NCBI GenBank assembly: GCA_963770565.1
Contig: CAVYQE010000002.1
Location: 768,001-832,000 of the forward strand
DNA from: an uncultured Actinomycetota bacterium
Lineage (GTDB): Bacteria > Actinomycetota > Actinomycetes > JAFAQI01
Length of the DNA stretch: 64,000 bases
Direction: 5' to 3'
Made by a program: the position numbers and the translations under genes. The notes below the pieces were generated by a model that was not told the origin of the DNA, searched no databases, and saw only the letters and a program-made list of their open reading frames with translations. Of the stretch, positions 1-64,000 are shown piece by piece; within the stretch, counting starts at the first letter, position 1, and the number at the start of each line of letters is the position of its first letter.

Positions 1-1
1 G

Positions 2-205
2 TCCGACGTACGGCTGGACGACCCCGGCGTCTCGCGCCGGCACGCCGAGCTCCGGTACGCCGACGGCGACGTCGAGCTGATCGACCTCGGCTCGACCAAC
101 GGCGTCTCGGTGAACGGGATCCCGATCGGGCGGACGCTGCTGCAGGACGGAGACCGCATCGACGTGGCCTCGACGACGCTGATCTTCCGGCGCGACGAGG
201 ACTGA
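2..205 (+). CDS. fhaA: FHA-domain protein FhaA, C-terminal part (5' truncated by window)
   Basis: Frame 2 reads SDVRLDDPGVSRRHAELR...DLGSTNGVSVNG...IFRRDED*; FHA motifs SRxH and STNG; lies upstream of fhaB-pstP. Confidence 0.85.
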   Translation, partial: SDVRLDDPGVSRRHAELRYADGDVELIDLGSTNGVSVNGIPIGRTLLQDGDRIDVASTTLIFRRDED

Positions 206-213
206 CGCCGCCG

Positions 214-735
214 GTGCCAGTAGCAGTCGTCTTCCTGCTCCGCGCAGTAGTCCTCGTACTGCTGTGGGGCTTCGTCATCGCCGCGGTCGTCGCGGTCCGC
301 CACGACGTATTCGCCGAGCGGGCCCCGCGCCGCTCGAAACCGGCGGCCGCGCCCGCCGCGCCTGCGCCTCCGGCACCCGCGCCTCCCGCGGTCAAACCGT
401 CCCGAGCGTCGCGGCGCGCGGCGCGCAAGGCCCAGGTCACCGGCGCTGCCCGCGTGACCGTCATCGACGGCCCGCTGGCCGGCACATCGGTCTCACTGTC
501 GTCCCTACCTGTGACGATCGGCCGGGCCAACGACTCGACGATCGTGCTGGGCGGTGACGACTACGTGTCCAACCACCACGCGCGCCTCGTCCCGCAGGGC
601 AACAAGTGGCTGATCGAGGACACCGGCTCCACCAACGGCACCTTCATCGGCGACACCAAGGTCACCACGCCGGTCGTCGTACCGGTCGGCGGCCGGATCC
701 GGATCGGTCGGACCGTGCTGGAGCTTCAGGCATGA
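214..735 (+). CDS. fhaB: FHA-domain membrane protein FhaB/FipA
   Basis: N-terminal TM segment; TIGRA...VSNHHARL...DTGSTNGT FHA motifs; synteny. Confidence 0.9.
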   Translation: MPVAVVFLLRAVVLVLLWGFVIAAVVAVRHDVFAERAPRRSKPAAAPAAPAPPAPAPPAVKPSRASRRAARKAQVTGAARVTVIDGPLAGTSVSLSSLPVTIGRANDSTIVLGGDDYVSNHHARLVPQGNKWLIEDTGSTNGTFIGDTKVTTPVVVPVGGRIRIGRTVLELQA

Positions 736-2012
736 GCCCGCAGCTCCGGGTCGGCGCGCGCAGCGATGTCGGCCTGCACCGGCACAACAACCAGGACTCC
801 CTGTACGCCGGACCGCACCTGGTCGCCGTCGCCGACGGAGTCGGCGGCGCGGCGGGCGGCGAGGTGGCCAGCTCGGTGACGATCACCGCCATCTCCTCGC
901 TCGACACCGACCCGATCACCGACCCGGAGGCCGCTCTGGCCGAAGCGGCCGATCGCGCCGACACCTCGATTCGCGACACCATCGCCAGAGACCCATCGCT
1001 GGCCGGTATGAGCACGACGCTGACCGCGATCCTCTCGACCGCCGACGCGCTGACGCTCGCTCACATCGGCGACTCCCGGGCCTACCGGCTGCGCGACGGC
1101 GCTTTGATCCAGCTCAGCCACGACCACACCCTCGTGCAGTCGCTGATCGACGAGGGCGAGATCACCGAGGAAGAAGCACTGACCCACCCACGGCGGTCGT
1201 GGATCACCCGCTCGCTCGACGGCCGCGGCCTGCCCGAGATCGACCTGATCACCCTCGACGTCCAGCCCGGAGACCGCTTCCTGGTCTGTAGCGACGGCTT
1301 GTCGAGCTACGTGAGCGAGGCGGACATCGCGGCCGCGATGGCCGACGGCGACCCGCAACAGGCCGCGGACCGGCTCACCGACCTCGCCCTCGCCGCCGGC
1401 GGTCCCGACAACATCACCTGCGTCGTCGCCGACCCGGTCGACACCGACCAGGCCGGTCAGCCGCCGATCGTCGGTGGCGCGGTCACCGAGCCGCCGGCCG
1501 AGCGACCGCCCGCCGCCCCGGCTGCGAGCCCGCCGCCCGAGACCCCACCCACGCCGCCATCGGCGGACGTCGGCCCGGGGCCACGCAGCATCGCTCGTCG
1601 CCTCGCCGCGGTCACGGCTGTCGTCGTGCTCCTGGTCGCGGCCGCCGTCGTCGGCGTCGCGGTCTACATCCGCCACCAGTGGTACGTCGCTCCGGCGAAC
1701 GGTCAGGTCGCGGTCTATCAAGGCGTGCAGGGCAGCGCCGCCGGGATCCAGCTGTCCCACCTGCACGTGCGGACCAACCTGCCGGTCACCGCCCTCCCCC
1801 AGGACGACCGCGATCGGGTCGCGAGCGGGATCCAGGCCACCGGCAAGTCCAACGCCACCGAGGTCGTGAACAACCTGCGCAGCCAGGCCTGCGCCTTGGC
1901 GACCGCGACGCCGACCATCGCGCCGAGCCCGACCCCGACCGCGACCACCAAGAAGCACCCGGCGCCGAAACCGACCCCGACGCCGACCTGGTGCGCCGGG
2001 ATCACGCCATGA
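732..2012 (+). CDS. pstP: PP2C-family Ser/Thr phosphatase
   Basis: VADGVGG, HIGDSRAY, CSDGL, GGPDNIT motifs; TM and Pro-rich tail; ATGA overlap with fhaB stop sets start at 732. Confidence 0.93.
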   Translation: MSPQLRVGARSDVGLHRHNNQDSLYAGPHLVAVADGVGGAAGGEVASSVTITAISSLDTDPITDPEAALAEAADRADTSIRDTIARDPSLAGMSTTLTAILSTADALTLAHIGDSRAYRLRDGALIQLSHDHTLVQSLIDEGEITEEEALTHPRRSWITRSLDGRGLPEIDLITLDVQPGDRFLVCSDGLSSYVSEADIAAAMADGDPQQAADRLTDLALAAGGPDNITCVVADPVDTDQAGQPPIVGGAVTEPPAERPPAAPAASPPPETPPTPPSADVGPGPRSIARRLAAVTAVVVLLVAAAVVGVAVYIRHQWYVAPANGQVAVYQGVQGSAAGIQLSHLHVRTNLPVTALPQDDRDRVASGIQATGKSNATEVVNNLRSQACALATATPTIAPSPTPTATTKKHPAPKPTPTPTWCAGITP

Positions 2013-3415
2013 GTGCGATTGCGGCGCCGGCGGGGTCCGGCGAGACCCGGCACGGCACCGAGCTGACCCTGGTGCTGTTCGCGGTGGTCCTGACGCTGGT
2101 CTGCTTCACCTCGGTCAGCGCCGCCTACACTGACGCACTGCCCAGCGGCCTGCTCGAGGACGGCATCGGCTTCGCGGCGCTCGCCGTTGCCGCGCACCTG
2201 GCGGTTCGCTGGCTGGCGCCGTACGCCGATCCGGTCCTGTTGCCCGCCGCGATCGCCCTCAACGGGATCGGGCTGGTGTTGATCCACCGCCTGGATCTCG
2301 CCGCCGCCAGCCGGGCGCACGCAGCCGGGCAGTCGGCAGGCACCGCGGACGCTCCGCTTCAGCTGGTCTGGACGGTCATCGGCATCGTCGCGTTCGTCGG
2401 CGTGCTCGCCGTTATCCGCGACCACCGTCGGCTTGAGTCGCTGACCTACACGGCGATGGTGGTCGGGCTGCTGTTGCTCGTGCTGCCCGCGCTGCTGCCG
2501 GCCAGCCACAGCACGGTGAACGGCGCCCGGATCTGGATCAGGTTCGGCGGCTTCTCCTTCCAACCGGGCGAGATCGCCAAGCTCGCCCTCGAGGTCTTCT
2601 TCGCCGGCTATCTGGTGCGCAAGCGAGACGTGCTCGCGCTCGCCGGTCGGCGGGTGCTCGGCCTGACCTTGCCACGGGCTCGCGACCTCGGGCCGGTGCT
2701 GGTCGCTTGGGCCGCGAGCCTTCTCATCCTGACCCGCGAGAGCGACCTGGGGTCGAGCCTGCTGTTCTTCGGCATCTTTGTCTCGATGCTCTATATCGCG
2801 ACCAGCCGGCGGTCGTGGCTGCTGATCGGCCTGGTGCTGTTCGTCGCGGGCTCGCTCGCCGCCGACCACTACGTCGCCCACGTGCACGAGCGCGTCCAGA
2901 TCTGGCTGCACCCGCTCGACCCGGCGACCATCACCAACCAGAGCTACCAACTGGCCCAAGGGCTGTTCGGCCAGGCGACCGGCGGGATCTTCGGCACCGG
3001 GCTCGGCCAGGGCCGGCCCGATCTCGTGCCGTTCGCCAACACCGACTTCATTGCCTCGACCATCGGCGAGGAGCTGGGGCTGGCCGGCCTCATGGCGATC
3101 CTGACGATCTACCTTCTGATCGTCATGCGTGGCCTGAGCGCCGCGATTCGCACCCGCGACGACTTCGGCAAGCTACTCGGCGCCGGGCTCGCGTTCGGCT
3201 TCGCTCTGCAGGTCTTCGTCCAGGTCGGCGGAGTCACCCGGCTGATCCCGCTGACCGGGCTGACTCTGCCGTTCCTCTCCTACGGCGGGTCGAGCCTGAT
3301 CTCCAACTGGATCCTGCTCGCCCTTCTGTTGCGGATCAGCGACGCCTCCCGGCGGCCCGCGCCGGAGCTCCCGGCGATCCCGGACGAGTCGGCCACGATG
3401 GTGATCCGCCGGTGA
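2009..3415 (+). CDS. rodA: SEDS peptidoglycan polymerase RodA
   Basis: Multi-TM; FQPGEIAK, ESDLG, LIPLTGLTLPFLSYGGSS; ATG at 2009 overlaps pstP stop. Confidence 0.93.
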   Translation: MSAIAAPAGSGETRHGTELTLVLFAVVLTLVCFTSVSAAYTDALPSGLLEDGIGFAALAVAAHLAVRWLAPYADPVLLPAAIALNGIGLVLIHRLDLAAASRAHAAGQSAGTADAPLQLVWTVIGIVAFVGVLAVIRDHRRLESLTYTAMVVGLLLLVLPALLPASHSTVNGARIWIRFGGFSFQPGEIAKLALEVFFAGYLVRKRDVLALAGRRVLGLTLPRARDLGPVLVAWAASLLILTRESDLGSSLLFFGIFVSMLYIATSRRSWLLIGLVLFVAGSLAADHYVAHVHERVQIWLHPLDPATITNQSYQLAQGLFGQATGGIFGTGLGQGRPDLVPFANTDFIASTIGEELGLAGLMAILTIYLLIVMRGLSAAIRTRDDFGKLLGAGLAFGFALQVFVQVGGVTRLIPLTGLTLPFLSYGGSSLISNWILLALLLRISDASRRPAPELPAIPDESATMVIRR

Positions 3416-4872
3416 ACCGGCAGCTGCGGCACGTCGCGATCGCGGCGCTGCTGATGTTCGCGGCGCTGCTGATCAACAGCAACGTCGTACAGGTCGTGCA
3501 GGCCTCATCGCTCCGGGCGAACCCACACAACGTCCGCGTGCTCTACAGCGAATACAGCGACCACCGCGGGCCGATCGAGGTCGCCGGCAAGGACATCGCG
3601 CGGTCGGTCGCCACCCACGACTCGCTCAAGTACCTCCGCACCTACCCCGGCGGAGCGGCGTACGCGCCCGTCACCGGCTACTACTCGCTGGTCATCGGCG
3701 CCTCCGGGATCGAGCAGGCCGAGGACAAGGTGCTCGCCGGCACCGACAACAAGCTGTTCTTCAAGCGGCTCTCGGACGAGATCACCGGCCGCACCCCGCA
3801 GGGCGGCTCGGTGATCCTCACCCTGAACCCCAAAGCGCAGCAGGCGGCGTACCGCGGGCTGCACGGCGTGCGCGGCGCGGTGGTCGCGCTCGACCCGTCG
3901 ACCGGAGCGATCCTGGCGCTCGCGACCTCGCCGTCCTACGACCCGTCGACGCTCTCGACGCACAACTCGGCCCAGATCAACCGGGCCTACCACCAGCTCC
4001 TTCGCGCGCCGGGCAACCCGCTCATCGACCGTGCCACCAGCGAGACCTATCCGCCCGGGTCGCTGTTCAAGATCGTGACCGCATCCGCGGCGTTCTCGAG
4101 CGGGAAGTTCACTCCGAACACCGTCGTGCCGGCGCCGACCGAGCTCAAACTGCCGCTGACCGACGTGTTCCTGCACAACTTCGGCGGTGAGAGCTGCGGC
4201 AACGGCTCGACCGACACCGTCTCCGACGCGTTCCGGATCTCGTGCAACACCGCCTTCGCCGGGATCGGCCTGAAGGTCGGGATCCACGACCTCGCCGCGC
4301 AGGCGAAGGCGTTCGGGATCGGCTCGTCGGTCAACATCCCGCTTCCGGTCGCGGCCAGCCAGTTCAACTCGACCGCCAACCCGCCGAACACCGCGCTGTC
4401 CGCGATCGGCCAGTACGACGACGCCCTCACCCCGCTTCAGGCCGCCATGATCGGCGCCGCGATCGCGAACCACGGGGTCGAGATGGCGCCCTACCTGGTC
4501 GCCCAAACTCAGGGGCCGGACGCCTCGGTGCTCTCCCGCGCCCACCCGCATGAGCTGCGCCGTGCGGTCAGCCCGGCGGTGGCGACCGACGTCACCAACA
4601 TGATGGAGCTGGTGGTGCAGAGCGGCACCGGCGTCGCGGCCCAGATCCCGGGCATCGAGGTGGCCGGCAAGACCGGTACGGCCCAGCACGGTACGGCGTC
4701 ACAGCACCTGCCGCCGCATGCATGGTTTGTCGCCTTCGCCCCCGCAAAGCATCCGACGATCGCGGTCGCGGTGCTGGTCGAGGACGGTGGCAGCCTCGGC
4801 AGCGACGCGACCGGCGGCGCGGTGGCCGCGCCGATCGCCCGCTCAGTGATGTGCGCGGTGCTCGGATGTTGA
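3412..4872 (+). CDS. pbpA: Class B penicillin-binding protein PbpA
   Basis: PGSLFK (SxxK), SCN (SxN), KTG motifs; GTG at 3412 overlaps rodA stop. Confidence 0.93.
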   Translation: MNRQLRHVAIAALLMFAALLINSNVVQVVQASSLRANPHNVRVLYSEYSDHRGPIEVAGKDIARSVATHDSLKYLRTYPGGAAYAPVTGYYSLVIGASGIEQAEDKVLAGTDNKLFFKRLSDEITGRTPQGGSVILTLNPKAQQAAYRGLHGVRGAVVALDPSTGAILALATSPSYDPSTLSTHNSAQINRAYHQLLRAPGNPLIDRATSETYPPGSLFKIVTASAAFSSGKFTPNTVVPAPTELKLPLTDVFLHNFGGESCGNGSTDTVSDAFRISCNTAFAGIGLKVGIHDLAAQAKAFGIGSSVNIPLPVAASQFNSTANPPNTALSAIGQYDDALTPLQAAMIGAAIANHGVEMAPYLVAQTQGPDASVLSRAHPHELRRAVSPAVATDVTNMMELVVQSGTGVAAQIPGIEVAGKTGTAQHGTASQHLPPHAWFVAFAPAKHPTIAVAVLVEDGGSLGSDATGGAVAAPIARSVMCAVLGC

Positions 4873-4986
4873 GGTCGAGCCCGGTGGGCCGGCCGGGCCA
4901 CGGTGGTCGGCGCGAGCCGATGTCACGGTCAATCACGCACGCTCCGGTTACCGTTTTGACCGTGGCCTTCCCCGTTGGTGGCGTCG

Positions 4987-6696
4987 ATGCCTGACGGGCC
5001 ACAGTTGCTCGCCGATCGCTACGAGATCGGCGACGTCATCGGGCACGGCGGGATGGCCGAGGTCCACCGCGGCCGCGACATCCGGCTCGGCCGCGACGTC
5101 GCGATCAAGGTGCTCCGCAAGGACCTGAGCCGCGATCCCGGCCTCGAAGGCAGGTTCCGTCGCGAGGCGCAATCCGCCGCCTCACTCAACTCGCCGTCGA
5201 TCGTCGCCGTCTACGACACCGGCGAGGGCGTGATCGACGGCGTGGCGACGCCGTACATCGTCATGGAGTACGTCGACGGCCAGACCCTGCGGCAGGTGCT
5301 GAGCACTGAGGGCCGGCTCCTGCCCCAGCGGGCGCTCGAGATCACCGCCGCGGTGTGTACCGCGCTCGAGCAGGCGCACGCGGCCGGCATCGTGCATCGC
5401 GACATCAAGCCGGGCAACGTCATGTTGACCGCGACCGGCGAGGTCAAGGTGATGGACTTCGGGATCGCGCGGGCGCTGACCGCCTCGTCGGCCACCATGA
5501 CGCAGACTGCGGCGGTCGTCGGCACTGCGCACTACCTCTCGCCCGAGCAGGCGCGAGGCGAGCATGTCGATGCGCGCAGCGACGTCTACTCGACCGGGTG
5601 CCTGCTCTACGAGCTGCTCACCGGCGCGCCGCCATTCACCGGCGAGACCGCAGTTTCCGTTGCGTACCAGCATGTTCGCGAGGACCCGACGCCACCGTCG
5701 TCGGTCGAGTCCGATGTGCCGCCGGGTGTCGACGCGATCGTGCTTGTTGCGATGGCGAAGAACCCGGTCAACCGGTACGGATCGGCCGCTGAGATGCGAG
5801 CGGACATCGAGCGCGCCCTGGCCGGCCGGCCGGTGCTCGCGACACCGGTCGCCCGCAACGACGAGACGATGATCACCTCGGTCCCGCCGACGACGGTGCT
5901 GATGCGCGATCCGCCGCAACGCAAGCGGGGTTTTGCATACGCACTTCTCGCGATCGCCACCCTCGGGGTCTTTGTCGTCGCGCTGGTCGCGGCCCGAAGC
6001 CTGCTCGCGACCTCGACGGCGGACCTCAACACCCCCAATGTGCTGCATCAGTCGCTCGGGGACGCCGAATCGACCCTGACCGCGCAGGGCCTGGTCGTCG
6101 GCACGATCACCCGCAAGTACACCGGCAAGGACGACGGCGACGAGATTATCGGGCAGAACCCGCCGGCCGGCATCTTCCTGCGCAAGGGCCAGGCCGTCGA
6201 CCTGACCGTCTCGCTCGGCATCCGGATGGTCCCCGTACCGATCGGTCTGCGCGGCTTGACGCTGTCAGATGCAAAGGCGGCCCTGCTCGCGGCGGACCTG
6301 CAGCTCGGCACGATCATTCCGCGCAACTCCAGCGCGCCGGCCAATCAGGTGCTCGGTAGCCGGCCGAAGGCCGGTACGTCGATCGCGGCCGGCTCGACGG
6401 TTGATCTGATCGTTTCGAACTCCCGGATCAAGGTGCCCGACGTGGTCGGCAAGGACGCCGCAACGGCCACCTCGATCCTGCAGGAGTTCGGCTTCAACCC
6501 GGTGCTGCGCCGGTCCGCGGTGTTCACCCCGGGCGAGCTGGGCAAGGTGGTTAGCCAGTCGCCCACCAGCCAGGCCTTCGCCGCCACCGGATCGAACGTG
6601 ATCATCTACATCGACCGCAGGCCGCCGCCGAGCAGCCCGCCGCCGTCAAGCAGTCCCCCGACGTCAAGCAGCCCACCCCCGACCGGCTCGCCCTAA
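4987..6696 (+). CDS. pknB: PASTA-domain Ser/Thr kinase PknB
   Basis: GHGGMAEV, VAIK, HRDIKPGN, DFG, SPEQ; TM then about three PASTA repeats. Confidence 0.93.
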   Translation: MPDGPQLLADRYEIGDVIGHGGMAEVHRGRDIRLGRDVAIKVLRKDLSRDPGLEGRFRREAQSAASLNSPSIVAVYDTGEGVIDGVATPYIVMEYVDGQTLRQVLSTEGRLLPQRALEITAAVCTALEQAHAAGIVHRDIKPGNVMLTATGEVKVMDFGIARALTASSATMTQTAAVVGTAHYLSPEQARGEHVDARSDVYSTGCLLYELLTGAPPFTGETAVSVAYQHVREDPTPPSSVESDVPPGVDAIVLVAMAKNPVNRYGSAAEMRADIERALAGRPVLATPVARNDETMITSVPPTTVLMRDPPQRKRGFAYALLAIATLGVFVVALVAARSLLATSTADLNTPNVLHQSLGDAESTLTAQGLVVGTITRKYTGKDDGDEIIGQNPPAGIFLRKGQAVDLTVSLGIRMVPVPIGLRGLTLSDAKAALLAADLQLGTIIPRNSSAPANQVLGSRPKAGTSIAAGSTVDLIVSNSRIKVPDVVGKDAATATSILQEFGFNPVLRRSAVFTPGELGKVVSQSPTSQAFAATGSNVIIYIDRRPPPSSPPPSSSPPTSSSPPPTGSP

Positions 6697-6814
6697 CCGG
6701 TTCGTGAGTCGTTACGAGTAGCGGGGTACTGCGGGTTCACAGGTAGGTGGCGACTCCTGCCAACTGGGGTCTATGGTGCCTCGCATACGGGGAGCCCATG
6801 GGGAGATCACCTTG

Positions 6815-8263
6815 ATGAACACTGGCCCAGCACGCCGCCGTGTCCGCCTCGCGATCGTCGCAACCGCCTCCCTCGCGACCGCGGCCGCACTCGCCGTTCC
6901 GAGCGCGACCGCCGCCGGCGGCGCCAAGTGGACAGTGATCTCCTCCGGCAACATCAACATCACCGTCGAGACGCCCTCAATCGCGAAGTTCGGCTCCACC
7001 TACGAAACAGTCTGGACCGCGAAGGTCGGAGCTAAGTACCAGTTGCAGGCTCGGATCCTCAACGCGGCCGGCAAGCCGCTCGGCAGCGTCATCAACGTGC
7101 TCGCCACGACCTGGACAGAGATCACCGGCGACCCAACGATCTTCGCCCTCGGCTCCACCCGATACATCGCGTTCAACGGCGACGAGAGCGCGACCGGCAC
7201 CTACTCACTCGGCATGGAGGACTACGCCACCAGCACGGACGGTACGCACTGGGCCCTCGGCCCGGGAAGCATGTCGAATACCGAGCTGGCGGCCCAGGCG
7301 GCCGGCGTCGCGGTGATCCCGAACGGCGGTACGCCGATCACCGCGATGGCGCTCGGCAACCCGGGCGTGATCTACCACCTCGGCATCGACCCGAACCACC
7401 GCCCGGCGTCCGCGCCCGATGTTGACGCCGCCCACATGAACTTCACCGACTACACCGGGCTCGGCCGCGACGCCAAGAGCGGCGCGGTGTGGGCGCTGTG
7501 GGCTTCCGGCGACGGCACCCACCACAAAGACGGTGTCTGGGCCCAGCGGATCCTGCCGGGCCCCCAGGGCACCCCGATCCACGCGCCGGGCTCCTACGCG
7601 AGCGGCGGCGCCACGTCGTACGGTCCCGAGCAGGACGTCAGCGCAGCCGCGCGGGCCGGTGGCGGGATCTACACGGCGTACGTCACCTCGGCGAACAAGT
7701 CGGTCGACGTCTGGAAAGTCGGCGCGAAGAGCCCGTTCGCCACGTTCAAGGACGGGCAGGGCCCCTCCGACGTCATCGTCACCCCGGGCCCGGGCGGGCG
7801 GATCTGGGTCTACTGGCGGGACGGCTCGGCCTGGCACGCGGCCCGCAGCAACAAGGCCGCGACCCGTTTCGGCCCGACGTCGTCCATCGGCACGCCAAAG
7901 AACGACTTCTCCAACCTCGAAATCGCCGGGGTCGGGTCGGCTGGGCCGCTCGAGGCGATCGGGCTGCTGACGACGGCGACGAACGTCAACGAGGTCGTCG
8001 AGCACCAGTTCCTGCCGCGGCTCACGATCAAGCTCTCAGCACAGTCGGTCAAGCGGGGTCACTCGTTCACGATCCAGGTCACCGACGCGGGCGACCCGGT
8101 GAAGGGCGCGACCGTGCACTTCGGATCGACCAAGAAGAAGACCAACAGCAAGGGCAAGGTCACCTTCAAGGTCCCGCACAGCACCTCGACCGGGAAACAC
8201 TCGGTCACCCTCACGATGAGTGGCTACGCCGTTGCGAGCACCAAGATCACCGTCACGAGCTGA
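6815..8263 (+). CDS. Secreted hypothetical protein with C-terminal Ig-like/carboxypeptidase-regulatory-like domain
   Basis: Arg-rich then hydrophobic signal peptide (RRRVRLAIVATASLATAAALAVPSATA); beta-rich body; C-terminal VTDAGDPVKGATV...TNSKGKVTF; host-like codon usage. Confidence 0.7.
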   Translation: MNTGPARRRVRLAIVATASLATAAALAVPSATAAGGAKWTVISSGNINITVETPSIAKFGSTYETVWTAKVGAKYQLQARILNAAGKPLGSVINVLATTWTEITGDPTIFALGSTRYIAFNGDESATGTYSLGMEDYATSTDGTHWALGPGSMSNTELAAQAAGVAVIPNGGTPITAMALGNPGVIYHLGIDPNHRPASAPDVDAAHMNFTDYTGLGRDAKSGAVWALWASGDGTHHKDGVWAQRILPGPQGTPIHAPGSYASGGATSYGPEQDVSAAARAGGGIYTAYVTSANKSVDVWKVGAKSPFATFKDGQGPSDVIVTPGPGGRIWVYWRDGSAWHAARSNKAATRFGPTSSIGTPKNDFSNLEIAGVGSAGPLEAIGLLTTATNVNEVVEHQFLPRLTIKLSAQSVKRGHSFTIQVTDAGDPVKGATVHFGSTKKKTNSKGKVTFKVPHSTSTGKHSVTLTMSGYAVASTKITVTS

Positions 8264-8275
8264 CCGCGTACCGGC

Positions 8276-8920
8276 TCAGCTGACGTTGCTGCGCTGCCGC
8301 TCGACCCGCTCGGCGAGAGCGGGGACGAGGGCGAGCGCGGACGGGTCACCGCAGATGGCCAGCCAGTTGGCCAGCATCTGGTGCCCGCCCTGGGTCAGCA
8401 CGGACTCGGGGTGGAACTGCACGCCTTCGACCGGGAAGTCGCGGTGGCGCAGGCCCATGATCACGCCACCTGCGGTCCATGCGGTCACCTCGAGCTCGGC
8501 CGGAAGGTCCTCGTCGACTGCGGCGAGCGAGTGGTAGCGGGTCGCGATGAACGGGTTCGGCAGGCCGGCCAGCACGCCGACGCCTTTGTGTTGGACCTCG
8601 CTCGTCTTGCCGTGCAGCAGTTCGGGCGCGTGCGTGACCGAGCCGCCGTAGGCGACCGCGATCGCCTGGTGGCCAAGACACACCCCGAGGATCGGGGTCC
8701 GCTCCCCAATCGCTCGGATCAGCTCGACGCACACGCCGGCGTCCTCGGGCCGTCCCGGCCCCGGCGACAGCAACACCCCGTCGGCCTCGGTCACCAGCGG
8801 GTCGTCGACCGACACCGCGTCGTTGCGCCGGACGTCGACGTCGGCGCCGAGCTGCGCGAGATAGTGCACCAGGTTGAACACGAAGCTGTCGTAGTTGTCC
8901 ACGACCAGCACCCTCGTCAC
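8276..8920 (-). CDS. trpG: Anthranilate/aminodeoxychorismate synthase glutamine amidotransferase subunit
   Basis: VVDNYDSF, SPGPGRP, GVCLGHQ, GVQFHPES. Confidence 0.93.
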   Translation of the reverse strand: MTRVLVVDNYDSFVFNLVHYLAQLGADVDVRRNDAVSVDDPLVTEADGVLLSPGPGRPEDAGVCVELIRAIGERTPILGVCLGHQAIAVAYGGSVTHAPELLHGKTSEVQHKGVGVLAGLPNPFIATRYHSLAAVDEDLPAELEVTAWTAGGVIMGLRHRDFPVEGVQFHPESVLTQGGHQMLANWLAICGDPSALALVPALAERVERQRSNVS

Positions 8921-10644
8921 GTCGCCTCACCCTTCTCGAGCTCCTCGGCGAGCAACATCCGCCGCAGCGCCTTTCCCACCACGGTATGCGGCAGCTCCGA
9001 CCGGAACTCGACCCGCTTCGGCACCTTGTACGCCGTCAGCGCCGCCGAGCAGTGCGCCAGAACCTCATCCTCGGTCACCGTGCCCGGGGGCGCCACCACA
9101 TAAGCCTTCACGGTCTCCCCGCGGTAGCGGTCGGGCACCCCGATCACGCAGCAGTCGGTGACCCCGGGGATGGCGAGGATCACCTGCTCGACCTCGGCCG
9201 GGTAGATGTTGAACCCGCCCGCGATGATCAGGTCCTTCTTGCGGTCGACGATGGTGAACCAGCCGGCGTCGTCCATGTAGCCGAGGTCACCGGTGAGCAG
9301 CCAGCCGTCCGCAGTGAGGACGTCCGGCTCGCCGGTGTCGCCCCAGTAACCGAGGAATACCTGCGGACCCTTGACCGCCAGCTCGCCGGTTTCCCCGACC
9401 GGCATCAGCCGGCCCGGGTCCTCGGGGTCCACGATCCGGGCCAGCGTGCCGGTCAGCGGCAGCCCGACCGACCCGGGCTTGCGCGGCCCGACCAGCGGGG
9501 CACAGTGCGTCGCGGGCGACGCCTCGGTCATGCCGTAGCCCTCGACCAGGCGGCCTCCGGTCACCCGCTCGAACCGGTCCTGGGTGTCGTGCGAGAGCTT
9601 CATCGCGCCCGACACGCAGACCCGGATCGACTTCAGCTCGTGCCGGCGGATCCGCGGCGAGTCGACCAGCGCCTGGTAGATCGGCGGCACCCCGGGGAAG
9701 AGAGTCGGCCGCTCCTCGTCGATCACGGCGAACACCGCATCGAGGTCAAACCTCGGGACCAGGACGAGCCGGCCGGCGAGCAGGACGGTGGTCAGCATGC
9801 ACAGCGTCAGGCCGTACACGTGGAACAGCGGCAGCACGGCGAGGGTCACCTCACGCCCCGGCATCGCATCCGGCATCCACAGCCGCATCTGGTAGCTGTT
9901 CGCGACCAGGTTCGCGTGCGACAGCATCGCCGCCTTGGGCTCCCCCGTGGTCCCGCCGGTGTATTGCAGGACGGCGACGTCCCCGGCCGGGTCGATCGGT
10001 GCCTGGGGTGCGGGCCGGCCCGCGCGAATCAAGGTCCGGAACCGGACCACCGCCGGGTCGTCGGGCACCTCGGCGACCAAGCGCGCCTTGCGCGCCCGGA
10101 TGCTCGGCAGCGGCACGTGCAACCGGCCCCGGGCCGACGGCGACAGGGAGTCGACCAACGAGGTCACCACGACGGTCCGCAACGAGGTCTCGCGGCGTAC
10201 TCCCAAGACGGTCGAGGCCACCCGATCCAGGCAGACCACGGCGATCGCGCCCGAGTCGCTCAGCTGGGCCCGCAGCTCGTCCGCGCTGGCGACCGGGTTG
10301 CACGGTACGACGGTGCCGCCGAGCCGGAGCACGGCGAAGAACGCGATGATGTACTGCGGGCAGTTCGGCAGCACGATGGCCACCCGCTCGCCGGGTCCGA
10401 CGCCGAGGCCGGCCAGCCCGCCGGCAAGCCGGTCGACGGCGTCGCGCAGCGCCCGGTAGGTCATCCGGCTGCCGACCGAGGCAACGGCGAACGTCGAGAT
10501 CGCCACCGTCCCCGGGAAGGCTTGCGCGGCATCGTCGAGCAGCCGGGTCAGGGGCACCTGCGGGAAGTCGTGGTCGGCCGGCACGTCCGGCGGGTAGGCC
10601 GCGAGCCAGGGGCGATCGTCGTACCCGGCCACGGTCGTGATCAT
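8917..10644 (-). CDS. Long-chain fatty acid-CoA ligase (AMP-binding family)
   Basis: YTGGTTGEPK, GYGMTEASP, TGDLG, DRKKD, GK adenylation motifs. Confidence 0.9.
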   Translation of the reverse strand: MITTVAGYDDRPWLAAYPPDVPADHDFPQVPLTRLLDDAAQAFPGTVAISTFAVASVGSRMTYRALRDAVDRLAGGLAGLGVGPGERVAIVLPNCPQYIIAFFAVLRLGGTVVPCNPVASADELRAQLSDSGAIAVVCLDRVASTVLGVRRETSLRTVVVTSLVDSLSPSARGRLHVPLPSIRARKARLVAEVPDDPAVVRFRTLIRAGRPAPQAPIDPAGDVAVLQYTGGTTGEPKAAMLSHANLVANSYQMRLWMPDAMPGREVTLAVLPLFHVYGLTLCMLTTVLLAGRLVLVPRFDLDAVFAVIDEERPTLFPGVPPIYQALVDSPRIRRHELKSIRVCVSGAMKLSHDTQDRFERVTGGRLVEGYGMTEASPATHCAPLVGPRKPGSVGLPLTGTLARIVDPEDPGRLMPVGETGELAVKGPQVFLGYWGDTGEPDVLTADGWLLTGDLGYMDDAGWFTIVDRKKDLIIAGGFNIYPAEVEQVILAIPGVTDCCVIGVPDRYRGETVKAYVVAPPGTVTEDEVLAHCSAALTAYKVPKRVEFRSELPHTVVGKALRRMLLAEELEKGEAT

Positions 10645-10755
10645 GCCATGCTGTCGGACGGAGCAGGCGCGTCCGCCGGCCGGGACGCCCGGTTGAGCCC
10701 GTGACCGCGGCGGCTTGTCTACCCTGAGGAGACCACGCCGTCGAGAGGAGGGTTC

Positions 10756-11004
10756 GTGCCCAAGTCACGAGTTCGCGCGAAGGCGGCCTACACCCCGCCG
10801 CCGACCAGATCGGCCAAGAAGCGGATCAGCCCGCCATGGGTCGCCCCGCTGATGCTGGGTTGCTTCCTGATCGGGATCATCTGGCTCGTTCTGTTCTACG
10901 TGACCGGGGGAAGCCTCCCGATCAAGTCGATCACCAACTGGAACCTGCTGGTGGGGTTCGCCTTCATCATCGCCGGCTTCGTCACCTCGACCCAGTGGCG
11001 CTAG
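10756..11004 (+). CDS. crgA: Cell division protein CrgA
   Basis: MPKSRVR...SPPWV, two TMs, WN...GF...TQWR ending; GAGAGGAGG RBS. Confidence 0.93.
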
Positions 11005-11046
11005 TCGCGCTGCCTCACGACATCCGCGTAGTCACACCGCTGTCAT

Positions 11047-11078
11047 TTGCCCACAGCGGTTATCCACACTGGGGATAG
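11047..11078. promoter_or_regulatory. DnaA-box cluster downstream of crgA
   Basis: TTGCCCACA 11047-11055, perfect TTATCCACA 11060-11068, inverted CTATCCCCA 11070-11078. Confidence 0.65.
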
Positions 11079-11088
11079 AGGCTCCGCC

Positions 11089-11331
11089 GTGCCGGTCTAC
11101 CTGTTCAGGTGCACGTCCTGCGAGGCCGAAAGCGAGCATCTGCTCCCGCTCGGCGAGACCGGCGACCGGCCCTGTGAGCACTGTGGAGCGCCGGCCAAGC
11201 ACCGATTTGCCCGGATCGCGGTGAAATACAACGACTGGGGCTTCGGCGCGACCGACCGGCTGGTCGCCGACAGCCGCGGCAAGGACTTCAAGCAGCTGCG
11301 CGAGACCGCGGAGAAGATCTCCGACGAGTAG
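11089..11331 (+). CDS. FmdB-family zinc-ribbon protein
   Basis: (M)PVYLFRCTSC...PCEHCG...GF.ATD pattern; GTG at 11089. Confidence 0.8.
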   Translation: MPVYLFRCTSCEAESEHLLPLGETGDRPCEHCGAPAKHRFARIAVKYNDWGFGATDRLVADSRGKDFKQLRETAEKISDE

Positions 11332-11384
11332 GTGGGCCTGATCCTGATCGCGGGCGCGACGGGCGGCCCGGATACGGTCGCCGA

Positions 11385-12422
11385 GTGGCACGGGCGCTCA
11401 TTCTCGGCGGCACCGGCGCGATTGGCCGGGCCACCGCCGATCGCCTGAATGCCGCCGGCTGGGACGTCACAATCACCGGGCGCAACCCTTCGGCCATGCC
11501 GGGCTCGCTCGCTGCCCGCGGGGTCGGCTTCGTTCAGTCCGACCGGCAGGAGCCCGCCGGGCTGCTCGCTCCGCTGGGCCCGGCCCCCGACCTCCTGGTC
11601 GACCTGGTCTGCTACACCGCCGCCGACGCGGAGGCGATCCTCCCGTTCGCCCGAGCCGCAGGCTCGACCGTCCTGATGTCAAGCAAGGCGGTGTACGTCG
11701 ACAACGCGGGCAGGTCGCTCAACGCCGACGTCGAGCCGGTCTTCGACGGCCCGATCAGCGAGGCCCAGCCGACCCTCGCTGCGCGCAGCGACATCCACTA
11801 CGACACCCGCGAGGGGTACGGACCCAACAAGGTCGCGGCCGAGCAGGCCTACCTCGGCAGCGGCATCCCGGTCACCGTGCTGAGGCCGTCAAAGGTGCAC
11901 GGCCCGGGGGCGCGGCGGGCGCGGGAGTGGATGTTCGTCAAGCGGGTGCTCGACCGCCGGCCGGCGGTCTTCCTCAGCAACCGCGGAACCGGGATCGACC
12001 ACACCAGCGCGGCCGCCAACATCGCCGCCCTGATCGAGCTGGTGGCCGCGGTGCCTGCGGCACGGATCCTCAACAGCGCCGACCCCGACGCCCCGACCGC
12101 GCTGGAGATCACCCGCGCGATCGCGGGCCATCTGGGGCACGCCTGGGAGGAGATTCTGGTCGACGGCGACGCGTTCGGCGCCAACCCCTGGCAGCGCGAC
12201 CATCCGATCGTCCTGGACATGCAGGCGGCACTGGCGCTCGGTTACGCGCCGGCCGGCGACTACGCGACCACAGTGGCCACCGAGGTGGACTGGCTGGTCA
12301 GCGCGGCGAACGGTGGTGCGGACGCGGACCTGGTGCCGACGATGGCTGATCCGTTCTTCGGCGAGCTGCTGTCGTACGACGCCGAAGACGCCTACCTGGC
12401 CGCTCGCGCCAAGGGCGCCTGA
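11385..12422 (+). CDS. NAD-dependent epimerase/dehydratase family protein
   Basis: LILGGTGAIG Rossmann motif, SSKAVY, YGPNK, LRPSKVHGP. Confidence 0.85.
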   Translation: MARALILGGTGAIGRATADRLNAAGWDVTITGRNPSAMPGSLAARGVGFVQSDRQEPAGLLAPLGPAPDLLVDLVCYTAADAEAILPFARAAGSTVLMSSKAVYVDNAGRSLNADVEPVFDGPISEAQPTLAARSDIHYDTREGYGPNKVAAEQAYLGSGIPVTVLRPSKVHGPGARRAREWMFVKRVLDRRPAVFLSNRGTGIDHTSAAANIAALIELVAAVPAARILNSADPDAPTALEITRAIAGHLGHAWEEILVDGDAFGANPWQRDHPIVLDMQAALALGYAPAGDYATTVATEVDWLVSAANGGADADLVPTMADPFFGELLSYDAEDAYLAARAKGA

Positions 12423-12423
12423 G

Positions 12424-13566
12424 TCAGAGCAGCTCGAGGATGGTCGCGTTCGCCATCCCGCCGCCCTCACACATCGACTGCAGGCCGTACTGAATGCCGT
12501 TGTCGACCATGTGGTGCACCAGTCGAGTCATCAGGATTGCGCCGGAGCCGCCCAGCGGGTGACCGATCGCGATCGCGCCGCCAAGCGGGTTGAGCGCCTT
12601 CGGGTCGGCGCCGGTCTCGGCGAGCCAGGCCATCGGCACCGGAGCGAACGCCTCGTTGATCTCGTATGCGCCGATGTCGGCGATTGTCAGCCCGGCCCGG
12701 GCGAGCACCTTTGCGGTGGCTGGGATCGGGCCGGTGAGCATGATCACCGGGTCGTCACCGACGACCGAGAAGCTGTGCAGCCGGACCAGCGGCTTGAGGC
12801 CGAGCTTGCGGGCCTTCTCGCTGGTCGTGATCAGCAGCGCGCCCGAGCCGTCGGAGATCTGCGAGGAGTTGCCGGCGGTGATGACGCCGTCCTCGGCGAA
12901 CGCCGGCTTGAGCCCACCGAGCCTCTCGAGGCTGGTGTCGCGCCGCACGCCCTCGTCGGCCTCGAGCCCGGTGCCGGGTACGACGGCGTACTGCTTGGCG
13001 AAGGCGCCCGAGTCGATCGCGGCCGCGGCCTTCTCGTGCGACCGAAGCGAGAACTCGTCGACCTGGCTTCGTGAAAGGCCCCACCGCTTGACGATCATCT
13101 CGGCGCCGAGCCCCTGGTTGATCTGCTGCCCCTCGTAGCGGGCCAGCATCCGCGGGCCGAACGGGAAGCCGACGTCCTTGCCGACCGAGGAGCCCATCGG
13201 CACCCGGGTCATCGCCTCGACGCCGCCCGCGACGGCCACGTCGTACTGGCCGGAGATCACCCCGGCCGCCGCGAAGTGCACCGCCTGCTGGCTCGAGCCG
13301 CACTGGCGGTCGACCGTGGTGCCGGGCACCGACTCGGGCCAACCCGCGCCGAGGACGGCGTTGCGACCGACGTTGAAGGCCTGCTCGCCGACCTGGCCGA
13401 CGGTGCCCCAGATCACGTCGTCGACGACCGCCGGGTCGATGCCGGAGCGCTCCGCGAGCGCCTCCAGCACGTGTGCCGACAGGTCGACCGGGTGGGTGTC
13501 CTTGTAGGCGCCGTTCCGCCGCCCCACCGGGGTCCGAACCGCTTCGACGATCACCGCATCACGCAT
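12424..13566 (-). CDS. Thiolase (acetyl-CoA acyltransferase)
   Basis: DRQCGSS, EINEAFA, GAIAIGHPLG, MCEGGG. Confidence 0.93.
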   Translation of the reverse strand: MRDAVIVEAVRTPVGRRNGAYKDTHPVDLSAHVLEALAERSGIDPAVVDDVIWGTVGQVGEQAFNVGRNAVLGAGWPESVPGTTVDRQCGSSQQAVHFAAAGVISGQYDVAVAGGVEAMTRVPMGSSVGKDVGFPFGPRMLARYEGQQINQGLGAEMIVKRWGLSRSQVDEFSLRSHEKAAAAIDSGAFAKQYAVVPGTGLEADEGVRRDTSLERLGGLKPAFAEDGVITAGNSSQISDGSGALLITTSEKARKLGLKPLVRLHSFSVVGDDPVIMLTGPIPATAKVLARAGLTIADIGAYEINEAFAPVPMAWLAETGADPKALNPLGGAIAIGHPLGGSGAILMTRLVHHMVDNGIQYGLQSMCEGGGMANATILELL

Positions 13567-13656
13567 GGATCCACCCTCCGGTTGTCCGCGCCAAGACTCG
13601 ACTGTGAGTATGAACCGAATCTCGTTCTGTCGTGTTCCCGCCCCAGGCGGAACCGG

Positions 13657-14610
13657 CTACGTGCCGGTCGAGGGTGCCGGGAAGCTACACGTGGCGGGTA
13701 CGCCGTGCACGGTGGTCAGGATCGGGCACTTGTCGTAGGTGTGATGCGCCCCGATGAAGCCGCCGGCGGCGAGCAGGATCGCGACCCCGGCCACGCCCAT
13801 GGCCTGGATCTGCGAACGCCGGGGGCCCTGTGGCGCACGCGAGATGATCAGCGCGACCACCGACCCGGTGACCAGTCCGCCCACGTGCGCCCGCCAGTCG
13901 ATGTTCGGGATTGCGAACGTGAACACCAGATTCGCGACGATCGTGATCGCGATCCCGTTGGTTTGCAGGTTCAGGTGCCGCGCCACGATGTAGAGCGCCC
14001 CGAACAAGCCGAAGATCGCGCCGGAAGCACCTGCGGCCTGCTCGTTGAGCGGCCCGAGCGCCATCGACAGCAGGCCCCCACCGATACCGGCGAGCACGTA
14101 CAGCGTGACGAAGCGCAGCCGGCCGAGCACCATTTCCAGCTGCGGCCCGACCAGGAACAGCGCGTACATGTTGAAGGCGATGTGCAGGAAGCCGTAGTGC
14201 AGAAAGGCTGCGGTGATCAGCCGGTACCACTGGCCGTGGGCAACATCGATCGGAATCAGGGCGAACCGGTCGTAGACCGTCGAGCTGCCCGTGCTGCCGG
14301 TGAAGACATTGGCGCCGCTGCTCGCGGTGATGATGAAGACGATCACGTTGATCGCGATCAACGTCCGGGTGACCAGGCCCGGCGCGGTTCCCGGCCGGAC
14401 CTTGCCGCCGTAAATCGTGCGGGCCTCCCGGACCGTACGACGGCCCTCGGAGACGCATTCCGGGCACTGGAAGCCGACCGAGGCCGCCGTCATGCAGCGC
14501 GGGCAGATCGGACGGTCGCAGCGGGTGCACCGCACCCCGGCGAACTCGCCGGGATGGCGATAGCAGTGCTGGTCGACATCCGTCGCCGGATCGTCGCTTT
14601 GCGACGTCAC
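13657..14610 (-). CDS. Rhomboid intramembrane serine protease with N-terminal zinc finger
   Basis: CYRHP...CTRCDRPIC; WYRLITAAFLH, HIAFNM, GASGA, AHVGG. Confidence 0.92.
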   Translation of the reverse strand: MTSQSDDPATDVDQHCYRHPGEFAGVRCTRCDRPICPRCMTAASVGFQCPECVSEGRRTVREARTIYGGKVRPGTAPGLVTRTLIAINVIVFIITASSGANVFTGSTGSSTVYDRFALIPIDVAHGQWYRLITAAFLHYGFLHIAFNMYALFLVGPQLEMVLGRLRFVTLYVLAGIGGGLLSMALGPLNEQAAGASGAIFGLFGALYIVARHLNLQTNGIAITIVANLVFTFAIPNIDWRAHVGGLVTGSVVALIISRAPQGPRRSQIQAMGVAGVAILLAAGGFIGAHHTYDKCPILTTVHGVPATCSFPAPSTGT

Positions 14611-14611
14611 G

Positions 14612-15142
14612 TCAGCTGTTCAGCCGTTCGATGGTGACCTTCGTGATGACGACATCGTTCAGCGGTCGATCCATCTTGCCGGTCGGCAGCGCGGCGATCC
14701 GGTCGACGACCGCGCGGCTCTCGTCATCGGCAACCTCGCCGAAGATCGTGTGCTTGCGGTCCAGCCAGGTGGTCGGGGCGACCGTGATGAAGAACTGCGA
14801 GCCGTTGGTGCCGGGCCCGGCGTTGGCCATCGCGAGCAGATAGGGCTTGTTGAAGCTGAGCTCCGGGTGGAACTCGTCGTTGAATCGGTATCCCGGGCCG
14901 CCGGTGCCGGTGCCTAGTGGATCGCCGCCCTGGAGCATGAACCCGCTGATCACCCGGTGGAAGATCGTCCCGTCGTACAGCGGGGAGGCCGCTCGGGTGC
15001 CGGTCCGCGGATCGGTCCATTCCCGGGTGCCCTCGGCCAACTCGACGAAGTTGGCCACCGTCTTCGGCGCGTGGTTCGGGAACAGGTGCACCCGGATATC
15101 GCCCTCGGTCGTGGTCAAAGTGGCAAACAGTTCTTCGGCCAC
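14612..15142 (-). CDS. ppiA: Cyclophilin peptidyl-prolyl isomerase PpiA
   Basis: FHRVISGFMLQGGDP, MANAGPGTNGSQFFIT, HTIFG; GTG at 15142 with AAGGAG RBS. Confidence 0.93.
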   Translation of the reverse strand: MAEELFATLTTTEGDIRVHLFPNHAPKTVANFVELAEGTREWTDPRTGTRAASPLYDGTIFHRVISGFMLQGGDPLGTGTGGPGYRFNDEFHPELSFNKPYLLAMANAGPGTNGSQFFITVAPTTWLDRKHTIFGEVADDESRAVVDRIAALPTGKMDRPLNDVVITKVTIERLNS

Positions 15143-15340
15143 GGTGCTCCTTTGGTTGCTGAGGCGGTGGTGAACCACCTTGATCGATGGTTCAAACATT
15201 TTTGCACGGCCTCGCGTGCGCACGAGGAAACAACCAACATTGGATTACTGCACGGCGGCGCGCTCAGGTCGCTTGCCGACACACCTGCGCGGCCAACCTA
15301 CGGCACCCTGATCTAGGCCGCTGACCGGCAACTTCGGTTT

Positions 15341-15388
15341 GTGGAGACGAGGGGAATCGAACCCCTAACCTCCGCCTTGCAAAGGCGG
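15341..15388 (-). repeat. att core: displaced 3' half of tRNA-Ala(TGC)
   Basis: GTGGAGACGAGGGGAATCGAACCCCTAACCTCCGCCTTGCAAAGGCGG identical to 24486-24533. Confidence 0.95.
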
Positions 15389-15468
15389 TGCGACTCGAAA
15401 ATCGCGGACGGTAAAACCGCAGGTCGTGCCCACAATTTGAGCGGCTTCAAGATCACGAGAATCGCCCG

Positions 15469-15488
15469 CGTGCCACGCCTGTGCCACA
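15469..15488 (+). repeat. Putative integrase arm-type sites (GTGCCAC x2)
   Basis: CGTGCCAC 15469-15476 and TGTGCCACA 15480-15488 match the repeats at 24349-24387. Confidence 0.7.
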
Positions 15489-15576
15489 TCGTCACGGGCA
15501 ACAACGGCAATCCGAGGGGCCCAACGGTCGTCCCCAGCCTGCCTCGGCTCGCCATCGCCGAAGGAGCCGAGTGACT

Positions 15577-15620
15577 GCTTCCCAAGCTGACAGTGCGGGT
15601 TCGATTCCCGTCGCCCGCTC
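15577..15620 (+). pseudogene. 3' half of a tRNA-Gly(CCC) (att-core-like fragment)
   Basis: GCTTCCCAAGCTGACAGTGCGGGTTCGATTCCCGTCGCCCGCTC: CCC anticodon loop, T-arm GCGGG-TTCGATT-CCCGT, acceptor 3' strand; no 5' half upstream. Confidence 0.85.
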
Positions 15621-15714
15621 TCCTCTTCTACCAGGTAAAACCGCAGGTCAGGCCGTTTTCCGGCTCCGAAAACCTCGACAAGCTTGACCGCGAATACCCG
15701 TGATTTACCGGGTT

Positions 15715-15745
15715 GGGCCACAAGATGTGGCCCAGATGTGGCCCA
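15715..15745. repeat. TGTGGCCCA repeats (second arm-type set)
   Basis: TGGGCCACAAGATGTGGCCCAGATGTGGCCCA: one inverted and two direct copies. Confidence 0.65.
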
Positions 15746-15880
15746 ATGATCTTGGTCTCACGTCGATGGACCGCGCGCCGAGAAAGTGGGCGCCGCCGAC
15801 CCCCGTCGCCCCGCAAGCACGGGCGCCGCACTCGTCACACAAGCCGGACCCGAAATCGGGATCCGCATCGTCGCAGTCGG

Positions 15881-16975
15881 TCAGGTCTCGCTGATCAACA
15901 CGCGCTCGTGGGTGTGGTCTGTGACCAGCACGATCTCGCGATCCCATCCGGTCACGACCTTGCCTCGAGTGAGGATTAGGCCTCCGAGTCCGGAGAGTCC
16001 ACCGGTGTCGAAGGGACCCTTCGCAGTCCGAAGAGTGTTGTGCCGCGAGAGTGTGAACAGTTCATGGTGTTGGCATGGCGTACTCGTTGACAGCCAGGCA
16101 AGCGAATTGCCCATCACACCGACCACGCCGTCACAACGCGGCCGTGTCGCGATGATCAGATGCCCTCCGGTGGTGAAGAGGCGCAGAAAACGGTGCACGG
16201 TCCTTCCCTCGACCGAGCACGCGATGTATTTCGTGGTCACGTTCGGGCAAGAGGTGACATGGGACCGGTTGACGGGAACGAATCGACGAAAGACGCCAGG
16301 TCGCTCGAACTTCATAACGACAGCGGACCCGTTGTTGTTGCCCTCGATATCGTTGTACACGACGAGCGCGGTTGAACTGGTGCGGAGCGTCAGGATGTGG
16401 CTGCCGCGGCCAGCTGGCTCGGGCGCGCCGAGGTTCGTCGACTTGCCCTTGGTCGTCTGCAGGTAGAGGAGATCGGGCTTGTCGGTCTCATGCTTCTGGA
16501 TAATCCAACCGTTCGGTGCCGCGGCAACCAGGTCCGTAGTGTTGCTGGTCCCGCCGCCGGCCAGTGATGGCTTGTCAGCGACGCGTCCATGAGCCCCAGT
16601 GTGTAGGTTTCGCCACGACAATGTCCCCGGCGTGTCGCCAGCTCCGAAGTAGATTGCCATCGCGCCAGCCAGATAGGCCCAAGACGTCGCCACATGGCTG
16701 CGCGTTGTGAGCAGATGCGGTTCGCCGTGCGCGGTCCGATAGTAGATCCCGCCAGTTCGTGCGGGCCTTCCGTCGGCCTTCTCCGCAGCGCGGGCGTATA
16801 TCAGGTAGCGCGCCGACGCAGCCAAAGGCATCACCATGTGGTGCGGGGTCTTCGTTGCCAAGTGCTGCGTGCTAACGCGCAAGTTGCTCGATGCCGCCCA
16901 CCCGGAGGTAGCGACGGGTGCCACGAGCAGCCCCGATGCGGCGAGCGTCGCGCCCAAACCTGTCGACCAATTCAT
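15881..16975 (-). CDS. Secreted hypothetical protein (cargo)
   Basis: Likely start MNWSTGLGATLAASGLLVAPVATSGWAA (signal peptide) at 16975; beta-rich, basic, several Cys; non-host codon usage. Confidence 0.65.
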   Translation of the reverse strand: MNWSTGLGATLAASGLLVAPVATSGWAASSNLRVSTQHLATKTPHHMVMPLAASARYLIYARAAEKADGRPARTGGIYYRTAHGEPHLLTTRSHVATSWAYLAGAMAIYFGAGDTPGTLSWRNLHTGAHGRVADKPSLAGGGTSNTTDLVAAAPNGWIIQKHETDKPDLLYLQTTKGKSTNLGAPEPAGRGSHILTLRTSSTALVVYNDIEGNNNGSAVVMKFERPGVFRRFVPVNRSHVTSCPNVTTKYIACSVEGRTVHRFLRLFTTGGHLIIATRPRCDGVVGVMGNSLAWLSTSTPCQHHELFTLSRHNTLRTAKGPFDTGGLSGLGGLILTRGKVVTGWDREIVLVTDHTHERVLISET

Positions 16976-17489
16976 ACTTCCCCAACGTACGCTGCGGTGC
17001 GGCCGTTGACACGCCCAGTAGAAGATCTGCCAATGCTTCGATGCCGATCTCAGTTCGTGAGGGCGGCGCGTCGGCGTCAGGTTCGTTCCGGGAGTAGGTC
17101 GTCGGAACCGCCCGGACCCCTGGCTCGAGAGTCTGACGCCTTGCGCCGGGGGTCGCCCGGGGGCCAAGGCGCCTGATGACAACGCCGGCTCAACGCGCGT
17201 AACGTACTCACTTCGGGACAGGCTTGGACGGGTCATGCGACGCCGGAGGAACGCGAATCGCACAGCACTTACCTTCGTGGCCTTCGAGTGGGCCGGTCCG
17301 GGACTGATGCCCGAGGTCGATGTGATCGACGTTGAGACGACGCCCAATCCCGCCGCTCCGGCTAGAAATGCACCCCGTGATGCGCGGGTTTCCGATGTGG
17401 TTGGCCGCCGTTGCCCACATCGGGTGCGAACGCTCCCTGTCCGATTCATCGCGATTATCCGCCCTTTCCGATTTCGACTGGAGCAAGTC

Positions 17490-18401
17490 ATGACGGTGCC
17501 ATCTGGAGCAGCTCTGATCGATGTAGCAAACTCGAGCGCTCTCATCCAGACCAACATTTCAGTTTATACGGCTAATCGAAATCCACAGTCACTCGTCATA
17601 TCCCCATACAACGGCGACCTATACATGATGCAGGTCGATGAGAGCAACAACCACGGCGACATCACACTTAACCGATACATCAAGAGTTCGGGGCAATGGA
17701 CGTTCAATGCATTCATGCACCTTCACGAATTTGGTCATGGTGTCGTGTTCGGCATCTGGTACAAGACGTCCACATCGACCCAGCACTTTTTCTCCGAAGC
17801 CGAAGCCGGTTCGAACGGTCGAGGTCAGAAACTGACAAACTTCATATATTCAGCCGGTGAACAGCTGGATAATACCGGAATAGACACCTACGACCCGGGG
17901 CTTGGCAGCGACTATTCATGCGTCGTCGACCCGACGAACACTTACATCGCGGTTCGATACAAGACCAGTGACGGCACGTGGCACTATCAGGCGTACTACG
18001 TGGCCGACTTCATGGATGCAAACTACAGTTCGCCGCTCGTCGGTTCAGGCGGTCTGGACGAGGTCCCAGACGACGACAGCGCCGGTACCGGCGGTGACAT
18101 TTCATTCCAAGGATGGACCGTGGTTGGCCATTACCTTTATACCATTTCACAGACAAACACAGCAACGCCCGACTATCCGGTAAACACGGTTCGAATTAGA
18201 TCGTACGACATGAACCATTCGCAAAACGGATCGGGCGGATATATCAAGCTTGCCCATCACGGTCACCCATCCCCCGGCGACAGCAATCCGGAGTGGGAGG
18301 GCATCACCTACGGGGATTCCGACTATGCGCTCTACTACATGCTCCGCACAGTCACGAGCGGTGTTCATTACTTTAATCTTCACGCCATCCAACACAACTG
18401 A
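17490..18401 (+). CDS. TagC-like / phage receptor-binding-type beta-propeller protein (cargo)
   Basis: QS..., GDITLNR, MHLHEFGHG..FG, FQGWTVVGHYLY, PEWEGIT motifs recalled from TagC/phage baseplate propellers; GGAG RBS before ATG 17490; low GC. Confidence 0.65.
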   Translation: MTVPSGAALIDVANSSALIQTNISVYTANRNPQSLVISPYNGDLYMMQVDESNNHGDITLNRYIKSSGQWTFNAFMHLHEFGHGVVFGIWYKTSTSTQHFFSEAEAGSNGRGQKLTNFIYSAGEQLDNTGIDTYDPGLGSDYSCVVDPTNTYIAVRYKTSDGTWHYQAYYVADFMDANYSSPLVGSGGLDEVPDDDSAGTGGDISFQGWTVVGHYLYTISQTNTATPDYPVNTVRIRSYDMNHSQNGSGGYIKLAHHGHPSPGDSNPEWEGITYGDSDYALYYMLRTVTSGVHYFNLHAIQHN

Positions 18402-18479
18402 ACTCAATTTCGTTTCGCAACCGTCCGCACGAGATACCGATTAGCCAGGCACGGTTCAATTCTTATGGTCGGCCTCGCC

Positions 18480-21179
18480 CTAGCGGCTGATGCCGTATCC
18501 GCAGTCTGGTTCGGGTGCGTGTTGCCGGTACGGGTCGCGCTCGCGATCGAGTCCGGTGCCCCGGCGAACCGGGCCGGGCATCCATCGCATCTCGGTTCGG
18601 GTCGGGCGGTGAACGACCGCTGCGTCTGGAAGTCGGGTGTGTGCAGCTGCGGTGTCACCCGTGGTGGCGAGGATCCGCTCGAGCTGGTCGGTCGGGTTGA
18701 TGGGCCGACGCTGCCAATCACGTGGGGTGATCTCGGGGTCGGGTTCGCCGGCAAGGTAGATGTGGTTGGTTTCGCGACCGCGGCTCATCGCGACGTAGAG
18801 CCGGGTCCGGTCCAGCCCGGGTCGGGCGAGGGTCAGCGAGTGGTCGGCGGTGCCGCCTTGAGCGGTGTCGATGGTCGACGCCCACCCGTAGGTCGCATGG
18901 TCGCTCATATAGTCATGCGGCAGGACGGCGAGCTCGGGTCCGTCGAGGCGCTGCACGGTCAGCCCCGCGTCGGTGCGGCCGGTGACGGTGAAGATGTCAC
19001 CGTTGCGCAGATGGTCGGCACCGACCGGGATCCGGCGGTTGTTTCGGGTGACGCGCAGCCGGTCACCGACCCGCCAATCGTGGTCGCCGGCGGTGAGCAG
19101 CGGTTCGCCGCGGACTTCTCCTATAGATATGGCGTGGTGGCGGGCGCGGGTGTTGAGCGCCTCGACGTCGTCGTGGGTGCGGGCGAGCAGCAGCACCCGG
19201 CCGCCCCGCACACTCAGCCGCCGGTAGTGGGTGAGGACCGTGTCGTAGGGGTCAGCGTCTAGCGCGATGGGGTGGACGCGGTCGTGGTCGAGGTAGTCGG
19301 GGATGCAGGCCGGGTTCCCGACCCGCAGCTGCAATGAGGCGGCGCGCTCCCAGACGCGCCCGATGCGGTGCACCACTGCCAGCGACGGCGCGCCGAGCCG
19401 GTTGGCCAGCGCCGGCAGCATGCCGCCGGCGGCGTCGATCGCGGTGATCTGCGCCGGGTCGCCGACCAGCAGCAGCTTCCCGCCCACCGCCGCCACCTGC
19501 CGGGTGATCGCGTGCAGGTCGGCAGTGGCGAGCATCGACGCCTCGTCGACGATCAGCACCCCGCCGCGGCGGAGCCGATAGGCCGGGTCGACCGGCCAGT
19601 GCTGCTGTTCGTGCAGGTACTTCGCGACGGTATCGGCGGCCATCCCGGTCGCAGCATTGAGTTCTCTCGCGGCCCGGGCGGACGGCGCCAACCCCATCAC
19701 CTGACGGCCCGACGCCGCCCAGGCGAGCACGGCCGCCTCGATCGTGGTGGTCTTTCCGGTGCCGGCCGGCGCGACCAGCACACCGAGCTGGTCACCGCTT
19801 CGGGTCAACACGTTCACGGCCGAGGTTTGGGTCGGATCCAACCCGGCCCGCGCGCAGGCATCCCGCACCACTGTGCTCGGGCAGATCGCCGTCCCGCTGC
19901 GACGTCCGGCGTCAGCGAACTCGAGAATCTCAAGCTCCTCGCCAAGCGTGGCCGCGGAGGCGTAACGGGCGTCGGAACTGCGGACCGGGCCATCCCGCTC
20001 CGGTGTGAGAGTCACCGCTTCACTGGTTCGCAGCGCGTCGTCGGTGAGCCGCTCCACCCAGTCCCGAACAGCGTCAGCTTTCAGTCCGGCGGCGGGGAGG
20101 CGGGCTGCGACCTCGACCGCCAGATCCGACCGGCTGAACACCGCCCTGCGGGCACCGGCCGCCATCACCGCCTCGATCAGTAGCCCGTCGATGTCCGACT
20201 GGTCGAACCGAGCGTGATCGCCCACCGCCATATCGACCGCATCCCGAAGCCGGTGCGGGGTCCAGCCCAGTGCAGCGGCTTCGGCATGCCAACGCTCAGT
20301 CAGGCTGATGATGTCCACCTGCTCCTTGTCCGGCCGGGTCTTGATCACCGCGACCTTCACCACCGCGGTGCGTTCCGCGGAGGTCAGCGGCCGGCCCAGC
20401 TCCGCCTCATACGCCGCGATCACCGGCTCGGCGTCAGCCAGCGTCTGCGCGGTGCGGGCCGACCAGCGTGTCATCAGCCCGGTCGGGACACCGGCGATCT
20501 CGGCCTGCCCGTCCTTGCTCACCTCGGTCCAGCCGACGCCGAGCCGGCGAGTCAGCTCAGCACGCAGCGCGGCCTGGTAGATCGCGCCGGCGGACTTCTT
20601 GTGGGCGTAGACCTCATGGCCGTCCACCGTCCGCCAGCCGCCGTCGGCGCATGCGAGCTTGTTCAGCACCAGCGCGTGCGTGTGCAGCTGCGGATCACCC
20701 GCCCGTGACGTGCGGTGGTCGAATACCGCCGCCGCAAACCCTTCCGTGTCGACCTGAGTCAGCCCGTCCCGGCCAACCCGCGAGAACGCAGCGTGAGTGT
20801 CCAGGTAGTCCAACCCGGCCCGCACCGCCGCCGCATGCGCAGCCGTCACCAGCGCAGCGACATCGCCACCGCCCAGCGCCCACAACGTGGACACCGACTT
20901 CGGGGCGGAGAAGCACAGGTCGTAGCCAGTCACCCCGTCCGAGCGCCACCCCCGCCCCAGCTGGAACCGACCGACCGGATGCAGCGCCCGGCCGAACGTC
21001 GCCTCCAACTGCCACTCCCGCACGTGGCCGCCGACATCGAGACCTAGCTGTACAACACCCCGGCCGTACCAACGTCCCGGTGCCTCACCGACACCAAGGA
21101 AGTACTCACACGCCCCGTGCCCGACCTGGTTCGCGTAGTAGCGCCACGACCCGCACCGGATCTTCGCCGTCGACAACAT
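18480..21179 (-). CDS. MobF (TrwC-type) relaxase fused to RecD-like SF1B helicase
   Basis: RYY...EY..GEAPGRW, YDLCFSAPKSVS, HRTSRAGDPQLHTH (HUH), APAGTGKTT, VDEASM, VGDPAQ, YVAMSRGR. Confidence 0.93.
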   Translation of the reverse strand: MLSTAKIRCGSWRYYANQVGHGACEYFLGVGEAPGRWYGRGVVQLGLDVGGHVREWQLEATFGRALHPVGRFQLGRGWRSDGVTGYDLCFSAPKSVSTLWALGGGDVAALVTAAHAAAVRAGLDYLDTHAAFSRVGRDGLTQVDTEGFAAAVFDHRTSRAGDPQLHTHALVLNKLACADGGWRTVDGHEVYAHKKSAGAIYQAALRAELTRRLGVGWTEVSKDGQAEIAGVPTGLMTRWSARTAQTLADAEPVIAAYEAELGRPLTSAERTAVVKVAVIKTRPDKEQVDIISLTERWHAEAAALGWTPHRLRDAVDMAVGDHARFDQSDIDGLLIEAVMAAGARRAVFSRSDLAVEVAARLPAAGLKADAVRDWVERLTDDALRTSEAVTLTPERDGPVRSSDARYASAATLGEELEILEFADAGRRSGTAICPSTVVRDACARAGLDPTQTSAVNVLTRSGDQLGVLVAPAGTGKTTTIEAAVLAWAASGRQVMGLAPSARAARELNAATGMAADTVAKYLHEQQHWPVDPAYRLRRGGVLIVDEASMLATADLHAITRQVAAVGGKLLLVGDPAQITAIDAAGGMLPALANRLGAPSLAVVHRIGRVWERAASLQLRVGNPACIPDYLDHDRVHPIALDADPYDTVLTHYRRLSVRGGRVLLLARTHDDVEALNTRARHHAISIGEVRGEPLLTAGDHDWRVGDRLRVTRNNRRIPVGADHLRNGDIFTVTGRTDAGLTVQRLDGPELAVLPHDYMSDHATYGWASTIDTAQGGTADHSLTLARPGLDRTRLYVAMSRGRETNHIYLAGEPDPEITPRDWQRRPINPTDQLERILATTGDTAAAHTRLPDAAVVHRPTRTEMRWMPGPVRRGTGLDRERDPYRQHAPEPDCGYGISR

Positions 21180-21399
21180 GAGCCGCACCGTACGCATCCC
21201 CGATGCACATGTCTGCCGGGATTGTGGGGCGGGGGTTGAAGGTCGGAGAGTGGGAGCGGATGCGACGGAAAGTGCTGGTAACTAAAGGATTCTGGCGGTC
21301 GGCAGAGGTGCTGTTGGCGTGGTCGGACCGGACGAGTTGAGAAATTTGCGCGCGGTCGGGCGTGTCGTGGGCTCGATTCCCCGGCGGCGCGCCGTCTTG

Positions 21400-21807
21400 C
21401 TACGGGTGGAGGGTGAAGGCGTCGATGTGCTGCGGCTTGACCACGGTGAAGTGCCGGTGGTCCAGGGTCGCGATGTCCGTCTCGCCGAATCGTTCGGCCA
21501 ACGCGATCACGGTCGCGTCGGTCGTCCCGAGCCCGAGGTCGGCGTAGGTGTCGACCAGGTCCGCGGCGCGGAGCAGGTCGACGGTCGTCGGCGACTCGAC
21601 CTGGTACCGGTCGGTCGTCAACGATCGCAGGAACGCAGACTCGACTGCGGCCCCGAGTTCGCGAGCGATCAGGTAGGCGGTCTCGGCGATCACTAGCGCC
21701 GCCACGATCGCCGTACCGGTCAAGGTCTCCAGCAGGAGGCGCGAGGCTTCGTGATCCGGGTCATCGCGGTTTGCGGCCGCGACGAACACGCCGGTGTCGA
21801 CGATCAC
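21400..21807 (-). CDS. vapC: VapC PIN-domain toxin
   Basis: IVDTGVF, IAETAY, TDATVIALAE, TLDHRHF acidic PIN tetrad. Confidence 0.9.
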   Translation of the reverse strand: MIVDTGVFVAAANRDDPDHEASRLLLETLTGTAIVAALVIAETAYLIARELGAAVESAFLRSLTTDRYQVESPTTVDLLRAADLVDTYADLGLGTTDATVIALAERFGETDIATLDHRHFTVVKPQHIDAFTLHP

Positions 21808-22022
21808 TACTCGCGACCGAAACCCTCAGCCAGGTGCTCGTCGACGTCGCGTCCGCGCAGTCGGGTTGACGACCCGGCGCCCACAAACTCATATGGGTCC
21901 TGCGCCAACAGACGAAGCACCGCGTCCTTCGCCAGATCCTCTGGGCTGACACCCGCTCGCTCTGCTCGTTCCCTAAGCCGCGACAGTGTCGCGTCGTCGA
22001 GATCGAGGTGCATCGCGGTCAT
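21807..22022 (-). CDS. vapB: VapB-like ribbon-helix-helix antitoxin
   Basis: 71 aa, MTAMHLDLDDATLSRLRERAERAGVSPEDL; stop overlaps vapC start. Confidence 0.8.
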   Translation of the reverse strand: MTAMHLDLDDATLSRLRERAERAGVSPEDLAKDAVLRLLAQDPYEFVGAGSSTRLRGRDVDEHLAEGFGRE

Positions 22023-22056
22023 GGTCAAAGTGTAGGTCCGAGCGTGTCTACCGTCT

Positions 22057-22761
22057 CTACCTGCGATCCCGCTTGGTCCTCGCAACCGTCTTCTTTGCTG
22101 GGCGGAGCATGTACTCCGAGTCGTTGGCCTTCTCCGCGACATAGCCGCGGATCCCGACCTGGCGGAGGTGGTCGAAGAAGCGGCCCATCTCCTCCGCGGC
22201 CTGGTCGAGCCGGTCGGCGTGGGAGTCGAGCATCGCGAGCAGCAGCTCTTTGCGGCGGGTTGGGTAGTCCAGCAGCGTCCGTTCCGTCGGGCCGCCGTAG
22301 ACCCTTTCGAGGACGAGGTCGGACTCGTCGGGCTCGACGTGCCCGAGCTCGGCGAACCGCTCCCGCAGGTACTCGAGCTGGTCGTTGCGGCCCATCGCGA
22401 GCAGGTACAGCTCGTTCACCCGGTCCCCGGTGCCTTGCAGGTTGCGGTGGTCCCCCGGCGGTGGGATGAAGAACCACACCAAGGGCAGGTCGAACCCGCA
22501 CGCGAACGCGAGCAGCTCCTGCGCGTCGAACTCCCGGCGTTTCGCACCGCCGTAGGCGCCCTCGATCCCGGAGACCGCGGCCTGCTTCAGCCGGACGCCG
22601 AGGAACGGGGCGAGCCGGTCCGCGGCCTCGTCCTGGGTCAGACCCCGGAGCTCACGAGCGCGGCGGAAGTTGTAGGCGACGATCTCGTTGAGGTTCACCC
22701 CGTCCCGGGTCGGCCGTGCCAGTCCGTCCTGGTCGGTCTCAGTACGTCTGCCGCGTGCCAC
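22057..22761 (-). CDS. XRE-family HTH repressor of the element
   Basis: NFRRARELRGLTQDEAADRL...VSGIE HTH; divergent from xis-int. Confidence 0.8.
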   Translation of the reverse strand: MARGRRTETDQDGLARPTRDGVNLNEIVAYNFRRARELRGLTQDEAADRLAPFLGVRLKQAAVSGIEGAYGGAKRREFDAQELLAFACGFDLPLVWFFIPPPGDHRNLQGTGDRVNELYLLAMGRNDQLEYLRERFAELGHVEPDESDLVLERVYGGPTERTLLDYPTRRKELLLAMLDSHADRLDQAAEEMGRFFDHLRQVGIRGYVAEKANDSEYMLRPAKKTVARTKRDRR

Positions 22762-22781
22762 CAGAGCAACCTACACCCGCC

Positions 22782-22852
22782 GCAAGTGATACAGCGACTT
22801 GCCACGGTCGATATTCGGCGTATGGTCACAGGCAATACCTGCATTGCTTGCC
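22782..22852. promoter_or_regulatory. Divergent xre/xis control region with GCAA-N12/13-TTGC inverted repeats (putative operators)
   Basis: GCAAGT 22782-22787/ACTTGC 22797-22802; GGCAA 22831-22835/TTGCC 22848-22852. Confidence 0.45.
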
Positions 22853-22887
22853 GGTGATGTCCGGCAGCCGGCTGGAAGGAGCCTGCC

Positions 22888-23103
22888 GTGTCCCTGCTGA
22901 CCGTCGACGAAGCCGCTGAGCGGCTGTCCACCAAGCCCCGGTTCATCCGCCGGCTGATCGCCGAAAAGCGGATTCCGTACGTCAAGCTCGGCAGCCACGT
23001 CCGAATCGACAGCACGGACCTCGATGCGTTTATCGCCGCCGGACGGGTTCAGCCACCGGCTCGACAGCTCAGCCTCGGTTATCCACAACCTGCCCGTCGG
23101 TAG
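22888..23103 (+). CDS. xis: Excisionase (HTH_17 family)
   Basis: LLTVDEAAERL...IRRLIAEKRIPYVKLGSHVRI; GAAGGAG RBS; upstream of int. Confidence 0.88.
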   Translation: MSLLTVDEAAERLSTKPRFIRRLIAEKRIPYVKLGSHVRIDSTDLDAFIAAGRVQPPARQLSLGYPQPARR

Positions 23104-23142
23104 CCCACTGCTGTCGGCTCCCCGCCTTCACTGAACGTTGTC

Positions 23143-24303
23143 ATGACCAGACGGGACTTCGGAAGCGTCCGCCGGCTGCCCAGCGGCCGCTGGCAGGCCC
23201 GCTTCCGCGATCCGACCGGTCACCTTCACACCAAGACATTCGTCACTCGCGGCGACGCCTCCCGATTCCTAGCCAACGCCCGGGTCGACATCAGCCGAGG
23301 CGACTGGTTCGATCCGACCAGCGGCCAGCAGCGCCTCGAGGACTTCGCGACATCGTGGATCTCGACCCGCAGGGTCCGTGGGCGTCCGATCACACCGCGG
23401 ACCCGCGAGCGCTACGAGAGCATCCTTCGCACCCACATCACCCCAGCACTCGGCCCTGTGGCGCTTCGCGACCTCGACCCGGCGCGGGTGCGGCGCTGGT
23501 ACGCGGCATTAGACAGCCAGGACAAGCCCGGGCCGGCGACAGTCGCGAAGTGCTACAGGCTGCTGCACGCGATCTGCAATACCGCCGTCGTCGAAGGTGA
23601 GATTCCACGCAACCCGTGCCTGATCCCGGGTGCAAGCGCCGAAGGTAGTCCCGAGCGACCGATCGCGACGCTCGCGCAGGTCTACGCCCTCGCCGATGCG
23701 GTCGGCGCCAGATGGCGGGCGATGGTGCTGCTCGCGACCTTCTGCGGGCTGCGCTTCGGGGAGCTCGCCGCGCTGACCCGTGAGCGGCTCGATCTGGTCC
23801 ACGCGACCGTGACGATCACCGAGGACCTTGACGAGATCGGCGGCCGGCTCCAGCGCGGTGACGTCAAGTCCGCGGCCAGCCGCCGCAGCGTCGCAATCCC
23901 CGCCGTGATCTTGCCCGACCTCCAAACGCACCTGACCAGCTACGCCGAGCCAGGGCCACGCGGCCTGGTCTTCGTCGGCACCCGCGGCGGGCAGTTGCGG
24001 CGCGGCAACTTCCGGCGCTCGGTCTGGCAGCCCGCCGCCGACGCGGTTGGGGTCCCCGGGCTGCGCTTTCACGACCTGCGCCACACCGGAAACACCCTCG
24101 CCGCAGCCACCGGCGCCAGCACCCGCGAGCTGATGGTCCGGATGGGACATGCCAGCAGCCGAGCCGCGCTGATCTACCAACACGCCACTCGCGACCGCGA
24201 CGCCGCGATCGCCGCCGCGCTGAGCGATCTGGTCACCGGTGCCCGCAGCACCGACCGCCCGGGCGCGGTCCCGATCCTGCGCAAGGCCGCCGAGGCCGAG
24301 TAG
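23143..24303 (+). CDS. int: Tyrosine recombinase/integrase
   Basis: FGSVRRLPSGRWQARF arm-binding N-terminus; GLRFGEL (R), K, HDLRHT (HxxR), MGH, LIYQH (Y). Confidence 0.95.
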   Translation: MTRRDFGSVRRLPSGRWQARFRDPTGHLHTKTFVTRGDASRFLANARVDISRGDWFDPTSGQQRLEDFATSWISTRRVRGRPITPRTRERYESILRTHITPALGPVALRDLDPARVRRWYAALDSQDKPGPATVAKCYRLLHAICNTAVVEGEIPRNPCLIPGASAEGSPERPIATLAQVYALADAVGARWRAMVLLATFCGLRFGELAALTRERLDLVHATVTITEDLDEIGGRLQRGDVKSAASRRSVAIPAVILPDLQTHLTSYAEPGPRGLVFVGTRGGQLRRGNFRRSVWQPAADAVGVPGLRFHDLRHTGNTLAAATGASTRELMVRMGHASSRAALIYQHATRDRDAAIAAALSDLVTGARSTDRPGAVPILRKAAEAE

Positions 24304-24348
24304 TTCGCCCTCTCGGGACGACCTTGCAATCTTGAAAAGCCATGATCA

Positions 24349-24387
24349 CGTGCCATTCGCGTGCCACAACGTGCCACAACGTGCCAC
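24349..24387 (+). repeat. Integrase arm-type repeats CGTGCCA x4
   Basis: Copies at 24349, 24360, 24370, 24380 (10-11 bp period) between int and tRNA-Ala. Confidence 0.8.
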
Positions 24388-24483
24388 TAGAAACGGACAT
24401 TAGAGGACACCCGCGGGGTGCCTCGGTGATCATCGGTCAGTAGGCCCACAGGCCGCTGAACTGCCATTTTATCTGATTTTCGG

Positions 24484-24559
24484 TGGTGGAGACGAGGGGA
24501 ATCGAACCCCTAACCTCCGCCTTGCAAAGGCGGCGCTCTGCCAATTGAGCTACGTCCCC
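24484..24559 (-). tRNA. tRNA-Ala(TGC)
   Basis: GGGGACGTAGCTCAATTGGCAGAGCGCCGCCTTTGCAAGGCGGAGGTTAGGGGTTCGATTCCCCTCGTCTCCACCA cloverleaf. Confidence 0.97.
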
Positions 24560-24573
24560 GCGCGGGGAACCGG

Positions 24574-24648
24574 TGGGCCTGGGAGGACTTGAACCTCCGA
24601 CCTCTTCCTTATCAGGGAAGCGCTCTAACCGAGCTGAGCTACAGGCCC
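24574..24648 (-). tRNA. tRNA-Ile(GAT)
   Basis: GGGCCTG/CAGGCCC acceptor stem, CTTCC-CTGATAA-GGAAG anticodon arm, TTCAAGT T-loop. Confidence 0.97.
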
Positions 24649-24712
24649 CGGTGGTGACGTCGTACGGCGGTGCGGGCAGCGAGCCTACCGCAGCGCGCGA
24701 GGTCTCATCAGC

Positions 24713-25302
24713 CTAGTTTCGCTCCGCCAACGTGACCTCGATGCCACCCACGATGTCGGTGCAGACGTTGTAGATGAAGGCGGTCAGGGTGGCGAACGCG
24801 GTGAACAGTACGACGTTGATCAGGCCGAGGATCGCGGCCACCAGCAACACCCGGTCGAAGGTGAGCCAGACCGCCAGACCGCCACCGGTCGGGTTGCTGC
24901 TGACGTCGACCAGGAACGAGCGCAGCGAGTCGATCACGCCCATCGCGTCGACCACGCTGTAGAGCACGATCACCGCCACCATCAGGACGATCATCCCGGC
25001 GAGGCCGTAGACGAAGGAGAACTTCAGCGTCGACCAGGGATCGATCCGCCGGACTGTCAGCCGGGCCCGCCGGCCCTTCTTGCCTTTGATCGGCGCGGTG
25101 CCAACGGTCATCGGACGCGGCGGCGCGCTGACCCCGTCCGGGACGATGGAGGAACCGGACGGTGGTGTCGGCGTGGCGGCGTCGCCAGGGGCTCGGGCTG
25201 TCTCGGGCATCACTGCGGACGTTCGAGGCATCGGGCCGGTTGTGGTGGCATCGCCCCACATCGGGACGCCGCCCAGCATCCGGGAATCACCCGAGCCGGT
25301 CG

Positions 25303-25306
<4 letters not shown>
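24713..25306 (-). CDS. DUF3566 membrane protein (Rv0007-like)
   Basis: [17 protein letters not shown]...[18 protein letters not shown]; position after gyrA. Confidence 0.88.
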
Positions 25307-27795
<2,489 letters not shown>

Positions 27796-27818
27796 GGGTG
27801 ATCTCCTGGCGGCCTTGA

Positions 27819-29906
<2,088 letters not shown>

Positions 29907-29969
29907 TCAACGCGGGTGGACATTGGTCCCCCCACGCGGGCGGGTCGCCCCAGAGGCGCTATGACGCGA

Positions 29970-30497
29970 TCAGCCGTAGGTGTCGCGCGGTCCCCGGCCG
30001 GTCACTCGAAGCGGTCCGTGCCGCCAATCGGGCGCGCTCGGACCGCGGACCCGCAGCCTAGCGACGACGTCCGGGCCGACCTCGTCGGCGATCCGCGCCA
30101 GCAGCTGGGTCGACATCATCCGCAGCTGTGTCGCCCACGCGGTCGACTCCGCCACGCAGGTCAGCTCGCCTGCCTCCAGCCGCTCGGGCCGGCAGTGCGC
30201 CGCCACGTCGGAGCCGACGATCTGCTCCCAGCGCGGCAGCAACCCGGCGGCCACCAGCGTGCGGCCCCAGTCCCGCTCCTCGACCAGTTCCTGCACGGCG
30301 TCGCCGAGTGGTTGCGGGTCGCGCTCGTCGGCGCCGGCACCACTCCAGGTCTGGTCGATCGCGGCCGCCCGGCGCGACCGGCGGACCGGTGCGGGCTTGG
30401 CCCGGCGGGCCCGGGCCAGCAACCGGCGAGCCGCGTCCTGAGAAGCCGCGGGCCGGCCGGCATCGGGTGTCGGGGGACTGCGGTCCTCAGCGGACAC
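29970..30497 (-). CDS. dciA: DciA / DUF721 replicative helicase operator
   Basis: [39 protein letters not shown]. Confidence 0.9.
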
Positions 30498-31611
30498 GGC
30501 GTACCTCGCCGGAGGCGATGTCCCAGCGCGCACCGCTGAGCTCGGCCGGCACGTCCCCGGCGACTGCCGCGGTGATCAGCACCTGCTCGGCCGGCGCGAC
30601 CAGCTCGGCCAGGGACTCCCGCCGCTGATCGTCGAGCTCGGCGAAGACGTCATCGAGCACCAGCACCGGCTCGCCGCCGTCGCTGCACAACAGGTCGTAC
30701 GCCGCCAACCGCAGCGCGAGCGCGAACGACCACGACTCGCCATGGCTCGCGTAGCCCCGCGCCGGCAGCTCGCCGAGGGACAGCACCAGGTCGTCGCGAT
30801 GCGGCCCGACCAGCGTGATCCCGCGGTCGAGCTCACGCTCGCGACTCTCGGCCAGCGCCGCGGACAGCGCGGCCGCGAGCAAGTCCCGGTCAGCGGACTC
30901 GGCGACGTCGTCGGCGAGCGAGGAGCGGTACTCGAGCAGGGCCGGTCCACCGCCGTGGCTGACCCCGCTGTAGGCCTTGTCGACCAGCGGCCGGAGCGCC
31001 GCGATCAGCTCGTGCCGCCCCGCCAGCACCGCCGCGCCGGCGGTCGCGAGGTGCGCGTCCCAGACGTCGAGCGTCCGCAGCCCGGCGCCGGCCCGGCGCG
31101 CCCCGCCGGCGCTCTTGAGCAAGGCATTGCGCTGCTTGAGCACCCGCTCGTAGTCGGCGTGGACCGCGGCGTACCGCGGCGAGCGGGCGACCAGCAGGTC
31201 GTCGAGGTAGGTCCGGCGCAGCGCGGGGTCGCCCTTGACGATGCCGAGGTCCTCGGGCGCGAAGAGCACGCTGCGCAAGACGCCGAGCACGTCGCGGGCC
31301 CTCGGCACCGCTGCGCCGTTGAGGCGGGCCCGGTTCGCTTTGCCCGAGGTGATCTCGACCTCGACGAGGGTGTCGCGCTCGTCGCGTACGACGGTGCCGC
31401 GGATGACCGCTCGGTCGGCCCCGCTGCGCACCAGCGGGGCATCGGTGGCGACCCGATGGCTCGAGAGGGTGGCGAGATAGCCGAGCGCTTCGACCAGGTT
31501 GGTCTTGCCGTGGCCGTTCGGGCCCACCAGCGCGGTGATCCCGGGCTCGAACTCCAGCTCGGCGCTCGGATAGGACCGAAAGTCGGTGACGGCCAGCGAA
31601 CGGACGAACAT
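30487..31611 (-). CDS. recF: DNA replication/repair protein RecF
   Basis: [33 protein letters not shown]; ATG at 31611. Confidence 0.96.
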
Positions 31612-31637
31612 CAGGGCATCACCGGCACGAGCGAGGC

Positions 31638-32585
<948 letters not shown>

Positions 32586-32657
32586 GCCAGCCTCCTGGTA
32601 GCCGCCCCGGGATCTCTACGACGTTAGTGGTCTGCCCACTCCTAACCCGGCGTGACC

Positions 32658-32760
32658 CTGCGGTGATCCGGGCGCCGGATTCGCAAGGCGGAGGAGGAGC
32701 GCGGTAGTAGACCTACCGCCGACGACGACAACGCCGCGAGCCGGTGTCCGGGCGCCGCAG
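32658..32760 (+). repeat. ~100-nt imperfect hairpin (REP/MITE-like or structured RNA) with tandem GA internal loop
   Basis: CTGCGGTG/CGCCGCAG, TCCGGGCGCCGG/CCGGTGTCCGGG, GGCG/CGCC, GAGGAG vs GACGAC, apical GCGGTAG/CTACCGC. Confidence 0.7.
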
Positions 32761-32761
32761 G

Positions 32762-33889
32762 TCATGAAGCTAGACGGACCGGCATCAGCAGGTAACGGTG
32801 GTCGGCCCCGCCGTCGGCGTCGGCCTTGCCGGTCAGCACCGCCGGCTTGGTCGGGCCGGTGAAGGCCAGCCGGGCCTCGTCGGAGTCGAGCGAGCCCAGC
32901 CCGTCGAGCAGGTACGTCGCGTTGAACGCGATCGTGAGCGGCTCCCCCTCGAACGACCCGGGCAGCGACTCCTGCGCCTCGGCTTCGTCGACCCCGCCGG
33001 CTTCGAGGGTCACCCCGTCCGCCGAGAACGACAGCCGGATCGGCGAGGTCCGCGACGCCACTAGGGCAACTCGCCGGACCGCGTCGGTCAGAGCTGCCGA
33101 GTCGACGGTGGCGGTCGCCGAGGCGGTGTCCGGAAGCAGTGAGCGGTATTTCGGGAACTCGCCGTCGAGCAGCCGGCTCGTCGTCGAGCGGTGCGCGCCG
33201 GACAGGCCGATCAGGCCTTCACCGGGCCCGTTGCTCGCCAGCGACAGGGTGACCTCAGCGCCCGAGGTCAGCGACTTGGCAGCATCGGCCAGCGTGCGGG
33301 CCGGCACGAGCGCGGTCGCCTGCATGCCGACCTCGGTCGGCGCCCAGCGCAACGTTCGTACCGCGAGCCGATAGCGGTCGGTCGCGGCCAACGTCACCTG
33401 CTCGCCGTCGATCTCCACCCGGACTCCGGTCAGGACCGGCAGGGCGTCGTCGCGTCCGGCCGCGACCGCAACGGCCCCGACCGCCGCGGCAAAGGCATCG
33501 CTTCCGACCGTGCCCGCCACATTCGGCATCGACGGCAACGTCGGGTATTCATCCAGCGGCAGCGTCGGCAGGGTGAATCGGGACGACCCGCACGACACGG
33601 TCACTCGCGACCCATCCGTGGCCAAATCGATCGGCTGCGGCGGCAGACTACGGACGATGTCCGCGAGCAACCGCCCAGGGACCAGGATCGACCCGTCCTC
33701 GGTCACCGTGGCGTCGACCTGCGCCTGTGCGGAAACCTCGTAGTCGAACCCGGACAGCTCGACCCCGCCGTCCTTGCCGACGTCGATCCGCAGGCCGGCC
33801 AGCACCGGAAGTGCGGCCTTCTGGGGCAGGATGCGCGCTGCCCATGCGACGGCGTCGGCAAATCCATCCCGCTCGACCCGGATTTTCAT
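32762..33889 (-). CDS. dnaN: DNA polymerase III beta clamp
   Basis: FDYEVSA, LAATDRYRL, IAFN, YLLMPVR. Confidence 0.96.
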   Translation of the reverse strand: MKIRVERDGFADAVAWAARILPQKAALPVLAGLRIDVGKDGGVELSGFDYEVSAQAQVDATVTEDGSILVPGRLLADIVRSLPPQPIDLATDGSRVTVSCGSSRFTLPTLPLDEYPTLPSMPNVAGTVGSDAFAAAVGAVAVAAGRDDALPVLTGVRVEIDGEQVTLAATDRYRLAVRTLRWAPTEVGMQATALVPARTLADAAKSLTSGAEVTLSLASNGPGEGLIGLSGAHRSTTSRLLDGEFPKYRSLLPDTASATATVDSAALTDAVRRVALVASRTSPIRLSFSADGVTLEAGGVDEAEAQESLPGSFEGEPLTIAFNATYLLDGLGSLDSDEARLAFTGPTKPAVLTGKADADGGADHRYLLMPVRLAS

Positions 33890-34216
33890 CGGCACCGCCT
33901 TTCCGCTGCTGACGGCTCAATTTTCGCGGAGCCGTCGGATCCACAGTATTCGAATGAGGTCTGACAGAAATTCTTCATGACGCCGTCGTCGTATGGCCGG
34001 TGGACACTGTCGACAACCGGTAAACCCGCAGGTCAGAGGCCTGTCGGCGGCATGCGAAGGGTGTGGACAGCCGGCTGGAACTGGTGGACGGGCTGTGAAC
34101 GGCGTACGACGAGTGCGTGATTAGACGATCCGCGGGTGAAACGTCCACAGAGTTGTCCCCAGGCTGTGTACGGAAGGTCATCGGGGCAGGTCCGCCCGGT
34201 CGGGCGCCGATCCGCC
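33890..34216. other. Replication origin oriC (dnaA-dnaN intergenic)
   Basis: Degenerate DnaA boxes at 33937, 33999, 34008, 34062, 34094, 34141, 34153, 34165; AT-rich stretch 33946-33980 followed by trio-like GTCGTCGTA. Confidence 0.88.
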
Positions 34217-35629
34217 TCACCCGCGGGCCTGGCTCTTGATCCGGTTGGTGAGCTCGCTGACCTGGTTGTAGACCGACCGGCGCTCGGCCATCAGCGAGCG
34301 GATCTTGCGGTCGGCGTGCATCACCGTGGTGTGGTCGCGACCGCCGAAGGCCTGGCCGATCTTCGGCAGCGACAGCTCGGTCAGCTCACGGCACAGGTAC
34401 ATCGCGACCTGGCGGGCCTGCACCAGCACCCGGCTGCGCGAGGACCCGCAGAGGTCTTCCATCGAGATCGAGAAGTACGCCGCGGTCTGGGCCATGATCG
34501 TCGGTGCGGTGATCTCCGGCCCGGCCGCGTCCGCGATCAGGTCCTTCAGGACGATCTCTGCCAGCGCGAGGTCGACGGTCTGGCGGTTGAGGCTCGCGAA
34601 CGCCGTCACCCGGATCAGCGCGCCTTCGAGCTCGCGGATGTTGGACGAGATCTTGCTGGCGATGAACTCCAGGACCTCGGCCGGCGCATCGAGTCGCTCG
34701 GCCGCGGCCTTTTTGCGAAGGATCGCGATCCGGGTCTCGAGCTCGGGTGGCTGGACGTCGGTGATCAGACCCCACTCGAACCGATTGCGCAGCCGATCCT
34801 CCAGCGTTACCAACTGTTTCGGCGTGCGGTCGCTGGAGATCACGATCTGGGAGTTCGCGTTGTGCAGGGTGTTGAAGGTGTGGAAGAACTCTTCCTGGGT
34901 CTGCTCTTTGTTCTCCAGGAACTGGATGTCGTCGACGAGCAGTACGTCGATGTTGCGGTAGCGCTTGCGGAACAGCTCGCCGCGGCCGTCGCGGATCGAG
35001 TTGATGAAGTCGTTGGTGAACTCCTCGGAGCTCACGTAGCGGACCCGGCAGCCCGGCACGAGCGCGCGGGTGTAGTGCCCGATCGCGTGCAACAGGTGCG
35101 TCTTGCCGAGGCCGGATTCGCCGTAAATGAACAGCGGGTTGTAGGCCTTGGCGGGCGCTTCGGCGACCGCGACCGCCGCCGCGTGCGCGAACCGGTTGCT
35201 CGAGCCGATCACGAAGGTGTCGAACTGGTACTTCGGGTTCAGCCGGTCCGGCTCGGTGCTCGGCCGGCGTACCGGTTGCACGGGCACGGGCTCGAGCTCG
35301 TCCATCGGGTAGGGCTCGTCGTCGGGGTCGGCAGCGGTCGAACCAGGCTGCGCGGTCCCGCTCTCAGGCTCGACGGTTACGGCCACCCGGACGTCGCGGG
35401 CGAGCTCGCGGGACAGCGCCTCGATCACCAACGGGCGCAGCCGGGTGTCGAGCACGTCACGCGCAAAGTCGTTCGGGGTCGCGAGGACGACGGTGTCCTG
35501 CACCAGCGCGAGCGGTTTGGTCAGGCGCAGCCACGCACGCTGTTGAGCGGAGACCAGATCTTCACCGAGCCCGGCAATTGCGCGTGTCCATACCGAGTCG
35601 AGGTCGAGGACCTGGTCTGACACGGGCAC
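34217..35629 (-). CDS. dnaA: Chromosomal replication initiator DnaA
   Basis: [42 protein letters not shown]. Confidence 0.98.
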
Positions 35630-35687
35630 TCCCTGATTTCACTGATTTCGCAACGGCTTCGAACTCGGTGGAGCCGGACAAGACGCC

Positions 35688-35720
35688 TCGTCCACACCTC
35701 CATCCACAGACTGTGGATCA
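35688..35720. promoter_or_regulatory. DnaA boxes in dnaA promoter
   Basis: TCGTCCACA 35688, CCATCCACA 35700, TGTGGATCA 35712. Confidence 0.7.
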
Positions 35721-35926
35721 GGGCGTAAGCGTTGACGTTAGGCCAGACCCAACCGACAAAGCCACGGGGGGGCACCACTCTGCGCGCGGGTGGTCAGGGA
35801 AGGTCGGCGCGGGAACGCTAACAGCACTCGCACCGCCGCTACAACCACTCGCGCACATTGATCTGCCGGAGACCGGCGTGTCGGCTTGACGACGCTGCGG
35901 CGAGCAGGTCGAGCGCGGCGAATCGT

Positions 35927-35956
35927 TTGACCTGACTTCGCGTGCGACCGTACCGT
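35927..35956 (+). promoter_or_regulatory. Sigma70-type promoter for rpmH operon
   Basis: TTGACC-N18-TACCGT. Confidence 0.6.
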
Positions 35957-36033
35957 GGCAGCCGCGCCCCTCGAGGGTTGCCCGAGCACGCCAACGGCAC
36001 GCCCAGTGCCCGGCACCCGTGGTGGGAGTTGTA

Positions 36034-36171
36034 GTGAGCAAGCGCACGTTCCAGCCGAACAACCGTCGGCGCGCGAAGACGCATGGCTTCCGGCTGCGGA
36101 TGCGCACTCGCGCCGGCCGCTCGATCCTTTCTGCGCGCCGCCGCAAGGGACGCGCCGAGCTGTCGGCCTAG
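36034..36171 (+). CDS. rpmH: 50S ribosomal protein L34
   Basis: Not in ORF track; GTG...[45 protein letters not shown]. Confidence 0.97.
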
Positions 36172-36180
36172 GCTGCGACG

Positions 36181-36546
36181 GTGTTGCCGGCCGAGCGGCG
36201 GGTACGCCGGCGCGAGGACTTCAGCGCGACGGTTCGACAGGGACGACGCCTCAGCGGTCGTGGGCTGGTGATCTACCTCGGTGAGGAGGCCGCAGTGAAC
36301 CCCGCCCGAGCCGGGTTCATCGTCGGTCGGGCCGTGGGTCCGGCGGTTCGCCGCAACCGGGTTCGTCGCCAGCTTCGCCACCTAATCGGGCCGCACCTGG
36401 ACGCCTTCGCACCTGGCACCGTGGTGATCGTGCGGGCGACCGGCGCGGCCGGCGCGATGAGTGGCCGCGAGCTCGGCGCCACGCTCGGTAACCTGCTCGG
36501 CCGGCTTGCCGACCAGAGTGTGTCGCCGGCCACGGTGGCGCCGTGA
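36181..36546 (+). CDS. rnpA: RNase P protein component
   Basis: [23 protein letters not shown] (RNR motif). Confidence 0.93.
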
Positions 36547-36776
36547 GCCGGGTCCTGGTCCTGCTGCTGACCGGCTATCGGCGCTGGATCAGCCCGATGA
36601 TGGCGCCGCACTGCCGATTCGCGCCCAGCTGCAGCGCCTACGCGATCGAGGCGATCACGGTGCATGGCGCGCTGCACGGGAGCTGGCTGGCCGCCCGACG
36701 GCTGGTCAAATGTCAACCTTTCTTTACCGGTGGCTATGATCCGGTGCCGATCCGTGCCGAAGGAGCCCACCGGTGA
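36543..36776 (+). CDS. yidD: Membrane protein insertion efficiency factor
   Basis: [12 protein letters not shown]...HG, KCQPF..GGYDPVP. Confidence 0.93.
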
Positions 36777-37810
36777 GTTTCCTCAACCCGCTGTACCAGG
36801 CGGTGGCGTGGCTGCTGGTGCACATCCATGACGGCATCGTGCACGTGGTCAGCAACAACGGCTGGTCGTGGGCGCTGTCGATCATCGTGCTGACGATGGC
36901 GATGCGGCTGGTGCTCTTCCCGGTCTTCGTCAAGCAGATCCGCAACCAGCGCGGGATGCAGGCCCTGCAGCCGAAGATGAAGGAGTTGCAGGCGAAGTAC
37001 AAGAACGACAAGGAAAAGCTCAACCAGGAAATGATGGCGATGTGGAAGGAGCACGGGGTCAACCCGCTCTCCGGCTGCTTCCCGCTGCTGCTGCAGATCC
37101 CGATCTTCATCTCGCTGTTCCACACCCTGCGCGAGATCAAGCCGATCTCCGGATGCACGGCCGGGCCCAACGCGCTGTCCTGCTACAAGGGCGTGCCGGG
37201 CTTCGACCGGGCCCACATCTTCAGCGCCGCACACGCCAAGATCTTCAGTGTCCCGATCCCGGCTTCGTTCACCTCGAATACGGCGTACCTGCACGCCCTC
37301 GGCGGCTCACACACCGCGACCCGGATCCTCTGCCTCGCCCTGACCGTCGTCATGGGTGCGACCACCTTCATCACCCAGCGGCAGTTGATGGCCCGAAGCG
37401 GTCCGGCCGCCAACTCCCAGATGGCGCAGCAGCAGAAGATCCTGCTCTATGTCTTCCCGCTGTTCTTCCTGCTCTACGGCTTTAAGTTCCCGATCGGCGT
37501 CCTGATCTACTGGCTGACCACGAACGTGTGGAGCATGGTGCAGCAGCGAATCGTGATCAACCGGATGGAGGCCGCGCCGGTCGGCGGTCCGGAGATCGCA
37601 CCCGCGGGGCCGCCACCCGGAGCGAAGCCGAAAACCCCGCCGCGCGCGTCGGCTCCGCCGCCCAAGCCGCCCAAGCCGCCCAAGCCGGCTCCCGCCGGCG
37701 CCGACCTGACCCTGCCCCCGGGTGGGGCGATCCCGCCACCGGCCCGGCCCGCCAACAATCCACGCCGCCCGGCCGGGCGGTCGAATAAGCGCAAACGAGG
37801 ACGACGATGA
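36773..37810 (+). CDS. yidC: Membrane protein insertase YidC
   Basis: [31 protein letters not shown]. Confidence 0.95.
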
Positions 37811-38394
37811 CCACCGACCTGCCCAGCGCCGACGAGCAGGCTCCGCTTGCCGACCCGACCGACGAGGCGGGTGCGGAGGTTTCCGACCTCGCGGATGAGC
37901 AGCCGGATGCTGCCGCCGTGACCGGGTCCGACTTGGTCACGCTGCTCGAGCGCGAGGGCGACATTGCCGCCGACTACCTCGAGGTGTTGCTCGACATCGC
38001 CGATCTCGACGGCGACATCGACATCGACGTCGAGGCGGACCGCGCCGCCGTGTCAGTCGTCGGCCCTGGTCTTGAGCGGCTGGTCGGCCCCGGCGGCACG
38101 ACGCTCGAGGCATTACAGGAGCTCACCCGGCTCGCGGTGCATCGCGAGACCGGGGTCCGCAGTCGGCTGATGCTCGACGTCGGCGGGTACCGCGCCGCCC
38201 GCCGGGCCGAGCTGGCCAATCTCGGTGCGGAGGCCGCGGCCCGGGTGGCGGCCAGTGGCGAGGCCGAGCGGCTGGCGCCGATGACGCCATTCGAGCGCAA
38301 GATCGTGCACGACGCGGTCGCCGGGGTCGACGGTGTGGAGACCGAATCCGAGGGCGAGGAGCCAGCGCGCCTCGTCGTGATCCGGCCGGTGTGA
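37807..38394 (+). CDS. jag: Jag/KhpB R3H RNA-binding protein
   Basis: EGDIAADYLE, LEALQELTRL, FERKIVHD, SEGEEP. Confidence 0.9.
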   Translation: MTTDLPSADEQAPLADPTDEAGAEVSDLADEQPDAAAVTGSDLVTLLEREGDIAADYLEVLLDIADLDGDIDIDVEADRAAVSVVGPGLERLVGPGGTTLEALQELTRLAVHRETGVRSRLMLDVGGYRAARRAELANLGAEAAARVAASGEAERLAPMTPFERKIVHDAVAGVDGVETESEGEEPARLVVIRPV

Positions 38395-39089
38395 GCACCG
38401 CGGCGGCGACCAGCGCGCGCGACCGGGCGGAGCTGAGTTCGGCCGCCGCCGAGGTCTTCGGGGACCGGGTCGAGCTCGCTCGCCGATATGCCGAGCTGCT
38501 GACCACCGAGGGCATCCTTCGCGGCGTGCTCGGGCCGCGCGAGGCGGATCGGGTCTGGCCGCGGCACCTGTTCAACAGCGCAGCGCTCGCGCCACTCATC
38601 CCCGCCGCCGCCCGGGTGGTCGACCTCGGCTCGGGGGCCGGCCTGCCCGGCATCCCACTGGCCATCGCCCGCCCGGACCTGTCGATGGTCCTGCTCGAGC
38701 CGTTGGCCCGCCGGGCGGCGTTCCTTCGCGACTGCCTGGCCGCACTCGGGCTGACCGAGGTCGAGGTCGCGGTCGGGCGAGCCGAGACCGGCATCACCCC
38801 GCCGCCCCAGGTCGTCGTGGCCCGGGCCGTCGCTCCGCTCGATCGGCTGATTGCGCTGTCCGACTGCTTGCTGGTCGGCGGCGGCACGCTGCTTGCCCTG
38901 AAGGGCGTTTCCGCTCAGTCCGAGGTCGACGCGGTCCGTCGAGCGGGCCAGGTGGACGCGGAGGTGCTCACCGTCGCGGCCGGCGGCGAGCCCGCGACCG
39001 TGGTGCGGGTGGTGCGCCCGTCGAGCGCGTCTAGGCGGCCTCGCCCGGCGCGCTCGCGTCGGGCTCGACCCACCAGGGGTCCGCGGTGA
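38391..39089 (+). CDS. rsmG: 16S rRNA m7G527 methyltransferase
   Basis: DLGSGAGLPG, GRAE, ARAVAPL. Confidence 0.93.
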   Translation: MSTAAATSARDRAELSSAAAEVFGDRVELARRYAELLTTEGILRGVLGPREADRVWPRHLFNSAALAPLIPAAARVVDLGSGAGLPGIPLAIARPDLSMVLLEPLARRAAFLRDCLAALGLTEVEVAVGRAETGITPPPQVVVARAVAPLDRLIALSDCLLVGGGTLLALKGVSAQSEVDAVRRAGQVDAEVLTVAAGGEPATVVRVVRPSSASRRPRPARSRRARPTRGPR

Positions 39090-40078
39090 CCTCGGGGCTG
39101 GGGTGGCCGGCCACCACGGACGTGCCGAAGGGTCGGCTCGGCTGGCCGTCGGCGGATTCGGACGTCGAGCCCGCCACCGCGAACCCTGAGGTTTCACGTG
39201 AAACCACCGTCGAGGAACCCGTCAGCGTCGAGGCGGCCGAGCCGGTTTCACGTGAAACATCGGCGGTTGGCGAGGTGACTCCCCCGCCCACGTCCGCTTG
39301 GCCGCGGCCAACTCGGCGTCGGGTGCTGACCGTGGCGAACCAAAAGGGCGGGGTGGGCAAGACCACCAGCACAGTGAACCTCGCGGCGGCGCTGGCCCAG
39401 CACGGGGTGCGGGTCCTCGTCGTCGACCTCGATCCCCAGGGCAACGCGTCAACGGCATTCAGCGTCGCGCATCACGTCGGCCAGCCCTCGGTGTACGAGG
39501 CATTGATCGGCAGTTGCACGTTGGATGAGGTGATCGTTCCGGTCGACGGCTTCACCGACTTGTGGTGTGCACCCGCCACGATCGACCTGGCCGGCGCCGA
39601 GGTCGAACTGGTCTCGGTGGTCGCCCGCGAGTCCCGGCTTCGGCGAGCGTTGGACACGGTGACGCTCGAGGTCGACTACATCCTCATCGACTGTCCGCCA
39701 TCGCTGGGCCTGCTCACCCTCAACGCCATGGTGGCCGCCAGCGAGATCCTGATCCCGATCCAGTGCGAGTTCTACGCGCTCGAGGGCCTGACCCAATTGC
39801 TCAAGAACGTCCAGCTGGTCAAGAGCGAGCTCAACCAAGGGCTTTACGTCTCGACCATCCTTCTGACCATGTACGACGCACGCACCCGGCTGGCCGATCA
39901 GGTCGCCGATGACGTCCGCCAGCACTTCGGCGACCTGGTGCTCGAGCCGATCATTCCGCGCAGCGTCCGGATCTCCGAGGCGCCCGGCTTCGGCCAGACC
40001 GTGGTCACCTACGACCCGACCTCACGCGGCGCCCGGGCCTACCAGGCCGCGGCGTACGATCTGGCCAGTCGGGGATAG
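39086..40078 (+). CDS. parA: Chromosome partitioning ATPase ParA
   Basis: [26 protein letters not shown]. Confidence 0.95.
39191..39204. promoter_or_regulatory. parS site
   Basis: Perfect palindrome GTTTCACGTGAAAC. Confidence 0.92.
39245..39258. promoter_or_regulatory. parS site
   Basis: Perfect palindrome GTTTCACGTGAAAC. Confidence 0.92.
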
Positions 40079-40109
40079 CCCGGCACCGATCGGGTCGAAG
40101 GAGCAGCGG

Positions 40110-41012
40110 GTGAGCGTTCGGCGCGGCGGGCTCGGCCGAGGGCTCGGTGCCCTGATCCCGTCCGGCCCCGGGATCGACGACAGTACGGGCGCGAGGTTCG
40201 ACGAGCTGACGATCACCGCGATCGAGCCCAACCCGCGCCAGCCGCGCGAGGCCTTCGACGAGGACGCCCAGGCTGAGTTGGTGGCGAGCATTCGCGAGGT
40301 CGGCATCCTGCAGCCGGTCGTCGTGCGGGAGCTGTCGCCGGGGCATTTCCAGCTGGTCATGGGGGAGCGGCGGTGGCGGGCCGCTCGCGAGGCCGGCCTC
40401 GCGACCATCCCGGCGATCGTGCGCGAGACCGCCGACGACGCCCTGCTTCGCGACGCGCTGCTGGAGAACCTGCACCGCCAGCAGCTGAACCCGCTCGAGG
40501 AAGCGGCGGCCTATCAGCAGCTGCTGGCCGAGTTCGGCGCGACCCACGATCAACTGGCCGAACGGGTCGGCCGGTCGCGCTCGCACGTGACCAATACGAT
40601 CCGGCTGCTGGGACTGCCGCCGACCGTGCAGCGCCGGGTCGCCGCGGGGGTGCTCAGCGCCGGGCACGCCCGGGCTTTGCTCGCCCTGCCCGACGCCGAG
40701 GCGCAAGAACGGCTCGCCTCCCGGATCGTCGCCGAGGGCTTGTCGGTGCGGGCGACCGAGGAGCTGGTTTCGACCGGCGAGTCGCCCCGGGCCAGCCGGG
40801 CGCGGGCGAAGCAGGGGCCGAAGGCGCCGGCGTTGGCCCGGCTGGAGGCGTCGCTGTCGGACCTGCTCGAAACCAAGGTCAGCGTCGAGCTGGGCCGTCG
40901 GCACGGCAAGCTCACGGTGACGTTCGCCTCGTTGGACGATCTGCAGCGGGTGCTCGGCGTGCTCGCCCCGCAGGTGCTAGTCGAGCACTCGTTGGTCGAG
41001 GGCGAGGCCTGA
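40110..41012 (+). CDS. parB: Chromosome partitioning protein ParB
   Basis: [29 protein letters not shown]; GTG 40110 after AAGGAG. Confidence 0.95.
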
Positions 41013-41117
41013 CCGCGGTCATTGCCGCTCCCTGACCGGGCGACTACAGTGAACTCCGGGCCGGCGTGGTCGTTCCGCCGCCCAACTCCGGTGGCAGCGT
41101 GCGGTGGCGAGGTGTGC

Positions 41118-41738
41118 ATGACCCGACGGCTTGCCAACGTGACCCTCGACAACCTCGATGATCTGCCGGTTCGTTGTCGGCGGTGCGTGTTCTGGGAGCT
41201 CGACCCGCTCGCCGGCACCCGGGCGATCGAGGCCGGGGATCCGGCCCTGGAGAAAGAGGCCTGGGTCTCCGCCGCGCTGCTCGAATGGGGGAGTTGCGGA
41301 AAGGTTCTGTACGTCGACGGCATTGCCGCCGGCTTTGTCCTGTATGCCCCACCTAGCTACGTTCCGCGTTCGGTGGCGTTCCCGACCTCACCGGTCAGCG
41401 CCGACGCAGTCGTCCTGATGACGGCCGCGGTCCTGCCGGAGTTCACCGGCGGCGGCCTGGGCCGGATGCTCGTCCAAGGGGTGGCCAAGGACCTGATCCG
41501 CCGCGGGGTCCGGGCGATCGAGGCGTTCGGCGACGCCCGCTGGTCCGAGGTAGGGCACTGTCTGCTGCCGGCCGACTACCTGTTGGCGGTGGGCTTCAAG
41601 ACGATCCGGCCGCACCCGCGAAATCCTCGACTTCGGCTCGAGCTCAAGACCGCGGCGTCGTGGCGGGAGGACGTCGAAGTGGCGCTGGAGCGCTTGCTCG
41701 GCTCGATGACCCCGGAAGGCGTCCTGCGCCCGATTTAG
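41118..41738 (+). CDS. GNAT-like protein (Rv3916c-like)
   Basis: CRRCVFWELDP, KEAW...LLEWGSCG, FPTSPVSADA; conserved after parB. Confidence 0.85.
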   Translation: MTRRLANVTLDNLDDLPVRCRRCVFWELDPLAGTRAIEAGDPALEKEAWVSAALLEWGSCGKVLYVDGIAAGFVLYAPPSYVPRSVAFPTSPVSADAVVLMTAAVLPEFTGGGLGRMLVQGVAKDLIRRGVRAIEAFGDARWSEVGHCLLPADYLLAVGFKTIRPHPRNPRLRLELKTAASWREDVEVALERLLGSMTPEGVLRPI

Positions 41739-41771
41739 GGGTTAAGCCGCGATATATCCGTTACGGCCGAG

Positions 41772-42896
41772 CTAGCGGCCGCTCACGGCAGCGATCTGGA
41801 ACTGCCCGGTCGGCACATCGAGATGCTCGGGGAGGTACAACCGCTGGACGGCGGCGGCGACCGCCTCGGCCACGGTGTCGCGGAACTCCGGCGTAGCCAA
41901 CCGGGCTGCGTCGCCCGGGTTCGTCAGGTAGCCGGCCTCGAGCCGGACCGCAGGCATCCGGGTCAGCCGGAGTAGCGCCCACGACTTGGGATGGGTGCGG
42001 CCGTCGACGAGGTCGGTTCGGCTGGTGACCTCGCGCGAGACCAGGTCGGCCAGTCGCTCACCGACTGCGGACCGGATCTCCCGGGTGGGGAGGCTGGCGC
42101 CGTAGAAGAAGCACGCGCTGCCGCAGGCGCGCTCGCTCGGCACCGCATCGAGGTGCAGCGAAACGAAGATCTCGGCCGCCAGGTCGTTGGCCAGCGCGGC
42201 CCGGTCACGGTCGTCGGGGCAGGCGTCGGCACTGCGGGTGAGGTACGTCGTCATCCCCAGCGCGCCGAGGCGACCCTCGATCCGAGTGGCGAGGTCGAGC
42301 ACGATCTCGGCCTCGACCAGCCCGTTCGCCGTACCGCCCGGATCCGGGCCACCATGGCCCGGGTCGAGCACGACCACCCGGCCGGCCAGCGCGCCGACGC
42401 CGCGGCGGAGCCGTTCTTCCTCGCGGCGCTCGGCCGCCTCGCCGCCGGTCACCGTCCGGCGCAGCTGCTCGAGCGCGCGCAGCGTGCCCGGGCCCAGCGT
42501 GCCGTCGGCGCGCAGGCCGACGTTGCGCTGGAACTCCTTCAGGGCGGCTTCGGTCGCTCGGCCGAAGATGCCGTCACAGCGACCCGGGTCGAAGCCCATG
42601 TCCAGCAGCCGCTGCTGCAGGGTCGCGACGTCGTCACCGACGAACGGGCGCGCCACCGAGTAGGACAGCAGCCGATCCCCGACCCGCCAGTGCGCCTCGT
42701 CAAGGGCTCGGTAGGTCTCGGGCCCGACCACGCCGTCGACCCGCAGCCCGCGTTCCTGCTGGAAGCCGCGGATCGCGAAGTCCATCGGTTCGTCGAATCC
42801 GGTGCATGAGGCCGCCGGGAGCAGGCCGAGACGCTCGAGCTTGGCTCGGATCTCGGCTACGGCGGGGCCGCTGTCGCCGCGGCGGAAGAACTGCAT
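41772..42896 (-). CDS. cwlM: N-acetylmuramoyl-L-alanine amidase CwlM
   Basis: Two PG-binding domains (FQQERGL.VDG; DGIFG), amidase_3 LDPGHGG, C-terminal DVPTG. Confidence 0.9.
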   Translation of the reverse strand: MQFFRRGDSGPAVAEIRAKLERLGLLPAASCTGFDEPMDFAIRGFQQERGLRVDGVVGPETYRALDEAHWRVGDRLLSYSVARPFVGDDVATLQQRLLDMGFDPGRCDGIFGRATEAALKEFQRNVGLRADGTLGPGTLRALEQLRRTVTGGEAAERREEERLRRGVGALAGRVVVLDPGHGGPDPGGTANGLVEAEIVLDLATRIEGRLGALGMTTYLTRSADACPDDRDRAALANDLAAEIFVSLHLDAVPSERACGSACFFYGASLPTREIRSAVGERLADLVSREVTSRTDLVDGRTHPKSWALLRLTRMPAVRLEAGYLTNPGDAARLATPEFRDTVAEAVAAAVQRLYLPEHLDVPTGQFQIAAVSGR

Positions 42897-42927
42897 GACC
42901 CATCGATGCTAACCGCCGGCCGGACCG

Positions 42928-42959
42928 GCGAAACCCCACCCAAAGGAGTGGGGTTTCGC
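42928..42959. terminator. Hairpin between trxA and cwlM
   Basis: GCGAAACCCCAC-N8-GTGGGGTTTCGC 12-bp stem. Confidence 0.65.
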
Positions 42960-42992
42960 GAATATCCGGGTTAGTGGCGGGCGGGTCGAGGC

Positions 42993-43319
42993 TTAGAGGT
43001 AGGCCTCGAGGTCGCGCAGCAGCGCAGCCTTGGGCTTGGCGCCCACAATGCTCTTCACAACCTCGCCGGAGCTGAAGACCGACATGGTCGGGATAGACAT
43101 GATCTGGTAGCGCCGGGCGATCTCGGGGTTCTCGTCGATGTTGACCTTCGCGACGGTCAGCCGGTCGGAGTGCTCAGCGGCGATCTCTTCGAGCACCGGA
43201 GCGACCATCTTGCACGGCCCACACCACTCGGCCCAGAAGTCCACCAGGACGGGAAGCTCGCTGCCGAGCACGTCGGCGTCGAAGCTGGCGTCGGTGACGG
43301 TCTTGGTGTTGGCGCCCAT
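42993..43319 (-). CDS. trxA: Thioredoxin
   Basis: WAEWCGPCK. Confidence 0.96.
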   Translation of the reverse strand: MGANTKTVTDASFDADVLGSELPVLVDFWAEWCGPCKMVAPVLEEIAAEHSDRLTVAKVNIDENPEIARRYQIMSIPTMSVFSSGEVVKSIVGAKPKAALLRDLEAYL

Positions 43320-43400
43320 TCAGATCTCCTTGGTCACTTGCAGGTGGTGCCTGCACAACACAACTGCGGTCGGCGTTGTTCCCTCGCGGCGAGCTGCCGG

Positions 43401-44342
43401 CTAGCGCTGCTCGGCCGGCAGACCGTCGAGGTAGTGCTCCACATCCAGCGCTGCCGAACAGCCACTGCCGGCCGCGGTGATGGCCTGACGATACGTGTGG
43501 TCGACGAGGTCCCCGCAGGCGAACACGCCAGGGAGGTTGGTCCGGGTGTGCGGGGCGTCGACGACGACGTACCCCTCATCGTCGAGGTCCACCTGGCGGC
43601 GGATGAGCTCGTTGCGCGGGTCGTGGCCGATGGCCACGAAGACGCCACCGACATCGAGGGTCCTGGTCTCGCCGGACTCGACGTCCTTCAACACGATCCC
43701 CGAGACGCTGTCGTCGCCGACGATGTCCTCGACCGTGCTGTTCCAGGCGAAGGCGATCTTCGGGTTGGACGCCGCCCGCTCGGCCATGATCTTCGAGGCG
43801 CGCAGGGCGTCTCGCCGATGCACGAGGGTGACCGACTTGCCGAACCGGGTGAGGAAGGTCGCCTCCTCGACCGCCGAGTCGCCGCCGCCGACGACCGCGA
43901 TGTCCTGGTCGCGGAAGAAGAAACCGTCGCAGGTCGCGCACCACGAGACGCCATGGCCCGACAGCCGCTTTTCGTTGGCCAGGCCGAGCTCCCGGTACGC
44001 CGAGCCCATCGCCAGGATGACCGATCGCGCCAGGTGCTCTTCGCCGCCGACCACCACGCGCTTGATCGACCCGGTCAGGTCGACCTCGGTGGCGTCGTCG
44101 CTGATGATCTCGGCGCCGAACCGCTCGGCCTGCTTGCGCATCAGGTCCATCAGCTCGGGGCCCATGACGCCGTCGGGGAAGCCCGGGAAGTTTTCGACGT
44201 CGGTGGTGTTCATGAGCGCGCCGCCGTACTGCACGCCTTCGATCAGCAGCGGCTTCAAACTTGCCCGTGCGGTGTAGAGGGCCGCGGTGTAACCCGCCGG
44301 CCCTGACCCGATGATGATGACGTCACGGACCGCGCCGCTCAT
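43401..44342 (-). CDS. trxB: Thioredoxin reductase
   Basis: [29 protein letters not shown]. Confidence 0.96.
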
Positions 44343-44411
44343 CGCTGCTCCAGACCTGGTTGTGATGCTCCGCCTGCAGAACAGGAGTCTAGGGAGCGGC
44401 ATTCCCGCCGG

Positions 44412-45293
44412 TCAGTTGAGCGGTACCTCGTCCCTGATTCGCACCACGAGGTTGCCGCTGCAGCTCGGGTTCGTGACCCAGACGTCGACCTTGTTGGGGT
44501 CCGGGTCGCGCATCACGAGGATCGCGGACGGCGCCTTCTTGTACTGCCCGTTGGTCCAGCGGCCGAAATCGACCGCGATGGGCACCGCGTTCGGAATCCC
44601 GGTCAATGCGGCCGCACAGTGCAGGATGCGCGCGCGCGAGTCGAACAGCGGGCGCAGCACGGCTGGCACGGGCTGATCCGACAGGTTCTGCGGGTGGGTC
44701 GTCGCCGCGGTGCCCGACGCCGCGGGCTCCGGCGGCACACTGGTGGACGTCTGAGGGCTGAACTGTGCACCCGCGACCAGCCCGGGGATCAGCGTCGCCA
44801 GGTTGCTCGGCGTGTAGGTCACGCCGCTCGACGTGCGGACGTAGTCCTTCGGCTGCGCCAGGGCGCTGCGCTCGCTGCTCGGGGTGGAAGCGGTGGTGCC
44901 GCCCGCCTCGCTTCCGCCGGATGAGGACCCGTTCCCCAGGTGGCCGATGATGATGGCGCCGAAAGCGAGCACGATCACGGCCGCGGCCGCGCTGCCGGCC
45001 ATGGTCGGCCGGCTGAACCGCCGCCGCCGGTGCTCAGCGAGGTTCGGTACGACGTCGGGTGAGCTCGTCGAGGCGCGGGTGAGGGCCCGGTCGAGCCGCG
45101 CCTGCACCGCCTCCGGCATCGGCTCGGTGGGAAGTGCGGCGAGCGCCTGCTTGGTCGAGGCGATGGCATCCACGCGCGACCGGCACTCGGCGCACCCGGC
45201 CAGATGCGCCTGCACTTGCGCAGCACGCTCGGGGGTGAGCAAACCCTCGTCGAGCTCGGCGAGCTCGTCGAAGTCGATGTGGTCGTCGGTCAC
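44412..45293 (-). CDS. Zinc-binding anti-sigma factor of SigM
   Basis: H...HLAGCAEC ZAS motif, single TM; follows sigM. Confidence 0.85.
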   Translation of the reverse strand: MTDDHIDFDELAELDEGLLTPERAAQVQAHLAGCAECRSRVDAIASTKQALAALPTEPMPEAVQARLDRALTRASTSSPDVVPNLAEHRRRRFSRPTMAGSAAAAVIVLAFGAIIIGHLGNGSSSGGSEAGGTTASTPSSERSALAQPKDYVRTSSGVTYTPSNLATLIPGLVAGAQFSPQTSTSVPPEPAASGTAATTHPQNLSDQPVPAVLRPLFDSRARILHCAAALTGIPNAVPIAVDFGRWTNGQYKKAPSAILVMRDPDPNKVDVWVTNPSCSGNLVVRIRDEVPLN

Positions 45294-45937
45294 GCTGGCT
45301 CCTCGCCGTGGTTGTTCTCTGGTTGGACGCGCGGCGCGGCGAAGTCGTTCCCGGGCCCGGATTCGGCCCGGGGCTCGGGTGGTGCGGGTCGTCTCGGGTC
45401 GAGCTCGCTCAACTGCTCGGCGAGGCGGGCTCGGGCCCGGGCACAGCGGCTCTTCACTGTGCCGGTGGGGACGTCGAGCATGTCCGCCACCTCGTTGACG
45501 CTGTAGCCCTCGATGTCGACCAGTACGACGGCCGCCGCCTGCTCGGCCGGCAGGGCACGCAGCGCGGCCATCACGGCGAGCGAGGTCTCGCGCTCCGCGA
45601 CGGTGTCGCGGTCGGCCGGTTCGGAGGCGGGCTCGATCAGCAGCGGCTCGGTCGGACGCACCGATTGGCGGCGGGCCAGGTCGAGGCAGGCGTTGACGAC
45701 GATCCGGTGCAGCCAGGTGGTGACCGCCGAGCCGCCCCGGAAGCCGGCCGCCCCGCGGTGCGCGGACAGCAACGCGTTCTGCAACGCGTCGGCGGCGTCC
45801 TCTGGGTGTCCGAGGGTCCGAAGCGCCACTCCCCAGAGGCGATCCCGATGCCGGTTGAACAGTTCGGCAAAGGCATCGGGGTCGCCGTCGACGTGACGGG
45901 CGAGCAGCTCGTCGTCACCCGGCGGTGCGGCGCTCAT
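45290..45937 (-). CDS. sigM: ECF sigma factor SigM
   Basis: DAADALQ, TWLHRIVVNACLD, GTVKSRCARAR; position before trxB. Confidence 0.92.
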   Translation of the reverse strand: MSAAPPGDDELLARHVDGDPDAFAELFNRHRDRLWGVALRTLGHPEDAADALQNALLSAHRGAAGFRGGSAVTTWLHRIVVNACLDLARRQSVRPTEPLLIEPASEPADRDTVAERETSLAVMAALRALPAEQAAAVVLVDIEGYSVNEVADMLDVPTGTVKSRCARARARLAEQLSELDPRRPAPPEPRAESGPGNDFAAPRVQPENNHGEEPA

Positions 45938-46006
45938 TGCAGTGAGGGTAAAGGCTCGGGTCCGCTCGGCGGTCCTGACAGGCCGCGCGGGCGGGCATGA
46001 TCGCGG

Positions 46007-47401
46007 CTAGTGGAGCAGGGCGATTTCGGCCACCCCGAGCCGGTAGCCGCTGCCGGCCTTGGGCAGTGAGGTGATCCAGAGCAGCCAGTAGCGCGCGCGA
46101 ACCGCGGTCGCGAGGGTCAGCCGAACTGCGGCCGGACTGTCGGTGCGGGACGCGACAACCGGAAGGTCGCTGGCCTGCGTGGGCCGGACCGAGCCAGCCC
46201 TGATCTCGAAGCTCGCCCCGGGCGCCGAGAGCAACAGCTGGGCGACGGCAACGGTGGTCGGGTGGCGCAGGTCGAGCAGCAGGCCGACGCCGGGCTTGAG
46301 CCCGCCGAAGTTCGGCCGGCCGATGTAGGTGTCGGTGGTCCACTGTGTCGACGGGTCGTCGTCGACCGCCAGGCCGACCCCGCCCGGATCCTCCGACCCG
46401 TCGCCGTCCGGGTCGAAGCTGGTGATGTGCGGCGGGGTCGACCAGACCACCCGGGTGGTCACCGTCCCGGTCGTCTGGCGGGGCTGCGGGAAACTCGGGG
46501 CGACCGCCCGGGCCGGGCTCGGTACACGGCCGAGATCGCTGCCCAGCGTCCACGCGCCGAGCCCGACACCGGCGACGAGAAGCGGCGGGACCACCCGCCA
46601 CGCGACCCGCCGCCAGCGTCCGCGGCGTGGGTCGTCCGGATCCGGCGGCGGTGGGTTGAGGGGAGCCAGCGGAAGCCGGGCGAGGTCGTCGGCCATCGCC
46701 GCGGCGCTCGGATAGTCCCCGCCCAGCGCGCGGGCCGTGACCGCGTCCAGCTCCCGGCCGACCGCACGGCGATGGCGGCGCGGATGAAGCCCGTCCCCTC
46801 GCGTCGGAGCGGGCAAGCCGTCCCAACCGGGCAGGGGCCAGCGCCCGGTGACTGCGGCGTACAGCAGGCCACCGAGCCCGCGGGTGTCGTCGTACGACGG
46901 CTCTGGGCGCAGTGCAGTGCTCAGCTCGAGTCCGGTGATCCGCGGGTTGCCATCGCCGGACAGCACGACCTCGTCGGGGTGCAGCGCCCGGTGGTGGGCG
47001 CCGTGGTCGTTGGCTACTGCCACTGCCTGCGCGCACGACAGGACCAGTGCGGTGGCGACCGCGGGGCGCAGTGGTTCGTGGCGGATCGCGGTGGCCAGCG
47101 ACGGTCCGTCCACCCATTCGCTGATGATCCACACCGTCAGCGGCAACTCGTCCGAGCTGGTGCCGACATCGAGCACCCGCACCCAGCGGGCGTCGGGCAC
47201 GTTGCCGGCCCGGCCGGCGGCATCGAGCAACGCTCGGCCGGCCTCGGCGCTCTGGTCGACGACGATCCGAATCGCCACCTGGCGGCCGAGGACCTCATCG
47301 GCGGCCCGCCAGAGGGTTGCGTCGGGTCCACTGCGGTGGAGCAGCTCGTCGAGGCGATACCGGTCGGCCAGCCGGGCGCCTGCTTCGGCCCGCGGCTGCA
47401 C
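46007..47401 (-). CDS. Membrane pseudokinase (MviN kinase-homology-like) with extracellular domain
   Basis: Kinase fold start LADRYRL but VAIR, HRALHPDEV and RITG replace VAxK, HRDxKxxN and DFG; TM; C-terminal GGLKPGVGLLLDL. Confidence 0.8.
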   Translation of the reverse strand: MQPRAEAGARLADRYRLDELLHRSGPDATLWRAADEVLGRQVAIRIVVDQSAEAGRALLDAAGRAGNVPDARWVRVLDVGTSSDELPLTVWIISEWVDGPSLATAIRHEPLRPAVATALVLSCAQAVAVANDHGAHHRALHPDEVVLSGDGNPRITGLELSTALRPEPSYDDTRGLGGLLYAAVTGRWPLPGWDGLPAPTRGDGLHPRRHRRAVGRELDAVTARALGGDYPSAAAMADDLARLPLAPLNPPPPDPDDPRRGRWRRVAWRVVPPLLVAGVGLGAWTLGSDLGRVPSPARAVAPSFPQPRQTTGTVTTRVVWSTPPHITSFDPDGDGSEDPGGVGLAVDDDPSTQWTTDTYIGRPNFGGLKPGVGLLLDLRHPTTVAVAQLLLSAPGASFEIRAGSVRPTQASDLPVVASRTDSPAAVRLTLATAVRARYWLLWITSLPKAGSGYRLGVAEIALLH

Positions 47402-47431
47402 GCCTCGATGCTAGGGGCGAGTGAGCACGTT

Positions 47432-48535
47432 CTACGACAGCACGGTGCCGGGCTTCGCCCATGGCCGCATCGCGCCGATGAAGCCCTGCATGTAGACCGG
47501 TTGGATCTGGACGTTCTCGCCGGTGTGTGGAGCAGCGATCATGAGGCCCTGGCCGATGTACATCGTGACGTGGTGAATCGTCGCGGGGTCGGAGGTGTTG
47601 AGCGCGAAGAACAGCAGGTCGCCCGGCTCGAGGTTCGCGATCGAGGGGTGCGGTCCGGCGTTCCACTGCTCGGCGGCCGTGCGAGGCAGGTTGATGCCGG
47701 CGTGCGCATATGACCACTGGGTCAGGCCGCTGCAGTCGAAGGAATCGGGCCCGGTGGCGCCCCACACGTAGGGCATCCCGATCCGGCTCCGGGCGGCGGC
47801 GATCGCGGCCGCAGCAGTGGCGTTCGGCGGTGCGACCGGCGTCGCCGGGTTGATCGTGCCGCCGGCGGCCCGGACCGCGTCGATGAAGGAGGCCGCGCTG
47901 GCTTCGGCCGCGGCTGCCTCGTCTGCCTTCAGGATCTTGCGGACCATGCCGTTGGCGGCGTCGAGGGCGTTCTGTTCCTGGTTGAGCAGCCCCTGGACCT
48001 TGGTCGCGTCGGCCTGGCGGACGATCTGCAGCTGGGTGACCTCGCGGGCGAGCTTGGCGTCGCGCTGGTCGAGGGAGTGGGCCTGCGTGAGGGTCGCGAC
48101 CGCCCCCTGGGCGATCCGGCTCTCGTAGGAGATGACGTCGCCGGCCAACCGATACCGGTCAAGCGCCTGCGCCGGATCCTCGCCACTGAGCAAGGAGGCC
48201 ATCACCACCGGGTCGCCGCCGGTTTCGTACAACGCTCGAGCCCGGTTGACCACGGTTTGCTGGGCGGCGCTCGCGGTGGCCTGCATGGCGCTGAGCGCCT
48301 GGTCGGCCTGACCGCGTCGGGCCACCGCGATGTTGAGCTCGGCCTCGGTCGCGTCGTACTTCTCGGTGACCACCTCAGCCTGGGTGGTGAGCTGGTCGAC
48401 GGTCTTGCTCAGGGCGGCCGCGCGGGCGCGGGCGTCGCTGAGCGGATCAGCAGTGGCGCTGGTGGCGAGGACGGTGGTGAGCACGCTGGCACTGACGAGG
48501 ACCAGTACGCCGGCGGAGCGGCTGAGGCGGCGCAT
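47432..48535 (-). CDS. NlpC/P60 peptidoglycan endopeptidase with coiled coil (RipC-like)
   Basis: Signal peptide, coiled coil, PYVWGATGPDSFDCSGL, PGDLLF, HVTMYIG. Confidence 0.9.
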   Translation of the reverse strand: MRRLSRSAGVLVLVSASVLTTVLATSATADPLSDARARAAALSKTVDQLTTQAEVVTEKYDATEAELNIAVARRGQADQALSAMQATASAAQQTVVNRARALYETGGDPVVMASLLSGEDPAQALDRYRLAGDVISYESRIAQGAVATLTQAHSLDQRDAKLAREVTQLQIVRQADATKVQGLLNQEQNALDAANGMVRKILKADEAAAAEASAASFIDAVRAAGGTINPATPVAPPNATAAAAIAAARSRIGMPYVWGATGPDSFDCSGLTQWSYAHAGINLPRTAAEQWNAGPHPSIANLEPGDLLFFALNTSDPATIHHVTMYIGQGLMIAAPHTGENVQIQPVYMQGFIGAMRPWAKPGTVLS

Positions 48536-48930
48536 CAGCTGATCGAGTTGCCGTCGCCGTGCTCGACGGTGACCGTGTACTTGCGAAGGGCGCCGATCCG
48601 ATGAAACACCAGCGTGCTCACAGGGCGTCGCAGCGTCAGGTGGACAGTGCCGTCCGGGTCGACGGTGAAGTCGCGGGTGAGGACGGTCTCGTGCTTGCCG
48701 GCGACGGCAGCGACGGCGGCCTGGTAGGCCAAGTCGATGTTGGTGGGGTGGGAGTGCCAGGCGGAGCTCGCGGCGTAGGCGGCAGTCTGGGCGTCGTTCT
48801 CGGTGGAAACCCGGGAGGCCATCACGGACACGCCGTCGTAGGCGAATACGCCAACGATGGCGAGCACGACGACGAGGACCGTGATGGTCTGAAGTCGTGC
48901 GGCACCACGGTCTTTGCCGCTGGTCCGCAT
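48535..48930 (-). CDS. Tad/Flp pseudopilin-like membrane protein
   Basis: DRG-A followed by hydrophobic helix and DAQTAAYAAS; AAGGAGG RBS before ATG 48930. Confidence 0.55.
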   Translation of the reverse strand: MRTSGKDRGAARLQTITVLVVVLAIVGVFAYDGVSVMASRVSTENDAQTAAYAASSAWHSHPTNIDLAYQAAVAAVAGKHETVLTRDFTVDPDGTVHLTLRRPVSTLVFHRIGALRKYTVTVEHGDGNSIS

Positions 48931-48950
48931 TGTCCCTCCTTCAGAAGGGA

Positions 48951-48978
48951 TGTCGGCCCGATCGAGCGGCGCCTTGAG
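48951..48978 (-). promoter_or_regulatory. Sigma28 (FliA/WhiG)-like promoter
   Basis: Minus strand CTCA-N17-GCCGACA, 20 nt upstream of ATG 48930. Confidence 0.5.
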
Positions 48979-49050
48979 GTAGCGGAGCGGCACAAACCCG
49001 GCGTCGGCGAGCGGGCGCAAGCGGCCGGCGGACCCGGATCGAGCTCGGGG

Positions 49051-50709
49051 TCAGAACCGGCCGGGCAGCAGCTCCAGGAGTTCGCCCACCTCGTGCACCC
49101 GCAGCCGGCGGGCAATCAGGATGAACACGACAATCCCGACAGCCGCTGTGGCGGCGATGTCGGCGAGCGCTCCGAGCGGCCGTGACTCCCTGCCGGACCC
49201 GATCAGGCGGGTGATCAGCTCGGCCGGGACGGCCGCGATCAGACCGGCGAAGAGCAGCCGCACATGGGTTCGGATCACGTGCGTCGGCTCGGTTGCGACG
49301 ATCCGGCGCCGCAGCATGATCGTGAAGACCGCAGCGCCGAGTACGTACGACGCCGAGTAGCCGAGCGCCAGCCCGAAGGCCTTGTCCCTCGTGGGCAGCG
49401 CGATATAGAGGATCACGTCGACGATCAGGTTGACCGCGGTCGCCGCGACGTTGACCAGCATCGGGGTACGCGAGTCCCGCACCGCGAGCCAGGCGCGCAA
49501 CTGCATCTGGAAGGCGCAGAACGGCAGCAGCCCGATCCCGAACGCGACCAGCACGACGCCGGTCTGGTGCGCGTTGTGCGGAGTGGTGTGGCCGTGGTCG
49601 AACACCGCGATCGCGATCGACGGGCCGAGCACGATCAGCAACACGGTGGCCGGCACCAGGACGACGGCCGAGACCGACAGCCCGCGGGCGAGGGAGTGTG
49701 CGACCGCGGACTCGTCGCCGGCCGCGGCGCTTCGGCTCATCCCGGGGAACAGTGCCGTGATGACCGACACCGCGACGACGGCGTACGGCAGCGAGAACAG
49801 GATGTAGGCGTTCGAGTAGATCGCGTAGACGCCCTGGCCCTTGCCGACCGACTCCGACAGGGCCACGACCACGAGGTAACCGACCTGGTTGGTGACGACG
49901 TAGCCGAGCATCCAGCCGGCGAACGGCCCGGCCTTCCGTAGCCCGGCGTGCCGCCAGTCCCAGCGGGCCTTGAGCCGGAAGCCGACCTGGCGGAGCGACG
50001 GCATCAGGGCAATCGTCTGCACGACGACGCCGGCGGTCGTGCCGATCGACAGCACGAGGGTCTGGGTATGGCTGAGGTAGCCCGGGTGCGGGGTCGTGTG
50101 GGTGATCACGTCGAAGGTGATGCCGGCAGCGATCACGACCACGTTGTTGAGCACCGGCGCCCACATCGGCGCCGCGAAGCTGCCGCGGACGTTCAGGATC
50201 GCGCCGAAGGTCGCGCCGATCCCGTAGAAGAGCAGCTGCGGCAGGAAGAACCGCGCGAAGGTGACCGCCAGCTCGCGCTGGGCCGGCCGCGCGTAGTGCG
50301 CGTACGCCGAGATGATCACCGGCGCGAGCAGTACGGCGAGGATCGCGACCGCGGTCAGCACGACCGTGACCACCGTCAGCAGCCGCTGGGCGTAGGCCTC
50401 ACCCTCGTCGCCGTCGTCGTGCGCGGCCTGCACGAGCAACGGCACGATGACCGCGCTGAGGATGCCGCCGAGCAGCAGGTCGTAGAGCGCGTTGGGCACC
50501 GTGTTGGCCACCCCGTAGGCGTTGCCGACGCCGGCCTCGCCGATCGCCGAGGCGATCACTGCGGTACGCAGGAAACCGGTGCCCCGGGAGGCGATCGTGC
50601 CGTAGGCCATCGCCCGGCTGCTCGAGGCCAGGCTGGGCGGAGCCGGCGGCGCCAGTGGTGTCGGTGGCGGCACCGGGTCCGGCTTGATCGGGATGATCGG
50701 GTAGCTCAT
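49051..50709 (-). CDS. murJ: Lipid II flippase MurJ
   Basis: SRGTGFLR, ANTVPN, GGILSAVIVP, FFLPQ, APVLNN. Confidence 0.93.
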   Translation of the reverse strand: MSYPIIPIKPDPVPPPTPLAPPAPPSLASSSRAMAYGTIASRGTGFLRTAVIASAIGEAGVGNAYGVANTVPNALYDLLLGGILSAVIVPLLVQAAHDDGDEGEAYAQRLLTVVTVVLTAVAILAVLLAPVIISAYAHYARPAQRELAVTFARFFLPQLLFYGIGATFGAILNVRGSFAAPMWAPVLNNVVVIAAGITFDVITHTTPHPGYLSHTQTLVLSIGTTAGVVVQTIALMPSLRQVGFRLKARWDWRHAGLRKAGPFAGWMLGYVVTNQVGYLVVVALSESVGKGQGVYAIYSNAYILFSLPYAVVAVSVITALFPGMSRSAAAGDESAVAHSLARGLSVSAVVLVPATVLLIVLGPSIAIAVFDHGHTTPHNAHQTGVVLVAFGIGLLPFCAFQMQLRAWLAVRDSRTPMLVNVAATAVNLIVDVILYIALPTRDKAFGLALGYSASYVLGAAVFTIMLRRRIVATEPTHVIRTHVRLLFAGLIAAVPAELITRLIGSGRESRPLGALADIAATAAVGIVVFILIARRLRVHEVGELLELLPGRF

Positions 50710-52895
50710 GTGGCGGCGTCGGCCGTCGAGCGGCGGGCCGCCATGGCCCGACGGGTCAGCCGAATGGCGACCGCGACCATGAGGGCGGCGGTCGCGGCGC
50801 CGGTGATCACGAGAGTGATCGTGCCGTACACCGTGGAGCGAACATACAACCGAACCGGGCTGCCGAGCGCCCGTCCGCTCGGCGTGAGGAGCTGGACGAT
50901 GAGCGGGAACACGCCCGAGGTCTTCGCTGAGGCATGCAGATCGATGGCGACCTGCTGGTGGGCCGGGATCACCCGGACCAGTGTGTTGTCCCGCGGTGTC
51001 AGACGCGGGTTCTTCACAACGTGGACGATCACGCTGACCGGGACGTCGAGGTGGTTGGCGACGGTCACCGGCACCTTGCCGCCGTGGCTGGTCAGCGTGA
51101 CGTGGCTGTTGGGCGCCGAGGTGATCCGGACCTGGCCGATCTCGCCCGTCACGGTGTCTCTCAGTGCGGTCAGCTCGGCCTGGCCCAGTCGTGGCTTGTT
51201 CCGCCAGGCCGAGGAGAGCGCCTGCTCCAGGGCGGTGTTGTAGCCAGCGACCAGCGGCGTACCTTGCGGCAGGATCGCGGCGAAGTCGGCCACCTGCTTG
51301 CGGGCCGCGGTGACCTGCCCGAGATACACCGGCGACAGCTCGGCCCGGCGGGCCGGCCTCGGGTAGGTGAGCGGGTCGCGGTCGACCACGGTGATCGGGT
51401 TCTGCAGCACCGCGTCGAGGCTGATGGGCTCGATCCAGGGCACCTTGCCGGTGTCGGCGAGCAGCGACGCGGCGTAGGTCGGGCTCGGATTCCAGCGCCG
51501 CTCGGGGGCGACCACCAGAGCGCGCTGCTGGTTCGGTTGCTGGCGCTGGATCATCAAGGTCTCGGCCAGGAAGTTCTGCAGCGACAGTCGAGAGCCGTCG
51601 GGATTGTTGATGCCGCCGGTGACGTCGGCATCGATCCCCGAGTCGCTGAGCAGAGCCTGCACCGGGCCCTCGTCGGTCGTGACGATCGCGTGCGCCGAGG
51701 GCGTGGCAGCCGGTGGCCCACCGAGGATCGGGAGGTTGGTGTCCGACAGCACCATCGCGGTGTCACCGGTTGCGGTCATCAGGCTGATCCCGCGCTGGTT
51801 GGTAAGACCGTCGACGGGCCAGCCGTAGGAGAGCAGCGACAGCGAGCCGAGGTCCTTCTGCAGCAGCTGCTGACCGGTTGTCGTGGCCACCCCGATGGTC
51901 GTCGCGAAGTCACCCGTCCGGGCCGCCGCGACGAGGTCGGGGTCGGCGTAAGGAAGCGGGAGGACACTCGCGTCGGTGCGGGTGACGGCGGTCTTCAGGC
52001 TGGCCAGCCACTGCTTCGCGGCGCTCGTACCGGAGCCGGCCGAGGTGGAGTTGTTCGCGCCCTGGACCCGATATCCCGACGCCATCGACGCGACGTCTCC
52101 GACCAGCATCGGATCGATCGCCCAGGTCACCGGGACGTTGACGGTCCTCGGCTTGTGACCGAGCGGGCTCTGGTCCTCGGCGTTGGAGCCGGCCGTGAGT
52201 AGGCCGGCCAACCGCCCGCCCGCACTGATCTCCGGTGCGAGGGAGTCGTCGAACCAGGTCCCGCCGGCGCTGCGATGCGGGCGGTCGACCAGCGGCCATA
52301 CCCAGGCCACCGGGGTCGGCGAGCCCGGGCCGATCGCGTCGCGAGGGGCCCACGGCAGGAAGGTGCGGAGCTGACCGACCGTGCTGGTGCCTACCGAGGT
52401 GGTGCCGCTGACCGCGATCCCGAGCTTGTTGACCTGCCACTGGCCGAGCAGGCCGAGCCGGTCGCGGGTCGCGAGATCGAGGGTGAGACTGATGCTGAAG
52501 TGCTCGCTCGCGCCTGGAGCGAGCGTGGTCAGTTGCGCCGGCGCCGGACCGGTGGCGAGCTGCTCTCCAACCAGCGGGCCGTCGGGGGCGGCGGCGTACG
52601 AGTCGAAGTCACTCCGCGCGAGAACGGCCGGGCTGATCTCGAGTGAGAGCGCCAGGTCGGAGATCGGAGCGGAGGAGACGTTCGTCATGCCGCCGGTGAG
52701 CACGAGGGTGTCGCCGGGCTGCGGGGCGACCGGCTCGAGCGAGGTGAGGCGGAGCTGGATCGGCGCGCTCGAGCCGGCGGCGGCCGCAGCCGGAGTGCCG
52801 GGCAGCACCGCCGCGGCCAGCGGCCCGAGCGCGAAGACGGTGGCCGCGACCGGCGCGGCGAGCGCGACGACGGTACGACGCCGCGGTCGGGTCAT
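50706..52895 (-). CDS. DUF6049 membrane-anchored secreted protein (Rv3909-like)
   Basis: [22 protein letters not shown]-terminal TM; between NUDIX and murJ. Confidence 0.8.
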
Positions 52896-53350
52896 GCAGT
52901 GTCCGCGAGTAGCGCCGGCACCTGCGCGATCAGTCGCCGTTCGTCGTCGTAGGCCAGCCGGTTGGCAAGCTGGTCGAGCGGGACCCACTCGACCTGCTCG
53001 ACCTCGATGTCGTCGTCGGAGAGTTCGCCGCTCGCGGCCAGCATCAGGAAGTGGTGCACGGTCTTATGGATCCGGCGGCCGTCGGCGACGAACCAGAAGT
53101 CGATCGTGCCCAGCGGCGCCACGACCCGCCCGGTGATCCCGGTCTCCTCGGCGACCTCCCGGATCGCGGCGTCCTCGTTGGTCTCGCCTTCCTCGACGTG
53201 TCCCTTGGGCAGCGACCAGCGCAGCCGGCCCCTGCGGTCGAGCCGCCCGATCAAGGCTGCGCGCGGATCGTTGGCTGCGGTGTCGACCACCAGCCCGCCC
53301 GCGGAGGTCTCCTCGACCCGCCGCAACCGATCACGCGAAGCGGGGGACAT
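52892..53350 (-). CDS. NUDIX hydrolase (MutT4-like)
   Basis: [25 protein letters not shown] Nudix box; TACGAT -10 just upstream suggests a leaderless start. Confidence 0.92.
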
Positions 53351-53439
53351 ACCCCGATCGTAGGGGCGAGCCGGGCCGTGATCGGCTCGCTCGCGGGTGT
53401 TGGCGTCGCCACGATCGGTTTCGCTCATAGTCTGCACGC

Positions 53440-54888
53440 GTGCCTTCCGACGCCCCGAGTGCCATTGCCGCGGCACGGCACGCGGTGCGCGAGCTGCTCC
53501 GGGTGAGCGGGATCACCGATCAGCTGGCGCGGCGGTTCGGCGTCGCCGGGCACCGGCTGTACCTGGTCGGCGGGCCGGTCCGCGACGCACTGCTCGGCCG
53601 AGAGACCGCCGATCTCGACTTCACCACGGACGCCCGGCCGGAGGAGGTGCTCGCGCTCGTCGGCCCGCTGGGGCCGACCTGGACGACCGGCATCACCTTC
53701 GGCACGGTCGGCGTACAGATCGATGACCGCAAGTGCGAGATCACCACCTTCCGGAGCGACTCCTACGACCCCGAGTCACGCAAGCCGGCGGTGGAGTTCG
53801 GATCGACCGTCGAGGGCGACCTCGGTCGCCGCGACTTCACCATCAACGCGATGGCGGTGGCCCTCCCGGTCGACGCGGCGCAGCCGATCGTCGACCCGTT
53901 CGGCGGCCTCGACGACCTGGTCGCCAAGGTGCTGCGGACCCCCGACAAGCCGGAGCGCTCGTTCGCCGACGATCCGCTGCGGATGCTGCGGGCTGCTCGC
54001 TTCTCCGCCCAGCTGGGGTTCACGGTTGCCCCGGATGCGGTCGCGGCCGTGCGCTCGATGGCGGCCCGGCTCGAGATCGTCAGCGCGGAGCGGATCCGGG
54101 ACGAGCTGGTCAAGCTGCTGTGCGCGGACGACCCGCGTCGCGGCCTCGAGCTGCTCGTCGACACCGGGCTGATCGAGTTCTGCCTGCCCGAGGTCGGCCG
54201 GCTGACCGAAACGGTGGACGAGCACCGTCGGCACAAGGACGTGTACGCCCACACGCTGACCGTGCTCGAGCAGGCGATCGCGCTCGAGTCGGACGGGCCG
54301 GACCTGGTGTTGCGGCTGGCCGCGCTGCTGCACGACATCGGCAAGCCCAAGACCCGCTCGATCGAGGCGGACGGCAAGGTGTCGTTCCATCACCACGAGG
54401 TGGTGGGCGCCGACATGACCCGCAAGCGGTTGGCCGAGTTGCGGTTCCCGGGCGAGATCGTCGACGACGTGTCGCGGCTGGTCGAACTGCATCTGCGGTT
54501 CCACGGCTACGCGGGCGGGACGTGGACCGACGCGGCGGTTCGTCGCTATGTCCGTGATGCCGGTCCGCTGCTCGACCGGCTGCATTCACTGACCCGGTCG
54601 GACTGTACGACCCGCAACGCGCGAAAGGCGCGGGCGCTCGCGGCGGCGTACGACTCGCTGGAGGCGCGGATCGGCGAACTGGCCGCGGAGGAGGACCTCA
54701 ACCGGATCCGGCCCGACCTCAACGGCAACGAGATCATGCGCGAGCTCTCGCTCGAGCCGGGTCCGCTGGTCGGCAAGGCGTATCAGTACCTGCTCGAGCA
54801 GCGGCTCGAACGCGGGCCGCTCGCGCACGACGAGGCGGTCGCGCTGCTCCGCGAATGGGCCGCCAACCAGGGCCTCGAGACCTCCTGA
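53440..54888 (+). CDS. pcnA: CCA tRNA nucleotidyltransferase (HD domain)
   Basis: [40 protein letters not shown]. Confidence 0.93.
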
Positions 54889-54905
54889 CCCGCGCCCAAC
54901 CCCCT

Positions 54906-54994
54906 CGCCAAGCAATGTCACATTGCCCAGGTCTTCGTGGGGGTGATGTGACATTGCCCCGGTGATTGTGGGGGTGATGTGACATTGCTTGGCG
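54906..54994. repeat. Palindromic REP-like element with internal 31-bp tandem units
   Basis: 18-bp IR CGCCAAGCAATGTCACAT / ATGTGACATTGCTTGGCG; units 54920-54950 and 54951-54981. Confidence 0.8.
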
Positions 54995-54997
54995 GGG

Positions 54998-56281
54998 TCA
55001 GGCACCTCGGGTGACGTGCTCCGAGGCGCCGTACGCCGTCGCGGTCGCGAGGTAGCCGGCTGACAGCACGATCAACGTGATGAGCGACCGTCCGTTCGTC
55101 GGCAGCACGAAGGCGGCGAGGAACGCGGCGGCGACGAAGCTGATGTTGAAGATCGTGTCGTAGAGCGAGAACACCCGGCCGCGGTATTCGTCCTCGATCG
55201 TGGTCTGCACCAGGGTGTCGACGCAGACCTTGGTGGCCTGGGTGGCAAAGCCAAGGGCGAGTGCGGATACGAGCAGCAGTGCCATCGAGAACGGCGCGCC
55301 GAAGGCGAGTTGCGTCACGGCCGCACCGGCTGTGACGGCGACGATCCACCGCTGCTTGCCGATCCGGGTGGTGACCCACGGCGTGACTGCAGCCGCGAGG
55401 ACGAGGCCGACTCCGGCTGCGGTGACACCCTGACCGACCCCGACCAGGCCGGCCCGCAGTATGCCGTGACTGTGGAACGAGTTGCGATACAGCAGCAGCG
55501 CCATGATCGACCACAGCCCGAACATGAAGCGCTGCGCGAAGATCACCGCGAGCGCTCGCGCCGCCGTCGGTCGTTGCCATAGGTGGTGGGCTCCCGAGGC
55601 GAGGCCGCGCACGATCCCGGCCAGCTGCGCGCGGAGCGGATCGGTGTTCGGCGGGTGTGGCCCGAGCGCGTCGGCCGGAAGGCGGCTCGCGACGAGCGCG
55701 GCCATCATGTAGCCGGCCGCGGCTGCCAGCGCGGCCAACGCGTCACCGTGGTCGCCGCCGCCGCCGGCCGCACGCAGTCCGAGTCCGATCCCGGCACCGG
55801 CGATTGTGACGACCGTGCCCGACGTCGGGCTGATCGCGTTCGCGAGCAGCAACCGTTCGGCCGACACGACGCTGGGGAGCGCAGCCGACAACGCGGCGAG
55901 ATAGAAGCGGTTGACCGCGAGCGCGGCGAGTGCGGTCAGCGCGAAGACCGGCCCACTCGGGCCGTGTGCGACGAGCGCGACTGCGGTCGCCACCACCAGA
56001 ACGGAGCGAACCGCGGCGCCGTACACGAGGACCCGTTGCCGTCGCCAACGGTCGAGCAGCACGCCGGCGAACGGCCCGATCAGGCTGTAGGGGAGCAGCA
56101 GGATCACGAAGCCGGCCGCGACCTGTTCGGGTCCGGTGTGGTGCTCCGGGTTGAACAGCACCGCGCCGGCGAGGCTGGTCTGGAAGAGCCCGTCGGACGT
56201 CTGCGACGTCAGCCGCGTGGCGAGCAGCGTGACGAAGCGACGCTCGCCGAACAACCGTCGTAGCGCATCGGCCCGGCGCAC
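54998..56281 (-). CDS. MFS transporter (Rv0037c-like)
   Basis: SQTSDGLFQ, LPYSLIGPFAGVLLDRW.R, YRGRVFSLYD. Confidence 0.88.
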   Translation of the reverse strand: MRRADALRRLFGERRFVTLLATRLTSQTSDGLFQTSLAGAVLFNPEHHTGPEQVAAGFVILLLPYSLIGPFAGVLLDRWRRQRVLVYGAAVRSVLVVATAVALVAHGPSGPVFALTALAALAVNRFYLAALSAALPSVVSAERLLLANAISPTSGTVVTIAGAGIGLGLRAAGGGGDHGDALAALAAAAGYMMAALVASRLPADALGPHPPNTDPLRAQLAGIVRGLASGAHHLWQRPTAARALAVIFAQRFMFGLWSIMALLLYRNSFHSHGILRAGLVGVGQGVTAAGVGLVLAAAVTPWVTTRIGKQRWIVAVTAGAAVTQLAFGAPFSMALLLVSALALGFATQATKVCVDTLVQTTIEDEYRGRVFSLYDTIFNISFVAAAFLAAFVLPTNGRSLITLIVLSAGYLATATAYGASEHVTRGA

Positions 56282-56325
56282 CGGGTGGTCGTCGGGTCCG
56301 GTGACCGCGACCCGGGTGGGGCTTG

Positions 56326-57402
56326 CTACTCGGTCTCGCCCTTGATGAATGCCTCGACCGACTCGCGCGCCTCGTCGTCGCTGTACTGCACTGGCGGCGA
56401 CTTCATGAAGTACGACGACGCCGACAGCACCGGACCACCGATGCCGCGGTCCTTCGCGATCTTCGCGGCCCGGATCGCGTCGATGATGACGCCGGCCGAG
56501 TTGGGGGAGTCGTGCACCTCGAGCTTGTATTCGAGGTTGAGCGGAGTGTCACCGAACGAGCGGCCCTCGAGCCGGACGTAGGCCCACTTGCGGTCGTCGA
56601 GCCACGGCACGTGGTCGGACGGGCCGATGTGCACGTCGGCGCCGCGCATCTCGTGCGGGATCTGCGAGGTGACCGACTGGGTCTTGGAGATCTTCTTCGA
56701 CTGCAAACGCTTGCGCTCCAACATGTTCTTGAAGTCCATGTTGCCGCCGAAGTTCAGCTGGTAGGTCCGCAGCAGCTCCACGCCGCGGTCCTCGAAGAGC
56801 TTCGCGAGCACGCGGTGGGTGATCGTCGCGCCGACCTGGCTCTTGATGTCGTCGCCGATGATCGGGACACCGGCGTCGGCGAACTTCTTCGCCCAGGTCG
56901 GGTCGCTGGCGATGAAGACCGGCAGTGCGTTGACGAACGCCACGCCGGCGTCGATCGCGCACTGCGCGTAGAAGCGGTCCGCTTCCTCGCTGCCGACCGG
57001 CAGGTAGGACACCATCACGTCGACCTTCGCGTCGGTCAGGACTTGCACGACGTCGACCGGCTCGTCGTCGGACTCCTCGACCAGCTCGCGGTAGAAATCG
57101 CCGAGGCCGTCGTAGGTGTGGCCGCGCTGCACGATGACGTCGGTCGGCGGCACGTCGGCGATGTGAACGGTGTTGTTCTCACTCGCGACGATCGCCTCGG
57201 ACAGGTCCCGCCCGACCTTCTTGCCATCGACGTCGAAGGCGGCGACGAACTCCACGTCACGGACGTGGTAGCCGCCGAAGTCGACGTGCATCAAACCGGG
57301 CACGCGCGCATCCGGGTTGGCGTTCTTGTAGAACTCGACGCCTTGGACGAGGGACGAGGCGCAGTTGCCCACGCCCACGATGGCGACTCGAATGGAACCC
57401 AT
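56326..57402 (-). CDS. ino1: Myo-inositol-1-phosphate synthase
   Basis: [36 protein letters not shown]. Confidence 0.96.
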
Positions 57403-58031
57403 CAGCGGTTGTCTCCTTCAGTTGCGGAACTCGGCCTTGCGGCGGTCGGCGTTTTCACGGCCGGTGACGCCCGGTGTGCCCGGACGGCCACCCCGTCTCG
57501 TTCGGTGGCGATCAATTCGTTGAGCCAGCGCACTTCGCGCTCGACCGATTCGAGGCCGTGGCGCTGGAGTTCGAGGGTGTAGCGGTCGAGCTTCTCGCGG
57601 GTGCTCAGCATCGAGCTGGCGTTCTCCTGCCGTTCCTCGAGCCGGCTGCGCCGGCCTTCGAGGATCCGCAGCCGGACGTCGGCGTCGATCTGGGAGAAGA
57701 ACGCGAACCTGACCCCGAACGCCTCGTCGTCCCAGGTCGAGGGACCGCCTTCGGCGAGCTGCTCCTGGAGCCGCTCCTTGCCTTCGGCGGTGAGCTTGTA
57801 GACGTGCTTCTTGCGGCGGCCGGGCCCGGACTCGCTGGCCGAGTCGTCGGTGGTGATGTAGCCAGCCGCCTGCAGCCCGCTCAGGCAGGGGTAGAGACTG
57901 CCGTAGGAGATCCGTGAACGGACCGGGCCGAGGACCGCGCGCAGCCGCTTGCTCAGCTCGTAGCCGTGCAGCGGCGATTCGTGCAACAGACCGAGTACGG
58001 CGAGGTCGAGCACGCCGGACTTTCGGCTCAC
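57402..58031 (-). CDS. PadR-family regulator (Rv0047c-like)
   Basis: [32 protein letters not shown]; GTG 58031. Confidence 0.9.
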
Positions 58032-58076
58032 GATCGCTCTCCTCGGCTGGGTCTGGGCGGTTCTGGTGGTGCTGTG

Positions 58077-58099
58077 CGATGTATCGAGTGGATACATCG
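58077..58099. promoter_or_regulatory. Palindromic operator upstream of padR-ino1
   Basis: CGATGTATC-N5-GATACATCG. Confidence 0.65.
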
Positions 58100-58221
58100 T
58101 GGAAACTACCGTCCAGATGTCCAGAACGCAAACACCGGGTGTCCAGATCTGGTCGACCGGCCCGGAATTGAGCGCGAGATCTTCAGCATTTGTCCGGTAC
58201 GGGCGGCGTACGCTGACGCCC

Positions 58222-58665
58222 GTGTTGACCCAGCGCACCCTGGTGGACGGCGCGAATGCACGCTGCGTCGTCGACTACTCGCTGGCCAGGCGAGCCACCC
58301 TCGACGGGCTGCGCGCCGGTCGGATCCGGCCGGAGGACGCCTGCGACGCCCAGGTCTACCTGCGCCGGGCGGCGCGCTACCACGGTCAGCCGAGCACTCA
58401 GCCCTGCCCGGTCTGCCAGGCCGAGCCGCTGGTGCTGGTGAGCTACGCCTTCGGCGAGTGCTTTCCCAGCGGTGGCAACGGCCGGGCCCGGGCCCGCAAG
58501 GAGCTTCGCGAGCTCGAGCAGGTGCTGCCGGAGTTCTCGGTCTTCGTCGTGGAGGTCTGCCTCGGCTGCGGCTGGAACTACCTGCTGACCTCCTATGTCC
58601 TTGGCACCGGTGAGTCGGTGTCGCGCCGCCGGCGGTCCGGCTCGAGCTCGGGGTCGCGCGCGTGA
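58222..58665 (+). CDS. DUF5318 family protein (Rv0049-like)
   Basis: VVDYSLARRA, CDA..YL.RAA..HG, CPVC, VVEVC..CGWN; start uncertain. Confidence 0.85.
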   Translation: MLTQRTLVDGANARCVVDYSLARRATLDGLRAGRIRPEDACDAQVYLRRAARYHGQPSTQPCPVCQAEPLVLVSYAFGECFPSGGNGRARARKELRELEQVLPEFSVFVVEVCLGCGWNYLLTSYVLGTGESVSRRRRSGSSSGSRA

Positions 58666-60806
58666 AGTTCGCGGATATCGCGCCACGTCCGAAGCAGGTG
58701 TTGTGGGGTCTCGGTGGTGCGGTGGTGGTGTTCGGCGTACTCGCCGCTCTTGCCTATTCCCGCACGACGATCCCGAACCCGAGCGCGATCGCGTCCGCGC
58801 AGATCACGACGATCTACTTCAGCGACGGGCACACCGTTCTCGCCCGGCTCGGCGCGACGAACCGGACCGATGTCCCACTCTCCGAGATCCCGATCGATGT
58901 CCAACACGCCGTGCTGGCCGCCGAGGACCGGCACTTCTACTCCGAGCCGGGAGTCTCGCCGACCGGGATCGTGCGCGCGCTGTCGGTCGATCTGCGCGGC
59001 GGTGACATCACCCAGGGCGGGTCGACGATCACCCAGCAGTACGTCAAGAACGCCTACCTGAGCCCGCACCGGTCGCTGACCCGCAAGCTCAAAGAGATCC
59101 TGATCGCGACCAAGCTCGGTCAGACCCGGTCCAAGGACACGATCCTTGACGACTACCTCAACACGATCTACTTCGGCCGCAACGCATACGGGATCCAGGC
59201 CGCGGCGGAGGCGTACTTCCCCGGCGTGCACAAGGTCTCGCAGCTGACGACGGCGCAGGGCGCGTTGCTCGCGGCGGTCGTCCGCGGCCCGAGCCTCTAC
59301 GACCCGCAGATCAACGCGACGACCCGGGCGAACGCGATCGCGCGCTGGCACTACGTGGTCAACGGGATGGTGAGCCAGGGCTGGCTCAGTGCCGCCGAGG
59401 CCGCGACGCTGAAGTTCCCGACGACCAGAAAGCTGGCGGACCTCGTGTCGGCGCAGTGCGCCGGGTCGAACTGCTACATCCGCGACGCGGTCGAGCACGA
59501 GCTCACGACTTCGGACGGGTTGACCCAGAGCCAGCTCGACCTGGGCGGCTACAAGATCGTGACCACGATCGACAAGACCGCTCAGCAGAGTCTGCGCAAG
59601 GCGGAGCGGGCGCTCCTGCCGGCCAACAATCACGGCACTCCGCAGAGCGGGGCCGCCTCGATCGTGCCCGGCACCGGCGCGATCGAGGCGTTGTACGGCG
59701 GCCACCGCTATTGCCACGACCCGACCCAGAACAAGGACGCGTGCATCGACTTGTCGGGCGCGACCGGGCAGTGGGCGCGACCACCTGGGTCGTCGTTCAA
59801 GGCGTTCACCTTGCTGGCCGCGCTGCAGAAGGGCATCTCGCTCAACCAGACGTTCAACGGCCCGCCGGTCGTCACCGTCGACGGCACCCAGATCCACAAC
59901 TCCTCACCGGGCGAGTCCTGTTTCGGATGCAGCCTGGTCAAGGCGTTCGCGGAGTCGATCAACACGATCTTCGTTCCGCTGGCCCAGCAGGTCGGTCCGC
60001 AGAACGTGGTGAACGCGGCGTACACGGCCGGTATCCCGAAGAGCCGCAACCTGGCCGCCGTCCCGGACATCTCACTCGGTCCGGACTCGGTGTCGCCGCT
60101 CGACCTTGCCGACGCGTACGCGACGATCGCCGCGGACGGGGTCTATGCCAAGCCCTACCTCGTGACGTCCGTGCGGACCAGCAGTGGCCAGCAGGTCTAC
60201 AAGGCCGATCCGCAACCGAAGCAGGTGCTGTCGAAGGCGGTCGTGTCGGATGAGATCTACGCGATGACCAAGGTGCTCGGACCCGGCGGGACCGCTTTCG
60301 GCCGGTCACTCACCGGCCGGCCGGCGGCCGGCAAGACCGGAACCACGGACAACAACACCAACGCGTGGTTCACCGGTTTCACCCCGCAGCTGTGCACATC
60401 GGTGTGGATCGGCAACGTCGACCCGACCCAAACCGTCGAAGGTGCCGGGATCGGCGAGGTCTTCGGCGGTACGCTCCCGGCCGAGATCTGGCAACAGATG
60501 ATGGATGGCGCACTGGTCGGTAAGGCGGTGCTCCAGTTCCCGAAGGCGGCCAACGTGGGCACGACGAAACCGACCTCGAGTCCGTCCAAGTCACCGTCCC
60601 CGACGGCGACCGCGACGGTGACAGTGACGCCGACGATCACCCCCACGATCACCCCGACGATCACGCCCACGACGCCGACCAGCACTCCGACGACGACACC
60701 GACCGGCACCCCGACCGCGAGCTCGACGGCGACGGCCGCGGCGACCGCCGAGGGACCCGCCGCCACCGCAGCCGACCGCGTTCGCCGACGGCATCGTCGG
60801 CACTGA
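58662..60806 (+). CDS. ponA1: Class A PBP (transglycosylase/transpeptidase) PonA1
   Basis: AAEDRHFY, GGSTITQQYVKN, YLNTIYFGR, GSSFK, SIN, KTG; Thr/Pro tail. Confidence 0.93.
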   Translation: MKFADIAPRPKQVLWGLGGAVVVFGVLAALAYSRTTIPNPSAIASAQITTIYFSDGHTVLARLGATNRTDVPLSEIPIDVQHAVLAAEDRHFYSEPGVSPTGIVRALSVDLRGGDITQGGSTITQQYVKNAYLSPHRSLTRKLKEILIATKLGQTRSKDTILDDYLNTIYFGRNAYGIQAAAEAYFPGVHKVSQLTTAQGALLAAVVRGPSLYDPQINATTRANAIARWHYVVNGMVSQGWLSAAEAATLKFPTTRKLADLVSAQCAGSNCYIRDAVEHELTTSDGLTQSQLDLGGYKIVTTIDKTAQQSLRKAERALLPANNHGTPQSGAASIVPGTGAIEALYGGHRYCHDPTQNKDACIDLSGATGQWARPPGSSFKAFTLLAALQKGISLNQTFNGPPVVTVDGTQIHNSSPGESCFGCSLVKAFAESINTIFVPLAQQVGPQNVVNAAYTAGIPKSRNLAAVPDISLGPDSVSPLDLADAYATIAADGVYAKPYLVTSVRTSSGQQVYKADPQPKQVLSKAVVSDEIYAMTKVLGPGGTAFGRSLTGRPAAGKTGTTDNNTNAWFTGFTPQLCTSVWIGNVDPTQTVEGAGIGEVFGGTLPAEIWQQMMDGALVGKAVLQFPKAANVGTTKPTSSPSKSPSPTATATVTVTPTITPTITPTITPTTPTSTPTTTPTGTPTASSTATAAATAEGPAATAADRVRRRHRRH

Positions 60807-60821
60807 CTCGGCCAGCTCTCG

Positions 60822-62375
60822 ATGCCGCCGCCCGCGCGTGCCCGTCACCGTCGGATCGAACAGCTTGAACCGGTGCTCCCGCCGACGCACGACGACCCGG
60901 TGGTGGCCGGTGCCAGCCGGCTGATCGGTGGGCGACGGGGCCTGCACGCCGACGGCCCGACCTCATGGTGGTGGACACCGGTCCGGGTCGCGCTCGGTCT
61001 GACCATCCTGGTCTCCGTCTTCGGCTACCTGCAGAAGACTGACTGTTTCGGCGCCGGCGGCTACGCCAACGAGCACCAGTACAGCCGGCTGTGTTACGCC
61101 GATACCTACGCGTTGTACGTCGACGAAGGCCTCAACGCCCGGACGAACAGCGCCGGCGCCGTGACCGGCCGGGTCTCGGTGCCCTACCGCGACCACCCGG
61201 TCGAATACCCGCCGGTCATGGGCGGCCTGATGTGGGCCGCTGCGGAGCTCACGGCGTTCGTGCATCCGGGCGAGAACGCCGACATTGGGGGATCGCACGA
61301 CCAGACCTTCTTCAACCTGACCGCACTGGGCCTCGCGATCTGCGCGCTGATCTCGACCTGGACGGTCGCCCAGCTGGCCGGTCGGCGGCGGGCGTGGGAC
61401 GCGGTCATGGTGGCCGCCTCGCCGGCGCTGTTCATGTACGCGTTCACGAACTGGGACCTGGCCGCGGTGGCGTTGACCGGGCTCGGGCTGTGGGCCTGGA
61501 GTCGCGGCTCTCCGGTGTGGGCCGGGCTGTTGCTCGGCGTGGGGATCTCGACCAAGCTCTACCCGCTGTTCGTCCTGATCGCGCTGGTCATGCTGTGTGC
61601 GCGCGCCGGTCTGTGGCGGGCCGCGGCGAAGGCGGTGGGCGGCGCGGTCGCCGGCATCATCGTCTGTTACGTGCCGGCGATCCTGATCTCCAAGTCGTTC
61701 CTGTTCCCGAACTCGACCTGTCCGACCGCACACGAGCTGTCAGGCTGGCGATGGTTCCTCTCGCTGAGCCAGACCCGGGGGGCGGACTGGGGCAGCGTCT
61801 GGCTGGTCGCCCAGCACCTGTTCCGCGGCGATTTCATCGGCCATGCGCTCAACGCCCAGCCGGCCTGTGGGTCCTCGCCCACCACGCTGAACGTCGTGTC
61901 CTCGACCTGCGTCCTGCTCGTCATCGCCGGCGTCGGCGCTCTGGTGGCGATGGCGCCCCGCCGGCCGCGGGTCGGTCAGGTGGCGTTCCTGCTGGTGGCG
62001 GGATTCGTGATGCTCAACAAGGTTGACTCGCCGCAGTACGCGCTCTGGCTGGTGCCGCTTGCGGTGCTGGCCCGGCCGCGCTGGGCCTCGTTGCTGATCT
62101 GGCAGGCCACCGAGGTGCTGCTCGGGGCCGCGAACCTCTACACCCTGATCGCACTCGACCACTCCGACCAGGGACTGCCGATGGCGACGTACCTGATCAC
62201 GATCGTGATCCGGGACGTCGTCCTGACCGGCCTGCTGGCGCTGGTCGTGCGCGACATCCTCGTCCCGCGGGGTGACGTCGTACGCCGCGACGGGGTCGAT
62301 GATCCGGCCGGTGGGCTGCTCGACGGCGCCCCGGACGCCCGGCTCGACATGCTGATACCGGAGCACGTGGGCTGA
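60822..62375 (+). CDS. GT87 family membrane glycosyltransferase (Rv0051-like)
   Basis: CYAD, EYPP, NWDL, KLYP, NKV.SPQY.LWL. Confidence 0.88.
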   Translation: MPPPARARHRRIEQLEPVLPPTHDDPVVAGASRLIGGRRGLHADGPTSWWWTPVRVALGLTILVSVFGYLQKTDCFGAGGYANEHQYSRLCYADTYALYVDEGLNARTNSAGAVTGRVSVPYRDHPVEYPPVMGGLMWAAAELTAFVHPGENADIGGSHDQTFFNLTALGLAICALISTWTVAQLAGRRRAWDAVMVAASPALFMYAFTNWDLAAVALTGLGLWAWSRGSPVWAGLLLGVGISTKLYPLFVLIALVMLCARAGLWRAAAKAVGGAVAGIIVCYVPAILISKSFLFPNSTCPTAHELSGWRWFLSLSQTRGADWGSVWLVAQHLFRGDFIGHALNAQPACGSSPTTLNVVSSTCVLLVIAGVGALVAMAPRRPRVGQVAFLLVAGFVMLNKVDSPQYALWLVPLAVLARPRWASLLIWQATEVLLGAANLYTLIALDHSDQGLPMATYLITIVIRDVVLTGLLALVVRDILVPRGDVVRRDGVDDPAGGLLDGAPDARLDMLIPEHVG

Positions 62376-62471
62376 GCCGACCCGGCTGTGGACGACGACC
62401 GGGAGTGTCGTTCGTGGCCGTTACTGTCGTGCTGGACCACTGCTAGCCTGGGCGGCGCTCGACGCAGAGCA

Positions 62472-62581
62472 GCCTCCTGTCACGACGTGACGGCGCTGAA
62501 CCCGCTTCCCGCTCGTTCAGTGCATCTCGTCGTGGCCGCCTCGTCACCACCGCGGTGACGTGCACAGAGTCCAAAGGAGGT
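62472..62581 (+). ncRNA. S6:S18 ribosomal protein leader (expanded)
   Basis: GCCTCCT pairs with SD AGGAGGT; GTCACGACG/CGTCGTGGC stem followed by CCG; GAGTCCA before SD; TAGCCT -10 at 62444. Confidence 0.65.
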
Positions 62582-62592
62582 GGGTTGCCCGC

Positions 62593-62883
62593 ATGCGTCA
62601 TTACGAACTGATGGTCATCCTCGATCCAGACCTCGAGGAACGCACCGTCGCCCCGTCGCTCGACCAGTTCCTCGGCGTGGTCCGCCAAGGTGGCGGCACC
62701 GTCGAGAAGGTCGACGTGTGGGGTCGGCGCCGGCTGGCCTACGAGATCTCGCACAAGGTCGAGGGCATCTACGCGATCCTCGACGTCACCGCCGAGCCCG
62801 CGACCGTCAAGGAGCTCGATCGCCAGCTCAACCTCAACGAATCAGTGCTGCGCACCAAGGTGCTGCGGCCGGACACGAAGTAG
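62593..62883 (+). CDS. rpsF: 30S ribosomal protein S6
   Basis: [22 protein letters not shown]. Confidence 0.97.
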
Positions 62884-62892
62884 GACCGGGCC

Positions 62893-63381
62893 ATGGCAGC
62901 AGGCGACACGACCATCACGCTGATCGGCAACCTCGTCGACGACCCCGAGCTGCGGTTCACGCCGTCGGGTGCGGCGGTAGCGAAGTTCCGGATCGCATCG
63001 ACGCCTCGATTCCTGGACAAGACCACCAACGAGTGGAAGGACGGCGAGAGCCTGTTCCTGTCGTGCAACGTCTGGCGGCAGGCGGCCGAGAACGTCGCCG
63101 AGTCGCTGCAGCGCGGCATGCGGGTGATCGTCTCGGGCCGGCTCAAGCAGCGCTCGTACGAGACCAAAGAGGGCGAGAAGCGCACGGTCTACGAGGTCGA
63201 GGTCGACGAGGTCGGCCCGTCCTTGCGCAATGCGACCGCGAAGGTCGTGAAGGCCCAGCGCAGCGGCGGTGGGTCCTACTCCGGTTCCTCGGGCGGATCG
63301 GCCGGCGCGGCCCCGGCCGGGGACGACCCGTGGGCCACCCCGGCCTCCGGCGGCGGGCTCACCGACGAGCCGCCGTTCTGA
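62893..63381 (+). CDS. ssb: Single-stranded DNA-binding protein
   Basis: [28 protein letters not shown] tail. Confidence 0.97.
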
Positions 63382-63457
63382 TCTGTCGCCGCTGAGGCGC
63401 GTTCCCCACCCGACCATCCCCTCGTGCTGAGGGGCTCGCACCGACTGGAGCACCACG

Positions 63458-63694
63458 ATGGCCAAGCCTGTCGTTCGAAAGCTGAAGAAGAAGGTCTGTC
63501 AGTTCTGCAAGGACAAGACCGCCTACATCGACTACAAGGACACCAACCTGCTGCGGAAGTTCATCTCCGACCGCGGCAAGATCCGGGCCCGCCGGGTGAC
63601 CGGCAACTGCTCGCAGCACCAGCGCGACATCGCGATCGCGGTCAAGAACAGCCGCGAGATGGCGCTGCTTCCCTACACCAGCACGGCGCGCTGA
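63458..63694 (+). CDS. rpsR: 30S ribosomal protein S18 (Zn-binding form)
   Basis: [25 protein letters not shown]. Confidence 0.97.
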
Positions 63695-63705
63695 GGGGCA
63701 CTGAG

Positions 63706-64000
63706 ATGAAACTGATTCTCACTCAGCAGGTCACCGGCCTCGGTGAGCCGGGTGACGTGGTCGAGGTGAAGGACGGCTACGGCCGCAACTTCCTCGTCCC
63801 GCGCGGCCTCGCGATGCGCTGGACCAAGGGCGGCGAGAGCCAGGTCGCGGCGCTTCGCCGTGGCCGCGAGGTCCACGACATCCGCTCCTTGAGCGAGGCC
63901 CGCGAGCTTGCCGGCCAGCTTGCCGCGTTGCAGGTCACGCTGGCTTCGCGCGCCGGTGCCGGTGGCCGGCTGTTCGGCTCGGTGACCACCGCCGACGTCG
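63706..64000 (+). CDS. rplI: 50S ribosomal protein L9 (3' truncated by window)
   Basis: [32 protein letters not shown]...GRLFGSVT. Confidence 0.96.

Follow-up and report, generated by a model that had tools for sequence, protein, structure and literature searches.

Half of a tRNA-Gly(CCC) attachment site adjoins the complete tRNA-Ala attachment site of a chimeric actinomycete integrative element

Within an integrative element that occupies a tRNA-Ala gene of an uncultured actinomycete, we identify with high confidence a 181-nt block (15577-15757) as coming from a Gly(CCC)-type sister element, whose core and integrase-distal arm it represents; the block meets the tRNA-Ala module at the integrase crossover point, and we regard the element that carries it as chimeric. 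The block is probably, though far from certainly, the still-intact by-product of a fusion between a Gly-type and an Ala-type element. Coordinates given without a contig name are those of the window, the whole 64-kb stretch of DNA that was analysed (G000:C2:768001-832000), which comes from a genome of 4.4 Mb with 68-69% GC in 11 contigs.

The element spans 15341-24533 (9.2 kb) and is inserted in tRNA-Ala(TGC). ARAGORN called only two tRNA genes in the window, tRNA-Ala(TGC) at 24484-24559 and tRNA-Ile at 24572-24648, both on the minus strand, and the 3' 48 nt of the intact tRNA-Ala (24486-24533, attL) recur with 100% identity at 15341-15388 (minus strand) as a displaced 3' part covering tRNA positions 27-74 (the attR core), such that the direct repeats flanking the element duplicate the 3' part of its target. 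From the intact tRNA inward, the element encodes a tyrosine integrase of 386 aa, Int(A) (23143-24303, plus strand; PF00589 at 8e-15, PF14659 and PF22022), with a SAM-like N-terminal domain and HxLRH, GH and Y catalytic motifs that align with those of relatives; an excisionase-type HTH gene (xis) directly upstream of int (22888-23103, plus strand; PF12728 HTH_17, 2e-14); a 234-aa backbone gene that is conserved and weakly matches an HTH family (22057-22761, minus strand; HTH_31 at 3e-3); a VapBC toxin-antitoxin pair (21400-22142, minus strand) made up of a PIN toxin (21400-21807; PF01850 2e-16) and a ribbon-helix-helix antitoxin (21807-22142; PF22513 2e-4, under the curated cut-off); and a TrwC-type relaxase with a helicase domain, 905 aa long (18480-21197, minus strand; PF08751 1e-77 and PF13604 2e-49). 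Beyond the relaxase comes a low-GC stretch (17560-18479; 51-55% vs about 68%) with only small ORFs without family, followed by ORF558 (15881-17557, minus strand; 558 aa), the first cargo gene past the Gly arm. ORF558 has no match in Pfam, PADLOC or NCBIfam; its homologues, at 27-40% identity, occur in 5 of 400 other genomes of the class, with the weakest match spanning only 59 residues, and none of those from this class-wide search could be linked to a Gly arm. An Atlas search with ORF558 gave scores of at most 0.81, which are weak leads only. Apart from the relaxase, no scanned ORF of the element matched a coupling protein or type IV secretion family, ORF558 and the small ORFs being without family, and on its sequence we predict 15341-24533 to be an integrative mobilizable element (IME) at a tRNA gene.

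The Ala-type attP of this element has both of its arms. The integrase-proximal arm contains four GTGCCA(C/T) arm-type repeats (24350-24388, plus strand) that lie 95 nt from the tRNA end and core, and the integrase-distal arm contains, 21 nt from the Ala core, the first copy of the GGTAAAACCGCAGGTC motif (15410-15425, plus strand) and then two GTGCCAC arm-type repeats (15470-15487, plus strand), the same motif that is present four times at 24350-24388. Between these repeats and the Gly core is a spacer of 86 nt (15491-15576).

The Gly core (15577-15625, plus strand) consists of positions 29-72 of tRNA-Gly(CCC) (15577-15620) and 5 nt of trailer; a blast of the genome's own tRNAs places the tRNA part at 43/44 identity to the resident gene, and the core with its trailer is 49/49 identical to the tRNA and trailer of the relative G017. 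It is followed after 13 nt by the GGTAAAACCGCAGGTCAGG motif, copy 2 (15634-15652, plus strand), whose CAGGTCA part is kept in all aligned Gly-type arms; the GGTAAAACCGCAGGTC 16-mer accordingly has exact copies at 15410 and 15634. Next comes the integrase-distal arm of a Gly(CCC)-type attP (15684-15757, plus strand), which is built from TTGACCGC, GATTTACCG, three TGTGGCCCA and GATCTTGGTC, the last marking the point where homology to other elements stops (15757) and past which the sequence differs in every element. The 64-kb window holds only these three copies of TGTGGCCCA, at 15714-15722 (minus strand), 15726-15734 (plus strand) and 15737-15745 (plus strand), against 0.44 expected, and three are reached in 0 of 100 shuffles.

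These observations bear out most of what a sequence-only reading of the window had described. That reading had reported a tRNA-Gly(CCC) 3' half 188 nt inside the tRNA-Ala fragment and in opposite orientation, which the blast places at 15577-15620 (plus strand) against 15341-15388 (minus strand) for a different tRNA, and past this core a CGCAGGTCAGG motif (15642-15652) followed by TGTGGCCCA repeats (three copies, 15714-15745), both of which are there. It had further compared the site with the integrase-proximal end of the element, where the repeats are indeed found at their offset of 95 nt, but the true homologue is the distal Ala arm (15410-15487), with which the Gly site has the GGTAAAACCGCAGGTC 16-mer in common.

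Left of the Gly core the sequence is that of the Ala arm. No TGTGGCCCA occurs left of 15577 within the 64-kb window, all three being right of the core, and the proximal arm of a Gly(CCC)-type attP (two TGTGGCCCA about 83 nt upstream of the core) is missing; because of this missing integrase-proximal arm, the site amounts to half an attP rather than a full second one. The stretch that is homologous to the tRNA and to attP sites of the Gly type starts at GC|TTCCCAA in the anticodon loop, and the left half of the anticodon stem reads ACTGC at the window site, in place of the TCAGC of the tRNA and the TCAGC or TTAGC of true Gly-type sites. Repeats are present on both sides, those 86 nt to the left being Ala-type repeats that serve the Ala core too and have another motif type, and those 93 nt to the right being Gly type. 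We considered the Ala repeats as a canonical proximal arm for the Gly core and found this unsupported, as they are of the other motif type and match the N-domain of another integrase.

Attachment sites of the lambda and L5 type that lie at tRNA 3' ends, such as those of pSAM2 and mycobacteriophage L5, have arm-type sites flanking a core that starts in the anticodon arm, and integration cores starting in the anticodon arm are reportedly also part of Williams's 2002 survey of tRNA sublocations. The anatomy seen here resembles such sites in that the core spans the tRNA from its anticodon stem-loop to its 3' end, with direct and inverted repeats roughly 80-100 nt off and int adjoining attP. Sites of the lambda/L5 type are complete and have their cognate integrase in cis, whereas the Gly site of the window has neither the proximal arm nor an integrase: no cognate integrase lies next to it, and Int(A) is the only one in the element. 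Read as a circle, the window element has the order int(A), proximal Ala arm, Ala core, motif, distal Ala arm, 86 nt, Gly core, motif, distal Gly arm and cargo, and a Gly-type element has the order int, proximal arm, Gly core, motif, distal arm and cargo. In effect, int(A) and the whole Ala attP stand where a Gly-type element would have int(G) and the proximal Gly arm, with the break in the crossover region of the Gly core.

The origin of the block is evident from its matches elsewhere in the genome. Searching with 15540-15780 revealed 78% identity between the 181-nt block and C6:7826-8008, a stretch that immediately follows the real tRNA-Gly(CCC) gene (C6:7963-8036), and 77% identity to C2:894754-894938 at a contig end; equivalent arms, which lie behind a full tRNA-Gly in G004 and at a tandem junction in G005, are 73-76% identical, and G023 has the same kind of arm in more diverged form. 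All aligned Gly arms have common blocks (the core, CAGGTCAG, TTGACCGC, GATTTACCG, the three repeats and GATCTTGG) with diverged spacers between them. Since the 181-nt homology is to DNA behind a real tRNA-Gly(CCC), the block must be the core and integrase-distal arm of a sister element, and the suggestion of an attachment-type site for a different integrase finds its support in these bona fide attL arms of tRNA-Gly(CCC)-targeting sisters. The complementary half-site is found at C2:880904-881053, where two TGTGGCCCA (C2:881030-881053) precede an 83-nt spacer and a core, and it lies just downstream of an intact cognate integrase (C2:881760-883022), about 97 kb from the window site. The earlier statement that there is no second integrase therefore applies within the element but not to the genome, in which a full tRNA-Gly(CCC) (C6:7963-8036) and an integrase with TGTGGCCCA arms (C2:881760-883022) can both be located.

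The relaxase, the 234-aa gene and int of the window element have homologues in elements at four further places of the genome, namely C2:881922-885017 (at tRNA-Gly(CCC)), C11:311147-316771 (at tRNA-Gly(TCC)), C11:534871-538665 and C1:963091-967469. Amino-acid identity to these sister elements is 51-59% for the relaxase and 81-88% for the 234-aa gene; at the DNA level, the long matches, which cover the relaxase, int and its upstream stretch, are 67-75% identical, relaxase and int are 67-73% identical to those of the Gly-type elements, and two short stretches are 82-85% identical, one of which (22213-22541) has 85%. Int(A) is 60-61% identical in amino acids to two Gly-targeting integrases of the same genome. 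Arm specificity resides in the N-terminal domain of lambda-type integrases, and the N-domain identities here fit: over the N-terminal 65 residues, the two integrases with TGTGGCCCA (GTGGCCC(A)) arms are 85% identical to each other and only 63% identical to Int(A), on which grounds Int(A) is unlikely to be the cognate arm binder of the TGTGGCCCA repeats. Tandem arrays with chimeric junctions are frequent in this genome and its relatives, as exemplified by C11, on which three Gly(TCC) cores carry two different arm types, by a Gly(CCC) array divided between C6 and the end of C2, and by similar tandem junctions in G005, G010, G015 and G004; because arms and cores are mixed in these arrays, arm type and core type are uncoupled in the element family. 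An element in G033 with TGTGGCACA arms at a Gly(CCC) core has no integrase ORF upstream and was not usable for phylogeny.

In the fusion that we favour, a Gly-type element would have used its tyrosine integrase for a crossover between its own attP core and a site that lay just past the attP of an Ala-type sister, which would have given a cointegrate of the two elements. Recombination between the homologous backbones, or a deletion, would then have removed the second junction together with int(G) and its proximal arm. The element as it stands is a chimera, Ala-specific by its xis, int and complete Ala-type attP, with a Gly core and arm, and at least the adjoining cargo boundary, that come from a Gly(CCC)-targeting relative; in its half-site the Gly core is accompanied by the CAGGTCAGG motif, three putative arm-binding TGTGGCCCA repeats and their flanking blocks. 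Having neither a cognate integrase in cis nor a proximal arm, and with its left core half mismatched, this half-site would be unable alone to direct integration into tRNA-Gly. Its present inactivity and the order of events are what we infer; what we observe are the homology and where it ends, the missing arm, the cognate integrases at other places of the genome and the same pairing in G027.

Several lines of evidence are consistent with this fusion, including a backbone (int, relaxase and 234-aa gene) homologous to that of Gly-type elements, a homology that begins at the anticodon loop and ends at 15757, the presence in the same genome of both the 181-nt match behind a real tRNA-Gly(CCC) and the other half-site (C2:880904-881053), the commonness of tandem accretion with chimeric junctions in this element family, and the position of all three TGTGGCCCA to the right of the core together with an Int(A) N-terminus unlike that of the TGTGGCCCA-arm integrases. 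The break at the integrase crossover point itself points to an integrase-mediated fusion of sister elements that re-assorts integration modules and cargo. Against it, no cointegrate, second junction or int(G) remnant is visible inside the element. From a tandem-accretion junction, in which two elements in tandem at one tRNA have one target core in common, the site differs in that its cores belong to two tRNAs and face opposite directions.

The reservations attached to the earlier reading, namely that the fragment might be misassembled or that relatives never show paired tRNA fragments, were not upheld. It is true that the genome is a draft of 11 contigs in which family repeats break contigs elsewhere, and that C2 ends inside a Gly core, but the site lies mid-contig, 783 kb into an 895-kb contig, and the independent assembly of G027, from another genus, pairs the same cores. 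The site is not a misassembly, and with a 181-nt homology, a 44-nt tRNA match and three clustered 9-mers that go far beyond chance, we give practically no credence to an assembly artefact or chance resemblance as the explanation.

The first of the options raised from the sequence alone was that the excised circle, having two att cores, enters tRNA-Gly(CCC) with the help of an integrase supplied in trans, which here would come from a resident Gly-type element. In its favour are a core with 43/44 identity to the host tRNA, a complete distal arm, cognate integrases encoded elsewhere in the genome, and GTGCCAC repeats that, at 86 nt left of the core, come close to the 83-nt proximal-arm spacing of true Gly-type sites. 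This option is nevertheless the least supported, with one arm only and a mismatched left core half-site. On the proximal side there is no TGTGGCCCA, and the repeats that are present there are Ala type and would be bound, if at all, by a different N-terminal domain. Moreover, the acceptor strand CGCCCGC fits the host tRNA 5' strand GCGGGTG less well than the resident sites do, and no relative was found at tRNA-Gly with an Ala attP inside. We consider use of the site as a second attP to be improbable.

The other two options, a pad through which cargo was captured and the scar of a target switch, both fit the anatomy, that is, the start in the anticodon loop, the Gly-type backbone and the variable sequence past the arm, and comparison with other Ala-type ends bears on both. 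Such ends were sought with a pattern of the Ala anticodon arm followed by the motif, an exact 13-nt motif being required, by which diverged ends are missed. The scan of genome contigs returned one stretch, in G027, and that of metagenome contigs returned three, one of them a true end (L065) and two of them chance matches without tRNA-Ala sequence; with the window, the Ala-type ends known in all are three. The GGTAAAACCGCAGGTC motif and the two GTGCCAC distal repeats are kept in both G027 and L065, and the Gly core is found in two of the three ends (window and G027). L065 stays in step with the window across the arm repeats and for some 45 nt beyond them before it diverges, such that only the first half of the 86-nt spacer resembles it, and it has no Gly core. 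The Gly core is thus not needed for an Ala-type attP, and its absence from one of three Ala-type ends agrees with its arrival by fusion.

G027 carries a 13.4-kb insert at its tRNA-Ile/tRNA-Ala locus, in which only a frameshifted and truncated C-terminal int(A) remnant (73-75% protein identity) is left and no other gene is common with the window; its Ala-type element is a fossil. At the far end of this insert, the Ala fragment, the motif and two arm repeats are followed by a tRNA-Gly(CCC)-like core exactly 86 nt on, as in the window. The 86-nt spacers of the two are identical at 37 of 86 positions (43%; the shuffle mean is 25.0 with an sd of 4.1, and 0.3% of 20,000 shuffles reach 37), and the Gly cores at 37 of 44 (84%). 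In both copies alike only the left stem half is degenerate, and the DNA right of the core is unrelated between them. The two cores also differ in the tRNA that they match: the G027 core agrees with the resident tRNA-Gly(CCC) of G027 at 39 of 44 positions and has its GAG/CTC T-stem, and the window core combines a GGG/CCC T-stem with the acceptor strand (CGCCCGC) and the trailer found in genomes of genus g8, the present host having CACCCGC. A compensatory T-stem pair that matches the host would arise by chance in <1% of cases, by a rough estimate of ours. A G common to both cores at GTCGCC was entertained as a sign of common descent of the scars and dropped, being the normal tRNA-Gly(CCC) state in several genera.

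Set beside these comparisons, the window arm shows no decay. In a leave-one-out comparison across the positions invariant in three bona fide arms, the window retains 111/122 (70/80 outside the core), and the arm behind the real tRNA retains 111/123 (70/82 outside the core). Together, the undecayed arm, the greater conservation of the core (84% vs 43% for the spacer, at the same 86-nt offset in G027) and the host-matched variants argue against a single old neutral scar, and they weigh against the fusion that we favour, as host-clade tRNA variants in each copy would not be expected if the fusion left one such scar. From the host-matched variants it follows that in at least one lineage the core has been renewed to the right of the anticodon loop, as would happen if an integrase recombined it with a local Gly-type attP.

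The same evidence weighs on an in-place target switch, in which a Gly(CCC)-targeting ancestor would have gained a new four-repeat arm, Ala core and motif between int and its old proximal arm, and its old core and distal arm would have been left as a scar. The order of parts is suggestive of this, with int and the Ala attP followed by a Gly core and arm where a Gly-type element has its own core and arm, and Int(A) is 61% identical to Gly-targeting integrases in a family whose arm and core types are uncoupled. However, the distal Gly arm is of the TGTGGCCCA type and not of the Ala GTGCCAC type, which would require that the two arms of the ancestor were of different types, L065 has an Ala-type end without a Gly core, and the host-matched core variants speak against one old event. 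An in-place switch of this kind seems to us unlikely.

The site may instead be used repeatedly. Under this tentative reading, which we hold to be possible but clearly less probable than the fusion by-product, the Gly core is a maintained docking or exchange site, an attB- or attL-like target for Gly-type elements in the same cell. To the extent that it is used, co-resident Gly-type integrases would recombine their own attP with the core, and the Ala module would perhaps gain or swap backbone and cargo (heterospecific accretion). It would suit such a site that two Ala-type modules keep the same 86-nt offset despite spacers that are 43% identical, that their cores carry the tRNA-Gly(CCC) variants of different host clades, as expected if renewed at least once, that degeneracy is limited to the left stem half in both copies, that the DNA right of the core is unrelated between window and G027, that the window arm is undecayed, and that two intact integrases with putative cognate arm-binding domains reside in the same genome. 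On the other hand, only three Ala-type ends are known and one is without the core, the G027 element with its truncated and frameshifted int is a fossil whose core is not in current use, and what looks like renewal could also come from gene conversion or from two recent events independent of each other; the short run contigs contain no recombination product, and none of them bridges the junction. Between the capture pad and the switch scar of the earlier reading the outcome is mixed, with the G027 offset, its host-matched variant and the undecayed arm leaning towards the pad, and the small sample and lack of a product leaving the scar as the safer default.

Integrative elements that are related to each other often occupy different tRNA genes, and the histories of their backbones and integrases are discordant. 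To our knowledge, the physical junctions that produce target switches have rarely been caught, and here such a junction is kept base for base, with the complete attP of one tRNA specificity next to the intact half-attP of a second. The half-site indicates that Gly-type and Ala-type elements once fused there, and they may still trade parts at it. The fusion by-product as we read it would make integrase-mediated fusion a route of re-assortment, in addition to homologous recombination and transposons. A site that is still in use would serve as a natural 'adapter' linking the mobility of elements with different chromosomal targets, and docking, if true, would let modules be shuffled and targets be switched by a site-specific route across tRNA specificities. 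The half-site and two resident integrases, at C2:881760-883022 and C11:310940-312226, form a simple substrate set that can be tested, and for annotators a tRNA fragment inside an island need not mark the boundary of that island.

Composite elements with internal attachment sites are described for streptococcal ICEs, IMEs and CIMEs, which accrete into each other's att sites, form chimeric internal att sites and later undergo deletion, with ICESt1/ICESt3 and the CIMEs of Streptococcus thermophilus and the tRNA-Lys composite of S. agalactiae given as examples (PMC5704250). The fusion proposed here is like the accretion described there, in which the incoming element enters the att site of the resident, the junction has one arm from each, and decay or deletion fuses the modules (PMC5704250). 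In the streptococcal cases as described, the partners share one target and core and the junction is at the element boundary (PMC5704250), whereas the half-site in the window is that of another tRNA (Gly) than the one occupied (Ala) and lies inside the element beside an intact attP. The tripartite ICEs of Mesorhizobium, for instance ICEMcSym1271, have att sites of several specificities, from which their authors infer replacement of recombination systems between related elements (PMC8627217), and the window element is like ICEMcSym1271 in having attachment sites of more than one specificity on one element (PMC8627217). According to the same account, tripartite ICEs encode all three integrases and assemble via complete att pairs (PMC8627217); unlike these, the window element has one integrase and half of a second site. 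What differs here is a half-site of another tRNA specificity that lies beside a complete attP in a small IME and recurs at a fixed offset. A weak search of the literature on second or remnant attP sites returned nothing relevant, and we make no claim of absence from print.

At the locus itself, the tRNA-Ile/tRNA-Ala side is syntenic in 16/16 loci compared, the flank left of 15341 is matched in 0/16, and no exact empty site with both flanks occurs among them. A stretch in G025 (G025:C504) is a second tRNA-Ile/Ala locus and not the end of an element. Four soil-metagenome runs of one study contain 13-26% of the sampled words and are stored as short contigs, none of which bridges 15577 or the Ala junctions or shows a circle junction; the run contigs over 15577-15620 are tRNA-Gly genes of other organisms. 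One run contig of 151 nt covers 15309-15393 and then departs from the window.

Evaluating the organization of these elements, we found that the Ala-type element, a 9.2-kb integrative mobilizable element in tRNA-Ala(TGC) (window 15341-24533), and the Gly-type elements, its sister elements targeting tRNA-Gly, share a common order of proximal arm, core, motif and distal arm despite opposite use of the core. In the Ala-type element, the tRNA core is antiparallel to int, which converges on the intact tRNA (window 23143-24559), whereas in Gly-type elements the core is parallel to int, which adjoins the displaced fragment (compared locus G000:C2:880904-883022).

Within the Ala-type element, an exact 16-nt repeat, GGTAAAACCGCAGGTC, follows both displaced tRNA fragments on the same strand, with one copy 21 nt past the Ala core (15410-15425) and the other 13 nt past the Gly core (15634-15649). 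Other Gly-type arms carry the variants TTTTCGCAGGTC and GAAACAGCAGGTC, and the identity of the two copies inside the Ala-type element may reflect conversion or the binding of both by one element-encoded factor. The cargo adjoining the Gly arm (15881-18479) comprises a 558-aa ORF without a family, whose only relatives are distant and from the same bacterial family, followed by ~0.9 kb at 51-55% GC that holds only small ORFs without assignment.

Elsewhere in the source genome (G000), Gly-type elements form a tandem array at tRNA-Gly(TCC) (G000:C11:303547-320834) that contains the intact gene, three displaced cores and two integrases, with junctions that join GTGGCCC arms to CGTGCCCC/GTCCCCAC arms. 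The resident Gly(CCC) element (G000:C2:881922-885017; locus L032 2911-6289) adjoins an intact integrase and has lost the N-terminal (TrwC) part of its relaxase and most of the 234-aa backbone gene; it resembles a deletion derivative still able to provide integrase. In another genome, G034, a relaxase fragment (locus L017, G034:C143:1023-1710) is 72% identical to window 19512-20197 and lies 47 nt from the tRNA-Ala core. This suggests that another genus also carries a related, now decayed element at this tRNA.

Contig C1 has two orphan half-sites (G000:C1:414079-414123 and C1:436678-436720) separated by 22.6 kb, an interval without a PF00589 integrase match. One has a decayed core resembling tRNA-Gly(CCC), accompanied by a CGCAGGT motif and CGTGCCCG repeats. 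In the other, GGGGACA repeats precede a 3' fragment of tRNA-Lys(TTT), whose gene proper is on contig C6. This pair may represent another chimeric or rearranged island. Separately, C1 carries ten tRNA genes within 1 kb (G000:C1:1157415-1158406; Trp, Pro, Gly, Leu, Gln, Lys, Asn, Arg, His, Arg), several of which duplicate tRNAs located elsewhere, in a cluster resembling a phage or island tRNA array.
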